A stretch of 64,000 nucleotides of DNA from Euryarchaeota archaeon UBA202 (GCA_002502685.1 DAQA01000029.1:4957-68956); one strand, 5' to 3'; numbered from the stretch's first letter, positions 1 through 64,000 are shown. Notes: generated by a model not told the origin, from the sequence alone. Numbers and translations: made by a program.

Positions 1-615
1 GTTTATGTTGATATTGTTAGATTCGGTGCAGAGAACACCAATACCATTTTTTTTAAAATTACAATGGGTCACTGCAATGTTTCGGTCGCTTAAAGACCGT
101 ATCCCCATGGCGGTATGATAAAAAGAACAATTTTTTATTGTCATCCGTGATCCCGTTGCCGCTAATATGCCATGACGTGCATTGTGAAATATACAGTTGT
201 TAACGGTTACATCTCCTTTGAGGATGTTTACCAAACTGTTGGTGATTTTTCCCCCAGCTTTCCTGAACTGGAGATTATCAATGGCTACTTTATCAGAATT
301 TATAATTACACCTGTTCCCGTAAATGATGCATCTATGATGGCATTTTGCATCGATTTACCATAGAGGGCCAGTGACTTTGATATGATGAGATGTTCACTA
401 TATGTACCGGGATAAATAAAAATTGTATAATTTTCACCGGCATCGTCGAGGGCAGCCTGAATACTGGAATAATTGGATTGCCCTGTACCCCCCACATATA
501 ATACAGTCCCCCCCTCTTTTTTGATGAATCCAGGATTATCACGGATGAATAGAACTCCCGCTGCTCCTAATACACAGGCCACACTGATGATTACTAAGAG
601 GAACCTTTTTTTCAT
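1..615 (-). CDS. Secreted right-handed beta-helix (PbH1/NosD-like) repeat protein, 3' end truncated by the window edge (ATG at 613-615; first 205 aa visible).
   Basis: Manual minus-strand translation from ATG 613-615 runs stop-free to position 1: MKKRFLLVIISVACVLGAAG (signal peptide), then SSIQAALDDAGENYTIFIYPGTYSEH and repeated NCxF/HN..GI units typical of parallel beta-helix proteins. The ORF is missing from the track only because it runs off the window. Track ORF 333..542 is the wrong frame of this gene. Confidence 0.6.
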   Translation of the reverse strand, partial: MKKRFLLVIISVACVLGAAGVLFIRDNPGFIKKEGGTVLYVGGTGQSNYSSIQAALDDAGENYTIFIYPGTYSEHLIISKSLALYGKSMQNAIIDASFTGTGVIINSDKVAIDNLQFRKAGGKITNSLVNILKGDVTVNNCIFHNARHGILAATGSRMTIKNCSFYHTAMGIRSLSDRNIAVTHCNFKKNGIGVLCTESNNININ

Positions 616-1001
616 TTCTTACCCGTACCTATAATAGGGTTTTACTATATTGCTATTATCTAAACCTCCTCTCCCCCTTTTCATCCTCCGATACAATGCG
701 ATAAGAAACAAAAAAAGATGACTAGATTCCATCCTTTCTTAAACCCCCCAGAATCACCTGTATTCTGGTATCTTGTCACCTCGTTACCCTTCCCTATAAT
801 CATTCATATAAATCATGAAAAATAATTCCCCCCCCTCCTAATTTTTTCCAGCCATCGCTACGGTTAATGAATCATTTATTATTATAAAAATATTTACCTA
901 GCTACATAATAATGAATAATTTATATTTTATACCCAAAAAAGTGATTGGTAATATTATCCTACTTCTTTGTAACCCTGGTGCTCATTATTAGACGACCCG
1001 G

Positions 1002-1145
1002 TCACAATTTTTTTACTTCCCCTAAATCTTTATCTATCTGCTTAAAGCATTTTTCACAGAGAAGCCCCCATCGATGATGAAATATCAATTCTTCCCGGGG
1101 AAAAAAACCTCTGCATTCATAGCAGATATGCATGCTTTTTGTCAT
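1002..1145 (-). CDS. Small zinc-ribbon protein (about 47 aa), not in the ORF track because it is under 60 aa.
   Basis: Manual translation gives MTKSMHICYECRGFFPREELIFHHRWGLLCEKCFKQIDKDLGEVKKL, with two CxxC pairs (CYEC...CEKC). Confidence 0.3.
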   Translation of the reverse strand: MTKSMHICYECRGFFPREELIFHHRWGLLCEKCFKQIDKDLGEVKKL

Positions 1146-1376
1146 GAATCATCAAGTTGCTACGAAGTATAAAATCATATATCTTATTTAGATATTTCCC
1201 CTAATAGGAACATACATATTTTTCTGATAACATTGTCACACCAAGATAAACATAAAGATAACCAAAGAAATAACACTAGCAAGCAATAAGTGGCATTGGA
1301 GAGGACAGAATTATAACACCACTATAAACTATACAGGGAAGTATATTTTTTCACAAAACATTTTAATTATAAAAAT

Positions 1377-2315
1377 GTGTATCACCTCAACATGGCTAAC
1401 CCAATCATCTACATATTGGAATTCATTGTTGGCTTAGTCATACTGGTTAAAGGATGCGCTATCTTTATAGATGGCGCTTCCAATATAGCAACAAAACTGG
1501 GGATATCTGAACATATAATCGGGCTAACCATCGTGGCACTTGCCACATCTCTCCCTGAATTAGCAGTTTCATCCATAGCATCCTATAATCAAGAGGCAGG
1601 TATTGCCATTGGAACTATCATCGGCTCAAACATCTCTAATATTTGTCTAATCCTCGGAATCGCCGCCATTATCATGATCCTAAAAACCGATAAACAAACA
1701 ATTGAAGACACATTTTTCATGATTGGGGTAACAATTCTATTTATTGGCTTAATAGCAATCGATCATACACTCAATAGATATGATGCTCTATTATTCCTCC
1801 TTCTCTATATCTATTTTATATATCGCCTCTATAAAGCCCATAAAAAAAAGATTGATCATCTCACTATTAAAAAAGAAGGAGTTTTCAAAGAAAGTTTATT
1901 TATACTCCTTGGCGCAAGCGCCCTCATTTTAGGCGCCCACTTTTTGGTGGAATCTGGAGTAGGCATAGCGCAACTCCTTGGTGTGCCACCCGCTATTATT
2001 GGTCTTACCATGATTGCACTTGGCACGTCCCTTCCTGAACTTTCAAGCACAATCACTGCCACTCTTAAAAAACGATATGGTATTGCGGTTGGTAATGTCA
2101 TTGGAAGTAATATTATTAATATCCTTTTGGTCTTAGGTATCTCAGGGCTTATCAACCCTCTTTCTATTGGAAAAAAAATTTTTATTTCAGCACCCTTTCT
2201 TATCGGTGTTTCTGTATTAACCCTTTTTTTTGTAAGGGGTAAAATCGGTAGAAAACAAGGATATATTCTTATTTTTCTATATGTTATTTTTATTGCTCTT
2301 ACTACAACAATCTAA
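1377..2315 (+). CDS. Ca2+/cation antiporter, CaCA (YrbG/NCX) family.
   Basis: Two internal repeats each carry the alpha-repeat signature GTSLPEL (ALATSLPELAVS and ALGTSLPELSST). About 10 TM helices, 312 aa. Confidence 0.75.
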   Translation: MYHLNMANPIIYILEFIVGLVILVKGCAIFIDGASNIATKLGISEHIIGLTIVALATSLPELAVSSIASYNQEAGIAIGTIIGSNISNICLILGIAAIIMILKTDKQTIEDTFFMIGVTILFIGLIAIDHTLNRYDALLFLLLYIYFIYRLYKAHKKKIDHLTIKKEGVFKESLFILLGASALILGAHFLVESGVGIAQLLGVPPAIIGLTMIALGTSLPELSSTITATLKKRYGIAVGNVIGSNIINILLVLGISGLINPLSIGKKIFISAPFLIGVSVLTLFFVRGKIGRKQGYILIFLYVIFIALTTTI

Positions 2316-2403
2316 GGTATACATGACATTCTAAACTATTTTTTGGATAAGGTTTTTCTGTTTCTGAATTTCACCACCGCATTATCAATTACTCTAATTG
2401 TTT

Positions 2404-2946
2404 CTAACTCTTATCCTTTTGAAAAGCAATGGCATATGCCCCAGTTGTCGTGCTGATTTCATTTAGATTATAGAATACAAATGTCCAGTATCCCTGGTTT
2501 TCTGGAGTGACCCATATTCTATGATGCTCTTGAGTGGTTTTATTGCTTGCATACAATTCTTCTTCAATTTCATATTTTCCATCTTTTTCACTCATTTTAT
2601 AGAGGACGCATTGTATATTCGTTGTGCTGTATGGTTGTGTGTTAAAGCCAAAGTCGATACGTGACAAAGTCTCATTGATTTCAAATGGCACGTGGCTATC
2701 ATTACCAATGTTTTCAGGGTAGCTGACCCAGTATTTTGCAGGATAAGCCCCCAGTGCTAAAAAGTTATTTTTAAATAAATAATACCATGACGATTTTGAT
2801 GCATTATTGTTGCCTGGGTCCTCGTTCTCTTCTTCATTCTTTTGAGGGTCAAAATATTGGGTTGTGTACACCCAAAATCCCACATAAACACCCAGTGTTA
2901 CTACCAAAAAGATTATCAATATTTTGAGATAGTGCCTCTTTCCCAT
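2404..2946 (-). CDS. Membrane-anchored extracellular hypothetical protein.
   Basis: N-terminal TM helix (ILIIFLVVTLGVYVGFWVY) followed by a hydrophilic domain with NxS/T sequons. Confidence 0.4.
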   Translation of the reverse strand: MGKRHYLKILIIFLVVTLGVYVGFWVYTTQYFDPQKNEEENEDPGNNNASKSSWYYLFKNNFLALGAYPAKYWVSYPENIGNDSHVPFEINETLSRIDFGFNTQPYSTTNIQCVLYKMSEKDGKYEIEEELYASNKTTQEHHRIWVTPENQGYWTFVFYNLNEISTTTGAYAIAFQKDKS

Positions 2947-3071
2947 ATCTAATACCGCTGGATTCCTTACTAAGGGTCAATATTTAAATGTTTGTTTTAA
3001 AATTTCTGAAGTTCATCCTAATCAGAACCATTTACAAAAAACTACTATTTACAGTCAAAAAAAGATAGGTA

Positions 3072-3677
3072 ATGAAAAGAAAATTTTATATCATACTCGC
3101 CTTCATGACATTTATGAAAGAAATCTGTAATTTTCTTTTTGAATTAGGTCATTTGAGGAGAATAAAACATGAGGGCTGGCGACTGACTGGGCTTGAGGAA
3201 CCTGAAAGCATAGCTGAACATTCTCTAAGAGCTGCACAAATTGGGTTTCTTCTTTCAAAATTAGAAAGTTATCCAAACCCCCAGGAAGTTTCGACCATAC
3301 TTGTTTTTCATGATATGGCTGAATGCAGAATCGGCGATCTCCACAGGGTTGCACAAAGGTATGCTCAAATTGACGAAGAAAGAGTGGTGAAAGATCAGGT
3401 GAAACCACTAAAAAAAATGGGGGTAGATCTTCTTAATATTTGGAAAAAATTTGAATATCGTAAAGACAAGGCTGGCCTATTAGCAAAAGATGCGGATCTT
3501 CTTGAAATGGCATTAACCGCCCGGGAGTATTACGCAAGGGGATATCATTCAACCCAGGATTGGATAAATAATATCTCCAAATCTCTAAAGACAAAATCTG
3601 CTAAAAAATTACTTGCATGCATAATAGAATCAAACCCAGTCAAATGGTGGAAGACACTGAAAAAAATACCAGAGTAA
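3072..3677 (+). CDS. HD-domain phosphohydrolase (YfbR-like 5'-deoxynucleotidase family).
   Basis: HD motif context SIAEHSLRAAQIGFLL...VFHDMAECRIGDL. About 200 aa, typical for this family. Confidence 0.65.
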   Translation: MKRKFYIILAFMTFMKEICNFLFELGHLRRIKHEGWRLTGLEEPESIAEHSLRAAQIGFLLSKLESYPNPQEVSTILVFHDMAECRIGDLHRVAQRYAQIDEERVVKDQVKPLKKMGVDLLNIWKKFEYRKDKAGLLAKDADLLEMALTAREYYARGYHSTQDWINNISKSLKTKSAKKLLACIIESNPVKWWKTLKKIPE

Positions 3678-4440
3678 AAATTAGTGCCAGATCCTGTTTT
3701 TGGAAAACAGGGGGAAAATTCTGCATTACTTAGGCCAAAAAAGATGCCACAATCACGGCGACAATAAAAGAAATCCATAAACTCTCTTTCCCTTAAAGCC
3801 TACTTGTTTCACCTATGACCCCATAGATTTCTGTACCTAAAATAATCATTAGCACCCATTCGTATGGCATCCGAGAAATTAAATAAGTATTCTAAACGAA
3901 CAATGGATAAAAAGTAATGAAGTTAAAGACATACATCTAGTATCTGTTCCTTCTTAGAGAAGCAAAATATCTGTTATAGGTGTCTCGTGCTAACAGTATA
4001 ATTTTATGTTATTTATTTAATACCCTAATACTCCCAAGATAGAAAAAAGAAGAATGAGGGGATAACGGTGGAAAAAACGTGGGATGTTTTTTTTAAAACC
4101 ATTGAATTCCCCTTCATTATTGTACTCATTCCTCATCATGCCATATATGGCATAACACTGATAATCCCATCATTTATAATTATTTTGTCTACTAAAATAA
4201 CCACTAATAAATAACCTAAACCACAATTCATCTGTATCAATTTCCCATTCGACCACACTGTATTGATAGGAAATGAAGGCAAAAGATTATGAAAAGTAAA
4301 TTATTTTCTTTGATCATTTCCATTATGTTTTTTAGATGCGGTTTATCCATTTTTTTTATGTATATCATACAAAGGGATTTCTAGAGATGCTTGCACAAAT
4401 TTTTATGGGAGCTAGCACTCATTGAGTGAAAAAAATAAAA

Positions 4441-4839
4441 TCATTTGAGGACAGTATAATCTAAGAGTGTAAGTATCCATTCAAAGATTTTTTCGATAAT
4501 CCAGTGAAGATTTCCAAGTGGTGTCTTAGGGACATCAACAATGAGAGGACCAGACCAATCACTTTCCATCCCGTTTTCATCCTTTGCCTTCACCCTGACA
4601 TCATATATCCCCTTTGTTTCCCATTCATGAGATGCATTTATGGAAACACCTGATGGATAAGGACCCATCCATGAACTTAGTGATTGATCTCCCCAATCCC
4701 ATCTATAATATACCTGGTCCCCATCTATGTCCTCGGTACTGGTGGTATAGGCATACAAAGTTCCTGCTTCAACCTTGGTTTCACGATAATGGGGTATTGG
4801 GAGGATTACTGGCACGAAGCGCCACCACGGGATCACCAA
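4441..4839 (-). pseudogene. PKD-domain C-terminal segment, frameshifted relative to the upstream C25 peptidase ORF. Together they form a disrupted C25-PKD gene, or the shift is a sequencing error.
   Basis: The domain DGDQVYYRWDWGDQS...GPYPSGV...YDVRVKAKDENGMESDWSGP is homologous to the C-termini of 7170..8480 and 8689..9951. The two ORFs overlap at 4781-4839 in different frames. Confidence 0.5.
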
Positions 4840-6616
4840 ACAGATTTAATTGATAGTAACACCATCTCATCATGGATCCATCAATAAGATAAAGATTGTC
4901 TTCTTTTGAGTCTTGGTTTGCTTTACTAATAATGGGTATATTCTCTGAGAAGACAGCATCCCAGAATTCTCTCATATAATGATGGTTGTCTCCATCGGTA
5001 CTATTGGACCAATAAAAACCATAGCGTGCATTCATGATAACTGCAAAAGCACCATATTCTGATTTGACCGTTAAGGCCTCTGCCATACAGTCCTCCGCAT
5101 CAAATCCTCCCGCATTGCAACCCTGAGAATAAACAAAGCAATATTTCTCATTTGTGAAAGAGTCAATATCCTCGGGAACCATTTTTAAAGCATGCTGGTA
5201 ATTGCTATGTCCTAAATGGTTTATGATATGAACACCATTATTGATATGATTTATGAGTTCTGTGTTCGGCCAGTTACCATCCGGCCAATCTCGGTCATAA
5301 AGTTTTGTGACATTAAATTTTTCTGAGGGTATCCCCCCAGTTTTATATCCCGAGTGATTACTTTGATCAATGAGTTCATCCATATACTCTGCCCCATATG
5401 TTACAGAATCAAGTTCTTCTGCTGCCATTAATATGCTTTTTAGGTAATCGTTGGCCTGGATGCTCATATATCCAATTGTTTTAGTGACAAAATTGCTTGC
5501 TTCTTCCCCATTACCTACACAGGCTCTTCCCACGTATACTTCTGCCATAAGATCCACATCGGTCCCATTTTCTCCATCATGGGGTTCTCCCAATCTATCA
5601 TCGCCATCATAATTGTAGGGGTCATCAAGACAGGCATAAAAAAGGTCAGAAGGCATCATAGTCTCGTAATATTCTGTTGTTTTATCTTCGTCGTATCCTG
5701 AAACCCATAACTGGGGTGCAGGAACAATGTCATCATCGCCTCCAAGGAGGACATAGTCAATGCCATATTGGAGATATGCATCCTTAATATAATTGCGGAT
5801 ATCCATGGGGCTTTCCGGATTTCCGATTTCACTTACTGATTTGATTAATGTCTTTATCCCATTAGCCTCATGATGGATTTTTAGTGGCCGAAAACGCCAG
5901 GTAAAATTTTCTTCTGTTAGAATAAAAAGATCATAGTTTTTTGATAGTGAATAGCTGTCTTTCAGCTTTCGGTAGGTAATTGCTACATTAGGATTATCAA
6001 CTTTTTTTATGACTTCACATTCATCTTTGTATACTCCCCGAAATAATGAATTCGAACTGGTGGTTTCCATGGTCTTTATTGAAACCGTGAGATCTTTGTA
6101 GTAATATATCTCTCCCGTGGCAGGGATATAGTGAACCGGGTGAAGTTGTAAAATGAGTATTCCATAACCCCTGAAAAAATATGTTGTCACTTCAGTAAAA
6201 AGGGTTCCTGGAAATGGTTTCTCTAAAAGCGTGCCTTTCAATTGAGGTGTAACAACACTCTTCTCACCTGCAATGGTGCAAGGACTACCTGCAGAAATGA
6301 TGTTAAATCCTTCTCCTAATACTTTCTTCTCTCCGGCTGTGACCATAATATCGCCCACCTTTGTATTTGGCGGGAGCAGTACGGCCGCTCCTTTTATTGG
6401 TAGACAGGGTTCACCAGGTCTCCCATAATTTATTGTTCCATCCATAATTATCTTATCATAGATTACATCATTTACCACAATTGTTTCCAATCGCGGTGTC
6501 GTAAAAGAGTAAACAAGTGGTTTGAGCACCTTGCCATCGGTTCTTTCGCTTAATCCCACCACTAGTGTGCCACTGAGAAATAAGAAAAAACAGATGATTA
6601 CTTTAATTTTACCCAT
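4781..6616 (-). CDS. Secreted clan-CD cysteine peptidase, C25 gingipain-like catalytic domain. The C-terminal PKD domain continues in another frame (see 4441..4839).
   Basis: Signal peptide MGKIKVIICFFLFLSGTLVVG. His/Cys dyad context INHLGHSNYQHAL ... VYSQGCNAGGFD. Shares YVLLGGDDDIVP and DLMAEVYVGRA with the C25-like protein at 31024..32931. Confidence 0.6.
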   Translation of the reverse strand: MGKIKVIICFFLFLSGTLVVGLSERTDGKVLKPLVYSFTTPRLETIVVNDVIYDKIIMDGTINYGRPGEPCLPIKGAAVLLPPNTKVGDIMVTAGEKKVLGEGFNIISAGSPCTIAGEKSVVTPQLKGTLLEKPFPGTLFTEVTTYFFRGYGILILQLHPVHYIPATGEIYYYKDLTVSIKTMETTSSNSLFRGVYKDECEVIKKVDNPNVAITYRKLKDSYSLSKNYDLFILTEENFTWRFRPLKIHHEANGIKTLIKSVSEIGNPESPMDIRNYIKDAYLQYGIDYVLLGGDDDIVPAPQLWVSGYDEDKTTEYYETMMPSDLFYACLDDPYNYDGDDRLGEPHDGENGTDVDLMAEVYVGRACVGNGEEASNFVTKTIGYMSIQANDYLKSILMAAEELDSVTYGAEYMDELIDQSNHSGYKTGGIPSEKFNVTKLYDRDWPDGNWPNTELINHINNGVHIINHLGHSNYQHALKMVPEDIDSFTNEKYCFVYSQGCNAGGFDAEDCMAEALTVKSEYGAFAVIMNARYGFYWSNSTDGDNHHYMREFWDAVFSENIPIISKANQDSKEDNLYLIDGSMMRWCYYQLNLFGDPVVALRASNPPNTPLS

Positions 6617-7169
6617 ATTTTTGTTACCCTGCTCACTGAAGGGAAGAAATGGTTAAAAAACCTTTCTTTTCCAGACATTTTAAAAATTTTTATTAAAAAA
6701 TATAATGTATTATCCAAGTACCATCATTTACTGCTACTTATCCCTCTTTTAGTACCATTTCATCTATAAACTTTGATTTAGTTTTCTCGAAATTATTATA
6801 AATTTTTTTTTTGTACTTATTATGGGAGAAATAAGATCCCTCCCGGGGGACGACCGGGGGACTAATATCTATCAATAACGACTCGTTCCCATTAACTATT
6901 TTTTTCCCCGGCATTTCCCTCAAAAAATATTTCACTATCTATTTTTCTTTACCAGCATATGCCTAAAAAAAATAATATATCTATAAAATTGAAAACCACC
7001 ATCCCATAAATATCCATATCTCATACCCTACTGTCTTATCTTGCAATCAACAAGGCCAATATATTATAGACACATACTAAAATTATCTAGCTGTTCTAAT
7101 GAAATATATATAAAAAATATCGATTATCAATAATTATAAAAAAAAATTTATAAATATAGGCATCCTCAC

Positions 7170-8480
7170 ATGTTTGTGAAAATATCTATGTCCCATAAAA
7201 AAATAAAAATGTTATGTACCCTAAGCATAATTGCAGCAATATCTTTACTACCCTTGCATGCCACTGGCAATTATCTCCACAAAAATCCAAGCACCAATAA
7301 TGAAAATCACACATCAGAAAGACAAGCAATAGAGCTATTCAAAAAAGCACTTCCTTCCGCCACCTCCTATCAAGGCCACCTTCGTGTCTATATAGTAGAA
7401 CCCACATCGCGATGGAACGATTATTCTAACAAACCCTACCATTTTGGCCTTCTAGATTTCGCATTTAATGACAAGCTCTCAATACCCTACGGCGAAACGT
7501 ACAATACCACGCTAACCTGGGATCCAAACGCAGAAGGATACAGTGGAATAACTGAAGATAACCTCATGGTCATAGCCGTACTTTTTAATCCTGAAGTAAA
7601 ACAAGCCTATGCACAACCCCCCATGGGCAATAAATTCACTGCCCATTATGTCGATGCATGCGCTGGTTCAGTCCCAGGAGGCCAGGGCCATAATGTCGTA
7701 ACTGATGTTTTTACTCATACAGTTTTTGTTGAAGAGGCAACCGCCACCTGGTGTCCCTATTGCCCTGCTATGTCTGAAGCACTTTACACAATCTATAAGT
7801 CAAGAAGCTATCCCTTTTATTTTGTATCCCTAGTGGGAGATAAAAATACAGAGGCAAATGAAAGATTGCAAAATGATTACAATCTCTATGGATACCCCAC
7901 GTCATTTTTTGATGGAGGAGTGAAGGTTTTAGTAGGGGGATATGATGATGAAAAATATTATCGATCAAGGATTGAATCTAGTGGGCAGAAGGATGTTCAT
8001 GATTTGAATTTCAGTCTTTCTGTTGAGTGGCAACAGAATAGTAGTATTTCTATTGATTTGCAAATCACCAATAATGAAGAAACCGAAAATAGCCCCCCCG
8101 GGACGCCCACGATAACTGGGATTACAGAAGGAAAGATTGGCACTGAATATGAATATACCTTTGTTTCTACAGATCCTGATGGCGATGATATTTACTATTG
8201 GGTACAATGGGGTGAAGGCTGCCCCAGTCTAGAGTGGATTGGTCCCTATAGCTCAGGAGAAGAAGTGACAATGAATTATACCTGGGCTAATAAGGGGGAT
8301 TATAACATAAGTGTTAAAGCAAAAGATACTAATGATGCTGAAAGTGAATGGGGAACACTAGAGATACACATGCCTAAATCAATGGCAAAGTCTTTCTTTA
8401 ATGTTATCTGGCTTCTTCTTGATAAATTTAGGGAAAGTTTTCCATTTCTTCACTATTTTTTTACCCATCTAGGCATCTAG
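7170..8480 (+). CDS. Secreted thioredoxin-fold protein (CPYC active site) with a C-terminal PKD domain.
   Basis: Signal peptide MLCTLSIIAAISLLPLHA. ATATWCPYCPAM and a cis-Pro loop GYPTSFFDGG. C-terminal PKD: DPDGDDIYYWVQWGEG...GPYSSGE...NISVKAKDTNDAESEWG, followed by the tail FFNVIWLLLDKF. Confidence 0.6.
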   Translation: MFVKISMSHKKIKMLCTLSIIAAISLLPLHATGNYLHKNPSTNNENHTSERQAIELFKKALPSATSYQGHLRVYIVEPTSRWNDYSNKPYHFGLLDFAFNDKLSIPYGETYNTTLTWDPNAEGYSGITEDNLMVIAVLFNPEVKQAYAQPPMGNKFTAHYVDACAGSVPGGQGHNVVTDVFTHTVFVEEATATWCPYCPAMSEALYTIYKSRSYPFYFVSLVGDKNTEANERLQNDYNLYGYPTSFFDGGVKVLVGGYDDEKYYRSRIESSGQKDVHDLNFSLSVEWQQNSSISIDLQITNNEETENSPPGTPTITGITEGKIGTEYEYTFVSTDPDGDDIYYWVQWGEGCPSLEWIGPYSSGEEVTMNYTWANKGDYNISVKAKDTNDAESEWGTLEIHMPKSMAKSFFNVIWLLLDKFRESFPFLHYFFTHLGI

Positions 8481-8688
8481 CTCCCCATTTCCCTATTTTT
8501 TTTTATTTTTCTTTTAATATATCCGAATTATTTTTGTTAAAATACATTTTTTTTTGGATAGATTCATGATTATGCTTACTCTTTTCCATGATTTCATTGT
8601 CCTTACAATAAACAAAAAATTACCAAAAGTTGCAGACAGAAATGTTTATATAGAAATAAAGCAACTATAATATTAAGAAAATGGTGGA

Positions 8689-9951
8689 GTGCAAATGATC
8701 AAAATAAATAGGATAATCCTATTCTGTGCCATCGGCATATTGTTTTGTCAGTTTGCATTATCACCATTATTACAAAGTGCCCCCTATTTTAGAAACACTA
8801 GTGTCCAGACATTAAGCAATCCTGCTATAGTGTGTGATTCAGATCAATATGTATTATCTTCTTCAGAAAAAAATTCACTCAAAGAAGATTCTATTCCGTC
8901 TAGTTGGGATTGGCGAGACGCTGAACACGAGGGCATAAGGGGAGACTGGACAACCCCGGCGAAAAATCAAAGAAATAGATGTTATGCCTTTACCATCCTT
9001 GGCTCCCTTGAAAGCATTATTAAGATTCGAGAAAAGTGTGTTGATTTCACTCCTGATCTATCAGAACAATATCTTATTTCCCATTACACCTATGACGATT
9101 TTTTAAAAAATAGAAGTGGTGTCACTGTTTTTGAGGAATGTTGCCCCTATAAAGGATTATGTGGAATAAATCTCAAATATCATTTATTCAATATCACTGG
9201 ATTATCGCCTGACTGGGAAAAGTATTGCATACCTGTATCAAACTTTTCAGTAACAGTTCGCACTTCACCTCCTCTAAACCCTGAAGAAAGAAGAAATGAA
9301 CTTAAAAGCCTTATACTAGAAAATGGTCCTATTGGATTACGTATTTATGCACCAGGCATGAGTGTATTTACTGTAGGGTCTTTAAGAAATTGGGGTCTAT
9401 TCCACAGGGGCCCTAACGATTATTATTCTGGGGAAGCGCCTGCAGGGGTTTTTAATCAAGCAGTTGTTCTTGCGGGATGGAAGGATGATCTGATGATTCC
9501 AAATGGTGGATATTGGATTATCAAGAACTCTTGGGGTTCTCTTTGGGGATGTGACGGTTTTTTTAACCTTGAATACGGTAGTCTGAACTCTGGTTGTGGC
9601 TATTATATCCGGGTTGACTACGACCCTAGTTGTTTTAATTGGCCTCCCATGGGTAGCCCCGTTCTTGTTGCACCTTCTCATGTGAATTCTGAGAAGGAGT
9701 ATCGTTGCTCATTTAGTTCAATTGATCCAGAGGAGAATCAGTTTAATTATCAAGGGGAGGTGTACTATAATTTTTCTTTTGGAGATTATACGTTTAGTGG
9801 ATGGCTGGGTCCCTATAAATCTGGTGAACAATGCTCAGTTTTTCATGTTTGGAGTCAAAGTGGATCAGTTGATATCAAGGTTAAGGCTAGAGATGATCCA
9901 GATGGCGATGGAGATTTTTCAGATGGGGCTGAGACTTATTGGATGTCCTAA
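8689..9951 (+). CDS. Secreted papain-family (C1A) cysteine peptidase with a C-terminal PKD-like domain.
   Basis: Signal peptide. Cys-motif NQRNRCYAFTILGSLES matches QGxCGSCWAF, and YWIIKNSWGSLWGCDGFFNLEYG is the Asn/Trp region. The C-terminal PKD-like repeat ends at the stop codon. Confidence 0.7.
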   Translation: MQMIKINRIILFCAIGILFCQFALSPLLQSAPYFRNTSVQTLSNPAIVCDSDQYVLSSSEKNSLKEDSIPSSWDWRDAEHEGIRGDWTTPAKNQRNRCYAFTILGSLESIIKIREKCVDFTPDLSEQYLISHYTYDDFLKNRSGVTVFEECCPYKGLCGINLKYHLFNITGLSPDWEKYCIPVSNFSVTVRTSPPLNPEERRNELKSLILENGPIGLRIYAPGMSVFTVGSLRNWGLFHRGPNDYYSGEAPAGVFNQAVVLAGWKDDLMIPNGGYWIIKNSWGSLWGCDGFFNLEYGSLNSGCGYYIRVDYDPSCFNWPPMGSPVLVAPSHVNSEKEYRCSFSSIDPEENQFNYQGEVYYNFSFGDYTFSGWLGPYKSGEQCSVFHVWSQSGSVDIKVKARDDPDGDGDFSDGAETYWMS

Positions 9952-10147
9952 TCCCTGCAAGTTTTTTTCTAATTTTTACCGGTTTTTTTTTCCTCTTTTA
10001 CTTTCCTATATATCATGATGGCATAAATCACACTTCCACTATTCTATTCCTCCAAGATGGTACTGAACCCTAGGGACTTCTTGCCATTGCCCCCAGTTTT
10101 TCCTTGCTGCAATAACCTTTATTTCTCCCTATACCATACAGGCATCA

Positions 10148-11803
10148 ATGAGAAAAGAATGCATTGCTGTTCTTGTACTATTAATCATAATGGGGAATTT
10201 TTTTCATTCTTTCTTTATAAATTCTACTGCCTTGGATGCAAAAAATGTAAAAGGGAATCCTTATGATAATAACTTGTTTAATCAAACTGATATACCTACT
10301 TGGACAATTGGTGATACCTGGACCTATGAATCATCAGTTTTTTTTGAAGGGGAAAACGGCTCCTTTGATGGTTATATCGAAGATCTGGTGCAAACTGTTG
10401 TAAAACTAGTGAACCTTATGCAAAATGAAACCATCCCTTTTTTTGTGGTAAATCTAAGTGGTAATATTAGTGGTGAGTTGGCATATGGAATTATAACAGG
10501 TGATGTGGAAGGGTCAATACAGGGTGAACTTATTGTTAGGTTATCTGATCTTGCAATAATAAGGACAGAAATCAAATCCTGGGGTGAGATTGATACTTTT
10601 TTATTGACCTTTGACTATGGATTAAACAGTACATTACTGTTTCAACCTCCTCTGGAAAATTATGATTTTCCCCTTAAATTAGAAGACAACTGGGAAGTTT
10701 TTTCCCATGTTACATCGAAGGGGAGTTTCTATATCGAGGGCCTTATCAATGAATCACTCTCCGGTGATTCCTTAATGGGTGGATTTATGGAATTTATCAA
10801 TATACAAAATATAAGTGTTCCTGCGGGAATCTTTGAAAGCTGTCAATTAACAGCTCTTAACAATGAATCTTTTGATTATTGGTATTCCCCATTAGTAAAA
10901 AATTCTGTTAAGTCTGTGATAAATATGTCCAGTGATAATTCCACAGTAAACCTAGAGATGAATCTTTCCTCTTATTCCTTAATAAATCAACAAATAAACA
11001 TTACCCAACAGTTCACGCCACCAAGTGTGTACGCAAATGAATATGCAAACATTACAGGAGAGGTTAGAAACACGACTACCGGTGATGCCATTCCTAATGC
11101 ATCCGTTTTCTTACGCCTGCCATGTAACAATCAGGTGTGGAATGTCACCACAAATAATCTTGGTTATTATCACACAATGATTATGGCACCACTCATACAT
11201 GATAACACACCGTCAAATGATGATATCGGATCAGATGGTATCATTGCTTGGACTTCAGGGATTTATGGTGATGGCTGTAGAATAACAACATTGACCATAA
11301 AGGGGATAAACTACACATTTTCTCTCACTGAGGAGTGGAATTTAATTTCGATTCCAACAGAAAATATATGGACTGCGGAAACCCTGGGACAAAATATTAG
11401 TGGCTGTACCGTGGTGTCCATATTTTATGGAAACAACCAGACGTTTATATCCCATGTGGTGGGATCACCCCACGATGATTTTCCCATTGTAGATGGCGTG
11501 GGGTATTTCATGTATGTAACCAATGACAGCAACCTTTCCATGAGGAATTTACCCCTCAATAATATCAATATAACAATTCACCCTGAGTGGAACCTTATTG
11601 GCTGGTATCATGACTATGTTACCACGGCGGAGTCCCTGGGGGCTGCCATTGCTAATTGTACCGTGGTTTCCATGTTTGATGGGGTCAGTAAGAATTTTAC
11701 CACGCATGTGGTGGGGACACCCCATGATGATTTCACTATTGAAACCGGTATGGGTCTTTTTATCTATGCCACTGAAACAAGTATTTGGCAGGGTGAAGGG
11801 TAA
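10148..11803 (+). CDS. Secreted or surface glycoprotein-like protein carrying an internal tandem duplication of a roughly 70-aa C-terminal domain.
   Basis: Signal peptide MRKECIAVLVLLIIMG. Dense NxS/T sequons. Tandem units EWNLISIPTEN...CTVVSIFYGNNQTFISHVVGSPHDDFPIVDGVGYFMYV and EWNLIGWYHDY...CTVVSMFDGVSKNFTTHVVGTPHDDFTIETGMGLFIYA. Confidence 0.5.
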   Translation: MRKECIAVLVLLIIMGNFFHSFFINSTALDAKNVKGNPYDNNLFNQTDIPTWTIGDTWTYESSVFFEGENGSFDGYIEDLVQTVVKLVNLMQNETIPFFVVNLSGNISGELAYGIITGDVEGSIQGELIVRLSDLAIIRTEIKSWGEIDTFLLTFDYGLNSTLLFQPPLENYDFPLKLEDNWEVFSHVTSKGSFYIEGLINESLSGDSLMGGFMEFINIQNISVPAGIFESCQLTALNNESFDYWYSPLVKNSVKSVINMSSDNSTVNLEMNLSSYSLINQQINITQQFTPPSVYANEYANITGEVRNTTTGDAIPNASVFLRLPCNNQVWNVTTNNLGYYHTMIMAPLIHDNTPSNDDIGSDGIIAWTSGIYGDGCRITTLTIKGINYTFSLTEEWNLISIPTENIWTAETLGQNISGCTVVSIFYGNNQTFISHVVGSPHDDFPIVDGVGYFMYVTNDSNLSMRNLPLNNINITIHPEWNLIGWYHDYVTTAESLGAAIANCTVVSMFDGVSKNFTTHVVGTPHDDFTIETGMGLFIYATETSIWQGEG

Positions 11804-11806
11804 ACC

Positions 11807-11983
11807 ATGATCCCATATCTACCTATATGGATAATCCTAATCATTGCCCTTGGGGCCATTGTAGGATGGAAAATCATCAAGTTCACCATCAAGATACTCA
11901 TCATAGTGTTCCTGTTCCTCTTTATCGTAGGTGTTATCTATTTTCTTCCACGCCTTATTGAATACTGTCCCTTGTGTGATTAA
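11807..11983 (+). CDS. Small two-TM membrane protein (58 aa), translationally coupled to the upstream gene.
   Basis: ATG sits 4 nt after the upstream stop. MIPYLPIWIILIIALGAIVGWKIIKFTIKILIIVFLFLFIVGVIYFLP... The alternative minus-strand ORF 11837..12040 looks less plausible. Confidence 0.3.
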   Translation: MIPYLPIWIILIIALGAIVGWKIIKFTIKILIIVFLFLFIVGVIYFLPRLIEYCPLCD

Positions 11984-12553
11984 ACCAAATCTTTGGTCGC
12001 GTTTCATTTGTATAATATCCTTATTGCAAAGGAGCGGCAAGGATAAAAAGTAGATTATTGGATGATAGGAAGGGTAGGTGTGGAGGTTAAAAAAATGAAT
12101 AATTTGGAGGTAAAATTCATTTTGCTACCCTTCCCACGAGAGCTTTAATTAGCATTGAATATTTAGCTTTTTCTCTACTTGCTTTATTTGGGTTTTCCCA
12201 TTCCCAATCAGCCTAATTTTTGTATTCACCTTTATTGTTTTACATTCTTGCAACCTGACTGTGGAGAGTGGTATCTGGATTTTTATTACATATTCTTATA
12301 CAACTTTTCAAAGACATAATAATACAATTAACTCCAAAGAGCCATAAAGATAAATAAAAAGAGGGATGCGCAATACCTCTCACATAATTTACCCCGCTCA
12401 TTAATACCCCCCTATCTATCCCTCCGTCATTCCGCTATTTGAATCAATGAATCAGATAGGTAGGCTTACCAGATCTCCCAAGGGATTAGCAATTTTTTTC
12501 ACTAAGTTTGTGATAATATAAAAGGATACCCACTATCTGGTATTGAGGATAAA

Positions 12554-12982
12554 TTATACGGTGGCGGCACAAGTTGCAAATCCGATGGCAAAATCAGATT
12601 GCTCTTTTTGGATCCATAAGCCTGTAAACCCAAAAAGGATGATATCCAGAGTTGGGTAGCCACCTGATTTTTCTGCTGTGCATGTCCCCTTAAAGCCCAT
12701 TGTTGTTATTGTATCCCATCCTTGGCAAAATAGGGTTGCTGAATGGTATAGTTTTAGTGGCATCCATCGTTGAACATCCATGTAACCATCAAGCAGAGAA
12801 CCAAAGATTTTTTCTAAAAAAGGAAAATCACAGATACCCAGGTAATAGGAAAAAAACTCAAACGTAAGATGCATGAACAGGGTACACCAGTGCCAACTTC
12901 CATTAATTATGGCCAAGCAGAAATAGTTTAAAACATCTAAATCTTGTATATCGATGACAGTTTCTTTTTCTTGTGATAGCAT
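12554..12982 (-). CDS. Hypothetical Cys- and aromatic-rich protein in an otherwise gene-poor 1.5-kb stretch; possibly spurious.
   Basis: Only ORF in the track here; no recognisable motif. Confidence 0.2.
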   Translation of the reverse strand: MLSQEKETVIDIQDLDVLNYFCLAIINGSWHWCTLFMHLTFEFFSYYLGICDFPFLEKIFGSLLDGYMDVQRWMPLKLYHSATLFCQGWDTITTMGFKGTCTAEKSGGYPTLDIILFGFTGLWIQKEQSDFAIGFATCAATV

Positions 12983-13537
12983 TGAAGATCAACCATCAAC
13001 TGAGAGTAACAATATGGCAACCAATAGACTTGGCAGTATGATGCGCATTCTCCCAATAGTGATATTGTGTGTCATGGTATATATTAACAAGTATAGAGCG
13101 TTGGCTTATAAAATTATCTATGTTATTATGAACTGAACCAATTATTTTATTGTGATAAAAATATTATCAAAAAAGAAGGGGAGGGGGATGGGATGCAAGA
13201 CTTAGAGGGATACTGTGCAGTTTTCCCATGCTCCCCCAATTATGGGTTTCATAATGCCATCGGTGTCCCCATTAGGACGCTATATAGACAGATGACATTT
13301 GGCTTTTCCATGTATCCTAAACAACATCGGTGTTTATATATAGAGGGAGGAGGGGCAATAAAATTCCCTTATAAATCTTTCTAAATATTCAATAGTTCCG
13401 AATGTAACTATATTTCCAACATAATAGGGGACTAAATGGATGTTTGTTAATCAAATTTTTTTAGTTTGCAGAGGATATCTTATTTTTGATGTGATAATAA
13501 ACCTATTAAAAAAGACAGCAGAAATAGATTTCATATT

Positions 13538-14806
13538 TTATTTATATTTCAAGTTTAAAATCATATCCACAATAAACCCTATTATAATCAGGAGTAAGCC
13601 CAAGGCAAGAACATTATAGGTAAGATTTGCTATCATGAATATTGATGTTACCATTCCAAAAAAAGGAATCACCGGGAATCTTCCCACATGGAGAGGAACC
13701 TTGAATCCTGTTGTTATCGGTTTTTTATAGCGGAAGTAAATAACAGAAGCGTTTATTGCAATAAAAACAGCAAAAATGGTGAAATTTGTTAAATTCGCAA
13801 TCGTTTTCAAATCTCCAAGGAATAAAAAAGGCATTGCTGCAACAACAATGCTAATGATGGCAACCCAGGGGGTACGAAATCGTTTCCCTACCATGGTGAA
13901 CACCTTTGGAATCGCTTCTTGCTGTGCAATGCCATATATTAATCGTGAGCCGGTCAAGAGCATCATGAGGGCCGTATTGAATGTAGAGAACAAGGCGATA
14001 ACTGAAAGGATGCGAAAACTTTGTTCACCTAAAACCCGCTCAGCTACCAATGCCAATGGTGCCTGTGCAGTTGACAGATCCTCCCAGGGGACAACACTAA
14101 CAGCCGAGATGCCGACGAGGATGTAAATGATAGTAGTGATAATCATGGAATACATGATTGCTTTGGGAATGTTTTTCTCTGGGTTTTTTGTTTCCTCTGC
14201 TAAACGGGTTATGCCTTCAAAACCCAGGTATCCAAAGAAAATCAGGACCCCTGCCTCGATAACCCCTTTCATTCCCTGTGCCGCTTCAAGATAGTTTACT
14301 GAGCCCATATAGGGTAAACCAACAAAGATCACAACCACTAATCCTGCTATTTCGATAGCCGTGAACAAGATGGTGATTTTCGCTGTTTCCTGTACGCCAA
14401 TAATAAGAATAATTTCTATGATGACTAACATAACCAGAGCGATGAGGATGATAGGTGTGTTAAAGATCGCAGAGAAATACTGTGCAAACCCCATCGCAAC
14501 TGTTGCGCCTCCTATCACGCTCCCAGCTAGAAGAAGCCATGAAACAAGCCACGCCGCTCTATGGCCAAAAGAGTTTTCAACATAGACATATTCCGCGCCT
14601 GCCTTGGGGAATCTGGAAGAAAGCTCTGCGTAGCTAAACGCGGTGAGTAGAGCAACAACGGCTGCAATAATAAATGATAACCATATATAGTTCCCGCTCA
14701 ATCCAGCTGCTTCACCAAGAATAACATAGATACCGGCACCCAATATGATGCCTACGCTCATGAGTGTGAGCTCCCATAGAGATAAAGTGCGTTCCAATTC
14801 AACCAT
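13538..14806 (-). CDS. Amino acid permease (APC superfamily transporter).
   Basis: About 12 TM helices. N-terminal LSLWELTLMSVGIILGAGIYVILGEAAG is typical of APC transporters. Confidence 0.75.
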   Translation of the reverse strand: MVELERTLSLWELTLMSVGIILGAGIYVILGEAAGLSGNYIWLSFIIAAVVALLTAFSYAELSSRFPKAGAEYVYVENSFGHRAAWLVSWLLLAGSVIGGATVAMGFAQYFSAIFNTPIILIALVMLVIIEIILIIGVQETAKITILFTAIEIAGLVVVIFVGLPYMGSVNYLEAAQGMKGVIEAGVLIFFGYLGFEGITRLAEETKNPEKNIPKAIMYSMIITTIIYILVGISAVSVVPWEDLSTAQAPLALVAERVLGEQSFRILSVIALFSTFNTALMMLLTGSRLIYGIAQQEAIPKVFTMVGKRFRTPWVAIISIVVAAMPFLFLGDLKTIANLTNFTIFAVFIAINASVIYFRYKKPITTGFKVPLHVGRFPVIPFFGMVTSIFMIANLTYNVLALGLLLIIIGFIVDMILNLKYK

Positions 14807-15530
14807 CTAGTCATGGAAATTGAATTTTGTTTTTAACAGTATCGTCGTGTTTTCCTTAGGGATTGCCTCTATTGGTGCTAGATACTAGTTTAAAAGGCGC
14901 CTGTAAAAAGATGAAAAAATAATTCCCTAAGATTTTATCTTTGTTTTTTCTAACAAGCGATTGGTATGAAGACTATGCTTTTTGTAGCAATTTCTACTGT
15001 AACACCTATGTTTGGAGAAGCACGAACAAGTCAAGCCCAGAACGATACCTAGGAAGTCGCATATATCCAGGAAATTCCATCTAAACACAACACTATAAAC
15101 AGGTGAGGAAGTATGGGAAATAATTGGATATACCTTTTTCGTTTTATTTTTTTTCCAAAAAACAGGAAAGGTAAACTTTTCTCTAGGGTTAAGATTCGGG
15201 CTGTGATAAAAATCATGAAGGAAAATGGCATACTAAGGCAAGAAGTCATGTGTACACAGTAGCATAGGCAATATGGATTTTTGTAGAAAATAAAAAATCA
15301 TATCCAGTTAGGCATATAAGGCAAGTTAGATTAGGGTATTCGCTATCGCTGGGGTATCATTTATAAACATCATTTTAATTACAAGCTAAGAGGTTAATAA
15401 TGGGAGATAATGATATACAAATGACACGGGGTGAAATAAACTTTAATGATAGGTCCATGGTATGTTATGGGATGATAAAAAAAAATAGGATTAATGTACT
15501 TAACACCTAAAACGAGATAGAAGTGAAAAA

Positions 15531-16997
15531 ATGAATTATAAAGGCAAAGCACTAACTATTGCAGGGTCTGATTCTGGAGGAGGAGCAGGTATACAAGCTG
15601 ATTTAAAAACCTTTCACTCCTTTGGCATCTTTGGGATGTCAGTACTAACCTCCGTAACGGCACAAAATACTTTGGGTGTACATGCCATCTATGACCTTCC
15701 CGCTAGCATCATTGCCGCCCAGATTGATGCAGTCATGGAAGATATTGAGGTTGATGCTGTAAAGACAGGGATGATCTCCACTACAGAGATAATAGAGACG
15801 ATTGTGGACAGAATAAAAAAATATGAGATAAACCAGCTGATAGTAGATCCTGTCATGGTGGCTAAAAGTGGTGATCGGCTCCTCAGGAAGGATGCAAAAA
15901 CATCACTTGTAAAGAATCTGTTGCCTCTGTCTTTCCTGATCACTCCCAATGTACCCGAGGCGGAAATAATCAGCGGCACCAAAATCGTAAGTATGGAAGA
16001 TGCCAAGAAAGCAGCCAAGATCATCCAGGCACTAGGACCTACTTTTGTGCTTCTAAAAGGAGGTCATCTCTATGAAGAAAACGCCATTGATATCTTGTTT
16101 GACGGAAATACATATAAATATTTTAAAGCGGAGAGAATTGATACAGCAAACACACACGGAACAGGTTGTACATTATCTGCCTCTATCACCGCTTGTTTAT
16201 CCAAGGGAATGAATGTCCATGATGCCATCAAGGTTGCAAAGGATTATATTACTCGAGCCATACAATATGCCCCTGATAATATTGGGAAAGGAAGTGGGCC
16301 TCTTTATCACAAGATAAAACCACTTGAAATATCTGCTTTTGGAGAAGCAGCTGCGGACTTTGATGTCTGGTTTGACAAAAACAAAATTATTTTCGAATCA
16401 GAGCTCCTTGCCGAAAAACAACTACTCCCTAATCCTGAAAATACCGTGAGCATAGGAGTGGGAAGCGGCCTGTTTGCTTCTCAAATAGGCATCAAATATG
16501 GTGTTGAGCCAGCAGAAGATATGGCCAAACTAGCACGAAAAAGAGGAATCAAAGTGAAAACAGGAATCGCAGAAGAAGTACCTTATCCTGATAAGCAGTT
16601 TGATACAGTACTGCTCAGCACGGTGTTGAGCTATGTAAAGGATGCCCAAAAAGCTGTCAATGAAGCATATCGGATTCTGAAGCCGGGAGGTCATGTTGTC
16701 ATTTCTTTTTTAGCTGGTGAAGGATCCTATGCCATGCTCTATGAACTTGCGCATCTCCGGGGTAGGCATGATTCTGAAATATCGCCGCCGCATCCCTATC
16801 CTCTGCCTTTTATCAGAGGGGCAAACTGGTTGACAACAGATCGAGTTACTGCTCTCTTGCAGAATGCTGGTTTCACTGACTTGTGCTATGTGCAAACCCT
16901 GCGTCGTCATCCGAAATACTCCAATGAAAAAGTAGAAACACCTGTAGAAGGTTATAAAGAGGGTGATTTTATTGTTGTTCAGGGGAAGAAACCGTGA
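15531..16997 (+). CDS. thiD: Hydroxymethylpyrimidine/phosphomethylpyrimidine kinase (ThiD) fused to a C-terminal class I SAM-dependent methyltransferase domain (Methyltransf_11-like).
   Basis: N-terminal ALTIAGSDSGGGAGIQADLKTF plus a ribokinase-fold ThiD body. C-terminal motif I VSIGVGSGLFA, acidic EPAED, FDTVLLSTVL and the post-I region YRILKPGGHVVISF. Confidence 0.7.
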   Translation: MNYKGKALTIAGSDSGGGAGIQADLKTFHSFGIFGMSVLTSVTAQNTLGVHAIYDLPASIIAAQIDAVMEDIEVDAVKTGMISTTEIIETIVDRIKKYEINQLIVDPVMVAKSGDRLLRKDAKTSLVKNLLPLSFLITPNVPEAEIISGTKIVSMEDAKKAAKIIQALGPTFVLLKGGHLYEENAIDILFDGNTYKYFKAERIDTANTHGTGCTLSASITACLSKGMNVHDAIKVAKDYITRAIQYAPDNIGKGSGPLYHKIKPLEISAFGEAAADFDVWFDKNKIIFESELLAEKQLLPNPENTVSIGVGSGLFASQIGIKYGVEPAEDMAKLARKRGIKVKTGIAEEVPYPDKQFDTVLLSTVLSYVKDAQKAVNEAYRILKPGGHVVISFLAGEGSYAMLYELAHLRGRHDSEISPPHPYPLPFIRGANWLTTDRVTALLQNAGFTDLCYVQTLRRHPKYSNEKVETPVEGYKEGDFIVVQGKKP

Positions 16998-17653
16998 AGG
17001 TGACTGATTGCCTTAGAAGGGATGCTGACGTCATATGGCAGCATCTTGTTAGGCATCCTTTTGTAGTTGAATTATACAGTGGTGATTTGCCCCTGGATAA
17101 GTTTAAATTCTATATTCTTCATGACTATTACTATCTTACCACGGCGATGAAAAATTTTAGTCTCTTGGCTGCCAAAGCCCCTACAGTAGAGGATCTGAGA
17201 GATATCCTTGATATACTCCGTTTGGAGGCAGAGAGTGAATACGAAGGATACAAAAAATTTCTGTATCGCCTTGGATATTCGATACCGGAAGCTGTAAAAC
17301 AAGAACCCATTCCAATTAGTATTTCCTATGGCAGTTTTCTTCTTTCAACAAGCACTCTGAAATCATATCCGGAGGCTATAACCGCGGTGCTTCCTTGCTT
17401 TTGGTCCTATGCCGAAATTGCGGATTATCATGGTGATAAGCTACATGACAATAAAAACCAGTTGTACACAGATTGGGCCAAAGTTTATGGAACGGATTCC
17501 TATCGGGATTTGGTTGGAAAGATTAAACAATTGGTGAACCGTGTTGATGAAACCTGTCCTTATGATAAACTCTTGAGGATATTTACCCAAGCAAGCAGAT
17601 ATGAATACTTGTTTTGGAATGCAGTATATACCCAAGAGCAGTGGCCTATATAA
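16994..17653 (+). CDS. tenA: TenA-family thiaminase II / aminopyrimidine aminohydrolase.
   Basis: DKFKFYILHDYYYL and YAEIA... match the TenA/PqqC haem-oxygenase-like fold. GTG start overlaps the thiD stop (coupled). Confidence 0.65.
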   Translation: MKVTDCLRRDADVIWQHLVRHPFVVELYSGDLPLDKFKFYILHDYYYLTTAMKNFSLLAAKAPTVEDLRDILDILRLEAESEYEGYKKFLYRLGYSIPEAVKQEPIPISISYGSFLLSTSTLKSYPEAITAVLPCFWSYAEIADYHGDKLHDNKNQLYTDWAKVYGTDSYRDLVGKIKQLVNRVDETCPYDKLLRIFTQASRYEYLFWNAVYTQEQWPI

Positions 17654-17865
17654 GCAGTAACTAAATCAAGAGGACAAATGAGATATTCCATATGCCTCCT
17701 AGTGTTCCCAATGTCTTGGCCACAAGCAACACTGGACTAAACACTATTCACCTCTGGCACTCCATGTATTTCTGTATCTATGTATTTGGTTAAGAGAAAT
17801 TGTGAATACTATCCGGTGGATTTGAATGGATGTGGGTAAAAAATATATGAAGAAAATATTAATAA

Positions 17866-19551
17866 GTGCTCTCTAATGCATCACCAGGGATTATGATAAA
17901 TGATACAAAAAAGAAGGGGTGGTGTTTACTTGTCATTATTTCTTTGTTACTGGGGACAATGATAAGTTATGTTGGTGGAAATACTGTTTCTACATCCTTT
18001 ATTCTTGATGATTACGACCCATTAGTTAACATTTGTGTTACCCTAATGATTAAGGCAATATGTTCTCTAGAGAGCAATGATACTTCTTCCTCAGACTTTT
18101 ATGTTAAGGCAGGTATTAATAATGAAAGCTTCACCAGCCCGATATGGCATAATAAAGACTATGTCTATCCAGATTGGCATGCCACGGTGGACGTTCCTGA
18201 TGAAGTTGAATATGTAAACATAACAATTGAATTATGGGACCACAATGAGGGAAGAGATATCCTGTGCGATATTAATGGTAATCTTGGAAACCCTCTTAAT
18301 TACCGGCATGTAAACCTTGTCTACAGTATCAAAACAGGATGTTGGGCAGGAGAGGATCACCTCGGTGACATGAGTGGATATGGCCGCTTAAATGGCTGTG
18401 GCGACGGAACTATCTACAATACAGATAGAGATTGTGAATTATGGTTTTCCCTATACCAAAATGATTACGGCAACGACGGATTATCCTATTGGATGGAAAT
18501 CATGGATTATGGAACAAATCCTTCCATTGATAATACAGGGAAGGATTATGATGAGGATGGAATCCCCATAGAGTGGGAACATAAATGGGGATTTAATCCT
18601 GTTTCCTGGGATGATCACATGCATCTTGATAGTGATAATGACAGTCTTACAAACACTGAAGAATATCTAACCCGGCGTTTTGGATCAGATCCTTTTAGGC
18701 GTGATTTGTTTTTGGAGCTTGATTTTATGAAAAATGAAAACAATCGCAGTGTAAATATTGTTTCACAAGATGCACTAGAACTTTTAAAAAACCCCTTCCA
18801 TAGACGAGATATACTCTTTTTTATTATGATCGATGGGTTTTTTCCCTTTGATGATTTTACTGACCAAGAAGCACTCCTGGATATTTATCAAACATTTTTC
18901 CTCACTGATGAGGAAAACATGTGGAAAAGAAGTGTTTTTCATTATGGCATCTTTGCTTATGATTGCATTCCCACAGGCTATTCATATGCTGGAGATGGAC
19001 CAGTTTTTTGGGGATATGTCCCTGGCACCAATGGATTTATTGTCTCACAGACACAGATGGAAAAATATAATAGGTTACGTCCTGATTTAACCCTGGATTA
19101 TTTCCATGCATCAGTAATCATGCACGAAATAGGGCATCATTTTGGTATTAGATTTGGTAATCCCTATGGATGTGATAACCATTTTGGTAAGTATCCCTGG
19201 CAATTAAGCTACTGGATTTTTGGCACCTATAAAAGTATCATGAACTATAGATACACCTATCAAATCCTTGATTACTCAGACGGTTCACATGGAAAAAGAG
19301 ATTTTGATGATTGGGGTTACATGAATTTAAGCTATTTTGAAAAAAATACAAGTACCTGCACCTATGGTGATCAGTCACTAAAACTAAAGAACACCATCCA
19401 AGAGAACATTAGAAGTGATGATATACCCTCTAGACAAGAGCCAATCAAGAAATACCTCGAACGGGAAATCATTGCAAAGACCCTTGAAACAATACGTACA
19501 GGATTAGACGAACAAAAAACTACTAAGCATATTGACCCAGCGTATCACTGA
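17866..19551 (+). CDS. Secreted zinc metallopeptidase with an HExxH motif (likely start at M10, 17893).
   Basis: Signal/TM KKKGWCLLVIISLLLGTMISYVGG. Zinc site VIMHEIGHHFGIRFGNPYGCDNHFG. Asp-rich N-terminal region. Confidence 0.5.
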   Translation: MLSNASPGIMINDTKKKGWCLLVIISLLLGTMISYVGGNTVSTSFILDDYDPLVNICVTLMIKAICSLESNDTSSSDFYVKAGINNESFTSPIWHNKDYVYPDWHATVDVPDEVEYVNITIELWDHNEGRDILCDINGNLGNPLNYRHVNLVYSIKTGCWAGEDHLGDMSGYGRLNGCGDGTIYNTDRDCELWFSLYQNDYGNDGLSYWMEIMDYGTNPSIDNTGKDYDEDGIPIEWEHKWGFNPVSWDDHMHLDSDNDSLTNTEEYLTRRFGSDPFRRDLFLELDFMKNENNRSVNIVSQDALELLKNPFHRRDILFFIMIDGFFPFDDFTDQEALLDIYQTFFLTDEENMWKRSVFHYGIFAYDCIPTGYSYAGDGPVFWGYVPGTNGFIVSQTQMEKYNRLRPDLTLDYFHASVIMHEIGHHFGIRFGNPYGCDNHFGKYPWQLSYWIFGTYKSIMNYRYTYQILDYSDGSHGKRDFDDWGYMNLSYFEKNTSTCTYGDQSLKLKNTIQENIRSDDIPSRQEPIKKYLEREIIAKTLETIRTGLDEQKTTKHIDPAYH

Positions 19552-19655
19552 AGTATGCCGTTTTCCCCCTATTTTGGGGGGAAAAGAGCAAACTGTTTGC
19601 CGTTTTCCAAACAAAAAGAGCATAATTATTTATTCCCTAAAAGATTACAAACATC

Positions 19656-20201
19656 ATGGGTGAGAAAATCCTTCTAGATAGTGAAATCTTTAAGGCGTTA
19701 GCTTCTCAAACCCGTTTAGAAATTTTAAAAGAGCTGGATGAACGAAAGAAAACAGTGACCGAACTGTCACGGATCATGGACCTCAATAAGGCCACCATTT
19801 ATGAACACCTTAACATCCTCCATATGGTGGGCTTGGTGTCAAAGATAGACTCATCAAACAAATGGGTGTACTATAAACTCACCTGGAGAGGCACAGATCT
19901 TCTCCACCCTGAAAAAAAAAGAATAGCTATCATTCTCTCCCTTGCTCTTTCCTTCCTCATCACAGGAATAATATCTTCCCTGGCATACATGAGGCAAGCT
20001 GCACAAAGTTACACCAACCTGGAATCACTTAAAACACCACTTGACAGTTATCCACTCAGCTCTTCCATCCTCCCCGGTATTAATAATCAGTATCTGGTGA
20101 TTGGCATATTCATGTTTTCTCTCTTTTGTCTACTCTCCCTATCCAGCCTATGGCTATGGAAAACCAGGAAGTCACTTATACTACAAAGCCTAAACAGATA
20201 G
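19656..20201 (+). CDS. ArsR-family winged-HTH transcription regulator with C-terminal transmembrane helices (membrane-tethered).
   Basis: LASQTRLEILKELDERKKTVTELSRIMDLNKATIYEHLNILHMVGLV is an ArsR/SmtB HTH. The C-terminal half holds two hydrophobic helices. Confidence 0.6.
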   Translation: MGEKILLDSEIFKALASQTRLEILKELDERKKTVTELSRIMDLNKATIYEHLNILHMVGLVSKIDSSNKWVYYKLTWRGTDLLHPEKKRIAIILSLALSFLITGIISSLAYMRQAAQSYTNLESLKTPLDSYPLSSSILPGINNQYLVIGIFMFSLFCLLSLSSLWLWKTRKSLILQSLNR

Positions 20202-20251
20202 CTACTGCTTCTTTTACTATATAGTCACTTGGGAATCTAGATTGCTGTATG

Positions 20252-23200
20252 CTAAGAGGATGATGTTATATCTACAGGTGGCGTCTCAGCAGTGATAGAG
20301 GGATTATACATATCATATGCCTTTACTCCCTGGATGGTTCCCTTAATGGGCTCGTTTGCTTCAAGCTGGTAATCAAAATGTACCCATTCCCCCCGTGCAA
20401 GACTTTCAATATATACCACTGCCTGTCTTCCCCTTATCTCAAAATTATCAATCGTATCATTGCCCAATAATGCACTAAAATCTGTAGAAACAAAGGAGAA
20501 ACCCACTGGAGCCCGAAGATCAATAAGAACCATGCGGGCACTCTCCGCGCTTCCATTATACATTAAGTCCACATGGGCCCAGAGCATATCAGATACTTTA
20601 ATTGATGTGGAATCATAGCTTACATTGATAATTAGTTCACGTGGTTTTTCTAGTGACACCAAATCCCAGGGGAGATATTGTTCAGAAAAGATTTGATAAA
20701 GGATGCTCCCATTTCCCTGTGCAGTAATCTCTATGGTGGCAACATCAGAAAGATAGGGACGTAAATCAATCAGGTATGTAACATCCTTGTTTTCGTCTGT
20801 CAGATCCAAAATGGCCACCGGTATATTATTGGCATAAATGTTGACCCGCATATCCTCGATTTCACCTGTTCCCTGTCCATTGAGAGCCTGTAAAGCAACA
20901 ACTGTATCCTGGGTGGATGAAAACCCTCCCATTTGATTTCTATGGTTCAAAAGATAACTGACAGCCCCTTTGATTATTCCTTCAGATCCGCCATGCTTTT
21001 GAAGCGCCATAATAGCATACGCAGTTGTTTCAATGGTATAGGTGCTCATTCCCCAAAATCGCGCTGTTTCAGTGTTTGAATACATATTATTTTCTGTTTC
21101 CCAATACATCGTTCCGTTGTCTTCATTTCGTAGCAAGAGTAGTTGACTGCAAATCCTGTCCTGCACACTCCTCTCCCCATTGGCGTCCTCTAGAACAATA
21201 AGTGCCAGGGCAAGGGTATAGGGATCATTCCAATGCTCATCGATATTTTCTTTAATGTACCCTAACGATTTTTTAATATGACTATCACTTTCATATCCAC
21301 TGTAGAGAAGTGATCGGGTGATATATGCCGTGGTCGCCACCTTTTTCATTTTAAGAATCGGATTAGTTGTTTCATATAATCCCCATTCAGGAAACCTATA
21401 GGATCCATCACTCATCTGTTGGTTGATGAGCCAGTTTTGCATGTCAGGGATAATTTTGTCATCAATGGTGAATCCTGTATTCTTGGCATCCTGAAATGTG
21501 AGAAGGCCCCATGAGGTTAACCAGGGATGTGGACTCTCCTCATGGGGGAACCAGACAATACCCCGTCCATCCTTATCCCGGACAAGATACATAAATTCAT
21601 GTTGTATCCCCTGGGTGACCATGGTTTCACTTTCAAAGAGTTGATCGGTTGTGATCCCGTCTTTTTTTAAGAGATTTTGATAGGCAAGGATATCAATGGC
21701 AAGCAAGGACATGGATTGTTCTCCGCATCCTGAAACAAAATTAAGAAATCCCTCGGCGCCATCTAGTATCACAGATTCCATTCCCCCCTGGATTTTGATG
21801 AAGGCGTTTTCACTGTTGGATATGCGTTCAGATGACAGGGGTATGATATGGGTCACTGTTTGGTTGTCTCTTAATTCACCATTTTCAATTTGTGTAATTG
21901 CTTTTCCATCCGGGTCTATCCTTATTTGTTTCACTATGGCATCGCTGTCTTCATTGGAGAGGGCGGTTATGGTAATATTATGGCTGCCGACACTGATGGG
22001 TCGAATAGTAAAAGCGACACCAGTGACACTATTTGGATGTATGGTAAGTGACTGCTTGCGTCTAGAGAGAAGATCATACCATTCGTCTTGTTCAATCTCC
22101 ACTGTCACTGTACTTGTTGTGTTGCCATAATTGTACACCAGGATATTTAGGGGGAACTCGTCATTCCTGATTGCTGCCACGGGGATATCGGGCTCAACAA
22201 AAAATTGTTTAAAGACCCGTATTTCCTGGTTTCCTACACCGATTTGTGCATCCATTGTGGAGGCAATGGCTTCAATATTCCAGGTGGTAATTGAATCCGG
22301 GGTGATTAGGGTGATATTTGCATTGCCCTGTTCATCTGTTATAATGAGGGGTTTCCAGTACCATGTCTCGGGAAAGAAATGTCTTACACGTTCTGGGGAA
22401 GTATCTTGTGCGCCATTACCCAATAAAATCGAATCCTTTACGAGGGCATCTTCCTCCCACCGACCCGTTATATTTACAAAAATATTTCCTCCTGGCCCAT
22501 CATTTCTATCTACTAGTCCAATATCACCTCCCATCCCGTCTTCCGTATCACTTGGTAAGGCTTGGTTCATTACCATGAACATACCGACACCACAAATACA
22601 AAGACCCAGGGTTGCCAGGGTGGCAAACATTTTTGTGTTCCCAAACACTTTACCGGCAAAATAAGTGGTTATTACAACCGCACAGACAATAAAGGCAATA
22701 AGCAGGGTCATCCAATAGACAAATATACTTTTTTCCTTGAATAATTGGGCATCCGCAAGGTATTTATCCGGGTTGCTAAGGACCATGTTTTCGTCTGTTT
22801 TAAAACTACTTTGGTCCACAAGATAGGGTGTTTCTCCTAAGGAGAGGATCCTTGTGGTATTAGTAAAGACATATTCATGAATCTCATATGCGGGAGTGAT
22901 AAATTCTTCCTCCAACTCAAAGTAAAGTTTTTCTAGACCCATAAAACGCTGGCTGACTTCAAAAACAGACTTGTCCACAATACTAATACCCATGGCGGCA
23001 ACCACGGGGTGTGATCCATCATCTACCTTGAACTGCAAGGTTATATTTTCGTGTGGTTCATACTCCTCCTGGGCAGTGTACACCTGCACATTTAAGGTAT
23101 CTGGTGATATTACCCCTATAACCGCGGTATCCCGTGCCACATTCAAATCTGGTTGTATCTTATAGGCTCGTATCTGGGTGAGAGGTATCATGTCAGGTGT

Positions 23201-24670
23201 CGCAATAATACTAAAATTTCCCTTCCCTTCACTGAGGGCGAGTCTGCCCGTGGTTGTCACAAAGCCGTTTGCTATCACGTCATAATAGACCCAATCGGTT
23301 GTACTGTTCCCTGTATAATATACTTCGCATTGGATATCATCACCCGCCAGATAATTTTCTTTATTGGGAATGACTTTAATACCTCGTGATCCAGTGAGGT
23401 CATGTTTGGAGACAATTCTTACATCATTTTTTATTACTTCAACCATAAGGGTGGTTTGATTGGTAAACAAAAAACTAAAATTGGCAATACCCCGTTCATT
23501 GGTCATTTTGCTTGTCATGTTTTTTCCATCAAGGAATACAGTCACCTGTGCATTATCCACAGCTACCCCGCAGGGATCCCGTACAATCACATAATACTTA
23601 GACAGGGTGTCTATGATATTGTTATCCCCAAGTGTGGTGATTACTAGTGAGTTATTTGCAAGGGGAATGATATGGGTCTCATTTTCCATATGTCCCCCGG
23701 TGTCCTCTACAGTGATTTGTAACTGAATTATCCCATTCTGGTTCCATACTGGAAGAGTCACAGCATAATTAACGGGTGGTAAAGTAAACTTAAATTCCCC
23801 ATTTGTTAGTTTTCCTTTCACCCCCGCCACATTTCCCCATTTCCCCAGATAGGTAGAAGCATTAATTTGGACAGTACCCTCCACCGCTTTACCAAAAAAG
23901 TATCTACAGGAAACAGCACCGGTGATGGATTCATTAATAAGATACCACGGTTTCATATCTTCAACCTCGATACTAAACTTGGGAAGAACATATTTTTCAA
24001 CCATAACCACCGTCTGGGTTTCCTCGCCACCTACCCGTGCCGTTATTTTATAATTACCCATGGGTAATTGATCAGAAAGAAAAAAATCATACTCTGTGAT
24101 CCCATACTCATTATCAGGTTGCAAAAATTCCTTTGCCATAAGGTTTCCCTCAGGATCCGCTATCGATAACTCTACTATGTCATCTGAGGCAACGGGATCA
24201 ATATTTTCATAGGTAAGCATCCTGATATGGATTGTTTGACCGGGCTGATAGAGGGGCTTATCCGTAGAAAGAAGAATCCGATGGATATCTACAATAGAGA
24301 TATCCTTCCTGATCTTTTCATCTCCAACCGTGACCACAAGTTTTCCCTCTCCCGTAATATTGGGAACAGTAAAGAGAGGTTTCACATATCCACCGTCATC
24401 CATCTTTCCCTCATAAAGATTAAATGTTTCATCCCCAAGGATAACATCAACAGTAACCTTTTCATCTGATGGAACACCCTTGATATCATGGGCAAGGACA
24501 AGGAGGGATGACTGAGAATTACTAAACAATTTCGAAGGCATATTCACCGTCACTAGATTTTTACTTGAAAGATAGAGGTCATCAGCAGTATAAGCCATGG
24601 CCCCGGAAGCTACAATGATACATCCAATGGCAATAATAAGCCATGTCTTTTTCCCAAGCATATTTTTCAT
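20252..24670 (-). CDS. Alpha-2-macroglobulin-family thioester-containing protein. The ORF extends to 24757; the likely start is MKNML at 24670.
   Basis: Canonical thioester motif FVSGCGEQSMSLL and TED-domain NWLINQQMSDGSY (QQxDGS). Signal/TM IIAIGCIIVASGAMA. About 1,470 aa with long MG-like beta regions. Two hydrophobic helices in mid-protein (LLIAFIVCAVVITTYFAG / LATLGLCICGVGMFMVM). Confidence 0.75.
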   Translation of the reverse strand: MKNMLGKKTWLIIAIGCIIVASGAMAYTADDLYLSSKNLVTVNMPSKLFSNSQSSLLVLAHDIKGVPSDEKVTVDVILGDETFNLYEGKMDDGGYVKPLFTVPNITGEGKLVVTVGDEKIRKDISIVDIHRILLSTDKPLYQPGQTIHIRMLTYENIDPVASDDIVELSIADPEGNLMAKEFLQPDNEYGITEYDFFLSDQLPMGNYKITARVGGEETQTVVMVEKYVLPKFSIEVEDMKPWYLINESITGAVSCRYFFGKAVEGTVQINASTYLGKWGNVAGVKGKLTNGEFKFTLPPVNYAVTLPVWNQNGIIQLQITVEDTGGHMENETHIIPLANNSLVITTLGDNNIIDTLSKYYVIVRDPCGVAVDNAQVTVFLDGKNMTSKMTNERGIANFSFLFTNQTTLMVEVIKNDVRIVSKHDLTGSRGIKVIPNKENYLAGDDIQCEVYYTGNSTTDWVYYDVIANGFVTTTGRLALSEGKGNFSIIATPDMIPLTQIRAYKIQPDLNVARDTAVIGVISPDTLNVQVYTAQEEYEPHENITLQFKVDDGSHPVVAAMGISIVDKSVFEVSQRFMGLEKLYFELEEEFITPAYEIHEYVFTNTTRILSLGETPYLVDQSSFKTDENMVLSNPDKYLADAQLFKEKSIFVYWMTLLIAFIVCAVVITTYFAGKVFGNTKMFATLATLGLCICGVGMFMVMNQALPSDTEDGMGGDIGLVDRNDGPGGNIFVNITGRWEEDALVKDSILLGNGAQDTSPERVRHFFPETWYWKPLIITDEQGNANITLITPDSITTWNIEAIASTMDAQIGVGNQEIRVFKQFFVEPDIPVAAIRNDEFPLNILVYNYGNTTSTVTVEIEQDEWYDLLSRRKQSLTIHPNSVTGVAFTIRPISVGSHNITITALSNEDSDAIVKQIRIDPDGKAITQIENGELRDNQTVTHIIPLSSERISNSENAFIKIQGGMESVILDGAEGFLNFVSGCGEQSMSLLAIDILAYQNLLKKDGITTDQLFESETMVTQGIQHEFMYLVRDKDGRGIVWFPHEESPHPWLTSWGLLTFQDAKNTGFTIDDKIIPDMQNWLINQQMSDGSYRFPEWGLYETTNPILKMKKVATTAYITRSLLYSGYESDSHIKKSLGYIKENIDEHWNDPYTLALALIVLEDANGERSVQDRICSQLLLLRNEDNGTMYWETENNMYSNTETARFWGMSTYTIETTAYAIMALQKHGGSEGIIKGAVSYLLNHRNQMGGFSSTQDTVVALQALNGQGTGEIEDMRVNIYANNIPVAILDLTDENKDVTYLIDLRPYLSDVATIEITAQGNGSILYQIFSEQYLPWDLVSLEKPRELIINVSYDSTSIKVSDMLWAHVDLMYNGSAESARMVLIDLRAPVGFSFVSTDFSALLGNDTIDNFEIRGRQAVVYIESLARGEWVHFDYQLEANEPIKGTIQGVKAYDMYNPSITAETPPVDITSSS

Positions 24671-24926
24671 ACAAACATTATCTGATTTTAAATAATAAAT
24701 ACTCTTATAACGTTTGGTGACCACCAAACCTCCTTTGCGCAAACAACTTGTCACCAACTATTCCGGCAGCATCCCATTTTTTTTTTCTATCATACGCGCG
24801 CTATTCTCCCCTAGCAATGGTGCTGTTTATCCTTCTCCACCGTTGTAGAAAAATGGTTCATCTAGATTGTACAAGGGTACCAAAAACCACACAAAGATCA
24901 TTATGCCAAATATTAATAACCCGTGA

Positions 24927-25859
24927 TTGAATATATCGCATATCTTCATGGACTCATTCCAAAAACATCTCAAAAAAGATAGTTTTCCTATAACATTTGA
25001 GCCAGATTCACCCAAGGGGACACAACTCACAAATTATCTTACCCTTGACATCCCCTCAAAAATAGCTGCGTTTTGTCTTTACAATAATCCCCGGGGTGAA
25101 CCTCGCCTGGATCCCTTTGTCTATGGAAAAAAATTAAGGGACATCTACAAAAAGGATATTATCGCAAATATACGTATACAGGATTACAGTATCCCCCTTT
25201 TCCAAAGCATTCTTTGGGGAGGATACAATCTGGGCATAAAAAACCTCTTAATGGTCACCGGTGACTATCACCATCACAGTCCCTTTCTCCTCGATGTAAC
25301 CGAGGGACTCACTGGCATCACTGCCTATCTGAATCAGGGCTATTTTATGCCCGAGTTAAAGGAAACAGCACAAAGATACCACAACCGTTATCTTGATACA
25401 AAAAAAGTTTTTTCACCCAAAACATGTGAGGGAAAAACTTCCTTTTTTGTTGGATCAGCCCTGGTGGCAACACGAAGAAAAGAAAAAGAGATATACCACA
25501 AAAAAATACAAGCAGGAAGCCAGTTTTTTATGACCCAACTCACCTATACACCCACAGATATCATTAACTTCATGGAAACCATAAATCCCACAAAGCCAAT
25601 ACTCGTGGGGTCAGGCCCCATTACCTCCCTAAAAACAATACGTTTTTTCAAGGAACAATTAAATATTCCGGGTCTGTCTCCTCGCCTCATCAACCGGCTA
25701 AAACAATCAAAGGACATGGGTAAAGAATCAGTGCACATCTGTACTGAAATGTATCATACCCTCAGAGATTTTGCCCGAGAAAATAATTACCTCCTAGGTG
25801 CACATGTGATGTCCATTCGAAAACCCCAATTAGCCCTGGAAATAATCAAGGAAATCTAA
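24927..25859 (+). CDS. Hypothetical protein, possibly a methylenetetrahydrofolate reductase (MetF)-like TIM barrel. First gene of the MtrAH/MetE operon.
   Basis: FPITFEPDSPKG loosely resembles the MetF SFEFFPPK motif. Its stop is 4 nt before the MtrA-like start. Confidence 0.3.
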   Translation: MNISHIFMDSFQKHLKKDSFPITFEPDSPKGTQLTNYLTLDIPSKIAAFCLYNNPRGEPRLDPFVYGKKLRDIYKKDIIANIRIQDYSIPLFQSILWGGYNLGIKNLLMVTGDYHHHSPFLLDVTEGLTGITAYLNQGYFMPELKETAQRYHNRYLDTKKVFSPKTCEGKTSFFVGSALVATRRKEKEIYHKKIQAGSQFFMTQLTYTPTDIINFMETINPTKPILVGSGPITSLKTIRFFKEQLNIPGLSPRLINRLKQSKDMGKESVHICTEMYHTLRDFARENNYLLGAHVMSIRKPQLALEIIKEI

Positions 25860-25862
25860 GTC

Positions 25863-26429
25863 ATGACAACAAAATATTATCCCTGGCCTGGCGATTTCAC
25901 CCCGTGTCACCCCACCGGTTCTGTGGCAGCAGTATTATTATCCACCGACTATATACCCTCACAAACTGTTGCTATTTATGGACACGTTAAAACAGAAAAC
26001 ATTGGCCTAGAAAAAATCATGGCCAATGTCATCTCCAATCCCCATATCCGCTACCTCGTACTGATTGGAAAAGATATCCGTGGTCATTTACCCGGCTCAT
26101 CACTCAAGGCACTCCACCAACATGGAATTGATCATACCAATAAAATCAATACCGCCCCCGGCGCAATCCCCTATATCGAAAACCTCTCAGAGGATGCTGT
26201 TAAAAGATTTCAAAACCAAGTAGTTATCATTGACCTCATGAATATTGCGGATAAGAACCGTCTTGATAATAAAATAAATGAACTTATCAACACGTCCCCT
26301 TCCTGCTACGGCGACCCCTTCATCGCACTGCGCCTGACGGTCATCTACAGTAAGCCAAGGGATGATAAAAGGGCATTACATTCAAAAATTATTATAGATT
26401 GGAGAGGAAAGATAAAAAAAAGGAGATAA
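25863..26429 (+). CDS. MtrA-like corrinoid-binding protein: soluble homologue of tetrahydromethanopterin S-methyltransferase subunit A, lacking the C-terminal TM anchor.
   Basis: VKTENIGLEKIMANVISNPHIRYLVLIGKDIRGHLPGSSLKALHQHGID closely matches the conserved MtrA core ([22 protein letters not shown]...GHITGQ...AL..NG). Confidence 0.65.
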   Translation: MTTKYYPWPGDFTPCHPTGSVAAVLLSTDYIPSQTVAIYGHVKTENIGLEKIMANVISNPHIRYLVLIGKDIRGHLPGSSLKALHQHGIDHTNKINTAPGAIPYIENLSEDAVKRFQNQVVIIDLMNIADKNRLDNKINELINTSPSCYGDPFIALRLTVIYSKPRDDKRALHSKIIIDWRGKIKKRR

Positions 26430-26430
26430 C

Positions 26431-27327
26431 ATGTTTTCTTTCACCCAGGAACAAAAAGTATTTCGTATCGGTGGCATCTCTATTGGAGGGCAACCCGGTG
26501 AACACCCCACGGTTCTTTTTGGCGGAGTATTTTTTAAAGGGGCACCCCGCCTTAAAGAAGCAAAAAAAAATCTTGATGACATGTTGGCACTAAGTCACAC
26601 CACACATATACCGGCTATCCCTGATTTTTTTATTCGATATGAAAAACATATCCCTCTTATTATTGATTTTATCAATTCTGCTCTCCCCTCCCACCATCCC
26701 TTCTCTGTTGACATCATTGATCCCCACCTGAAACCACAAGTTCTCAGCCACCTTGCAAAACATGATCTCCTCCACCGTACCATCTATAACTCGATACATA
26801 TAGGTATCACTGAAAAGGAAAGAAAAACCCTGCATAAATATCCCCCTGCCATGGCAATCATTTTAGCATTCAACCCCAAAGATAACTCCCCGGATGGAAG
26901 ACTTGAAATACTAGAAAATAGCGCCCATCTTCTCAATAAAGGTCTTCTAGAAATATCTAGAGAAGCAGGTATTGAAAAACTGTTAATTGACACTGCGGCA
27001 ATGGCACCAGGGGAAAATAGCGGCGCAGCCATTGCTGCCATCCCGGTAATCAAGGAAGAATATGGTCTACCTGTTGGCTGTGCCATCCATAACGTGGTGG
27101 AAAAATCTCATTGGCTTACATCCTTTAAGAAATCCATTGTTGATGCATCATCAAATACCACTATCCCCCTGTTTGGAGGCGATTATGTGCTTTATGGGCC
27201 ACTTACGCTCTCTTCGTCTGTGTTTCCCTTGATTGCCTGGGAGGATATTCTTATTTCAGAATATGTCGAGAACTACTTTGGGGTAAAACCCTGCGATGGG
27301 CATCCGCGAAAAAGGTTTTTTCCATGA
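26431..27327 (+). CDS. MtrH-like methyl-tetrahydropterin:corrinoid methyltransferase (pterin-binding TIM barrel).
   Basis: N-terminus MFSFTQEQKVFRIGGISIGGQPGEHPTVLFGGVFF parallels MtrH (FGGQPGEYPT). About 300 aa. Confidence 0.6.
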   Translation: MFSFTQEQKVFRIGGISIGGQPGEHPTVLFGGVFFKGAPRLKEAKKNLDDMLALSHTTHIPAIPDFFIRYEKHIPLIIDFINSALPSHHPFSVDIIDPHLKPQVLSHLAKHDLLHRTIYNSIHIGITEKERKTLHKYPPAMAIILAFNPKDNSPDGRLEILENSAHLLNKGLLEISREAGIEKLLIDTAAMAPGENSGAAIAAIPVIKEEYGLPVGCAIHNVVEKSHWLTSFKKSIVDASSNTTIPLFGGDYVLYGPLTLSSSVFPLIAWEDILISEYVENYFGVKPCDGHPRKRFFP

Positions 27328-28217
27328 TTCCTCAAACCACCATTATCGGTTCCTATCCTCTTTTTCCCAATAGAGGAAAAATTATGCAGAATTATTTTCA
27401 TCACTATACGTGTGATTCATGGAAACCACTCATTCAACAAGTAATAGATGATCTCAATACAGCAAGGATTGATATTCTCTCTGACGGACAAACACGTGAT
27501 CCTTTTGTCCAGTTATTTGCCCGAAAACTAAAAGGATGCCGCCTTAGAAACCGAGTTGAAATTATAGATGACATAGGGTACACCAAACCAATAACAGTAG
27601 ATGATCAAAGATATATCCAGTCCTTTATCCCCCAAGAAAAGCAATTAAAGGGTGTTATTACGGGTCCCTATACCCTGGCCAAATCATGCATTGATCTATA
27701 TTACCATGATGAGCAAGAGGTGGCTTTTTCTTTTGCCCATGCACTTAGAAAAGAAGTGGAGGAAATGCAATCATCAGTTGATATTTTGGGGATTGATGAA
27801 CCCTTTTTTTCTGTCTCTTTTCCTGAATATGCCCGAGATCTGATAGGTATCCTTACACATAACATCTCACTTCCTACCCTTCTGCACGTCTGTGGAAATG
27901 TGTCATCCGTTGTCTCCAAGATTTTTGATTTACCCGTTGACACTCTTTCTCATGAATTTAAGGCACGCCCTGATCTTTTTGACGTACTCCAAGATTTTTC
28001 TTTTCCCCAATCATTGTGTATCGGTTGTGTTCGATCGGATGATACACGTATCGAGCCTGTTCAAGAAATTACTTCCCATATCCAAAATGCTCTGGATCTT
28101 TTTGGTGAAAAGATACAGTATCTCTCTCCTGATTGTGGTCAACGGTCACTCCCCCGTGATGTAGCCTATCATAAGCTTGATAATCTTGTACAGGCTAAGG
28201 AGGCATTGAATGGATGA
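27324..28217 (+). CDS. metE: Core methionine synthase: MetE C-terminal (catalytic) domain only, a corrinoid/methylcobalamin:homocysteine methyltransferase.
   Basis: IIGSYPLFPNRG, LHVCGNVSSVV and a C-terminal SPDCGQRSLPRD (Zn-binding Cys region of MetE). About 300 aa, as in short archaeal MetE. Overlaps the upstream stop. Confidence 0.6.
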   Translation: MIPQTTIIGSYPLFPNRGKIMQNYFHHYTCDSWKPLIQQVIDDLNTARIDILSDGQTRDPFVQLFARKLKGCRLRNRVEIIDDIGYTKPITVDDQRYIQSFIPQEKQLKGVITGPYTLAKSCIDLYYHDEQEVAFSFAHALRKEVEEMQSSVDILGIDEPFFSVSFPEYARDLIGILTHNISLPTLLHVCGNVSSVVSKIFDLPVDTLSHEFKARPDLFDVLQDFSFPQSLCIGCVRSDDTRIEPVQEITSHIQNALDLFGEKIQYLSPDCGQRSLPRDVAYHKLDNLVQAKEALNG

Positions 28218-28530
28218 TATTCCTTGCATACAGGCTAAAAAGACACCACCCAAGGATGTCCAGTTGGATAAAGAAGGATTTTTTGTTATAGAAATAGTTG
28301 ACAAAGAAGTCCGGGTTGAATATTACTCCAATATCTATAAAAAAGGGAAGATAGTATCCGGAAAACTCAAGGCAATCTTTGTGGGTACACAGGCAGATGC
28401 ATTGTGTGACACCATAGCGCGTCATATTCCTTCTTTATATCCGGGGCATTATCTCTATCTTGGCCGAGAACTTCAAAGGGCGGAAGAGGCTTTGATGAGT
28501 GGAAAAAAATATGTCCAGGATGGCTGCTGA
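28210..28530 (+). CDS. Small hypothetical protein (106 aa), translationally coupled to the core-MetE gene (ATGA overlap).
   Basis: Start overlaps the metE stop. No recognisable motif. A GGCCT...AGGCC hairpin plus T-run follows at about 28555-28610, a possible terminator. Confidence 0.4.
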   Translation: MDDIPCIQAKKTPPKDVQLDKEGFFVIEIVDKEVRVEYYSNIYKKGKIVSGKLKAIFVGTQADALCDTIARHIPSLYPGHYLYLGRELQRAEEALMSGKKYVQDGC

Positions 28531-28656
28531 AGTGGAAGGGTACTTCACTTGGCCTTTACTGCGTAGAAAACAAACAGGCCTTAAAGGTAACTTTTTTCTT
28601 TGGCCTGGTTGCCTAGTGATTCCTTAGACGACTCCTCTTTTTTTTAGCTGGGGATA

Positions 28657-30264
28657 TCAAGTAAATAATGCCATTAAGTGAGGTATTATGATAAGTGAAA
28701 GAATTAAGGCTAATACCGCTAGTGAGATGAGAAAGGTTATTTTTCCTGCTATTTTTTCTTCTTGTTCCTTTTTAATATTTTTCTTTATCTTTTTTAATAA
28801 TATTGCGATCCCATCCTTTAAAAGATAACCCCCATCAAGGGGTATAGCGGGAAGGGCATTAAATGTTCCCAAGGCAAAATTTAACCAGAAAATCCAATAG
28901 ATGCTGTCACCCAGTCCCCAAAACAGTGATTTGGGTAATATGGACAGGGGTCCTGTTATTTTATACAGATTGCTCATCTCATCTGGAAAGGGTGACAGTC
29001 CCTGAAAGGGGAGAGTTATATAGGTGAAAAATCCGGATAGAGACGATGCAGGATGTACTAAAGCATCTATTAATGCTTCAGGGGAGGAAACCATGATGCC
29101 CAAAGGGAGAATATTGATTCCCAAAAAGCCCACATTAGTGTATTCTTCCTTGTTTTTGCCAGGGTAATATTTCTCATAATACTCGTATTTGTCACCCAGT
29201 GTTACTGTTTTGTTATAAAAAGTATAATTCTTTGTTTCCTGGTGATAACTAACCCCTTCGATATATATGGTTTTTCCCGCCCTAGTTGTATTCATGATGG
29301 TATTAAACTCTTCTTCATTTGTTACAAGTGTTCCATTGATCGTTTCTATAATGTCTCCCACTCTTATCCCCGCTTTATCAGCGGGGTATCCTTCTGCAAC
29401 AACAGCGATTACCAATCCACCCATAATGGTTTGTGTCTGAAAATTATTATCATGATAAAAAGTGAAGGTATAGTTTTTTGTGGGTTGCAGGCTAGCGGCT
29501 ACTTTGTCAAAATCATCAACATCTTTTATGGATTGTTCATCAATAGAGGTGATTAATGTCCAGGGTTCAATATCCAAAACATCGGCGGGACTGTTTTCAA
29601 TGATGCCCACCGCAAGGGTTCCATTATGGTGTGGTGACACGCTTGCCATGAAACCTAAGGAAAACACAAGGGCGCAGATAAACGCTAGAACCAAATTGGA
29701 TGACGGCCCCATTGCAAAAATACGCATCCGTTTCTTTTTGTGAATTTTCTCCATCTGTTTTTCATCGGGTTCCACAAATGCCCCAAGGGGTATAATCATA
29801 TACATGATCCCCAGGGCTTTAATCTTTATGTTTCCCACCATGGCCAGAATTCCATGTGAAAATTCATGAATAATGATGGCAATGATGATTCCCACAATTA
29901 AATAGGGAATAGATGAAAGGGGTATGAGGGGGTTAACACCAGGGAGAAGAAGCAACATTTGTGGTGTTGGTGCCTGCTCAGCTGGAATGCTAAACGAGAG
30001 GGTCATTTCCCATATAAGAAGTGCCATCATGGCAAACATGGCCATAAAGCAGAGGAAGACACCGAAATTTGCAAAATGTGTCCAAAAGAGTTTTGGCTGT
30101 GACAAAAATTTAATAATCTTTTTCCCCCGGGGTGTCCTCCACATCAGGACAGGACCCCACAAAGAAAGGTTGTATTTTTTTAACATCCCCCGGGTTTTTA
30201 CAATATAAAGTAAGAGAAACCAAAAAGATAGGATTATCAATAGCAGGGGCAGCAACCCAGGCAT
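28657..30264 (-). CDS. Site-2 protease (M50 family) intramembrane zinc metalloprotease with PDZ domain(s).
   Basis: HExxH in TM helix IIAIIIHEFSHGILA. Second motif ALPAIPLDGGYLLKDG (LDGG). Multiple TM helices. The central soluble region has PDZ-like G-hydrophobic-G loops. Confidence 0.75.
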   Translation of the reverse strand: MPGLLPLLLIILSFWFLLLYIVKTRGMLKKYNLSLWGPVLMWRTPRGKKIIKFLSQPKLFWTHFANFGVFLCFMAMFAMMALLIWEMTLSFSIPAEQAPTPQMLLLLPGVNPLIPLSSIPYLIVGIIIAIIIHEFSHGILAMVGNIKIKALGIMYMIIPLGAFVEPDEKQMEKIHKKKRMRIFAMGPSSNLVLAFICALVFSLGFMASVSPHHNGTLAVGIIENSPADVLDIEPWTLITSIDEQSIKDVDDFDKVAASLQPTKNYTFTFYHDNNFQTQTIMGGLVIAVVAEGYPADKAGIRVGDIIETINGTLVTNEEEFNTIMNTTRAGKTIYIEGVSYHQETKNYTFYNKTVTLGDKYEYYEKYYPGKNKEEYTNVGFLGINILPLGIMVSSPEALIDALVHPASSLSGFFTYITLPFQGLSPFPDEMSNLYKITGPLSILPKSLFWGLGDSIYWIFWLNFALGTFNALPAIPLDGGYLLKDGIAILLKKIKKNIKKEQEEKIAGKITFLISLAVLALILSLIIIPHLMALFT

Positions 30265-30460
30265 GGGGTGTAATAATTAATACTGTTATTAAGTCTTGTG
30301 TGAACCTTCAGGGAAAAAAATTTTTTCTCTACCCTTTCCTTGTCCAATGACCATAATACGCAGAACAATTTCTTTTTTCTTTATTGTCTCCTGGTCACCC
30401 CTCAAAAAAATAAGGAGTCTTTATAACCAATTTTTGCTATAGGTGCTATAGGTACAGTAC

Positions 30461-30976
30461 GTGAACCAAAAATGGATCAATGTCATGGTTGTTGCCATAA
30501 TCGTGGTAACACTCGCCTTTGGCTTCACCTGGATTATCCGAGAGGAACACAAATCCATCCAGGATCTACAATTGAGCCTTAGGGGCATCAAACTCATTGG
30601 TTTTAAATTCACCCCAGGAAGACTTTTACCCTCGGGTATGACCCTGGAAATGGCATTAGATGCCCATAATCCCAATGACCTAGATGTAGCCATCTATGAT
30701 CTTGAATATGGTGTATTTATCAACGATATATTTGTGGGGAACGGATCATTAAGTGAGAAAGAAAAGATTACTATCCCCCAAAATCAAACACGAGAAATCA
30801 CCATATCATATACTGCTAACCTAACCGTTCTTCCTGCGGTTGCCATCACAACCATACAAAATATTATCGATAAAGAAGAGAGTTATTGGGAAATCATTGG
30901 CATCGTCTATGTAGATACACCCCTAGGCAAGGACACATATCCCTTTTCATGGACCTATTCACCCCTAGATTCGTGA
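30461..30976 (+). CDS. Membrane-anchored LEA_2/NDR1-like (water-stress/Hin1-like) domain protein.
   Basis: N-terminal TM (VMVVAIIVVTLAFGFTWII) followed by a roughly 140-aa beta-rich domain. Weak family recognition. Confidence 0.3.
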   Translation: MNQKWINVMVVAIIVVTLAFGFTWIIREEHKSIQDLQLSLRGIKLIGFKFTPGRLLPSGMTLEMALDAHNPNDLDVAIYDLEYGVFINDIFVGNGSLSEKEKITIPQNQTREITISYTANLTVLPAVAITTIQNIIDKEESYWEIIGIVYVDTPLGKDTYPFSWTYSPLDS

Positions 30977-31023
30977 TAGATTTTTATAGCAACATAATAT
31001 TCTTTATTATGGTGATAAATGAT

Positions 31024-32931
31024 ATGAAAACCAAAATCCTTGTCATCCCGGTTTTAATAATTCTTCTGACAAGCACAATCACCCTTGCCCATAGAGACAT
31101 AAATGACACACAGGAACTCTCCCTAACACACCATTTTTCACCGCCCTTAATTACAGATGATGGAAACTCGGTAAGTATCTCCATACCTGAAGCCTCCTCA
31201 TGTGATTATACCCCGGGTGAGCCTCTTCTCCCTGTTCATACAGAAATACTACCTTTCCCCATAGGGACCCATATAACAAAAATCATGAGCGCCCCCAGCA
31301 CCATTCATACCGTATCTCTTCCAAAACAAATACAAAAAACCCCTGATCCTTTCTCCCTCACCACACATTATCCTTCCTCAAATCCAGGCACTACAGCACC
31401 AGTCACAGCTCCCTCTCCTGTTCAATGGTATAGCTTCCATTTGGGGATTGGAAGGCATGAAAACAATCCCACTCTTTTTCTATCCCTTACCGTGTACCCC
31501 TGTCAATATAACGCTTTAACCAACGAATTATACTATATACAGGACATAACCTTCTCTATCCAGTACACCACCCCCCAGGCCCTCCTGTCCCTTCCAGATG
31601 GCTATAATCTGCTTATCATTTCTCCTGTCCAGTTTCACACTGACCTTCAAAATTTAGTTTCCCATAAAGAAAGCCATGGCCTTAAAACCAAACTGGTGAC
31701 CACTGAAGAAATCTATACCGGTGACTATTTCCCGGTCATGGGTAGGGATGATGCAGAAAAAATCAAATATTTCATAAAAAACGCTCTTGAGGAATGGGGC
31801 ATTGATTACGTGCTCTTGGTTGGAGGGTTAACCTCACAAATAATGGGTGACACCTGGCACGCCCCCGTGAGATATTCACATCTTGTTACCACGGGTGGAT
31901 ATGGTGAAAAAAGCTACCTGACAGATCTTTATTTTGCAGATATATACAAAAGTGACGACCAGGGCAACCCGGTCTTTGATGACTGGGATTCAAATGGAAA
32001 TAATATATTTGCGGAATGGCCCCGGTTTGGCAGTAGGGATGAACTAGATTTGTACCCCGATGTCTATGTCGGCCGTCTTGCCTGTCGGAATACACAGGAG
32101 GTACAAACAGTCATAGACAAAATCAAAACCTATGAAAACACACAGGATCCATCATGGTTCAAGCGATTGGTGCTCGCCGGGGGAGACACCTTTAATGATC
32201 AAACGGGACATAACTATTATGAAGGAGAAATCTCCAATCAACGGGTCTTGGAGATCCTTTCCAGCTTTGAGGCACAACGTATCTGGTATACCCTAGATAA
32301 TTTTAAACAAAAAAATATTGTGGATGCCATTAGCAAGGGATGTGGATTCGTCCATCTTTCCGGTCACGGAAGCCCAGGTATGTGGATGGCTAAGGACTTC
32401 ACCGATGACCCCCAGGGGGAATACCTCTTGGGTCTGGATGTCTATCACATGCCTCAATTATCCAACAAGGACCAATACCCCATCGTGGTAATTGGAGGCT
32501 GCCATAACAGCTTGTTTAATGTCACCTTCCTGGGAAGCCTCATAGGTTGCATCAAATCACTCACTGGGTCCCCCACATGGTATTGGATGCCCATCCCTGA
32601 ATGTTTTGGGTGGTGGCTGGTCAAGCAGCCCCAGGGCGGTGCCATTGCAACTCTTGGTTGCACGGGTCTTGGTTTAGGAACAATTGGTGATTCCAACCAG
32701 GATGATATCCCTGATGCTCTCCAGTTTTTGCTAACATGGCTTGAACTTCGTTTTTTTGAGGCATATGCACAGGACAACATTACCATGTTAGGGCACACAT
32801 GGGGAACTGCCATAACTGACTATATCCATACCTTTGATTGTTATCGGGATAAAGGAGACCAAAAAACAGTGGAAGAATGGATTCTCCTCGGTGATCCCTC
32901 CCTTATGATAGGAGGATATCCCATCTGCTAG
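31024..32931 (+). CDS. Secreted clan-CD cysteine peptidase, C25 gingipain-like. The ORF extends to 30886; the likely start is MKTKIL at 31024.
   Basis: Signal peptide MKTKILVIPVLIILLTSTITLA. His GFVHLSGHGSPGMW and Cys IVVIGGCHNSLFN. YVLLVGG and PDVYVGRLACRN are shared with 4781..6616. Confidence 0.65.
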   Translation: MKTKILVIPVLIILLTSTITLAHRDINDTQELSLTHHFSPPLITDDGNSVSISIPEASSCDYTPGEPLLPVHTEILPFPIGTHITKIMSAPSTIHTVSLPKQIQKTPDPFSLTTHYPSSNPGTTAPVTAPSPVQWYSFHLGIGRHENNPTLFLSLTVYPCQYNALTNELYYIQDITFSIQYTTPQALLSLPDGYNLLIISPVQFHTDLQNLVSHKESHGLKTKLVTTEEIYTGDYFPVMGRDDAEKIKYFIKNALEEWGIDYVLLVGGLTSQIMGDTWHAPVRYSHLVTTGGYGEKSYLTDLYFADIYKSDDQGNPVFDDWDSNGNNIFAEWPRFGSRDELDLYPDVYVGRLACRNTQEVQTVIDKIKTYENTQDPSWFKRLVLAGGDTFNDQTGHNYYEGEISNQRVLEILSSFEAQRIWYTLDNFKQKNIVDAISKGCGFVHLSGHGSPGMWMAKDFTDDPQGEYLLGLDVYHMPQLSNKDQYPIVVIGGCHNSLFNVTFLGSLIGCIKSLTGSPTWYWMPIPECFGWWLVKQPQGGAIATLGCTGLGLGTIGDSNQDDIPDALQFLLTWLELRFFEAYAQDNITMLGHTWGTAITDYIHTFDCYRDKGDQKTVEEWILLGDPSLMIGGYPIC

Positions 32932-33087
32932 CTTGAGTTTCTGCATTAGATCATTACTTCTCTATGCAACATCAAACTTCTCCAATGCCGATGTTGCTAG
33001 AGGATGAAATAGACCAAAGATTCACACGAGTCCCCCTTTTTAATTATTTCCTAAAAACTTATTTACTCTATTGATATTCCACTATGG

Positions 33088-33480
33088 GTGCTTGAAATGA
33101 AACAAGTTTCTGAGGTACGCCAATTAAAGGTCAACCGGTACATTATAATTGATGATGAACCCTGTAAAATTGTCTCCATTACCACCTCAAAGCCAGGGAA
33201 ACATGGTGAGGCAAAGGCACGCATTGAAGCAATAGGGATATTTGATGAACAAAAAAGGAGTGTTGTTCATCCTGTTCGTCATAAGGTACAGGTTCCCATC
33301 ATTGATAAAAGAACAGCACAAGTTGTGGCCCTCATGGGTGACCAAGTTCAGCTCATGGATATGGATACCTATGAAACTTTTGAGATGAACATCCCGGAAG
33401 ATTTCAAGGGGCAACTTAATGCTGGAGAAGAAATTCAATATCTCTCAACCCTTGGAAAAATGAAGATTACCCGGGTATGA
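33088..33480 (+). CDS. eif5a: Translation initiation factor 5A (aIF5A), hypusine-containing.
   Basis: Hypusination loop TSKPGKHGEAKAR and an OB-fold C-terminus. Archaeal/eukaryotic marker. Confidence 0.9.
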   Translation: MLEMKQVSEVRQLKVNRYIIIDDEPCKIVSITTSKPGKHGEAKARIEAIGIFDEQKRSVVHPVRHKVQVPIIDKRTAQVVALMGDQVQLMDMDTYETFEMNIPEDFKGQLNAGEEIQYLSTLGKMKITRV

Positions 33481-34310
33481 AATTTCCCTCTTTTTTTGCT
33501 GATGCTGAAGAAAGTTTCGGCGATGCTGAGTATATTATCGTGGGGGCACCATATGAGGATGCCAGTCCCTCATTTCGAGAGGGTACACAGTCTGCCCCTG
33601 ACGCCATAAGAGAGGCGTCATGGAATTTTGAAACCTACAATCTTTTTAATCACATGGACTTACAAGATATTAAGGTACATGACTTTGGTAATATCGATGA
33701 TCTAGAATCACTCCGGAAACTTGTGAAGAGGGCTTTGGAGAATAAAAAGAAAATTATTACAATAGGGGGCAGCCATTCTATCACCCCTCACGTGGTGTTG
33801 CCTATTTCAATATCTTATCCCCATATGGGTGTTCTAGTCATGGATGCCCATCTTGATTACCGGGATACCTATCAAGGCAACCCTGCAAGTCATGCCTGTG
33901 CCATAAGACGGATTTCTGAGATTGTAGGCATTGATCATGTAGCTGTTATCGGCATCAGATCTGGATGTAAAGAAGAAAAAATCAAGAGTGAAGCAGACGG
34001 CTTATCCTATTATACACCTTGTGATGTGACACGATTGAGTATAAAGAGAATTCTAAAAAAATTAGATTTTGACCATGTCTATCTAAGTATTGATATGGAT
34101 GCTGTTGATCCTTCCTATGCACCCGGTGTCTCGACACCTGAGCCGTTTGGCTTATGTGCAACTGATGTCTTGCAGATCATTAGGAAGATTGCCCCAAGGG
34201 TAATAGGAATGGATATTATGGAAGTCTGTCCCTCATATGACACAGGCAATACAGCAATACTTGCGGCTAAATTCATAAGAGAATATATCACCTGGAATAA
34301 TAAAAATTAA
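33477..34310 (+). CDS. speB: Agmatinase / arginase-family ureohydrolase.
   Basis: Mn-ligand motifs GGSHSIT, MDAHLDYRD, SIDMDAVDPSYAPGVSTPEPFG. Start overlaps the aIF5A stop. Confidence 0.8.
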   Translation: MKFPSFFADAEESFGDAEYIIVGAPYEDASPSFREGTQSAPDAIREASWNFETYNLFNHMDLQDIKVHDFGNIDDLESLRKLVKRALENKKKIITIGGSHSITPHVVLPISISYPHMGVLVMDAHLDYRDTYQGNPASHACAIRRISEIVGIDHVAVIGIRSGCKEEKIKSEADGLSYYTPCDVTRLSIKRILKKLDFDHVYLSIDMDAVDPSYAPGVSTPEPFGLCATDVLQIIRKIAPRVIGMDIMEVCPSYDTGNTAILAAKFIREYITWNNKN

Positions 34311-34873
34311 ATCATCTCCAAAAAATATTTGTGTATCCGTACATCCTCACCCAGTTCAGGGTGAAAGACAACCGCCAAAAAATGTTTGTCTTGAGCCATG
34401 ACAATCTTGTCATCAATCCATGCAAGGGGCTGACAGTTATTCCATACTCGACGTATTACAGGAGCGCGAATGAAAATACCGGGAAAGAATCCTTTGAATC
34501 CCTGTATTTTAAGGGGGGATTGAAATGAATATCGCTGGCGACCAAAAGCATTCCTTTCCACTTCCATATCCATGACCCCCAGTGTTTTAACCCCTTCAGT
34601 TTTCTGGGCCAATAAAATGCAGCCAGCGCATGTCCCCATAATCGGAAGAGAGGATGCCCTGGCCTCGATGTCCGTAAACAGACCTGATTTCAGTAAAAGA
34701 TGGGAAATGGTGGTGCTTTCCCCCCCGGGTATAATGAGCCCATCAAGGGAAGGAAGTTTGGTTTTAACGGGGATAGCCTCCCCTTTGATGTTAAGGTCAG
34801 CCAATGCATTTTTGACAGCCTGGATGTGTTCAGTGACGGCGCCTTGAAGGGCAACTACTCCGATTTTGATCAT
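34307..34873 (-). CDS. pdxT: Pyridoxal 5'-phosphate synthase glutaminase subunit PdxT (class I glutamine amidotransferase).
   Basis: MIKIGVVALQGAVTEHI... catalytic GTCAGCILLA. About 188 aa. Confidence 0.75.
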   Translation of the reverse strand: MIKIGVVALQGAVTEHIQAVKNALADLNIKGEAIPVKTKLPSLDGLIIPGGESTTISHLLLKSGLFTDIEARASSLPIMGTCAGCILLAQKTEGVKTLGVMDMEVERNAFGRQRYSFQSPLKIQGFKGFFPGIFIRAPVIRRVWNNCQPLAWIDDKIVMAQDKHFLAVVFHPELGEDVRIHKYFLEMI

Positions 34874-35388
34874 AAAAATTCATTTAGAGCACAGTGGCAT
34901 AGTTTTTCTAGTTTGTTGTGTAGTTTTTTCAGTCGGTCTGCTCCCCTGTCATGGCCTTTTTTTTGAAAACGATGAATAAGAGTATTAATATCTGTAATGC
35001 CACAGAGATTATCGGCATGGGCCACGATTTCTTCTTCAAGTGTGTTGGGTATATAGTCTTTCTTAGGAAGACCAAGAGTCATTGCTTCTTCCTTGTCTAT
35101 CCCGGCACCTATATGATGTTCAATCAGGGATACCACCGTGGGGGGAAATCCTTGCTGTTGGGCAATTTTTGCTCCTTCAATTGCATGACGGATTCCCTGT
35201 GTCTGGCTTCGCCCGATGTCGTGAAGGAGTGCACCCATGGCCACAAGGTCCTTGTCGACCGTTACTCCTGCATCCTCAAGTTTTTTGACGATTTTCATGG
35301 CAATCTCATACACTCTTTGGGAATGTGTAATCACCTCTGTGGAACATCCAGCCTCAGAGAGCATCCTGAGATATTTTTTATGGTTCAT
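34870..35388 (-). CDS. HD/HDIG-domain metal-dependent phosphohydrolase.
   Basis: H...HD motif context AMGALLHDIGRS...HH. Confidence 0.55.
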   Translation of the reverse strand: MNHKKYLRMLSEAGCSTEVITHSQRVYEIAMKIVKKLEDAGVTVDKDLVAMGALLHDIGRSQTQGIRHAIEGAKIAQQQGFPPTVVSLIEHHIGAGIDKEEAMTLGLPKKDYIPNTLEEEIVAHADNLCGITDINTLIHRFQKKGHDRGADRLKKLHNKLEKLCHCALNEFL

Positions 35389-35825
35389 AGTCTTTTGGTT
35401 AATCTATCAAGAAATATGGCCAGGGCGGCAACCTCCGAATGCGGCTGGTGCCCTATGGCAACATTGAAATCAGAAAGGTGATAAAAATCTCCAGGGACTT
35501 TTTTTGATCCTACAATTACCAAGATATCCGTTGCTTTTTTTATCTCATGGACAACCTCGCCGAGTTCTGTCCCATACATGGTCAAATGAACAATAAGTCC
35601 CCTCCATTTACAAAAACATTTTCTCCATTGCACACCGGTTCTAATCCGAAATTCTCCTCCAAAACGCTGGACAACATCAGTAATTGTGTCCTCAAGCTCC
35701 GAGCTTTTTGTATCTATGAGTATCTCTTTTGCCCCCAGGGCCCGTGCCACTAGTGCGACATGTGTTGTGATTCGTTTATCCCGGTCTGGCCGATGGCCAT
35801 ATCTAAAAACAGTGATGTTTACCAT
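35385..35825 (-). CDS. trm56: tRNA (cytidine56-2'-O)-methyltransferase aTrm56 (SPOUT).
   Basis: VFRYGHRPDRDKRITTHVALVARALGA ... NVAIGHQPHSEVAALAIFLDRL closely matches Pyrococcus aTrm56. Confidence 0.8.
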   Translation of the reverse strand: MVNITVFRYGHRPDRDKRITTHVALVARALGAKEILIDTKSSELEDTITDVVQRFGGEFRIRTGVQWRKCFCKWRGLIVHLTMYGTELGEVVHEIKKATDILVIVGSKKVPGDFYHLSDFNVAIGHQPHSEVAALAIFLDRLTKRL

Positions 35826-35992
35826 GATCTTACTTAGATGATAAAGAAAAATGAATGTTTACCCGGCTGTATTTCCTGTTTCTTCTTTTATACATGGATA
35901 CATCTTGTGGATAAGATTTTTTGTTAGTTTCTTTTTGTATCATGATTACGTATCTATAAAAAAATTATGGTTAATTCCTTGATATCCTACGG

Positions 35993-36502
35993 TTATATTT
36001 TTTCTATCATCATCCCTTTATAGACAAGGCGATCTGATCGTTTCACGATTGCTTTGAGTTTAACCGGGGAAAGATGATATTGAATCTCCACTTCCCGTCC
36101 CATTTTTCCTGTTCCAATCCAGTCATAGATTTTTTTCTCTATTTCACTAAATTCTTTATCATCCAGGCGTGCAACGGCAAATGCATCACTGATTTTGTCA
36201 ATGCTAGATACGATTCTGATGTGAAACGAGTTATAGTTTGCCCGATATTCCTTTTTAGGTTTTTCATCTTCAGGCATAGCCCATCGTGTTTCAACAAGTT
36301 TGATTTTTTCAAAATAGGATAAAGCTTCAATGCCCTCATCACCAAATTTTTCCACTATGGAATCAATTGTTTTCCATTCTGATAAAATCTCATTAAAAAC
36401 CTTCTTTTTTAAATCAGTATCAAATCCTCGTAATAGCCACACTAAATCAGTTACTTCATTAATTAGTTTAGCATGAGCCATTATGTTGTTATCGTATATC
36501 AA
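35993..36502 (-). CDS. Hypothetical protein (169 aa).
   Basis: ORF only; no motif recognised. Confidence 0.3.
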   Translation of the reverse strand: MIYDNNIMAHAKLINEVTDLVWLLRGFDTDLKKKVFNEILSEWKTIDSIVEKFGDEGIEALSYFEKIKLVETRWAMPEDEKPKKEYRANYNSFHIRIVSSIDKISDAFAVARLDDKEFSEIEKKIYDWIGTGKMGREVEIQYHLSPVKLKAIVKRSDRLVYKGMMIEKI

Positions 36503-36940
36503 TTTAAAATTCTATTGGTATCCGTAATTATCTATAAAACCTGCAACACCCCCGGTTATACCCTGGGTTCCCATAACTATTTTCATGGTCATCCCTCATA
36601 GAGAAAAAGAAATGAATAGAATGGTAAAAAGCAGGAAAAAAACAATCAAATAAAAATATATCAATCCAGCCAGTGCATCGTACCAAAGGATTAGCATAAG
36701 AAGGAAGGGATGTAGTGCCCCAAAAACAGATAGTTTCAATTTTTATTTTGTCCAATTATCAAATCCAAAAAAGTGCCAATATGATAATGCCCAATATTAC
36801 AAAATTACATAGAAAACAAACCGTTCTTTGGTTATCTAGTGCCCTTATCACATGTCAAGAAAAAAATATATTTACAGGATTCATGTCGCAACTGGAAATA
36901 ATTAAATATAAAATCTGCCATAGATAATACAGGATTTCAT

Positions 36941-37864
36941 ATGGGAAAAGGTAAAGGGTTTGGAAAAGTCATTTTATTCAATGAACATTTTGTGGTCTAT
37001 GGCATACCTTCCATTGTTTCAGCAATTGATCTAAAGACAACAGCGGTAGTGGAAAAACATACAAAAAATCAAGTGATACTAGATGATCAAAGACCTGCCA
37101 CAAAAGGGTACAAAGAGGAAAAAAAGAAACACCGGAAGGAATCACTCAATCGTATATTAAAAAAAATGGAGAAAGAAAATCATCCTTTAAAAATCACCCT
37201 GGGAGGTAACCTGGTGGCAGCAAGTGGTATTGGTGCCAGTGCAGCCTCATGTGTAGCAATTGCTCGGGCTATAAATGAGGAATTCAACATGGAGCTCACT
37301 GAAGAAGAGATTAACGCCGTAGCCTTCGAGGGCGAAAAGGGATATCATGGATCTCCTTCAGGGGTGGATAATACCGCCGCCACCTATGGTGGTCTTATCT
37401 GGTTTAAAAAAGGGGCTCCTGATGTCATGGAACGTTTGAAGATAAAGACCCCTCTTGGGATTGTCATGGGGAATACTGGGGTGGTCGCCAATACAAAACT
37501 AGCTGTAAAAAATGTTCGCCAAAAAAAAGAGAAATATCCCTGCCTCTATGAAAAAATTTTTACCCATGCAGAACAAGTTGTTGAGCACGCAAAGGAGGCC
37601 CTCATGTCATATAATCTTACAGAGCTAGGGGAATGTATGAACAAAAATCATAGCCTTCTACAAAAAATAGCTGTATCAAATAAAAACCTGGATTTTTTGG
37701 TACAATTAGCCCGGGAAACAGGAGCCTTGGGAGCAAAATTAACAGGGGGAGGATTGGGGGGCTACATGGTGGCCTTAACTCCCGGGAGTACTCTTCAGGA
37801 AAAGGTAGCCCGAGCCATCACTCGTGAAGGATTTTATGCCCTTAAAACCCGGATAGGTGTTTAA
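36941..37864 (+). CDS. mvk: Mevalonate kinase (GHMP kinase).
   Basis: N-terminal GKVILFNEHFVVYG. ATP-loop GGNLVAASGIGASAASCVA. C-terminal GAKLTGGGLGG. Confidence 0.85.
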   Translation: MGKGKGFGKVILFNEHFVVYGIPSIVSAIDLKTTAVVEKHTKNQVILDDQRPATKGYKEEKKKHRKESLNRILKKMEKENHPLKITLGGNLVAASGIGASAASCVAIARAINEEFNMELTEEEINAVAFEGEKGYHGSPSGVDNTAATYGGLIWFKKGAPDVMERLKIKTPLGIVMGNTGVVANTKLAVKNVRQKKEKYPCLYEKIFTHAEQVVEHAKEALMSYNLTELGECMNKNHSLLQKIAVSNKNLDFLVQLARETGALGAKLTGGGLGGYMVALTPGSTLQEKVARAITREGFYALKTRIGV

Positions 37865-39139
37865 ATGAATCTAGGAGATTTTGTAAAGGAACTACGTAAA
37901 AAAGATATGATAAAAACGATTCATAAAGAAGTGGACGTGCAATATGAAATTGCAACGATATTAAAGCAACTTGATGGTACTCCTCTTTATTTTGACAAAG
38001 TAAAAGGTTTTTCAATGCCTGTTGTGGGAAATATTTGTTCCACACGAGAATTAGTCTCTCTAGGGTTGCAAATCAAAAAAGAAGACATTATCCCTCATCT
38101 TTCACAGGCGATTGCCCATCCCCGGGATCCCGTTGTTACTCAGCCCAAGAATTATCATCAGATATCGCCTGATTTGTCAAATCTCCCTATTTTGACATAT
38201 TATCCCTTCGATGGAGGCCCCTATATCGCCTCTGCAGTCATTGTTGCAGATGACGCTGATTACGGTTTAAATGCCTCATATCACCGATTGATGGTCATTG
38301 GTCATGATAAAATCGTCATGAGGATCCTCCCGCGTCATTTCCATGAATATCTCACACGGGGTTTACAGGAATTTGCTATCTGTATTGGTAATTCCATCCC
38401 GGTTTTACTGGCATCAGCAGTGTCAACATCCATTCAGGTTAGTGAACTTAGTATAGCAAATGCATTACTTGAAGAACCCCTTATTGAGCTTGATGGCCAC
38501 CGGGTTCCTGAATCCGAGATAGTGATGATCGCTGAGATGACCGAAGAGAAACATGAGGAAGGGCCTTTTTTGGACTTAACCGAAACACCAGATATTGTCA
38601 GGCAACAACAAGTAGCACAAATAAAAAAGACATATGTTAAGGAAAAACCTGTTTTTCATGCTCTTTTACCCGGGGGTCTTGAACATAAAGTTTTAATGGG
38701 AATGCCCCGGGAACCAACGATTTATAATGAGGTCAATCAGGTGTGTCATTGCAATGATGTTTTCATAACACCCGGTGGTTGCTCCTGGCTTCACGGAGTT
38801 GTAGGCATCACCAAGCATCATCCTGATGATAGCAAAAAGGCCATAGAGGCGGCATTCAAGGGGCATAACTCCATGAAACATGTCTTTGTTGTGGATGATG
38901 ACATAAACATACATGATCCCAATGAGGTTGAATGGGCAATGGCCACCCGATTCCAGGGGGACAAAGATATGATTATTAGACAAGAAAAAGGGTCTTCCCT
39001 TGATCCATCCTCCGATCTTGAAACACGACAAACTACCAAAATTGGCTTTGATCTTACCATCCCCTGGGGTCAAGATCCTAAAAAATTTAAAAAGCCGGAA
39101 TTATCGCTGGCAATCAAGGCAGATGACTACCTAGATTGA
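37865..39139 (+). CDS. UbiD-family (prFMN-dependent) decarboxylase. A candidate trans-anhydromevalonate-5-phosphate decarboxylase of the archaeal alternative mevalonate pathway.
   Basis: UbiD-fold length (424 aa). Position immediately after mvk and upstream of the aconitase-X dehydratase/IPK genes. Confidence 0.6.
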   Translation: MNLGDFVKELRKKDMIKTIHKEVDVQYEIATILKQLDGTPLYFDKVKGFSMPVVGNICSTRELVSLGLQIKKEDIIPHLSQAIAHPRDPVVTQPKNYHQISPDLSNLPILTYYPFDGGPYIASAVIVADDADYGLNASYHRLMVIGHDKIVMRILPRHFHEYLTRGLQEFAICIGNSIPVLLASAVSTSIQVSELSIANALLEEPLIELDGHRVPESEIVMIAEMTEEKHEEGPFLDLTETPDIVRQQQVAQIKKTYVKEKPVFHALLPGGLEHKVLMGMPREPTIYNEVNQVCHCNDVFITPGGCSWLHGVVGITKHHPDDSKKAIEAAFKGHNSMKHVFVVDDDINIHDPNEVEWAMATRFQGDKDMIIRQEKGSSLDPSSDLETRQTTKIGFDLTIPWGQDPKKFKKPELSLAIKADDYLD

Positions 39140-39155
39140 GCATAATCAGGGCACC

Positions 39156-40352
39156 ATGATCCCTGGGGGAAAAGAGAAAAGGATGATGCCATGTTATGCT
39201 GTTATTGGGGCTGGCCGCCAGGGTATTGCAGCAGCCTATGATCTAGCAAAATTTGGGAAACCTGACGGTCTTATCCTTATTGATAAAAATACTGAGATCT
39301 TACGGGAGGCAACAGATCACCTCAATTCGTTACTGGGTTCATCATTGGTTTCGTATAGTACAGCAGATGCTTCAAATATCTCCCAGCTTACCCATACCCT
39401 CAAGGGGGTTACAACCTTGATAAGTGCTGTCCCCTACACCCTTAATCTAGGCATTACTGATGTGGCCCTTGCCAAGGGTATTAACATGTTTGACATGGGG
39501 GGAAATACATACATTGTTCAGCAACAGTTACAAAGAGATAAGGAAGCAAAAGATAGCGATATTACCCTTGTTCCTGATTGTGGCATGGGGCCAGGTATGA
39601 ATATCTCCCTAGCCACCTATGCCATGTCATTAATAGATAGCCCTACAGAAGTCTATATATGGGATGGAGGCTTACCGCAACAACCAACCCCTCCGTGGAA
39701 CTATCTTTTATCCTTTAACATTGGCGGGTTAACTAATGAATATCATGGGCATGCCTATTTCCTCAGACAAGGAACAGTTGTTAAAGTACCCTGTTTTACA
39801 GGATATGAAAAAATAGATTTTCCTCCAGTTGGGCGACTAGAGGCCTTTGTTACCTCTGGTGGCTTGTCAACTATGCCTTGGACATTTCAGGGAATACTTA
39901 CAACTCTTGAAAATAAAACTCTTCGATATCCTGGACATTGGGCCTCCTTCAAAGCCTTTGCAGATCTTGGATTATTAAGCCTTACTCCTATCACGGTAGG
40001 CAAAAATCAAATTGTCCCAAGAGATCTATTCCATGCCCTATTGGAACCAAAAATTATCCAACCAATAATCCATGATATTGCCCTGATAAGAATAAACTGC
40101 CGGGGGGCCAAGAATGAAAATCCAGCCTTGGTTAATATTGAACTCATCGATTCCTATAATCACCAAACTGGCTTTATGGCTATGCAACGGGTCACTGGTT
40201 GGCATGCATCCATCTTGGCTATTCTTGCCGCTCAAGGAAAACTGCCCCCTGGAGCTATACCCGTAGAATCAGTTGCTCCGGGAGTCACTATCGTTAATGA
40301 AGCACGTAAAAGAGGATTTATCATACACGAGGAAGTTAAAACTTATCTATAA
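39156..40352 (+). CDS. Saccharopine-dehydrogenase-like NAD(P)-binding oxidoreductase family protein.
   Basis: Rossmann N-terminus CYAVIGAGRQGIAAAYDL and an Sacchrp_dh-like length. Confidence 0.45.
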   Translation: MIPGGKEKRMMPCYAVIGAGRQGIAAAYDLAKFGKPDGLILIDKNTEILREATDHLNSLLGSSLVSYSTADASNISQLTHTLKGVTTLISAVPYTLNLGITDVALAKGINMFDMGGNTYIVQQQLQRDKEAKDSDITLVPDCGMGPGMNISLATYAMSLIDSPTEVYIWDGGLPQQPTPPWNYLLSFNIGGLTNEYHGHAYFLRQGTVVKVPCFTGYEKIDFPPVGRLEAFVTSGGLSTMPWTFQGILTTLENKTLRYPGHWASFKAFADLGLLSLTPITVGKNQIVPRDLFHALLEPKIIQPIIHDIALIRINCRGAKNENPALVNIELIDSYNHQTGFMAMQRVTGWHASILAILAAQGKLPPGAIPVESVAPGVTIVNEARKRGFIIHEEVKTYL

Positions 40353-40448
40353 CCCTTATTTTTTCTTGTGCCCCCTCCACGTTTTCTCTTTTCTTCCTTT
40401 TATGTTATCATAAATACTGATGTGGCTGTAGTAACACACTGCTGCAGA

Positions 40449-40910
40449 CTAGTTTCTTTCCTGATTAGTGTTATCCCTTTGGATATTTTTGTGAAGCGTC
40501 ATCTCAAGCAAACCCATTTTGTTTTTTTTTCTTCTGATTTTGATTCCATCCAGTTTTTTAAGAGCAATTTCATTGACCACAGTGGCTTCTCCGTCCATAA
40601 GATGTCCTCCCTTGAGTTGATGATTTTGGTCAGCCACGGCCGCATGAAGATGACACACCACCTCATTTGATTCCTGTAGCCGGGCGATGTTTCCTTGCAG
40701 TGAGACTAACTCTACAGGATCTTTGATATGTTCCTTTACATAGTTTTTTCCATTAAAATAGCCAATAGTGGTATTTTTAAGCATTCCTATACCTGAAATA
40801 ACAAGGGCAGAATCAAAGCAATTATCATCCATTAAGGATGATAAATTTGTGATAATATGTCCCTCACTAAATTTTACCATTATTAAATCTTTTTCTTCCT
40901 GTATCTCCAT
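40449..40910 (-). CDS. PPC/DUF296-domain protein.
   Basis: GIGMLKNTTIGYF...ELVSLQGNIA...VCHLHAAVADQNHQLKGGHL matches DUF296. Confidence 0.5.
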   Translation of the reverse strand: MEIQEEKDLIMVKFSEGHIITNLSSLMDDNCFDSALVISGIGMLKNTTIGYFNGKNYVKEHIKDPVELVSLQGNIARLQESNEVVCHLHAAVADQNHQLKGGHLMDGEATVVNEIALKKLDGIKIRRKKNKMGLLEMTLHKNIQRDNTNQERN

Positions 40911-41073
40911 GTAATACCTCTCTTTTCTTTCTATGGCATACGTACCTTATTTTTTTTTCTTATGTTTTCCCTTGTTTTGATGCAGGGAGGCTTCCTCATG
41001 ATCTTTGGGATGATATATGCCAAGGGTAAAGGTAATAAATTATTATATTTATACCATCCCTAACCGTGGTATC

Positions 41074-42261
41074 ATGTACTTGACAAGAGAACAGGAACAA
41101 ATTCTTAATGGGGAAAAAGGAGAAATATTACAACGAATGTTTCGCTTGCTTACCCGGTTAGGGGATATCTATAAGGCAGACAAAATGATTCCCATTGGCT
41201 CTGTTCAGGTTGCGGGTGTCTCCTATAAATCAATAGGTGATCCAGGGCTAGAGTTCCTTGAAGATTTAGCGCATAAGGGAGCCCGGGTTCAGGTTCTCAC
41301 CTTTCTTAATCCCGCAGGGATGGATCTTGAGGAATGGGACATTCTGGGTTTCCCCCATGATTTTTCCGCAAAGCAACTTCGAATCATTACCGCCTTTAAG
41401 GAAATGGGTATTGTTCCCACAGCAACCTGTACCCCTTATCTCATAGGTAATCTTCCTCGATTTGGTGAGCATCTTGCCTGGTCTGAGTCATCTGCTGTTT
41501 CATTTGCCAATTCTGTTATTGGGGCACGAACAAACCGGGAGGGTGGCCCTTCGGCATTGGCAGCTGCTTTGTGTGGTCTTACGCCTAATTATGGCCTGCA
41601 TCTCCCTGGAAACCGTATCCCTGAGGTGGTAATAGAGGTAAAGGCACAGATGGGCACCCTCGCTGATTTTGGTGCTTTAGGTCATCTAGTGGGAAAACAA
41701 GTAAGAAGCAAGATTCCCTATTTCACCGGGATATTCGATGTTACTAGTGATCATTTAAAGTCGTTGGGTGCCGCCATGGCAGCTTCTGGTGCTGTTGCTC
41801 TTTACCACATCAAAGATATTACCCCTGAATCTCATCTCATGGATGTCAAGGGCCTGGAAACCATACATGTTACTCAAAAAGACATAAAGGAGACCTATGA
41901 GTCGCTTAATCAAGGTACCAATCCAGATATCATAATCTTTGGATGTCCACATTCCTCGCTTAGAGAAATAATACATTTGGCTAAAAAAATTGAAGGAAAA
42001 AAATTAAAGAAACCTGTCTGGATATGTACCTCACGAGCCATGAAAGAAATTGCGAATAGGATGGGTTTGACATCCATTATTGAAAAAGCGGGCGGTAAAC
42101 TTGTAGCTGATACGTGTATGGTTGTATCTCCCCTGGAACAGATGGGATATTCAACTACTGCAGTGAACTCGGCTAAGGCTGCACAGTATCTCCCCGGATT
42201 TTGTAAACAAACTGTTGTTTATGGAAACATAGATGATTTACTCAAGGAACAAATAAAATGA
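41074..42261 (+). CDS. Aconitase-X-type mevalonate-5-phosphate dehydratase, large subunit (DUF521). The ORF extends to 41017; the likely ATG is 41074.
   Basis: AcnX-like length and position, immediately followed by a DUF126 small subunit, IPK and IDI2. Confidence 0.65.
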   Translation: MYLTREQEQILNGEKGEILQRMFRLLTRLGDIYKADKMIPIGSVQVAGVSYKSIGDPGLEFLEDLAHKGARVQVLTFLNPAGMDLEEWDILGFPHDFSAKQLRIITAFKEMGIVPTATCTPYLIGNLPRFGEHLAWSESSAVSFANSVIGARTNREGGPSALAAALCGLTPNYGLHLPGNRIPEVVIEVKAQMGTLADFGALGHLVGKQVRSKIPYFTGIFDVTSDHLKSLGAAMAASGAVALYHIKDITPESHLMDVKGLETIHVTQKDIKETYESLNQGTNPDIIIFGCPHSSLREIIHLAKKIEGKKLKKPVWICTSRAMKEIANRMGLTSIIEKAGGKLVADTCMVVSPLEQMGYSTTAVNSAKAAQYLPGFCKQTVVYGNIDDLLKEQIK

Positions 42262-42653
42262 AGGGACGAACTATCTCGTCTGGTAAAACCCAGGGAATTG
42301 CATTGGTATCCCAGCAGCCTGTTAGTTTTTATGGAGGCATAGATGTCAATACAGGAATCGTTATAGAAAAAGGGCATGAACTTGAGGGACAGTGTGTCAA
42401 GGACAAAATCCTTGTTTTTCCCCAGGGGAAAGGATCCACGGTAGGATCATATGTTCTTTATGGATTAAAAAAGAATGGTGTGGCACCCAAGGCCATTATT
42501 AACAAGGAAACAGAAACCATAGTGGCAACAGGTGCCATCCTTGCGGGCATACCTGCAATTGATGGGATTGATATCACTTCGCTAAAAACGGGCGACAAAC
42601 TTGTTGTGGATGCTGATAAGGGAATAGTACAATTAAGTAGGCAAACCTTTTAA
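42258..42653 (+). CDS. Aconitase-X-type dehydratase small subunit (DUF126).
   Basis: 131-aa protein coupled (overlapping start) to the large subunit. The conserved pairing is characteristic of the family. Confidence 0.6.
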   Translation: MKGRTISSGKTQGIALVSQQPVSFYGGIDVNTGIVIEKGHELEGQCVKDKILVFPQGKGSTVGSYVLYGLKKNGVAPKAIINKETETIVATGAILAGIPAIDGIDITSLKTGDKLVVDADKGIVQLSRQTF

Positions 42654-42659
42654 TTTTCG

Positions 42660-43433
42660 GTGGCAATTCCCATGACAGTGAAGACCATTATCATAAAATT
42701 TGGAGGATCAGTCATTACCCATAAGGCTATTCCCTATCATTTTAATGCAGAGATAACAAGGAATTTATGTCAAGATTTGGTGACCGCTGGAGGTCGCTTT
42801 GTATTGGTCCATGGAGCCGGCTCCTTTGGTCATCCCCTGGCAAAAAAATTCCATTTAGACCAGGGATTATCTAGAGAAAAAAAGGATGAACAAGTGAAGG
42901 GTGCTGCCCAAACCCATCAATCTGTACGGGATCTCAATGGCAAAGTGATACATACCCTCCTTGATGTGGGTATCCCTGCTGTTTCCCTTTCTCCTTTCCT
43001 TTTTTTTAATTCACTTTTTGGCAGTAATCTTTTTGAACGGATTTTAAAATTTGGTTTCACCCCCGTGACTTTTGGGGATGTTGTTTTAAAAGATGATAAT
43101 ATTACTATTTATTCCGGTGATTTTCTTATGAAGAAAATAGCCCTTGAATTGAACCCTGAGAAAGCCATATTTGTAACCGATGTTGACGGTATTTTCCCTG
43201 ATCTGCAGGACATGACAACAATTCTTACAGATACCACATTAAAGGAAGTAGAAAAAGTGGTTCTTAGAGGCAGTTCACATCCAGATGTTACCCAGGGCAT
43301 GGCTGGCAAAATCAGGGAAATAAAGGACATGGTCAATAAGGGAATAGAGGTGGATATCATAAATGGCCAAAAGCCAAGATGCCTACTGGATGCCATCAGG
43401 GGACATGTGGCAGGAACACGAATTAGGGGGTAA
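42660..43433 (+). CDS. ipk: Isopentenyl phosphate kinase (amino-acid-kinase fold).
   Basis: IIKFGGSVITHK and VLVHGAGSFGH match IPK/AAK. Confidence 0.75.
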   Translation: MAIPMTVKTIIIKFGGSVITHKAIPYHFNAEITRNLCQDLVTAGGRFVLVHGAGSFGHPLAKKFHLDQGLSREKKDEQVKGAAQTHQSVRDLNGKVIHTLLDVGIPAVSLSPFLFFNSLFGSNLFERILKFGFTPVTFGDVVLKDDNITIYSGDFLMKKIALELNPEKAIFVTDVDGIFPDLQDMTTILTDTTLKEVEKVVLRGSSHPDVTQGMAGKIREIKDMVNKGIEVDIINGQKPRCLLDAIRGHVAGTRIRG

Positions 43434-43437
43434 AGAT

Positions 43438-44448
43438 ATGAAAACAATGGAAGGAAGAAAAAAGGATCACTTGGAGATTGTCCTTGGGGAAGATATTGAA
43501 TCTAGTTATAATTACTGGGATGATTTCCATTTTATTCATAATGCCTTACCTGATATCAATATTGATGATATCGATCTTTCAACACGATTATTTGACAAAA
43601 AAATGGATGCCCCTCTTATCATGGCAGGTATGACCGGTGGATTTTCAAAGGCAAAAAAAATCAATGAAAGATTTGCCCAGGTGGCGGAAAAATATCAAGT
43701 TGGTATGGGTGTCGGTTCCCAACGGGCAGGACTGGAGGATCTATCACTTGTCGATACCTATTCAATTATTAAAAACTATGATATCCCCTTAAAGATAGCT
43801 AATCTTGGGGTCCCTCAGCTTATTGAATGGAACGACCCACTTGAAAAAGCAGAAAAGGCAGTGGAAATGATAGATGCCGATGTGTTAGCCATCCATCTAA
43901 ACTTTCTCCAGGAATCTGTCCAAGTGGAAGGAGAAAGAAACGCTCATGGATGCCTTGAGGGAATAAAAAAAATCTGTACGTCTCTTTCAACACCCGTCAT
44001 TGTCAAAGAAACTGGTGCAGGAATATCCTCTGAAGTAGCCAAAAAAATCTGTGATATCGGCATCAAGGGAATCGATATCGGGGGAAGAGGGGGAGCCTCT
44101 TTTGCAGCAATTGAGGCCTATCGGGCACAAAAGAGAGGGGATACGATGCAGAGTCGTTTGGGTCATACTTTTTGGGACTGGGGTATACCCACACCCTTTT
44201 CTCTTCTTGAGGTACATGAGGTCTGTGGTGACGCATTTCCTGTTATCGCCACGGGGGGTGTCAGGAATGGATTGGATGTTGCAAAAGCTCTTGCGTTGGG
44301 TGCCTCGGCAGCAGGGATGGCTTCTGTTTTGCTTAAAAATGATGTCGACCAAGAAATCGCCATATGTCTCAAAGAACTTAAAACAGCGATGTTTTTAACC
44401 GGGTCAAAGAATATAAAACTTCTGAAAGAGCAGGAACTATGGATGTAA
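43438..44448 (+). CDS. fni: Type 2 (FMN-dependent) isopentenyl-diphosphate isomerase. The ORF extends to 43363; the likely start MKTMEG is at 43438.
   Basis: IVKETGAGIS and GIDIGGRGGASFAAIE are the FMN-binding glycine-rich region. Confidence 0.8.
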   Translation: MKTMEGRKKDHLEIVLGEDIESSYNYWDDFHFIHNALPDINIDDIDLSTRLFDKKMDAPLIMAGMTGGFSKAKKINERFAQVAEKYQVGMGVGSQRAGLEDLSLVDTYSIIKNYDIPLKIANLGVPQLIEWNDPLEKAEKAVEMIDADVLAIHLNFLQESVQVEGERNAHGCLEGIKKICTSLSTPVIVKETGAGISSEVAKKICDIGIKGIDIGGRGGASFAAIEAYRAQKRGDTMQSRLGHTFWDWGIPTPFSLLEVHEVCGDAFPVIATGGVRNGLDVAKALALGASAAGMASVLLKNDVDQEIAICLKELKTAMFLTGSKNIKLLKEQELWM

Positions 44449-45419
44449 AAAAATGGATGGCAACAGAAGCTAAACGCTTCACGGATTCCTTATTGACGTA
44501 TCTACCAGATGGGGAACCTAAAAAATTATATCAGGCAATCAATCATCTTCCCTCAGCTGGTGGTAAATGCCTCCGTCCCCTCCTGTCCTTTCTTTCTTGT
44601 GAAGCAGTGGGGGGCAATCCCACTGATACAGTCCCCTATGGTGTTGCATTGGAACTTATTCATACCTTTACCCTGATACATGATGACCTTATGGATCATG
44701 ATGAAGAACGCCGGGGGCTCCCAACTGTACATGCGCTCTTTGGAGAGGATACTGCCATACTAGCGGGAGATGCATTATTTGCCAAGGCATTTGAGGTAGC
44801 ATCCCAGACACCGGTTACAGATTCGATCCTCACCGTTCTTATTCGTAATCTCTCACGTATGACACAAGAAATCTGTGAAGGGCAACAACTGGATATGGAT
44901 TTTGAATATAGAGATGATGTCAGTGAAAACGATTTTATTGAAATGATTGAAAAAAAAACCGCGAAAATGTTTGAGTATGCCACCTATGGTGGTTCCATTA
45001 TTGGCGGGGCAAGCAAGATGGAAGCACATGCATTACGTCAATACGGGAGAAACCTGGGTTTAGCCTTTCAAATTTGGGATGATTGCTTGGATCTTGTAGG
45101 AGGTGATACCCTGGGAAAACCCCTTGGAAGTGATATACGGGAAGGAAAAAAGACAATGGTGTATATCCATGCTCTTCCGTATCTCACAAGTACGGATAAA
45201 AAAATATTTTCTTGCATCTTTGGAAATAAATCAGCCAACAAAAAAGATATCCAATCTGTTATCGCCCTCCTAAAAAAAACAGGGTCAATTACATATGCCG
45301 GTTCACAGGCATCTAAATTTGTATCTCAAGCATGTGCTTCTCTTGAAACGTTGCAAGAAAGCACAGCTAAAAATAAGTTGTCTAAAATCGCATCGTATGC
45401 AATTGAGAGAACAAAATAG
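44439..45419 (+). CDS. idsA: Geranylgeranyl diphosphate synthase (short-chain trans-prenyltransferase).
   Basis: FARM LIHDDLMDHDEERRG and SARM FQIWDDCLD. Confidence 0.85.
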   Translation: MDVKKWMATEAKRFTDSLLTYLPDGEPKKLYQAINHLPSAGGKCLRPLLSFLSCEAVGGNPTDTVPYGVALELIHTFTLIHDDLMDHDEERRGLPTVHALFGEDTAILAGDALFAKAFEVASQTPVTDSILTVLIRNLSRMTQEICEGQQLDMDFEYRDDVSENDFIEMIEKKTAKMFEYATYGGSIIGGASKMEAHALRQYGRNLGLAFQIWDDCLDLVGGDTLGKPLGSDIREGKKTMVYIHALPYLTSTDKKIFSCIFGNKSANKKDIQSVIALLKKTGSITYAGSQASKFVSQACASLETLQESTAKNKLSKIASYAIERTK

Positions 45420-45657
45420 GGTGCATCTCTTTTTAGATTTTACAACCCATGCGGCATGATAAGTAACTGTTGATACTTGTTCTTTCCCAAGATTATACAA
45501 ACTGTCATTCTGTTTGTGTTCACATCATTTTTTTCTATAGGTATTGGCATCAGCTAGATGCCCCCAAAAAATTGCATCGATGCCCCGTAATAAGGGCATA
45601 CATCATTTCAGAAGGGATTCTATCCCTACTGCTTAATCTATGAGGGTAGTGGAGTTT

Positions 45658-46530
45658 TCACACCATTTTTTTTTTTGCCTTATATTGGGTAACTCCTTCA
45701 CTTATAATCCCATAAATATAGGGAAGTGGCGTACCGATATAAAGTAGGCATCCACAAAAAGCTATTGCCTTATTGTGCTTTTTCATATGGGACACCCTTT
45801 TCAGGGGATCCTCGTTTCCTAGTATGTTATTTTTCCAGGGGGTAAGGAGTGTCTTTATGACGGCATAGGGGATTTCCATGATCCACAGAATGCACTGTCG
45901 AAGATATGCCGGATTCCCCATGGGTTTTGTCTGTCTTTTTTTAATGCATTGATATAACTCTTCTCCTGATACACCCATAAATTCAGTATAGGTCATTCCT
46001 AGCCAAATAGTGGAGTGTGCATCACTTCCTCCCACCTGGGCTAATGACATTAATGTGTGCTGTTCAGCTAATTTATTTACATAGGGATCTCTATGAAATC
46101 CATTCAAAATCTCTACTCCATCCAGATTGAGTGTTTTAATCTTATCTCCCAGGCTGGGGCAATGGTAACTGTAGGGATGAGGAGCCACCGCAAACCCCCC
46201 TTGTTCATGGATGAGGTCAATGGATTCTTCCACTGTTTTTCCTGGTGGTATCAATTCTTGTATAAATAATCCAAGGAGCTCGCCATCAAGGGTGGTTATT
46301 TCTTCTCCAATCACAATATCCACCTCAAGTTTATTCTGTTGTGCATACTTTTTTGCTCGATATGCACCCTTTATTTCATCATGGTCAGTGATTGAGAGGA
46401 CATCAAGATTATTCCTGATTGCCCTGTCTACCATTTTTTCCGGGGGTATCACAGATTCAGGAAATGGTATCCGTAAAAAATGGGCAATACCTGAAAAATT
46501 GGTATGGCAATGAAGATCGGCCTTTCCCAT
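45658..46530 (-). CDS. PHP-domain metal-dependent phosphoesterase.
   Basis: ADLHCHTNFS...LSITDHD is the PHP signature. Confidence 0.6.
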   Translation of the reverse strand: MGKADLHCHTNFSGIAHFLRIPFPESVIPPEKMVDRAIRNNLDVLSITDHDEIKGAYRAKKYAQQNKLEVDIVIGEEITTLDGELLGLFIQELIPPGKTVEESIDLIHEQGGFAVAPHPYSYHCPSLGDKIKTLNLDGVEILNGFHRDPYVNKLAEQHTLMSLAQVGGSDAHSTIWLGMTYTEFMGVSGEELYQCIKKRQTKPMGNPAYLRQCILWIMEIPYAVIKTLLTPWKNNILGNEDPLKRVSHMKKHNKAIAFCGCLLYIGTPLPYIYGIISEGVTQYKAKKKMV

Positions 46531-46749
46531 ACTTTTTCCTCCTTTCAGCTCAAGTTTTTTTCTTTTCCTAAATTCTTCCCATCCTGTTATTGGATAAATT
46601 AGGATATCCTTGCTGGTGTGATATAGATTTTTGATCCCACATGGAGATAGTACTTTTGACTCTTTCTTTTCTATCTTTTTTTTTCATCTCTTCTATCTTC
46701 CTATATTTATCATATTTTAGCAGTGTTTACTTCCCTTAGTGACCAGTGA

Positions 46750-47751
46750 TTATAGTTCTTTGGCAAATTGCTGATTTATCGAAATTTCCGCGATGTCTAA
46801 GGCATAGGAACGCATTCGTTCAAGGCTATCAATTATATAAGCAAACGATACAGTTTCCAGCGTGTTTTCTTTAATCTCCATTAGGTCATGCCTGAGTTTA
46901 TTTATACTCTTAGATATTTTCTTTGCCGCGCTCACAACATTATTTGCCTCTTCAAATCTCTTTGCATAGAATGCATTCATGGCAGCATCAAGGATAGCAC
47001 TAATTTTTGTACTGACTTCAATAATATTAGAAATGATTTTATTGTTTGTGTGAATATTTTCTACATTGGATGCCAGTTTTTTTGCATGATCCGCGATTCT
47101 CTCAATTGCACGGGCAATAAGAAGGTAACTGAGGGCGGCAATGGGTGTAAATCCCATTTTTTCTGCGAAAAAAACATCTTGAAGGATGAGATTATATTGT
47201 TTTGCAATCATCCAATATAGTTTATCCACCTCGTCATCTCGTGACTCCACATCCTTTGCAAGTTGCTTGTCTTTTTCTTTTAGGGCAATGATGGCGTCAT
47301 GATGCATTTCTCTCGTTATGGCATGCATGCGGCGTAGTCCCTTTTTTAGGGAAAATTCACCGGCATCAATGAGGTCCTGCACCGTCATGCTAATCATTGT
47401 TTCATCAATAATTTCTGGTCCAATGACATAATGTGATAGATCCCGGATTCTTTGTCTTACAGGGGGCGTAAGACGATTTTTTGATCTAAATTCGATAATA
47501 TCATAGCCTGAAAGATAAGCAGCAATAAATTTCCTGGTCATTTTTTCTGTTTCATCATAGTCAATATTAATTGATTTTTTGGGTTTGCTTGTTCCATTTT
47601 TTAGTTTTGGATTAATGAAAAGTGTACCATCTGCCTGGGGGTTAAGGACGATATAATCCCCGTTTTTGACTCCTGCTTTTTTAACCCATTTTTTCGGAAG
47701 TGAGATGATATAGGTTGAGCCTCCCGTTATTTGAATCTTACGTGTTTCCAT
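46750..47751 (-). CDS. PhoU-domain phosphate-regulon regulator with an N-terminal AbrB/SpoVT-like DNA-binding domain.
   Basis: N-terminal IQITGGSTYIISLPKKWVKKAGVKNGDYIVL (swapped-hairpin) followed by two PhoU-like helical repeats. Confidence 0.6.
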   Translation of the reverse strand: METRKIQITGGSTYIISLPKKWVKKAGVKNGDYIVLNPQADGTLFINPKLKNGTSKPKKSINIDYDETEKMTRKFIAAYLSGYDIIEFRSKNRLTPPVRQRIRDLSHYVIGPEIIDETMISMTVQDLIDAGEFSLKKGLRRMHAITREMHHDAIIALKEKDKQLAKDVESRDDEVDKLYWMIAKQYNLILQDVFFAEKMGFTPIAALSYLLIARAIERIADHAKKLASNVENIHTNNKIISNIIEVSTKISAILDAAMNAFYAKRFEEANNVVSAAKKISKSINKLRHDLMEIKENTLETVSFAYIIDSLERMRSYALDIAEISINQQFAKEL

Positions 47752-47978
47752 TAATTTAGGCCATTCATTTATTCTATTTAGAGTTATTGATTCTATATAT
47801 TTAATTTTTTTTTATATAGTATCTGTTTCCTATTATTTTCCAGGATTTTACTGTTGGTAATGCCTTTACTATCTACATCACGGTGAATATCATGCCTTCA
47901 CTGGTTTGTATGTTTTGCAGTTAGGTAGAATGGCACTCTTGCAATAATTACCTGAAGAATCTGCAAAAACTTTCCTTT

Positions 47979-48644
47979 TCATTTGATCTCAATTCTTTCG
48001 CCTGTTAGCATATAATGGATTTTTTCAGCCATTTTACAGGCATGGTCACCGCATCTTTCTAAATACCGTGCAATCATCAAGTAATGGGCACCTCTTCTGA
48101 TTTTTTTTGAATCTTCCATCATATAAGTTAGGCATTCCCGAAATATGGAGTACCTCAAATTGTCTATGTCATCATCTCTTTCTGAAAGATTGCTAAGAAG
48201 GGAGATATCCTCTGTTTTGTACGCAGTGAGGGTATCTTGGATCATTCCTAAAACCAGATTTGCCATATAGGGGATACTCACCAGCTTTGCCAAGTGTTTT
48301 TTAGGTTTAATTTCAAGTGAGGTATTGGCGATATCCTTCCCGTAGCGTCCAATCCGGGCAAGATAAGTAATCATCTTGAGGCAACAGGCAATTGTCCTCA
48401 TATCCTTTGCCATGGGTTGATAAAGGGCAATCAGCCTCAGAGCTTTTTCCTCAGTTTTTTCATCCATATCAGCAAGCTTATTTTTCTGATTATTCACCCA
48501 CTCCACCATTTCTGCATCCTGGTTTTTTAATGCCTCTATGGATTTTTCCAGCATTGCCATGGCTAATTCCCCCATTTTTAACACATCGTCTTTAAGCACA
48601 TCTATTTCCTTATAAAATTTTTCTACCATTTTTTCACTATCCAA
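47979..48644 (-). CDS. phoU: Phosphate transport system regulator PhoU.
   Basis: PhoU repeats. Position immediately downstream of pstB. Confidence 0.75.
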
Positions 48645-49404
48645 ATCTTCCCGTTATATAATTTTCAGTTAATTCTTCCTTTGGGTTTTCAAATACCTGC
48701 CTTGTTTTACCAAACTCGACAAGCTTACCCAGATACATATAGGCCGTAAAGTCACTGACCCGAGCAGCTTGCTGCATATTGTGTGTGACAATGACGACGG
48801 TATAATTTTTTATGAGAACACGAATTAAATCCTCAATTTTTGCAGTGGCAATGGGATCCAGGGCACTGCATGGTTCATCCATTAGTATAACCTCTGGCTG
48901 TATGGCTAATGCCCGTGCAATACAGAGGCGTTGCTGTTGTCCCCCGGACAATCCCGTGGCTGAGTCGTCAAGACGATTGCATACTTCGTCATAGAGGGCC
49001 GCCTCATGCAAACTTCGTTCCACTATCTCATCAAGTGAATTTTTATTTTTTATTCCCGCGATACGGCAGCCATAGGCAATGTTTTCGTAGATACTTTTTG
49101 GAAAGGGATTTGGTTTTTGAAAAACCATGCCTACTTTTTTCCGGATTTCTACCACATCAATTTTTTTATCATAGATATTCATACCATCTAAGATTACCTT
49201 ACCTTTAACCCGGCACTTAGGAATAATATCATTCATACGGTTAAGGCAACGAATCAGTGTTGATTTACCGCAACCCGATGGCCCAATAATGGCAGTGACC
49301 TTGTTTTCCTCGATGGGCATGTATACATTTTTGACAGCCTGGTTTTTGTCATACCAGAAACTGAGATCCTGGACATCAATTTTTATATTTTTCTTAGAGG
49401 CCAT
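48637..49404 (-). CDS. pstB: Phosphate ABC transporter ATP-binding protein PstB.
   Basis: Walker [10 protein letters not shown], signature [15 protein letters not shown], Walker B ILMDEP. Confidence 0.9.
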
Positions 49405-49469
49405 TTTATGTCATCCCCCTCATTATTTTCTTAGGCATGAAATATAACTTTTTATTTCTAAGTACCATG

Positions 49470-50774
49470 TTAGAATTCCTTCCTAAATTTTTCTCTAATG
49501 ACTAAGGCAACTACATTTAAGATTAAGATAATTGTGAGCAATATAAGGGCAGTGGACCAAGCATTTTGCATCCGGGCCGCCACTTCAACCTCGTCTCCAA
49601 GCCCCCCACGCATACCAAAAAGGGTGTAGAGATGGGTGGGGAGTGAGGCAACCATTCCCAACAAGTTAGGGGGCATCTTGATGATTAATGTACTAACAAA
49701 AAGTAAAGGTGCAGTTTCGCCAGCTGCTTCACCAATCCCCAATACAACCCCTGTAATAATGCCTGGAAGGGAAGGAGGAAGCACAACTCTCCTAATTGTT
49801 TGCCATTTAGTGGCACCCAAGGCAAGGCTTCCCTCCCTGAGACCCTGAGGTATACTTTTTAGCGCCTCGGCTGACGATCGAATAATCATGGGAAGGGCAT
49901 AAAAACTCAGAACAAGGCCCCCCGTAAGAAACGATATACCAAATATGGGAACAAAAAATGCCAAGGCAAACAAACCAAAAACAATAGAGGGGACACCCCG
50001 CAATATACTGACAGCCATTTTAATCACTCGAACCATAAAGTGGCCACCAGCATACTCTTCTAGATATATTGCTGCACCAATACCAAGGGGAACAGCGATT
50101 ACAAACATGATAAACATTAATAACAAAGTACCCACAATAGCCGGTAATATCCCCCCTGATTCACCGAGTCCTCTCACATCACTAGTGAGAAATTCCCACG
50201 TAATACCCGGAGCGCCATTGATGGTTACCTGCCCAATGATTATGACTAGAGGATAAAGTATGATTAGCATACATACCACGAGTAAAAAATATGCTCCATA
50301 CTGGTTACCCAAAGGCTTAAAATTAAAAAGGGCCCCCAAGGATAACAACGCCCCAATCAAGCCAAATATAATTAAGCCAATGGAAAAAATCATATTGTAT
50401 GTCAAGCTTGCACTTAGGCCATAATCCTGGAGACCCACCGATGAAGGATAAGCCGTACTTACAAAGACTATAAGAAATAAAATCAGGGAAAAAATCAAGA
50501 TACGAACACTCTTTTTTTTGTTTATTTTGATGCTGCTTATACCTGTTAATAAAAAACAAATACCAAAAATAAGAAACAGGTACCCATAGATATCCTCGCC
50601 GATATAATTCAATGTTGCCACAATCGTAAATCCCGCTAGGGCATAAAGGCACGATAGACAAAGAGAAAGTAAGAAAAGTAATCTTTGGAGAGAAACATAT
50701 TCATAAAGCATTTTTGTATTAATTATTTTCCCAAATACATTCCTCATGCTATCCCCCCTTGAATTTTTTTTCAA
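49470..50774 (-). CDS. pstA: Phosphate ABC transporter permease PstA. An N-terminal extension makes it longer than typical.
   Basis: ABC permease EAA-region and TM topology. Gene order pstS-pstC-pstA-pstB. Confidence 0.8.
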   Translation of the reverse strand: MKKNSRGDSMRNVFGKIINTKMLYEYVSLQRLLFLLSLCLSCLYALAGFTIVATLNYIGEDIYGYLFLIFGICFLLTGISSIKINKKKSVRILIFSLILFLIVFVSTAYPSSVGLQDYGLSASLTYNMIFSIGLIIFGLIGALLSLGALFNFKPLGNQYGAYFLLVVCMLIILYPLVIIIGQVTINGAPGITWEFLTSDVRGLGESGGILPAIVGTLLLMFIMFVIAVPLGIGAAIYLEEYAGGHFMVRVIKMAVSILRGVPSIVFGLFALAFFVPIFGISFLTGGLVLSFYALPMIIRSSAEALKSIPQGLREGSLALGATKWQTIRRVVLPPSLPGIITGVVLGIGEAAGETAPLLFVSTLIIKMPPNLLGMVASLPTHLYTLFGMRGGLGDEVEVAARMQNAWSTALILLTIILILNVVALVIREKFRKEF

Positions 50775-51618
50775 TACGGTATTGCATGATTTCTGAAATA
50801 ATACTCATGACACTCACAATTATAAAAAGAAATACACCAGCTGCAAACAACACATTAACTTTTAAACCATAAGCTTCACCCCAATGACCTGCAATTAAAG
50901 AGGTGAGAACAGGGCCTGATTCAAATATATCAAACCACGAATCAGGAGCACGTGTAATGGCGCTAACCACCATCAGAACAGCCATTGTTTCACCTAAGGC
51001 TTTCCCTACCCCCAGGGTTGCTCCCGCAAAGATACCAGATGAGGCAGCAGGAAATGTTACTTTTTTTATCGTCTGCCAGGGAGTGGCTCCTAGGGCCAAT
51101 GAAGCTTCCTTTATTTCTCGTGGAACACTTTTTAGGGAGTCATCAGAAATGCTAATTATTATCGGAAGGGTCATGACTCCAATTATAAGCCCTCCCGCCA
51201 GCAAAGAAAAGCCAGAAATCATTCTAAAAGAATCTGTAAGAAAGGGAACTAATATAATTGCTCCTATAAATCCATAAACCACCGATGGTATCCCCGCCAG
51301 TACTTCAATAATGGGTTTTAATATCCGACGTATCCATACGGATGCCACCTCTGATAAAAAGATACCCCCTCCAATACCTAAAGGATAGGCAATTAATAAG
51401 GCGCCACCGGTTACAATAAGCGATCCCCTAATTGCGCCCCCGAGACCCAGTTCATTGGAAAAGTCCGTACTAAAAATATCTCCCCCGACTTCAATAAATG
51501 CAGGGATTGCCTCTTTGAATAGAAAAAAGAATATAAAAAAGATAATAAAAATAGAAAAAGAAGCTATCAAAAGAAAAATACCCTGAATGATATGTTCCTT
51601 TGATAGCTTTTTTTTCAT
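50749..51618 (-). CDS. pstC: Phosphate ABC transporter permease PstC.
   Basis: Permease TM topology and gene order. Confidence 0.8.
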   Translation of the reverse strand: MKKKLSKEHIIQGIFLLIASFSIFIIFFIFFFLFKEAIPAFIEVGGDIFSTDFSNELGLGGAIRGSLIVTGGALLIAYPLGIGGGIFLSEVASVWIRRILKPIIEVLAGIPSVVYGFIGAIILVPFLTDSFRMISGFSLLAGGLIIGVMTLPIIISISDDSLKSVPREIKEASLALGATPWQTIKKVTFPAASSGIFAGATLGVGKALGETMAVLMVVSAITRAPDSWFDIFESGPVLTSLIAGHWGEAYGLKVNVLFAAGVFLFIIVSVMSIISEIMQYRIEKKFKGG

Positions 51619-51642
51619 TTTTCCTCTCGTGTACCATCTGTC

Positions 51643-52479
51643 CTATAACCGGATAAAGCCCGCATCTGCAATAATGTCCTGGCCAGCACTGCTCTGGACG
51701 AAATCTATGAACACTTTCACGGCGCCTTTTGGCGCCCCATCCGTGTACATATGTAGTGATCGAGAAATCGGATAGGTACCTGCCTTTATTGTTGTCTCTG
51801 AAGGTGCTATACCATCTAGTTTTAGTGCCGGTGTCGAGTTGCTCACATACCCAAGTCCAACATATCCAATACCATTATCGGAATTTGATACAGCGCTCTT
51901 AACCTCGGCATTGCTGGGCCATGCTTGATTTGCCACGGTTTCTTCAATATCGATTGCCGCCATGAAGGTATCATGTGTTCCCGATCCTTCTTCTCTTTCA
52001 TTGATATTGATTTGTCTATCTGGTCCCCCAACATCCATCCAGTTTGTTACTGTTCCAACATAGATATCAACCAATTGTGCCGTTGTTAATCCAGTCACTC
52101 CAGCATCATAAATATCTTTGCTCACAATTACGGCAACTCCATCAAAGGCAATCACATTATCGGTAAAATCAACATTTGGAAATTTATCAATTTCAGTTTG
52201 CTTGATTTCCCGAGAGGCGGCACCGATATGGATGTTTCCTTCACCCAGTTGAGTTATACCGCCACCTGACCCAATGGGTGGAGCGCCAACCTCTACGGTG
52301 ATATCATCATGTTCTTGATCGAATTTTTCGGCGCATCGTTGAGCTATCGGAAAGACTGTTGATGAGCCGTTTAGTTTTACCATTTCGCTTTCTGATCCAA
52401 TGCATCCGCTCATAAATGCAGTTAATGCAAATACGCCTGCAAGTACGGCCAGAGTCCTCAATGTATTTATTTTCTTCAT
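51643..52479 (-). CDS. pstS: Phosphate-binding protein PstS (possibly lipid-anchored substrate-binding protein).
   Basis: Signal with a Cys lipobox-like LTAFMSGC. PBP type-2 fold motifs. Confidence 0.8.
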   Translation of the reverse strand: MKKINTLRTLAVLAGVFALTAFMSGCIGSESEMVKLNGSSTVFPIAQRCAEKFDQEHDDITVEVGAPPIGSGGGITQLGEGNIHIGAASREIKQTEIDKFPNVDFTDNVIAFDGVAVIVSKDIYDAGVTGLTTAQLVDIYVGTVTNWMDVGGPDRQININEREEGSGTHDTFMAAIDIEETVANQAWPSNAEVKSAVSNSDNGIGYVGLGYVSNSTPALKLDGIAPSETTIKAGTYPISRSLHMYTDGAPKGAVKVFIDFVQSSAGQDIIADAGFIRL

Positions 52480-53472
52480 GATTTAATATCCTCCAAGTTT
52501 TCCAATAGACCTATAGTTTAACAAGTTTGTGTATAGAAAATATATAAGCTATATAAATTATATATTAATTTATTACCTAATAAAATAACGGTCCTATCTT
52601 TTTGTATGCCGTACTCTAAAAGCATATTAGTGATTAATCATCATGATTTTTCATGTTTCTTTCTAAAATATCTTTTTATGTCTATCTTTTTATTAAATTT
52701 ATAAATGTATAAATAAATAGTTTTTTTATATTCAGAAAGGTACGGGCAAGACACAATAATTATATGTGAATCCTAGCTGATTAGTTAAAGTAGATCTTCG
52801 GCAAGATACTTATAACCTAAAAACGGTTTATCCTTCATTCCAAAATAGAGGAAAAAAAATGGAGGCAAAGGGTAGGGGAGGAAAGCAAAAAAGAGTGCGG
52901 TAGGAAAGACCTCGCCCATACCCTATTTATCTATTTATTCTCTTTATGTATATATAATATATATGTGACAAACATCGAAGCATATAACACAAATATCGAA
53001 GGCTAGGTATCCCTATCCCTTCCCTATTTTTTTCATATTTTGTGTGGAAAATGTTAAAAACCATTAGTGGTTATAGATTATGGGAGAGGCAGTGGAGAAC
53101 ATGATAGGGTAGGGAAGTTTCCATGGGCAGGTATCCAGAGGAATCATTCTTTTGTGAAATATTCCTCTAACTTTTCTATTATCTGCCCTTACTCTCTAGT
53201 TTCCTACCAGCTTGGGAATCGACCTTCTTCTCTACCTCTCTCTTATTTCCACTACATTCTTTCGATACTATATAAGTATTATTAATTTTTTCAGAGAAAC
53301 ATGATCCTTATTGATTCTCTATATTTCCAATATTTATTTACACAACGTTTGGTTTATGGGAAACAAAAATACAGTCTTTTTAGTAGTTCAAACATTTAAA
53401 TAATTGAGGTGATTGAAAATGGAAAGGATAATCATAACTGGTTTGTGTGTATTCCTACTCTCATTATGTCCC

Positions 53473-53770
53473 TAGGTCTATAATGCCAGCACAACTCATA
53501 TACCCAAAAGAAATTTCAACGATGATCCAAGACATTCCCTTCGCAGGTGGTCTTGATGACCCAACCGATTGGGCCTACTTCTTTTTTGGAATTGGGTATG
53601 TATGATTAGTTACTGGGTTTATGTTTCTCCTTCTATTCCCCTATTTTGAAACATTAAAGAAAATTTTGAGTTTTACAGGTTCCATTCTATATATTCGTTA
53701 CTTCCCATAGGTGCATCCAAGAATTATGGCGAAGCCTTTGATACCTGGTATGTTGACAAGGATGCGCGTC
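53473..53770 (+). pseudogene. Decayed paralogue of the small secreted protein at 59590..59982, with a premature stop and frame changes.
   Basis: MPAQLIYPKEISTMIQDIPFAGGLDDPTDWAYFFFGIG matches AYAGGLDDPTDWENFFWGVAKIG in the intact copy. Downstream fragments FMFLLLFPYFETLK and GEAFDTWYVDKDARQ match LLFPDFETLRG and AEAFDLKDIDNDGQ in other frames. Confidence 0.55.
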
Positions 53771-53997
53771 AAGAGAAGGTATATTCTCTTAGCTATTATC
53801 CTTTTTTTTGAATTCTCTTGTTTAACTCATCTTTTTTGACTGTTATCTTCTAACATCGCCTAGGCCATAAATTTTCAAAACAATATTCTTTATCTATTAC
53901 AAAAAGATAGTTTACTAACTTCATTAGATATTAATAAATAATATTTATTGTTATTTTTACCCCTATTCACTTACATTAATATATACCTTTATGGGCT

Positions 53998-54056
53998 TTG
54001 CACATAAAACCCCCACTTTATGTGCAAAATGCAATTCTGCACATAAACTCTTATTT
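53998..54056. repeat. Perfect 12-bp inverted repeat hairpin (TTTGCACATAAA-8 nt-TTTATGTGCAAA) plus a third partial copy. It shares its 13-mer with the two direct GTTTATGTGCAAA copies at the 3' end of the transposase gene (58636-58680).
   Basis: Read directly: ctTTGCACATAAAacccccacTTTATGTGCAAAatgcaattcTGCACATAAACtc. Compare gaGTTTATGTGCAAAttcagactagattaaGTTTATGTGCAAAgcc at 58636-58680. Confidence 0.6.
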
Positions 54057-54457
54057 TAATGCAGAAATACAAAGGTCAATTGTTGGATACAGTAGTTGGA
54101 AAAGTTGATATATTTAGTTCGGTCAAGAAATGAGAAAGACAAAAAGGATGCTAATAAAATTGGTCTTGGGTAGGAGGAGTAATGAAAGCACAATATTACA
54201 TCTTCCGAAGAAAATGTGTACTTTATTGCCTACCCCCAACTTTATTTAATCATAGCGTTATCCCCTTTGTCTTTCTCAAGATTATAATCAACAAGTTCTT
54301 CTTAACTTTTACCCTCTAGAATAATTGTCAAAAATATTAACATTAGAATTTTTCGATAATTGTACTAAAACATCCGATGCTTGTGCCATACACCATTTAT
54401 ATTTTTCAATGTCTTTCTTATTTGCCTGCCCCGCTTTGGGGTCAGGAGGAGATATAA

Positions 54458-55201
54458 ATGAAAGCAAACAAAGAAAAAATAGTAAAAAGAAAGAAAATAT
54501 CTGTTGTACTGGCACTAGCAGGTATCCTTTTGATACCCGCAATAATAATGCCAGTAAGTGCAGAAGAACCTGAGTTGCCGGAACCAGATAACGAGGGAGA
54601 CATTATATGGGCTGATGCAGGGCGCATACCAGGTGTATCAGGATGGGACCATTCCCAATTACATGTAGGTTCTAGTTCCTGCATCGAGGCTGATCCTCAC
54701 ACTGAAAAATGGCCTAGTCCTTGGAATCATACACTTCCATCTCTTATACCCAACTGGAAATTAAAAGAGTTAGAAGATGATTATGGAAGGGTGGAATATA
54801 CAGATATAAATGAAACGTACTATGAATATAAAGAAGCGGAGCCTAAACCCGGGGATAAAGGACATGTGGCCATGGGTTATGGGGAGGTAGGAACTCAGCA
54901 AATTAACCGAGACAAAGCTGTTGATTTTGTAGAGGAACAAGAAAATGACAGTAGAAAATTTGATTTAATATCGTACTGGAAATGGAACACAAAACAGATA
55001 GATGAAGATGATGCTGCTATCCCTGAGAGAGGTAGAAAATATTACTGCTCCGAGTTAGTGTGGGCTTCTTACGCATACGAGGAGGTAGGAATAGATTTAG
55101 ATCCAGATCTTTTTAAAGTTACACCTCAGGAACTCTACGATGAAATTGATGATGATAGCAATGATCATGAAATCTACTGGCAATATAGGCAACCGATTTA
55201 G
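54458..55201 (+). CDS. Secreted permuted-papain-fold peptidase/amidase, YiiX/YebB (C92/DUF830)-like.
   Basis: Signal peptide. GDIIWADAG and YYCSELVWASYAYEEVG match E. coli YiiX GDIIF...YCSEVVWKVY. Confidence 0.5.
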   Translation: MKANKEKIVKRKKISVVLALAGILLIPAIIMPVSAEEPELPEPDNEGDIIWADAGRIPGVSGWDHSQLHVGSSSCIEADPHTEKWPSPWNHTLPSLIPNWKLKELEDDYGRVEYTDINETYYEYKEAEPKPGDKGHVAMGYGEVGTQQINRDKAVDFVEEQENDSRKFDLISYWKWNTKQIDEDDAAIPERGRKYYCSELVWASYAYEEVGIDLDPDLFKVTPQELYDEIDDDSNDHEIYWQYRQPI

Positions 55202-55283
55202 TCCCTCCAGTATTTAACCAAATGAGACATCTCCTCTTTCCTTTTTTTTTTATTCCACGGCAAAAAGCTTAAATAAAAAAAAT

Positions 55284-56828
55284 ATGATGGGTAACAATAT
55301 GAAAAAAATGATGATTGTTCTTGTATTTTTTTCACTTTTAATAGTATTGCTTTCTTTCTCATTAAATTTATATGGAAGTGAAAGAAGAAATAACGATGAA
55401 TGGAACAAATTGTTGGGTGGATATAACTCTGATGGTGCACAATCAATTGCACTAACAGAAGACGAAGGTTACATAATTGGGGGACTTACAAAGAGCTATG
55501 GTTCTGGAAGTTGGGATGTCTGGTTAATAAAAACGGATGAAGATGGTAATATGCTGTGGAACAGAACATTTGGGGGAAAAGAAGAGGATAGTGCAGAATC
55601 CGTTATCCAAACGAAAGACGGAGGATATCTTTTGTGTGGATATACATTCTCTTTTGGAACCGGGAGTGCAGACATATGGATTATAAAAACTGATGATGAT
55701 GGAAACATGCTTTGGAATAAAACATTTGGAGGAGAAAACAATGATTATGGGCAATCTATTATACAAACAAATGATGGTGGATATGCTCTCATTGCAACAA
55801 CTCTTTCTTTTGGATCTACAGACAATGATAGAGATATCTGGCTGATAAAAACAGATGGAAATGGAGATATTATGTGGGATAAAATCTTTGGTGGATCAGG
55901 GATAGAATGGGGTTCTGATTTAATTCAAACAAACGATGGAGGGTATTGTATTGTAGGTTCTACCGCCTCTTATGGTGCAGGAGGATGGGATGTTTGGCTC
56001 TTAAAGTTGGATGAAAACGGTGATGTAATCTGGGAGAAAACTATCGGAGACGAAGGAATGGATGATGGAAGTTGTATAGAACAAACAAGAGATATGGGAT
56101 TTATTATTACGGGATCTTCTACATCGTATAGCTCAGGGGGGTGGAATAATGCTTTATTAATAAAAACTGATCAGAATGGGAATACGCAATGGATAAATGT
56201 GTTCGGAGATTATGTGGGAAAACTTGCTGAAGATGCCGGTAATTCTGTTATTGAGACTCAGGATAGTTACCTTATTGCTGGAATTACTTCATCGTACGAT
56301 ATCGGGGCTTTTGATGCATGGCTGTTAAAGATAGATAAAAAAGGAAATGAGATATGGAATAAGACATTTGGAGGACGAGAAAGAGAAACAGCCAATTGTG
56401 TGTTACAAGCAAAAGATGGAAGCTATATTATATTAGGGGAAACAAATACTTATGGACAAAAAAAAGATGCATGGTTAATAAAGTGTCAGGATTACCCTCC
56501 GCCAGAAATTAAGATAGAAAGACCAAAACCAAACTATCTCTATCTTTTTGGTAAGGAAATATTACCTCTCAGACAAACAATAATACTAGGGGGAATTATC
56601 GTCACTTCTGAGGTATATGATCTTCAGAATAAGATAGATAGAGTAGAATACTATCTAACTGGGCAAGACTATGAAACCGAGCCCAGGGCAATCATTCATT
56701 CACCCCCATTTAATTGGGAATGGACTTCCTCTGCATTTGGGTTATATGAAATAACAGCTGGTGCATATTATGGAAATGCTGGTTCCGTAGCAGTAGATAC
56801 AGTCAATGTAAGAATTTTTAACATCTAG
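55284..56828 (+). CDS. Secreted beta-propeller protein built from about 8 SBBP-type repeats.
   Basis: Signal peptide. Repeating roughly 47-aa unit DGGY.I.G.T.S.G.G..D.WLIKTD.DGN.LWNKTFGG..D...S.IQT. Confidence 0.6.
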   Translation: MMGNNMKKMMIVLVFFSLLIVLLSFSLNLYGSERRNNDEWNKLLGGYNSDGAQSIALTEDEGYIIGGLTKSYGSGSWDVWLIKTDEDGNMLWNRTFGGKEEDSAESVIQTKDGGYLLCGYTFSFGTGSADIWIIKTDDDGNMLWNKTFGGENNDYGQSIIQTNDGGYALIATTLSFGSTDNDRDIWLIKTDGNGDIMWDKIFGGSGIEWGSDLIQTNDGGYCIVGSTASYGAGGWDVWLLKLDENGDVIWEKTIGDEGMDDGSCIEQTRDMGFIITGSSTSYSSGGWNNALLIKTDQNGNTQWINVFGDYVGKLAEDAGNSVIETQDSYLIAGITSSYDIGAFDAWLLKIDKKGNEIWNKTFGGRERETANCVLQAKDGSYIILGETNTYGQKKDAWLIKCQDYPPPEIKIERPKPNYLYLFGKEILPLRQTIILGGIIVTSEVYDLQNKIDRVEYYLTGQDYETEPRAIIHSPPFNWEWTSSAFGLYEITAGAYYGNAGSVAVDTVNVRIFNI

Positions 56829-56973
56829 AAATTTGATTTTCGGTGAAAGTTGGCAAAGACCAAAAAAAAAACGCATCAACTTTTCCAACTACATTAATAA
56901 AAAATGGAAGTGAAACTTGATTAAAATTTATAACCGATTTAAATTTGTATATTTGGCAATAATTGAGCTATTT

Positions 56974-57204
56974 TTATTTGATATACCAAAAGTTAGCTCT
57001 CCCTTTTTTTTCTCTGTATATCCCAATGTCTCGTTTTGAAAGATTAACAAGATGTTTTTTTGCTGTCAGCCAGCTCATATTTCCATAATCTGCTACTTCA
57101 TTTGTAGTCAGAGGGCGACGTGCATTTTCTAATATTTCACAGGTTAGCCGTTCATAGGGGGTCAATGAACTTAAATTGCATCCTACTTTTTTTGCTTTAA
57201 TCAA
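56974..57204 (-). CDS. Small winged-HTH DNA-binding protein.
   Basis: LTCEILENARRPLTTNEVADYGNMSWLTAKKHLVNLS is HTH-like. Overlaps the upstream small ORF. Confidence 0.35.
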   Translation of the reverse strand: MIKAKKVGCNLSSLTPYERLTCEILENARRPLTTNEVADYGNMSWLTAKKHLVNLSKRDIGIYREKKGRANFWYIK

Positions 57205-57445
57205 TTATCTCACCTACCATGATTTTTTTATTAACTTTTTCTATGTATGCAAGATTGACAATAAATCTCATTTTATTACCTTTCCTAACATCTAATATAT
57301 CCGATATCTTTTTAGGGAGTCTGACTAAAAATTGTTCGCCATCAAAACTAATAGTGGCTGCTTTCTCAATTTTTTCTTCCCTATATGCACCCTCATCAAG
57401 TATACTTTCGATTTGTTCTTTCATTTTATATAGATAATCGTACAA
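57197..57445 (-). CDS. Small AbrB/SpoVT-like (swapped-hairpin) protein.
   Basis: FLVRLPKKISDILDVRKGNKMRFIV is loosely AbrB-like. Confidence 0.3.
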   Translation of the reverse strand: MYDYLYKMKEQIESILDEGAYREEKIEKAATISFDGEQFLVRLPKKISDILDVRKGNKMRFIVNLAYIEKVNKKIMVGEIID

Positions 57446-57571
57446 TTTATTTATATAATTTTTGATAAAAAACCTATAATTCGTACGATATATTATTAAA
57501 AAATAAAAACTTTTAAATACTCTTAATGCATTATAATCGTACGAAATAATTAGTATATATTAATAATATAA

Positions 57572-58663
57572 ATGAAGAAACAAACTCATCTTGACCAATG
57601 GGGTGTTTGTGGCACCCCAAAGGTCTGGAGGTCTGATAGAATGAGTATCAAACCCCTAAAAGATATAGAAAAAAAAGTAAATAAAGGTTCATATCCTCAA
57701 GATTGGGTAGCATACAATCTAGCACAAACACAAGAAAAACTCCTATTTATTGAATTATTACATGAGCTAACATCACAGATACCGCAACCAAAATATAAAG
57801 GAAACGGGAGACCTCCAGCAAACTTTGGAGAAATGGTTTTCACGTGTTGTCTCAAGACTTATCTTGATTTTAGTAGTAGGAGAAGTGAATCAGACATCAA
57901 ATTAGTAAAACAGCTTGGTTATATCACCCATGCTTCACATTTCAATACCATCCTTAAATATCTTAACCAACCAATTATGAAAAAAGTTTTAGCAAAGCTC
58001 ATTGCTTTATCATCTTTACCCCTTAAAGAAATTGAAAAGGATTTCACCATGGATGCCTCAGGTTTTAGCACGGCAATGGTGTGTAACTGGAATAAATCAC
58101 AAAAAATCCACTCGGAGAAAAGACTTTTTAAGAAGGCTCATGTGATGAGCGGTGTTAAAACCAATATCATAACTCACGTTGAGATTACAGATGGATATGT
58201 CCATGATAGTCTGATGCTAGAAAAACTCGTAGTTTCGACAAATAAACATTTTAGGATGGAGGAAGTGAGTGCTGATAAAGGTTATTCATCAGAAAAAAAC
58301 CTCCAGATAATTGCGAAAACTGGGGCTGTACCCTATGTTTTATTTAAAATTAATGCTAAAAAAACGAAGGACAGACTTCCTATCTGGCGTACCATGCTTC
58401 TATTTTTTAGGGAGAATAAAGAAGAGTTTATGGAACATTATCATAAGAGAAACAATGCAGAATCTGTGTTCTCGATGATGAAACGGAAGTTTGGTGGATT
58501 TGTTCGAGCACGGAAATCACTTGCACAGGAAAACGAGGTCTTATGTAAAGTGCTCTGCCACAACATTTGTGTCCTTATCCAAGAAATGTTCGAGTTGGGA
58601 ATAAAAATTGATTTTGAAGAAATCGTCAGGGATGAGTTTATGTGCAAATTCAGACTAGATTAA
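57572..58663 (+). mobile_element. DDE transposase of the IS4/IS5 superfamily (DDE_Tnp_1). The true start may be the internal MSIKPL.
   Basis: DDE residues in MDASGF, ADKGYSS and the Y-x2-R-x3-E-x6-K motif YHKRNNAESVFSMMKRK. Repeated 13-mer at the 3' end. Confidence 0.8.
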
Positions 58664-58667
58664 GTTT

Positions 58668-58859
58668 ATGTGCAAAGCCACCTTTATGATTATGTTAATT
58701 ATCATGGGAATTAAGGTTCGTGTTCGTTTGTGTGGCGACAGCCTCGCAATAACACTACCCCGTCAGGTTGCCAAGTTGCATAATATTGAGAAGGGAAACT
58801 ATATGGAGATAAGTCCTATTGGCACGGGTGAGTTCAAGATAAAGAAGATAGAGGGATAA
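58668..58859 (+). CDS. Small AbrB/MazE-like swapped-hairpin protein (63 aa).
   Basis: VRLCGDSLAITLPRQVAKLHNIEKGNYMEI. Confidence 0.4.
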   Translation: MCKATFMIMLIIMGIKVRVRLCGDSLAITLPRQVAKLHNIEKGNYMEISPIGTGEFKIKKIEG

Positions 58860-58878
58860 GAAGGATAAGCCTAATACA

Positions 58879-59193
58879 TTATTTTAATTTTACAGCTGTG
58901 CCATATGCTAATATTTCTGCTGCACCACTCATTATCGCCGCTGTCATAAACCGAATATTAATCACTGCATCGGCACCCATTTTCTCTGCTTTTTCCTCCA
59001 TCCGTTTCAATGCAATTTCACGTGCCTCGGCAAGCATTTGGGTATATTCTTTTATTTCTCCGCCAGCTATGTGCCTAAAACCAGCTTTGATATCTTTCCC
59101 TATATTTTTTGCTTGGATGGTGTTTCCCCGGGCTACTCCGAGAATCTCTTTAATTTCTTTACCTGCAACAAAATCGGTGTTAGTTATAATCAT
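58879..59193 (-). CDS. YbjQ/UPF0145 (DUF74) family protein.
   Basis: MIITNTDFVAGKEIKEILGVARGNTIQAKNIGKDIKAGFRHIAGGEIKEY...ADAVINIRF...AYGTAVKL matches the YbjQ consensus. Confidence 0.7.
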   Translation of the reverse strand: MIITNTDFVAGKEIKEILGVARGNTIQAKNIGKDIKAGFRHIAGGEIKEYTQMLAEAREIALKRMEEKAEKMGADAVINIRFMTAAIMSGAAEILAYGTAVKLK

Positions 59194-59450
59194 GGTTCCA
59201 AATCCTCCTTTTTTATTTTTTCCTTCATTTTTTTCGTATCTTTCCGTTGTTCGATAATAATCGAAACAACCAGGACAAACAAACCGACCAGGATTAACCC
59301 CACTACAAATCCTGTTACAACATCGATTACTTTCATTATTTCTTCAAAGCCCAGGTACAATCCGTATGCTATCCATATGATTATCCCTGCAATTACCATG
59401 AGTAATCCAATTGATGCCCATTTTCTCATATTCTCTTTCTCCTTGCTCAA
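59190..59450 (-). CDS. Small two-TM membrane protein, coupled upstream of ybjQ-like.
   Basis: 4-nt overlap with the YbjQ-like gene. Two hydrophobic helices. Confidence 0.45.
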   Translation of the reverse strand: MSKEKENMRKWASIGLLMVIAGIIIWIAYGLYLGFEEIMKVIDVVTGFVVGLILVGLFVLVVSIIIEQRKDTKKMKEKIKKEDLEP

Positions 59451-59454
59451 GGTT

Positions 59455-59520
59455 ATAGTGTTTGTGTTTTTAAAGGATAAGGGTCAAAAAACAAGTATTG
59501 GGACAGGGGAATTCAAAATC
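59455..59520 (-). promoter_or_regulatory. Putative archaeal promoter module (TATA-like CTTTAAAAA about 35 nt upstream of the ATG), repeated at 61433..61495 upstream of the MAM/dockerin gene.
   Basis: Minus-strand reads ...caatacttgttttttgacccttatcCTTTAAAAAcacaaac... versus ...caatattgttttgactcttatcCTTTAAAAAcactcaat... at the second locus. Confidence 0.4.
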
Positions 59521-59589
59521 AAAAGGCCATAAAAAAATAGGGGAAAAATTGGAGAAATTCCTGGTGGGTATTATATTACGATATCGGCA

Positions 59590-59982
59590 TCATTGTCCAT
59601 CGTTGTCTATGTCTTTCAAATCGAAAGCCTCTGCAAAAGATCTCAACCCAGTTATGGAATTAAAGCCAACCCCAAAAATGGCTAACATAAATCTCATAGT
59701 TCCACGTAGTGTTTCAAAATCAGGGAATAAAAGTCTTACCACAGCCACACCAAGAAAACCGATTTTTGCTACACCCCAAAAAAAGTTCTCCCAGTCCGTT
59801 GGGTCATCAAGACCACCTGCATAGGCCCCATCCGGATCACCATTTGGTGTCGGTGCAATTTTTTGATATTCTGGTACAAATGACTTTGGGGATACTGCCA
59901 ATGAAGTAAAAGGTATTGCTAGGAGTAGTGTAGTACATATACACACCATGATTATTTTTTTCATATTTTCATTAGCCTCCAA
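59590..59982 (-). CDS. Small secreted/membrane-associated protein (130 aa). Intact member of a family with a decayed copy at 53473..53770.
   Basis: Signal peptide MKKIIMVCICTTLLLAIPFTSLA. GGLDDPTDW motif. Confidence 0.5.
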   Translation of the reverse strand: MEANENMKKIIMVCICTTLLLAIPFTSLAVSPKSFVPEYQKIAPTPNGDPDGAYAGGLDDPTDWENFFWGVAKIGFLGVAVVRLLFPDFETLRGTMRFMLAIFGVGFNSITGLRSFAEAFDLKDIDNDGQ

Positions 59983-60187
59983 ATATTATAATCAATTATG
60001 TGGCTATAAACCCATTGCCAACTAGGGAAAGTTCAGGATAAATAAGGTGGAGTAAAAATTAAATAGTCGATGATTATTCGAAGTCCCATGGGAGAGGTAG
60101 AATAAATAGATAATTATTCCTCCAAAAATTTTTATCATATTTTACCTCCACAACTACCTCTCCCTATTTTTCAGAATTCTGATTTTT

Positions 60188-61432
60188 TTATCCTGTCCAG
60201 TGCTGACCAACCAGGATCATATCCAGGATATTAACCACCCCGTCACAGTTCACATCAGCCGATATCCAACAAGGTGGCCCTGCCTCACCCCAATCCTGAC
60301 CAATAAGGATAAGGTCAAGAATATTCACCGAATCATCATTATTAACATCCCAAGGTTCATTCGGGAGAACAGTAACACTTGCATTTTCAATAATAACAGG
60401 CACGGGTGAACCATTAGGCTGACCCACCACCACATTTGAGAGATTAAACCAAGAGGTACCATTGGCATCAAGGGGGGCAGTGAAATTAACATAGACTGCT
60501 TCCCCAGAATGGATCACATTATCACCAGGAGTGGTAATAACAACATAAACATCAGTAATTGTTCCATTAATATTATCCACTATTCCTGGATTAAAGTAGG
60601 TACTGGAGCCATAAAAAAGACTGCCTTCATGGACTGACCCTGCCTGGAAAAGGGTGAGGTCAAAAGTGAGGTCAAACTGCACACCTGCGATAGGCTCCGC
60701 TGGGTCAACCTCAATGAATAGGGTGAATCCATTACCTGCATAAATCTCGTTATATGTTAAGAGAGGATTGATTTTAACGATAGTGTCCGTGGGTACAATC
60801 AGTGGTGCAATGATAGTTATATTGTCAATATACCAACCGTATTCATGCCCAGTACCATCTGCAGTGTGAAGAAATGCAAATCTTATCCATTTTCCTTCAA
60901 AAGGTAATAGATTCACATGGATAGGTGTCCATATTACTGATTTCCAGGTAAAATGCTCTGTGATATTCTCCCACGGCTCCTAGGATTCCTGGCTTTCATT
61001 ATAAATCGAAACTTCTACTTGTCCATAATCTGGGGAGTAAAAATAGTCAAAATAGTGCCAGAATCGAAGTTCTAATATGTCCCCCTCGGTCACATAGGGT
61101 AATTGTACAGGAGGGCTAATCAAGCGACTGTCAGTATAATCTGGATATTTTTCCCCGAGGATTGTTCCAGCACAGTTTTCACCCGATGGACAGCCACCGG
61201 GACCCGCAGTTGGTGCTCCAATCTGCCAAATGCCATTGGTTGTATACCATTCCCCCCATCCAGATTCAAAATCTTCTTCAAATATTACTATATGAGATGC
61301 CTGTATCGGATTTGGTATTATCATTAGAGATAAAATTAATACTGTAACTATTCCACTTGATAATACCAATATCTTTGTTCTATTACCATCAATTATATCC
61401 ATTTTTTTCCTCCCTGCTATATTCCTTATCAA
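60188..61432 (-). pseudogene. Membrane-anchored MAM/lectin-like plus dockerin-repeat protein interrupted by one in-frame TAG. Track ORFs 60980..61432 and 60188..60916 are in the same frame.
   Basis: Reading through the TAG at about 60977-60979 gives continuous ...VEVSIYNESQES*EPWENITEHFTWKSVIWTPIHVNLLPFEGKWIRFAFLHTADGTGHEYGWYIDNI... C-terminal dockerin-like pair DVNNDDSVNILDLILIGQ / DVNCDGVVNILDMILVGQ. Confidence 0.5.
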
Positions 61433-61846
61433 TTGAGTGTTTTTAAAGGATAAGAGTCAAAACAATATTGAGAGGTGGGGGAGGGGATAACAATATAACT
61501 TTTTGTTATTTCCCCCAATTTTTAAGCCTCATTCCTCTCACCCATGATATTTACCCTATTGTTTATAAATATTTTGTGTACTGGACTTGACAAAACTAAA
61601 AGAGAAAGATATAAATATTCTGGAATTGTGATAAAATCTGGGGAGGGTTGAATAACCCTACATTAAGATTTGTTTTCAGGGTTCATTTTCGAGCCTCCAC
61701 TCATCACCCTCCCCACTTTTCTGTACCAGGATGAGATAGTTCCCTTTATCCTTCCCCAAATCTATCTGCATTACCACAAATAGTAAATATTTTAACTACA
61801 TTTTTCTATCAGTCTTTATGGATATGAATAAAGGAGGAAGGTGATA

Positions 61847-61963
61847 TGAGTAAAGCCAAGGGCAGAAAAGATATGGCTCCAGGAAAGAAACCTGTGCCTT
61901 TAACAAAGAAGGAAAGAAAGGAACGTAAGAGAAAAAGAAAAGAAAAACATGCCTTGCGATGAA
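61847..61963 (+). CDS. Small Lys/Arg-rich basic protein (38 aa) with a strong Shine-Dalgarno-like GGAGG 8 nt upstream.
   Basis: aaaGGAGGaaggtgatATG. MSKAKGRKDMAPGKKPVPLTKKERKERKRKRKEKHALR. Confidence 0.3.
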
Positions 61964-62268
61964 TGCATGCGGATACTGTCCTTATCAACCCTAATTCAAC
62001 AATCCATGTTTTAACAGATATAGAATAGATGCCAAAAACCAAACAGGGAAGGCAATTTAATAACTTAATACCTGGAAAAGGAGGTGAGAGAGGCAGCTGT
62101 GGAGGTAAAAAAAATAATGATTTTTTGGAGGAAATAAAAATATTAAATCATATATTTTACTACCTCTCTCAAACCTACGATATTTTTAATTATTTATAAT
62201 TGTTTCTATAATAAATATAAGAATTAAATAGTTATAATCTTATATATTATAGAAAAAATAAGGAAAAT

Positions 62269-62967
62269 ATGAATGATTGGGAAAATGATTATGTTAAGTG
62301 TCCTAAGTGTCATTGTACCAATAGGATGAAGGGGGAGTATGATTTCATTATTGATGATTCCAGGATTGGTGTTTTTATTGTGGGGTATGTGTGCCAATGG
62401 CCTGAGTGTTGGGGTAAGCTCATTGATTATAGACACTCTAATCTCAGCCCCTTAGTGTATCAATTGGGAGAGGATGAAGATTTAAGTGAACCAGGTTTAA
62501 TTAAAGAGATTCGTTTCTATCTATTTCTTAGGATGTATTGGATGGGGGAGATAGTACGGTTTCCCCATAGTGGCAAGAGTATGATTCATAGTTTTGATAT
62601 TGAAGCCCATGATCTTGATGGGAATAATTATTTTTTGGAGATTGTGAGTACCTATCGGGATCAGGGTGGCTTTCGGTTACAGACATATAATAAGGATCGG
62701 AGGGAACGGTTAGAGATTGCAAAGGAGTGTGGGAATGGCGGGGATGTATATCCCTTTATCATCTTTGAGTTGCCCTATAAGGGTGGCCAAGAGTGGTATG
62801 GCCTCCCAGTTACCTCTCGTTCAAAGTTCCTGGACTATACCTCGGATTTGAGGCTTTCGAAGAAGCTGAAGCGTAAAATTTTGCGATTATCAAAAATGAA
62901 GGAAATTGAAATTCATCAATCTGTTGTAAGTATGTATCAGGGTAAAACCACAATTACCCGATCTTAG
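62269..62967 (+). CDS. Hypothetical protein with an N-terminal zinc ribbon (CPKCHC...CQWPEC), in a locally GC-richer segment.
   Basis: ORF plus a Cys4 ribbon. No family recognised. Confidence 0.4.
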   Translation: MNDWENDYVKCPKCHCTNRMKGEYDFIIDDSRIGVFIVGYVCQWPECWGKLIDYRHSNLSPLVYQLGEDEDLSEPGLIKEIRFYLFLRMYWMGEIVRFPHSGKSMIHSFDIEAHDLDGNNYFLEIVSTYRDQGGFRLQTYNKDRRERLEIAKECGNGGDVYPFIIFELPYKGGQEWYGLPVTSRSKFLDYTSDLRLSKKLKRKILRLSKMKEIEIHQSVVSMYQGKTTITRS

Positions 62968-63278
62968 CCACTCGTCATATGATTGATGTGGTACTATCTA
63001 TATGGTTGTGGTGACACCCCATTTTTACCCCTTGGGATTTTGGAGTTAATATTTACTTCGTAAATATCCGCATTTTTTCCCCCTATTTTTACCCTAATCT
63101 TGCTTTTTTGAGGGTTAATTAGGGTATAGTGGAGTATTCCGGGGAATAGTGGGCATAAGGGGTTATAGATGGAATAAAGGTGGCTTATTGAGGGTTATTC
63201 AGGGGTGTACCAATGAGATTGTTTTTGTCAAGTTGAGTAAACAAACCTATTATATATCCATTAGGCTTAATTGCAATA

Positions 63279-63824
63279 TTGGAGGCAAAAAATATGAATA
63301 AAAAAATAGTAGGCATGTTGGTTAGCATGCTATTGATTATAGTTGCTACTTTACCAGTAATGGGGATAATAGATAAGCCAGTGGTATCGAAGAATGAAAA
63401 TTTGGTAATGGAATCAGCTTCATCTCCTCTAATAGGATTTAATAAATTTGAGGAAGAATCTGCGTCTCTGATAGCATCTGCAGAGGTATATACTAACAAA
63501 TTTTTATATCAAATAGGTGAATCCATTGATATTACTTTTTTGAATACAGGAACCTCTACTCTCAGTCTTGGAGGATCCCCCTGGTATCAAATGTGGAGAT
63601 TTCATTTTATTGGAGGGTTTGGCTGGGAAAAACTTTATCCTGATTTTGTTCATCCAATACTTATCTTTGTTCAAGCTGGAGAATTTATGACGGAAACTTG
63701 GGATCAGGAAGACTCAAATGGCAATCAAGTCCCTATGGGATTTTATCGAATAGATGTACCTTGTTCAGGCAATGGAAATCAGCTAACCGCTTATGATTAT
63801 TTCTTGATTCTTCTTCCACCATAA
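63279..63824 (+). CDS. Secreted hypothetical protein.
   Basis: Signal peptide MNKKIVGMLVSMLLIIVATLPVMG. Confidence 0.4.
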   Translation: MEAKNMNKKIVGMLVSMLLIIVATLPVMGIIDKPVVSKNENLVMESASSPLIGFNKFEEESASLIASAEVYTNKFLYQIGESIDITFLNTGTSTLSLGGSPWYQMWRFHFIGGFGWEKLYPDFVHPILIFVQAGEFMTETWDQEDSNGNQVPMGFYRIDVPCSGNGNQLTAYDYFLILLPP

Positions 63825-64000
63825 ATAAAAGCATGAAATAAATAAGTATTGCACATCTGTTCCCAATCCTAAGATAAATTCTGTTGTTTTTAGGATAATC
63901 CTCTTAACAACCTCCTCTTCCTTTTTCTTTTTTATTTTTCTATACTTTCTTTACTCTACACTTTTTTATACCTTTTATCCTGTGTCTGAGCTGTACCCAA

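Follow-up and report, generated by a model that had tools for sequence, protein, structure and literature searches.

Cargo-carrying transposons are the main route by which bacteria shuffle resistance and defence genes. IS903 has a single 18-bp inverted repeat (IR), and its 1,057 bp are filled by one ORF. Elements of the IS903 group make 9-bp direct repeats (PMC3281130, Table 2) and are typically ~1,050 bp long. In Tn903-type composites, IS903-type ends mobilise genes that have no part in transposition, and such composites need two complete IS copies; the IS903B copy retrieved here for comparison adjoins aph(3')-Ia. A 'transporter IS' (tIS; ISfinder/TnCentral) holds IS-like IRs, a target-site duplication (TSD), a single transposase and passenger genes within one unit; a 2021 statement limits the curated class to two other IS families. 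Tn7-like defence-cargo transposons (Benler et al. 2021, PMC8649781; archaeal Tn7, bioRxiv 10.1101/2025.07.27.667033) are described as having several transposase-binding repeats at each end and a variable cargo rich in defence and restriction-modification (R-M) genes, and as being found in archaea. The Aloposons of Heimdallarchaeia (PMC8813620) are likewise archaeal transposon-like elements, said to bear cargo; they integrate at tRNA genes, and giant genes in tandem together with a ParA-like ATPase define them. For Thaumarchaeota, a 2019 survey of integrated mobile elements lists passenger-carrying composite transposons among the classes that had yet to be detected in archaea (PMC6563490).

We analysed a 64,000-nt stretch of DNA (the window) from Euryarchaeota archaeon UBA202 (GCA_002502685.1 DAQA01000029.1:4957-68956). 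With a probability of roughly 0.88, positions 53994-58679 are a single DDE transposon with cargo, intact and of recent insertion: a 'transporter IS' from a lineage distantly related to IS903, residing in the chromosome of an uncultured member of the Thermoplasmatota. No description of such an element was found in the literature searched.

Results

Ends of the element

The original prediction had drawn a transposon-like region at 53998-58690, bounded by inverted 13-mers. All of its repeats are present, and the true termini lie three bases further out on each side, so that the element spans 4,686 bp between perfect 15-bp terminal IRs with GGC tips and is flanked by a perfect 9/9 TSD (Table 1); both these termini and the TSD had been missed. 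The 13-mer alone is not rarer than chance (6 matches in the window with up to 2 mismatches vs 3.1 expected). IRs matching at 14/15 or better together with an exact 9-bp duplication, 1-12 kb apart, occur once in the real window and in none of 40 random windows from a first-order Markov model, and the estimated chance expectation of such a pair is about 5e-4 per window. Because the perfect 9-bp duplication flanks exactly this pair, we take the repeats at 54 kb and 58.6 kb to be the two ends of one insertion. The whole element is also spanned by an independent 18-kb assembly.

Table 1. Features of the element and its flanks (window coordinates)
Feature	Position	Strand	Basis
Left TSD copy, 9 bp, ACCTTTATG	53985-53993		identical 9-mer directly outside both IR tips
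IRL, terminal inverted repeat, GGCTTTGCACATAAA	53994-54008	+	15/15 complementary to 58665-58679
Left-end array of three 12-13-bp repeats, presumed transposase-binding sites	53997-54048		repeat search; layout kept in relatives
18-bp perfect internal IR, left arm, GTAGTTGGAAAAGTTGAT	54092-54109	+	repeat search
Cargo gene 1, 247 aa, N-terminal signal/anchor segment	54458-55201	+	motif and profile comparison
Cargo gene 2, 514-aa secreted protein	55284-56828	+	NCBIfam SBBP/LipL53, E=8e-10
18-bp internal IR, right arm	56875-56892	-	repeat search
Winged-helix-type protein, 76 aa, second regulator-module gene	56974-57204	-	Pfam DUF7342, E=4.5e-4
AbrB/MazE-like protein, 82 aa from TTG or 75 aa from ATG at 57425	57197-57445	-	homologues in the same slot
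Three near-palindromic ATAAT-(T)CGTAC(G/A)A-...AT sites, candidate operators	57434-57550		divergent intergenic region; inferred
DDE transposase, 363 aa, intact	57572-58663	+	Pfam DDE_Tnp_1, E=2.7e-14; NCBIfam NF033579
Right subterminal repeat	58636-58648	+	inside transposase ORF; encodes conserved C-terminal EFMCK
IRR, terminal inverted repeat, TTTATGTGCAAAGCC	58665-58679	-	15/15 match to IRL
Right TSD copy, 9 bp, ACCTTTATG	58680-58688		same 9-mer as at 53985-53993

At the left end, repeat 1 (TTTGCACATAAA(A), minus sense of the 13-mer, 53997-54009) and its inverted partner, repeat 2 (54016-54028), fold into the hairpin that had been predicted, with a 12-bp stem and an 8-nt loop (DNA dG -12.7 kcal/mol, z -3.6), a stability reached in 0 of 200 shuffles. 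The predicted third copy is there at 54036-54048 with one mismatch, and the three-site layout is likewise kept in aligned related elements. The two direct copies on the right (GTTTATGTGCAAA, at 58636-58648 and 58664-58676) are exact, as described originally. The transposase gene abuts the right end, its stop codon lying 16 bp from the IRR tip.

A transposon with two ends so far apart had been offered alongside two other options, a composite and a solo IS end. The composite transposon was rejected, as 52-61 kb holds only one transposase gene and the IS-related DNA on the left amounts to only ~60 bp, whereas composites need two complete IS copies. A Tn3- or Tn7-family unit transposon was also rejected: none of the five ORFs gave a Pfam or NCBIfam match to a large Tn3-type TnpA, a resolvase or TnsA/B/C. 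The solo-end option would make the locus an ordinary small IS at 57.5-58.7 kb, the 54-kb hairpin an unrelated leftover and the genes between them plain chromosome. The typical length of IS903-group elements, ~1,050 bp (PMC3281130), and the known occurrence of solo ends in genomes agree with this. We consider it hardly credible, since the 9-bp duplication pairs 53985-53993 with 58680-58688, the search between 54049 and 57572 found no IRL-like copy, the closest relative shows an equivalent long-range end pairing with a TSD of its own, and across 160 related loci no genuine left end was located less than ~1 kb upstream of the transposase gene. Terminal repeats just upstream of 57572, the finding that would have spoken for a small IS, were thus absent both from the element and from the related loci. 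TSD pairing and the single transposase instead support the cargo-carrying option.

Transposase and family placement

The transposase scored 53.8 bits against Pfam PF01609 (cut-off 23), and 4,279 relatives were found. Its catalytic residues are D138, D212 and E274, with the signature Y267-R270-E274-K281 (340-aa numbering starting at M24); the D, D, E and Y-(2)-R-(3)-E-(6)-K residues are invariant across 25 relatives and align with the same blocks of IS903B. The N-terminal extension is conserved in homologues. The best NCBIfam model was NF033579; the alignment takes in the full length of the model (positions 3-287 of 289) and scores 124.8 bits, which is below the cut-off of 140; IS903B, to which the transposase is only 19% identical, scored 356 bits against this model. 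From the best model common with IS903B, the 9-bp duplication shared with the IS903 group and the GGCTTTG tips (the first 7 nt of the IS903B tip GGCTTTGTTGAATAAATC and of the element's IRL), we infer that the transposase is a distant relative of the IS903 group (IS5 family) and not a curated member of NF033579. The original assignment to a DDE transposase of IS4/IS5 type thus holds for the DDE and IS5 parts and can be sharpened to IS903-like.

The terminal IRs of the IS903 group, ~15-27 bp and starting with GGC, have their counterpart in the 15-bp perfect IR, and in IS903 too the transposase gene ends near one IR. Members of the group measure ~950-1,150 bp with the transposase as sole gene; here there are 4,686 bp and five ORFs, with 3.6 kb and four other genes between IRL and the transposase gene. 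The element further differs from IS903 in its additional subterminal repeat copies at both ends and in its archaeal host.

Related elements

We surveyed 160 loci encoding related transposases, among which 41 distinct elements could be delimited by perfect duplications of 9 bp (34 elements) or 10 bp (7 elements). Their lengths run from 2,327 to 11,063 bp. The transposase always sits at the right end, and in all 41 its gene is separated from IRL by 1-10 kb holding other genes; no simple ~1.1-kb IS was found among them. An apparent left end near the transposase gene in locus L131 was rejected because it falls inside a coding region. Metagenome contigs of 1.2-1.4 kb carried the transposase gene and the right end, never IRL. 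R-M genes dominate the cargo of the relatives, and some secreted proteins occur. The transposase clade appears always to carry cargo, judging from the 160 sampled loci; in many of these loci the left end is absent, over 10 kb off or cut away by contig truncation.

The closest relative, L002, has a transposase 82% identical in amino acids, the same end architecture and its own 9-bp TSD, CATTAAATG. Its 8.5-kb body carries Fic, ATPase and type I R-M genes and is wholly unlike the variable interior of our element; the DNA common with the closest relatives is only the left ~60 bp, plus the transposase and the right end. In three Acidobacteria genomes, one 4.36-kb element (L026, L029 and L135; 86-93% nucleotide identity) occupies three sites with three TSDs, and homology ends at the IR tips in both comparisons with L135. 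This indicates that whole units move. In Hyphomicrobium, a conserved block extends more than 10 kb beyond the transposase gene, and the layout in which this gene abuts the right end is therefore not universal.

Like a tIS, the element combines IRs, a TSD, one transposase and passengers and has no flanking IS copies; it differs from the described tIS in being IS5/IS903-like and in that its whole sampled clade carries cargo. Transposition of the whole unit, cargo included, is documented for L026, L029 and L135 and not for the 4,686-bp copy itself. No second copy of the exact element and no empty site were found in the assemblies recovered for the organism, and because of this we infer the mobility of this copy from its perfect ends and duplication.

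Only one copy was seen, at the same site in all recovered assemblies, and this, with the lack of an empty site among them, would also fit a former transposon that is now stable chromosome kept for its cargo. We regard such a fixed, immobile insertion as improbable: an old fossil should show decay, and here the IRs match at 15/15, the TSD at 9/9, and the full-length transposase ORF has every invariant catalytic residue. Moreover, two independent assemblies break precisely at 53994, the IRL tip, and this branching suggests further junctions in the population.

Cargo genes and the internal inverted repeat

The genes listed originally between the repeats were all confirmed as ORFs, with caveats for the first two. 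The ORF called a YiiX/C92-like amidase exists; its assignment comes from a 20-residue motif match to Pfam Peptidase_C92 (E=0.05) and makes it a candidate. The protein has the invariant motifs GDI, DH and YYCSELVW, matched PDB YiiX 2if6 with E=0.93, and gave no matches in a fold search with its AF2 model (pLDDT 53). Six homologues were found, of which the two with an organism name come from Thermoplasmata/Thermoplasmatales MAGs. The product is possibly a permuted papain-like Cys enzyme. Cargo gene 2 encodes seven SBBP-like beta-propeller repeats of ~52 aa each, one fewer than predicted, followed by a C-terminal Ig-like domain, and is 43% identical to cargo of element L128.

An 18-bp perfect internal IR brackets exactly the two secreted-protein genes. 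It is peculiar to this element: comparable IRs in 32 other elements reach 12-13 bp at most. The 18-bp IR could be the scar of a two-step origin, in which a ~1.9-kb backbone (left end, regulator pair and transposase) later gained the 2.8-kb secreted-protein block, either as a second non-autonomous IR-bounded element or as the product of inversion or recombination. In line with this, the body of the propeller gene (55395-56818) is 95% identical in nucleotides to a gene that related archaeal contigs (L170-L173) carry on the chromosome with unrelated flanks, a 16/18 match to the IR arm is found close to the left end of L002, and one JGI contig stops at about 54094, a hint that further copies of the left ~100 bp exist in that metagenome. 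No target duplication lies beside the 18-bp arms (or their extended 34-bp form), the arm has no further copies in the window or related loci except the L002 match, and a recombinase is absent; on balance we hold such a history to be less likely than not. It is a question of how the cargo came in, and does not conflict with reading the locus as a cargo-carrying transposon.

Small regulator ORFs

The two small DNA-binding ORFs of the original prediction are present; their conservation beside the transposase gene indicates that they are a conserved transposase-adjacent module with a putative regulator role and not cargo. The first, divergent from the transposase gene, has homologues in the same slot of L140 (41% identical) and L120 (22%), and the L140 homologue matches Pfam MazE_antitoxin with E=0.033; the assignment of an AbrB/MazE-like fold to the 82-aa ORF is weak. 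Homologues of the winged-helix ORF, 37-40% identical, occupy the equivalent position in L140 and L120. Across the family, this slot can hold at least three interchangeable types of small DNA-binding protein and is empty in some elements. The operator-like motif (up to 2 mismatches) has 7 matches window-wide, four of them inside the ~120 bp listed in Table 1.

Discussion

For the cargo-carrying transposon, a mechanism in the manner of IS903 can be proposed. The transposase is predicted to bind the terminal and subterminal TTTGCACATAAA sites at both ends, and would synapse the ends, 4.7 kb apart, before cutting at the GGC tips; the whole unit would then be inserted at 9-bp staggered cuts. All DNA between the ends would be carried along, namely the two secreted-protein genes and the divergent AbrB-like/winged-helix pair, which probably controls transposase expression via the three intervening TCGTACGA-core sites.

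With Tn7-like transposons the element and its relatives share several presumed transposase-binding repeats at each end, a variable cargo in which defence and R-M genes are frequent, and occurrence in archaea. The element differs from Tn7-like transposons in having no TnsA/B/C/D-type machinery, in a distinct transposase superfamily branch, and in its 9-bp duplication (5 bp in Tn7); no dedicated attachment site was evident for it. The tRNA-gene integration, tandem giant genes and ParA-like ATPase of Aloposons (PMC8813620) all have no counterpart in it.

We suggest tentatively, at a little under even odds, that the element belongs to a large, previously undescribed IS903-related clade in which obligate cargo, a fixed modular plan and a role as cross-domain vehicle occur jointly. 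The plan would comprise a multi-site left end, variable cargo, often a small DNA-binding regulator of one of several interchangeable types (an AbrB-like protein alone, one paired with a winged helix, or a zinc ribbon of the form CxxC...CPxCKSPYW) and a transposase with a C-terminus that runs into the right end, and the vehicle would serve genes for R-M, defence and secreted proteins in Thermoplasmatota, DPANN archaea, Acidobacteriota and others. If so, no DDE cargo transposon with a single transposase would have been recognised in these archaea before. The element and its relatives represent a minimal one-transposase vehicle, kin to a classic enterobacterial IS, by which stretches of 1-10 kb with genes for R-M, defence and surface proteins are moved in Thermoplasmatota, DPANN archaea and soil bacteria. 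The compact ends and transposase might also be used to deliver genes into archaea that are hard to manipulate. For cargo mining, GGCTTTGC...GCAAAGCC together with the 9-bp duplication provide recognisable boundaries.

Boundaries and ends of the element

The window element is a genuine transposon. All of the 13-mer repeats on which the original prediction of a transposon-like region at 53998-58690 was built were present in the sequence: the left hairpin with its third copy and the two direct copies on the right. On the left, TTTGCACATAAA(A) and its inverted partner can form a hairpin with a 12-bp stem and an 8-nt loop (DNA dG -12.7 kcal/mol, z = -3.6). On the right, GTTTATGTGCAAA occurs twice, exactly and in direct orientation, opposite to that of the outermost left copy. 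Taken alone, the 13-mer showed no statistical excess in the window. The true termini lay 3 bases outward of these repeats on both sides, at the tips of the inverted repeats (IRL and IRR), which are directly bordered by a perfect target-site duplication (TSD). A pair of inverted repeats matching at 14 or more of 15 positions and flanked by an exact 9-bp duplication occurred once in the window and in none of 40 random windows with matching first-order composition. The element therefore spans 53994-58679 (4,686 bp), so that the predicted repeats stood while the predicted ends had to be moved. Its GC content did not differ from that of the surroundings.

In the closest archaeal relatives, the terminal repeat of the left end is consistently followed by two further copies, one inverted (at about +24) and one direct (at about +45), and that of the right end by a single one, at about +33. 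Acidobacterial members carry TTGCCCAAnAAT three times in direct orientation on the left; on the right, their set is direct-inverted-direct. IS903 has a single 18-bp inverted repeat; window-type elements differ from it in having several binding-site-like repeats per end and in this recall more complex transposons. The transposase would bind these end repeats. The hairpin loop is a C-run, ACCCCCAC, in some elements (the window element and L093) and the complementary G-run, GTAGGGGG, in others (L002, L094, L097, L099, L010 and L086), and it looks as if the loop had been flipped between otherwise palindromic arms.

Features of the window element, its surroundings and its relatives
Feature	Position	Strand	Remark
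Non-coding stretch	52853-53459		about 600 bp without ORF, just left of the element
TTAATATATA box	53976-53985
TSD ACCTTTATG	53985-53993 and 58680-58688		perfect 9-bp direct repeat, directly outside IRL/IRR
IRL GGCTTTGCACATAAA	53994-54008		15/15 match to IRR
Three-site left end	leftmost part of element		the next 400 bp or so lack a convincing gene
Left array, 13-mer copies	53997-54009, 54016-54028, 54036-54048		direct; inverted; third copy, one mismatch
18-bp perfect inverted repeat GTAGTTGGAAAAGTTGAT	54092-54109 and 56875-56892		encloses exactly the two secreted-protein genes
247-aa protein	54458-55201	+	signal/anchor segment
514-aa secreted protein	55284-56828	+	gene body compared, 55395-56818
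76-aa small gene	56974-57204	-	overlaps 82-aa gene
82-aa small gene	57197-57445	-	75 aa from ATG at 57425; overlaps 76-aa gene
Divergent intergenic region	57434-57550 (sites)		146 bp, AT-rich; three near-palindromic sites, TCGTAC(G/A)A core
Transposase gene	57572-58663	+	stop codon 16 bp from right tip
Right 13-mer copies	58636-58648 and 58664-58676		direct
IRR TTTATGTGCAAAGCC	58665-58679		15/15 match to IRL
Extended 63-aa ORF	58668-58859		real start probably 58704
242-aa protein	60188-60916	-	cohesin and dockerin-like domains
Type C zinc ribbon	L009 9676-9816; L033 9670-9825; L063 9462-9617
Type C zinc ribbon	L074 968-1147; L129 9463-9627; L159 9534-9686

The right subterminal repeat lies inside the transposase ORF and encodes its conserved C-terminal EFMCK. 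The 18-bp internal inverted repeat had no flanking duplication and was ruled out as a family feature, being found in 1 of 33 elements checked (the window element only); a 16/18 match to its arm was present near the left end of the relative L002 (482-499). It is possibly a trace of how the block of cargo was gained. No known RNAs or tRNAs were found near the element.

Relatives of the element carry cargo

Relatives of the transposase were numerous (4,279 detectable). The closest non-identical one, recovered from two independent metagenomes (L002/L003), has a transposase 82% identical in amino acids and the same right end. Its left end, 7.5 kb upstream, repeats the three-site layout, and it is flanked by a 9-bp duplication of its own, CATTAAATG. 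Fic, an AAA ATPase, type I HsdS and HsdM and a small ORF are encoded in its interior, which is wholly different. The DNA that blastn aligned between the window element and its closest relatives was limited to about 60 bp on the left and the transposase gene with the right end.

We searched 160 relative-encoding loci (80 of them from GTDB species genomes, 80 from JGI metagenomes) for an inverted-repeat pair with flanking duplication. This delimited 41 distinct elements, ranging from 2,327 to 11,063 bp; their duplications are perfect, of 9 bp in 34 elements and of 10 bp in 7. All have GGCTTTGC-type tips and a transposase gene abutting the right end. None of the 41 qualified as a simple IS. The one candidate for that form, in L131, was rejected, as this GGCTTTGC, the only one near a transposase start, lies inside a coding region and has no partner. 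Contigs of 1.2-1.4 kb contained the transposase gene and right end and never IRL, which is the expected assembly outcome where a repeated gene adjoins variable cargo. Terminal repeats immediately upstream of the transposase gene, the arrangement that the original prediction had named as speaking against it, were found in no relative examined, and the cargo-carrying reading is borne out.

A 4.36-kb element was shared by three acidobacterial genomes (L026, L029 and L135; 86-93% nucleotide identity) at three different duplications, and in both comparisons with L135 homology ended at the inverted-repeat tips. This is direct evidence that whole units move. The archaeal hosts of relatives comprise Thermoplasmatales/Thermoplasmata, Woese-, Pace-, Aenigm-, Micr- and Nanoarchaeota and a Hermodarchaeota MAG, and the bacterial hosts Acidobacteriota, Rubrobacteraceae, Rokubacteria, Acidimicrobiales, Planctomycetes and Hyphomicrobium.

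Three Hyphomicrobium genomes (L047, L049 and L050; L047 and L049 belong to cultured strains) share a 100%-identical block from position 7600 with different left flanks. The block starts exactly at a GGCTTTGCACAATAAG left end, extends for more than 13.3 kb, up to where the retrieved locus stops, and has its transposase gene just 2.4 kb from the left end; it is a much larger, very recently spread relative of different layout. The TSDs of the bacterial-type high-GC elements were strikingly rich in G/C runs of at least 4 (GGGTGGGGG, TAAGGGGGT, GTTGGGGGG, ACCCCCCTC, GGAGGGGGGA and others; L026, L029, L129, L074, L063, L037, L147 and L163, from Acidobacteriota, Rokubacteria and unassigned metagenome contigs), suggesting a target preference that archaeal members do not have. 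In the bacterial relative L131, a SWIM-like zinc-finger segment (CTCPDY...CKH; 1-420) precedes the transposase ORF and is possibly fused to it, unlike the archaeal N-terminus.

A distant IS903-like transposase

The transposase is a DDE_Tnp_1 protein (Pfam, E = 2.7e-14). Numbered on the 340-aa form, D138, D212 and E274 were invariant in 25 relatives, as was the Y-(2)-R-(3)-E-(6)-K signature, and the 363-aa start is backed by an N-terminal 'DQWG...PKVW' segment conserved among homologues. The best NCBIfam model, NF033579 'transpos_IS5_2', aligned over its whole length with 124.8 bits (E = 4.5e-36), short of its curated cut-off of 140. This is the IS903-type model, since IS903B (from plasmid Rts1; 1,057 bp, tips GGCTTTGTTGAATAAATC) scores 356 bits on it. 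The window element has the same first 7 tip nucleotides as IS903B and its catalytic blocks align, but its transposase is just 19% identical. IS903-group elements make 9-bp duplications, as the window element does, and measure about 1,050 bp (PMC3281130 Table 2). Among plasmids, the search for close transposase relatives returned only annotated IS5-family transposases at about 24% identity.

The IS4/IS5-type assignment of the original prediction held for the DDE type and the IS5 family, with the best model, the 9-bp TSD and the tips giving a nearer, IS903-like placement. We assign the element to a distant lineage within, or adjoining, the IS903 group of the IS5 family. The element would work as IS903 does, and departs from that group in size and single-ORF content and in its score on the curated model.

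A small-ORF slot beside the transposase gene

Directly before the transposase gene, and in divergent orientation, many elements have genes for small proteins, which fall into three types. Type A, a protein of about 65-80 aa in 5 elements, matches AbrB-family regulators in the PDB (2l66, 5itj; E ~ 0.004). Type B, the window's pair, comprises a protein of about 80 aa with an AbrB-like 'vRiPkki...kG.k..F' motif followed by a winged-helix protein of about 60-75 aa, and is kept in position, order and sequence in the elements L140 and L120 (41%/22% and 37%/40% identity). Type C is a zinc ribbon of about 50 aa (CxxC...CPxCKSPYW) in 6 archaeal and bacterial elements, 46-76% identical to the reference. 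The two AbrB-like types showed no significant homology to each other (hhalign E=0.054), and the window's 82-aa protein can only tentatively be called AbrB-type. Two small DNA-binding ORFs had been predicted between the ends; they are present and are not cargo, since relatives conserve a slot in this transposase-adjacent position. We infer that the slot is a regulatory part of the transposon backbone, for which the three TCGTACGA-core sites would be candidate operators.

Cargo of the window element and its relatives

The 514-aa protein, predicted as an 8-repeat SBBP beta-propeller, has seven repeats of about 52 aa and an Ig-like tail of about 110 aa; it matches the SBBP beta-propeller lipoprotein model (E = 8e-10), so that the propeller type stands and the repeat number does not. 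Its gene body is 95% identical in nucleotides to a gene in related archaeal contigs that sits among tandem propeller paralogues by genes for a cold-shock-domain protein and TBP. The flanks there are unrelated, so that the propeller cargo is a recently exchanged host-type surface-protein gene. The distant element L128 carries a propeller 43% identical to the window's.

For the 247-aa protein, a YiiX/C92-like secreted amidase had been proposed. The signal/anchor segment was confirmed, and the family matches were not significant (Pfam C92, E = 0.05; YiiX, E = 0.93). Only six homologues were found, the two with organism names being Thermoplasmata/Thermoplasmatales MAGs, with invariant GDI, DH and YYCSELVW motifs. 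No significant indication of function came from searches of Pfam, NCBIfam and PDB sequences, from profile searches or from Foldseek against the PDB, for which the AlphaFold2 model was of low confidence (pLDDT 53). DH comes before YYCSELVW, which agrees with permuted papain-like enzymes and their His-before-Cys order, and on this basis C92/YiiX is a possible lead.

When 134 cargo ORFs of 30 further elements were compared with Pfam and PADLOC, matches were mostly to restriction-modification and defence, among them N6, N4 and C5 methyltransferases, HsdS, Eco57I/MmeI-type enzymes and Mrr, with NgoPII, TdeIII, GmrSD and PD-(D/E)XK nucleases and Fic/SoFic. A second group consisted of secreted proteins (NosD/beta-helix proteins, subtilases and propellers).

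Relation to known transposons

The window element has the structure by which transporter ISs (tIS) are defined. TnCentral, in 2021, confined tIS to the IS1595 and IS66 families, and according to a 2019 survey of integrated mobile elements of Thaumarchaeota, composite transposons with passenger genes belonged to the classes yet undetected in archaea (PMC6563490). A 2025 preprint reported Tn7-like elements from archaea (bioRxiv 10.1101/2025.07.27.667033). Aloposons (PMC8813620) were considered as a match and discarded as a different thing. A search confined to full-text literature returned no description of this lineage. We regard the element as of moderate interest, which would grow if the family pattern of obligate cargo, a modular regulator slot and cross-domain spread of restriction-modification genes holds and proves undescribed.

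Host and insertion site

The named relatives of the flanking GGPP synthase are Thermoplasmata/Thermoplasmatota MAGs (about 55% identity), and TBP is encoded on related contigs. Contiguity is confirmed by L166, an independent assembly of 18 kb that runs PstS - element - YbjQ. The breaks in two other independent assemblies (JGI 3300001749 and Logan SRR5037210) fall exactly at 53994, the first base of the left end, where neighbouring contigs (L001, L167, L168 and L169) have overlaps of 101 and 30 bp. In these two samples, the left-end sequence thus seems to be present in more than one context.

Removing the element with one TSD copy reconstructs the empty site ...CATTAATATATACCTTTATGATTATGTTAATTATCATGG... 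Neither an empty site nor a second copy was found by exact-protein look-ups with both flanking genes, the AbrB-like neighbour and GGPP-synthase orthologues or by blastn on related contigs, and the element occupied one and the same site in every contig recovered from the same organism. No clean empty site exists in L175, the nearest relative (about 82% nucleotide identity), because its synteny is lost at 53459. The ATG (58704) of a MazE/AbrB-family gene follows the element at a distance of 25 bp. Removal of the element would put the TTAATATATA box about 29 bp upstream of this ATG, and the insertion therefore probably separated the gene from its promoter. Outward promoters are known in IS903-group ISs (PMC3281130). 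The right repeat of the element also provides an in-frame ATG at 58668, from which gene callers call the extended ORF.

The non-coding stretch left of the element has a counterpart at 81-87% identity in L175 (16976-17574; a related Thermoplasmatota contig), where it separates the genes for PstS and a class I aminoacyl-tRNA synthetase (Pfam tRNA-synt_1c); a run of 60 nt is perfectly conserved. The stretch had no Rfam match, even at E<=1, and is possibly an undescribed non-coding RNA. The protein with cohesin and dockerin-like domains is encoded near the element, in the run of secreted and surface proteins right of the insertion site.
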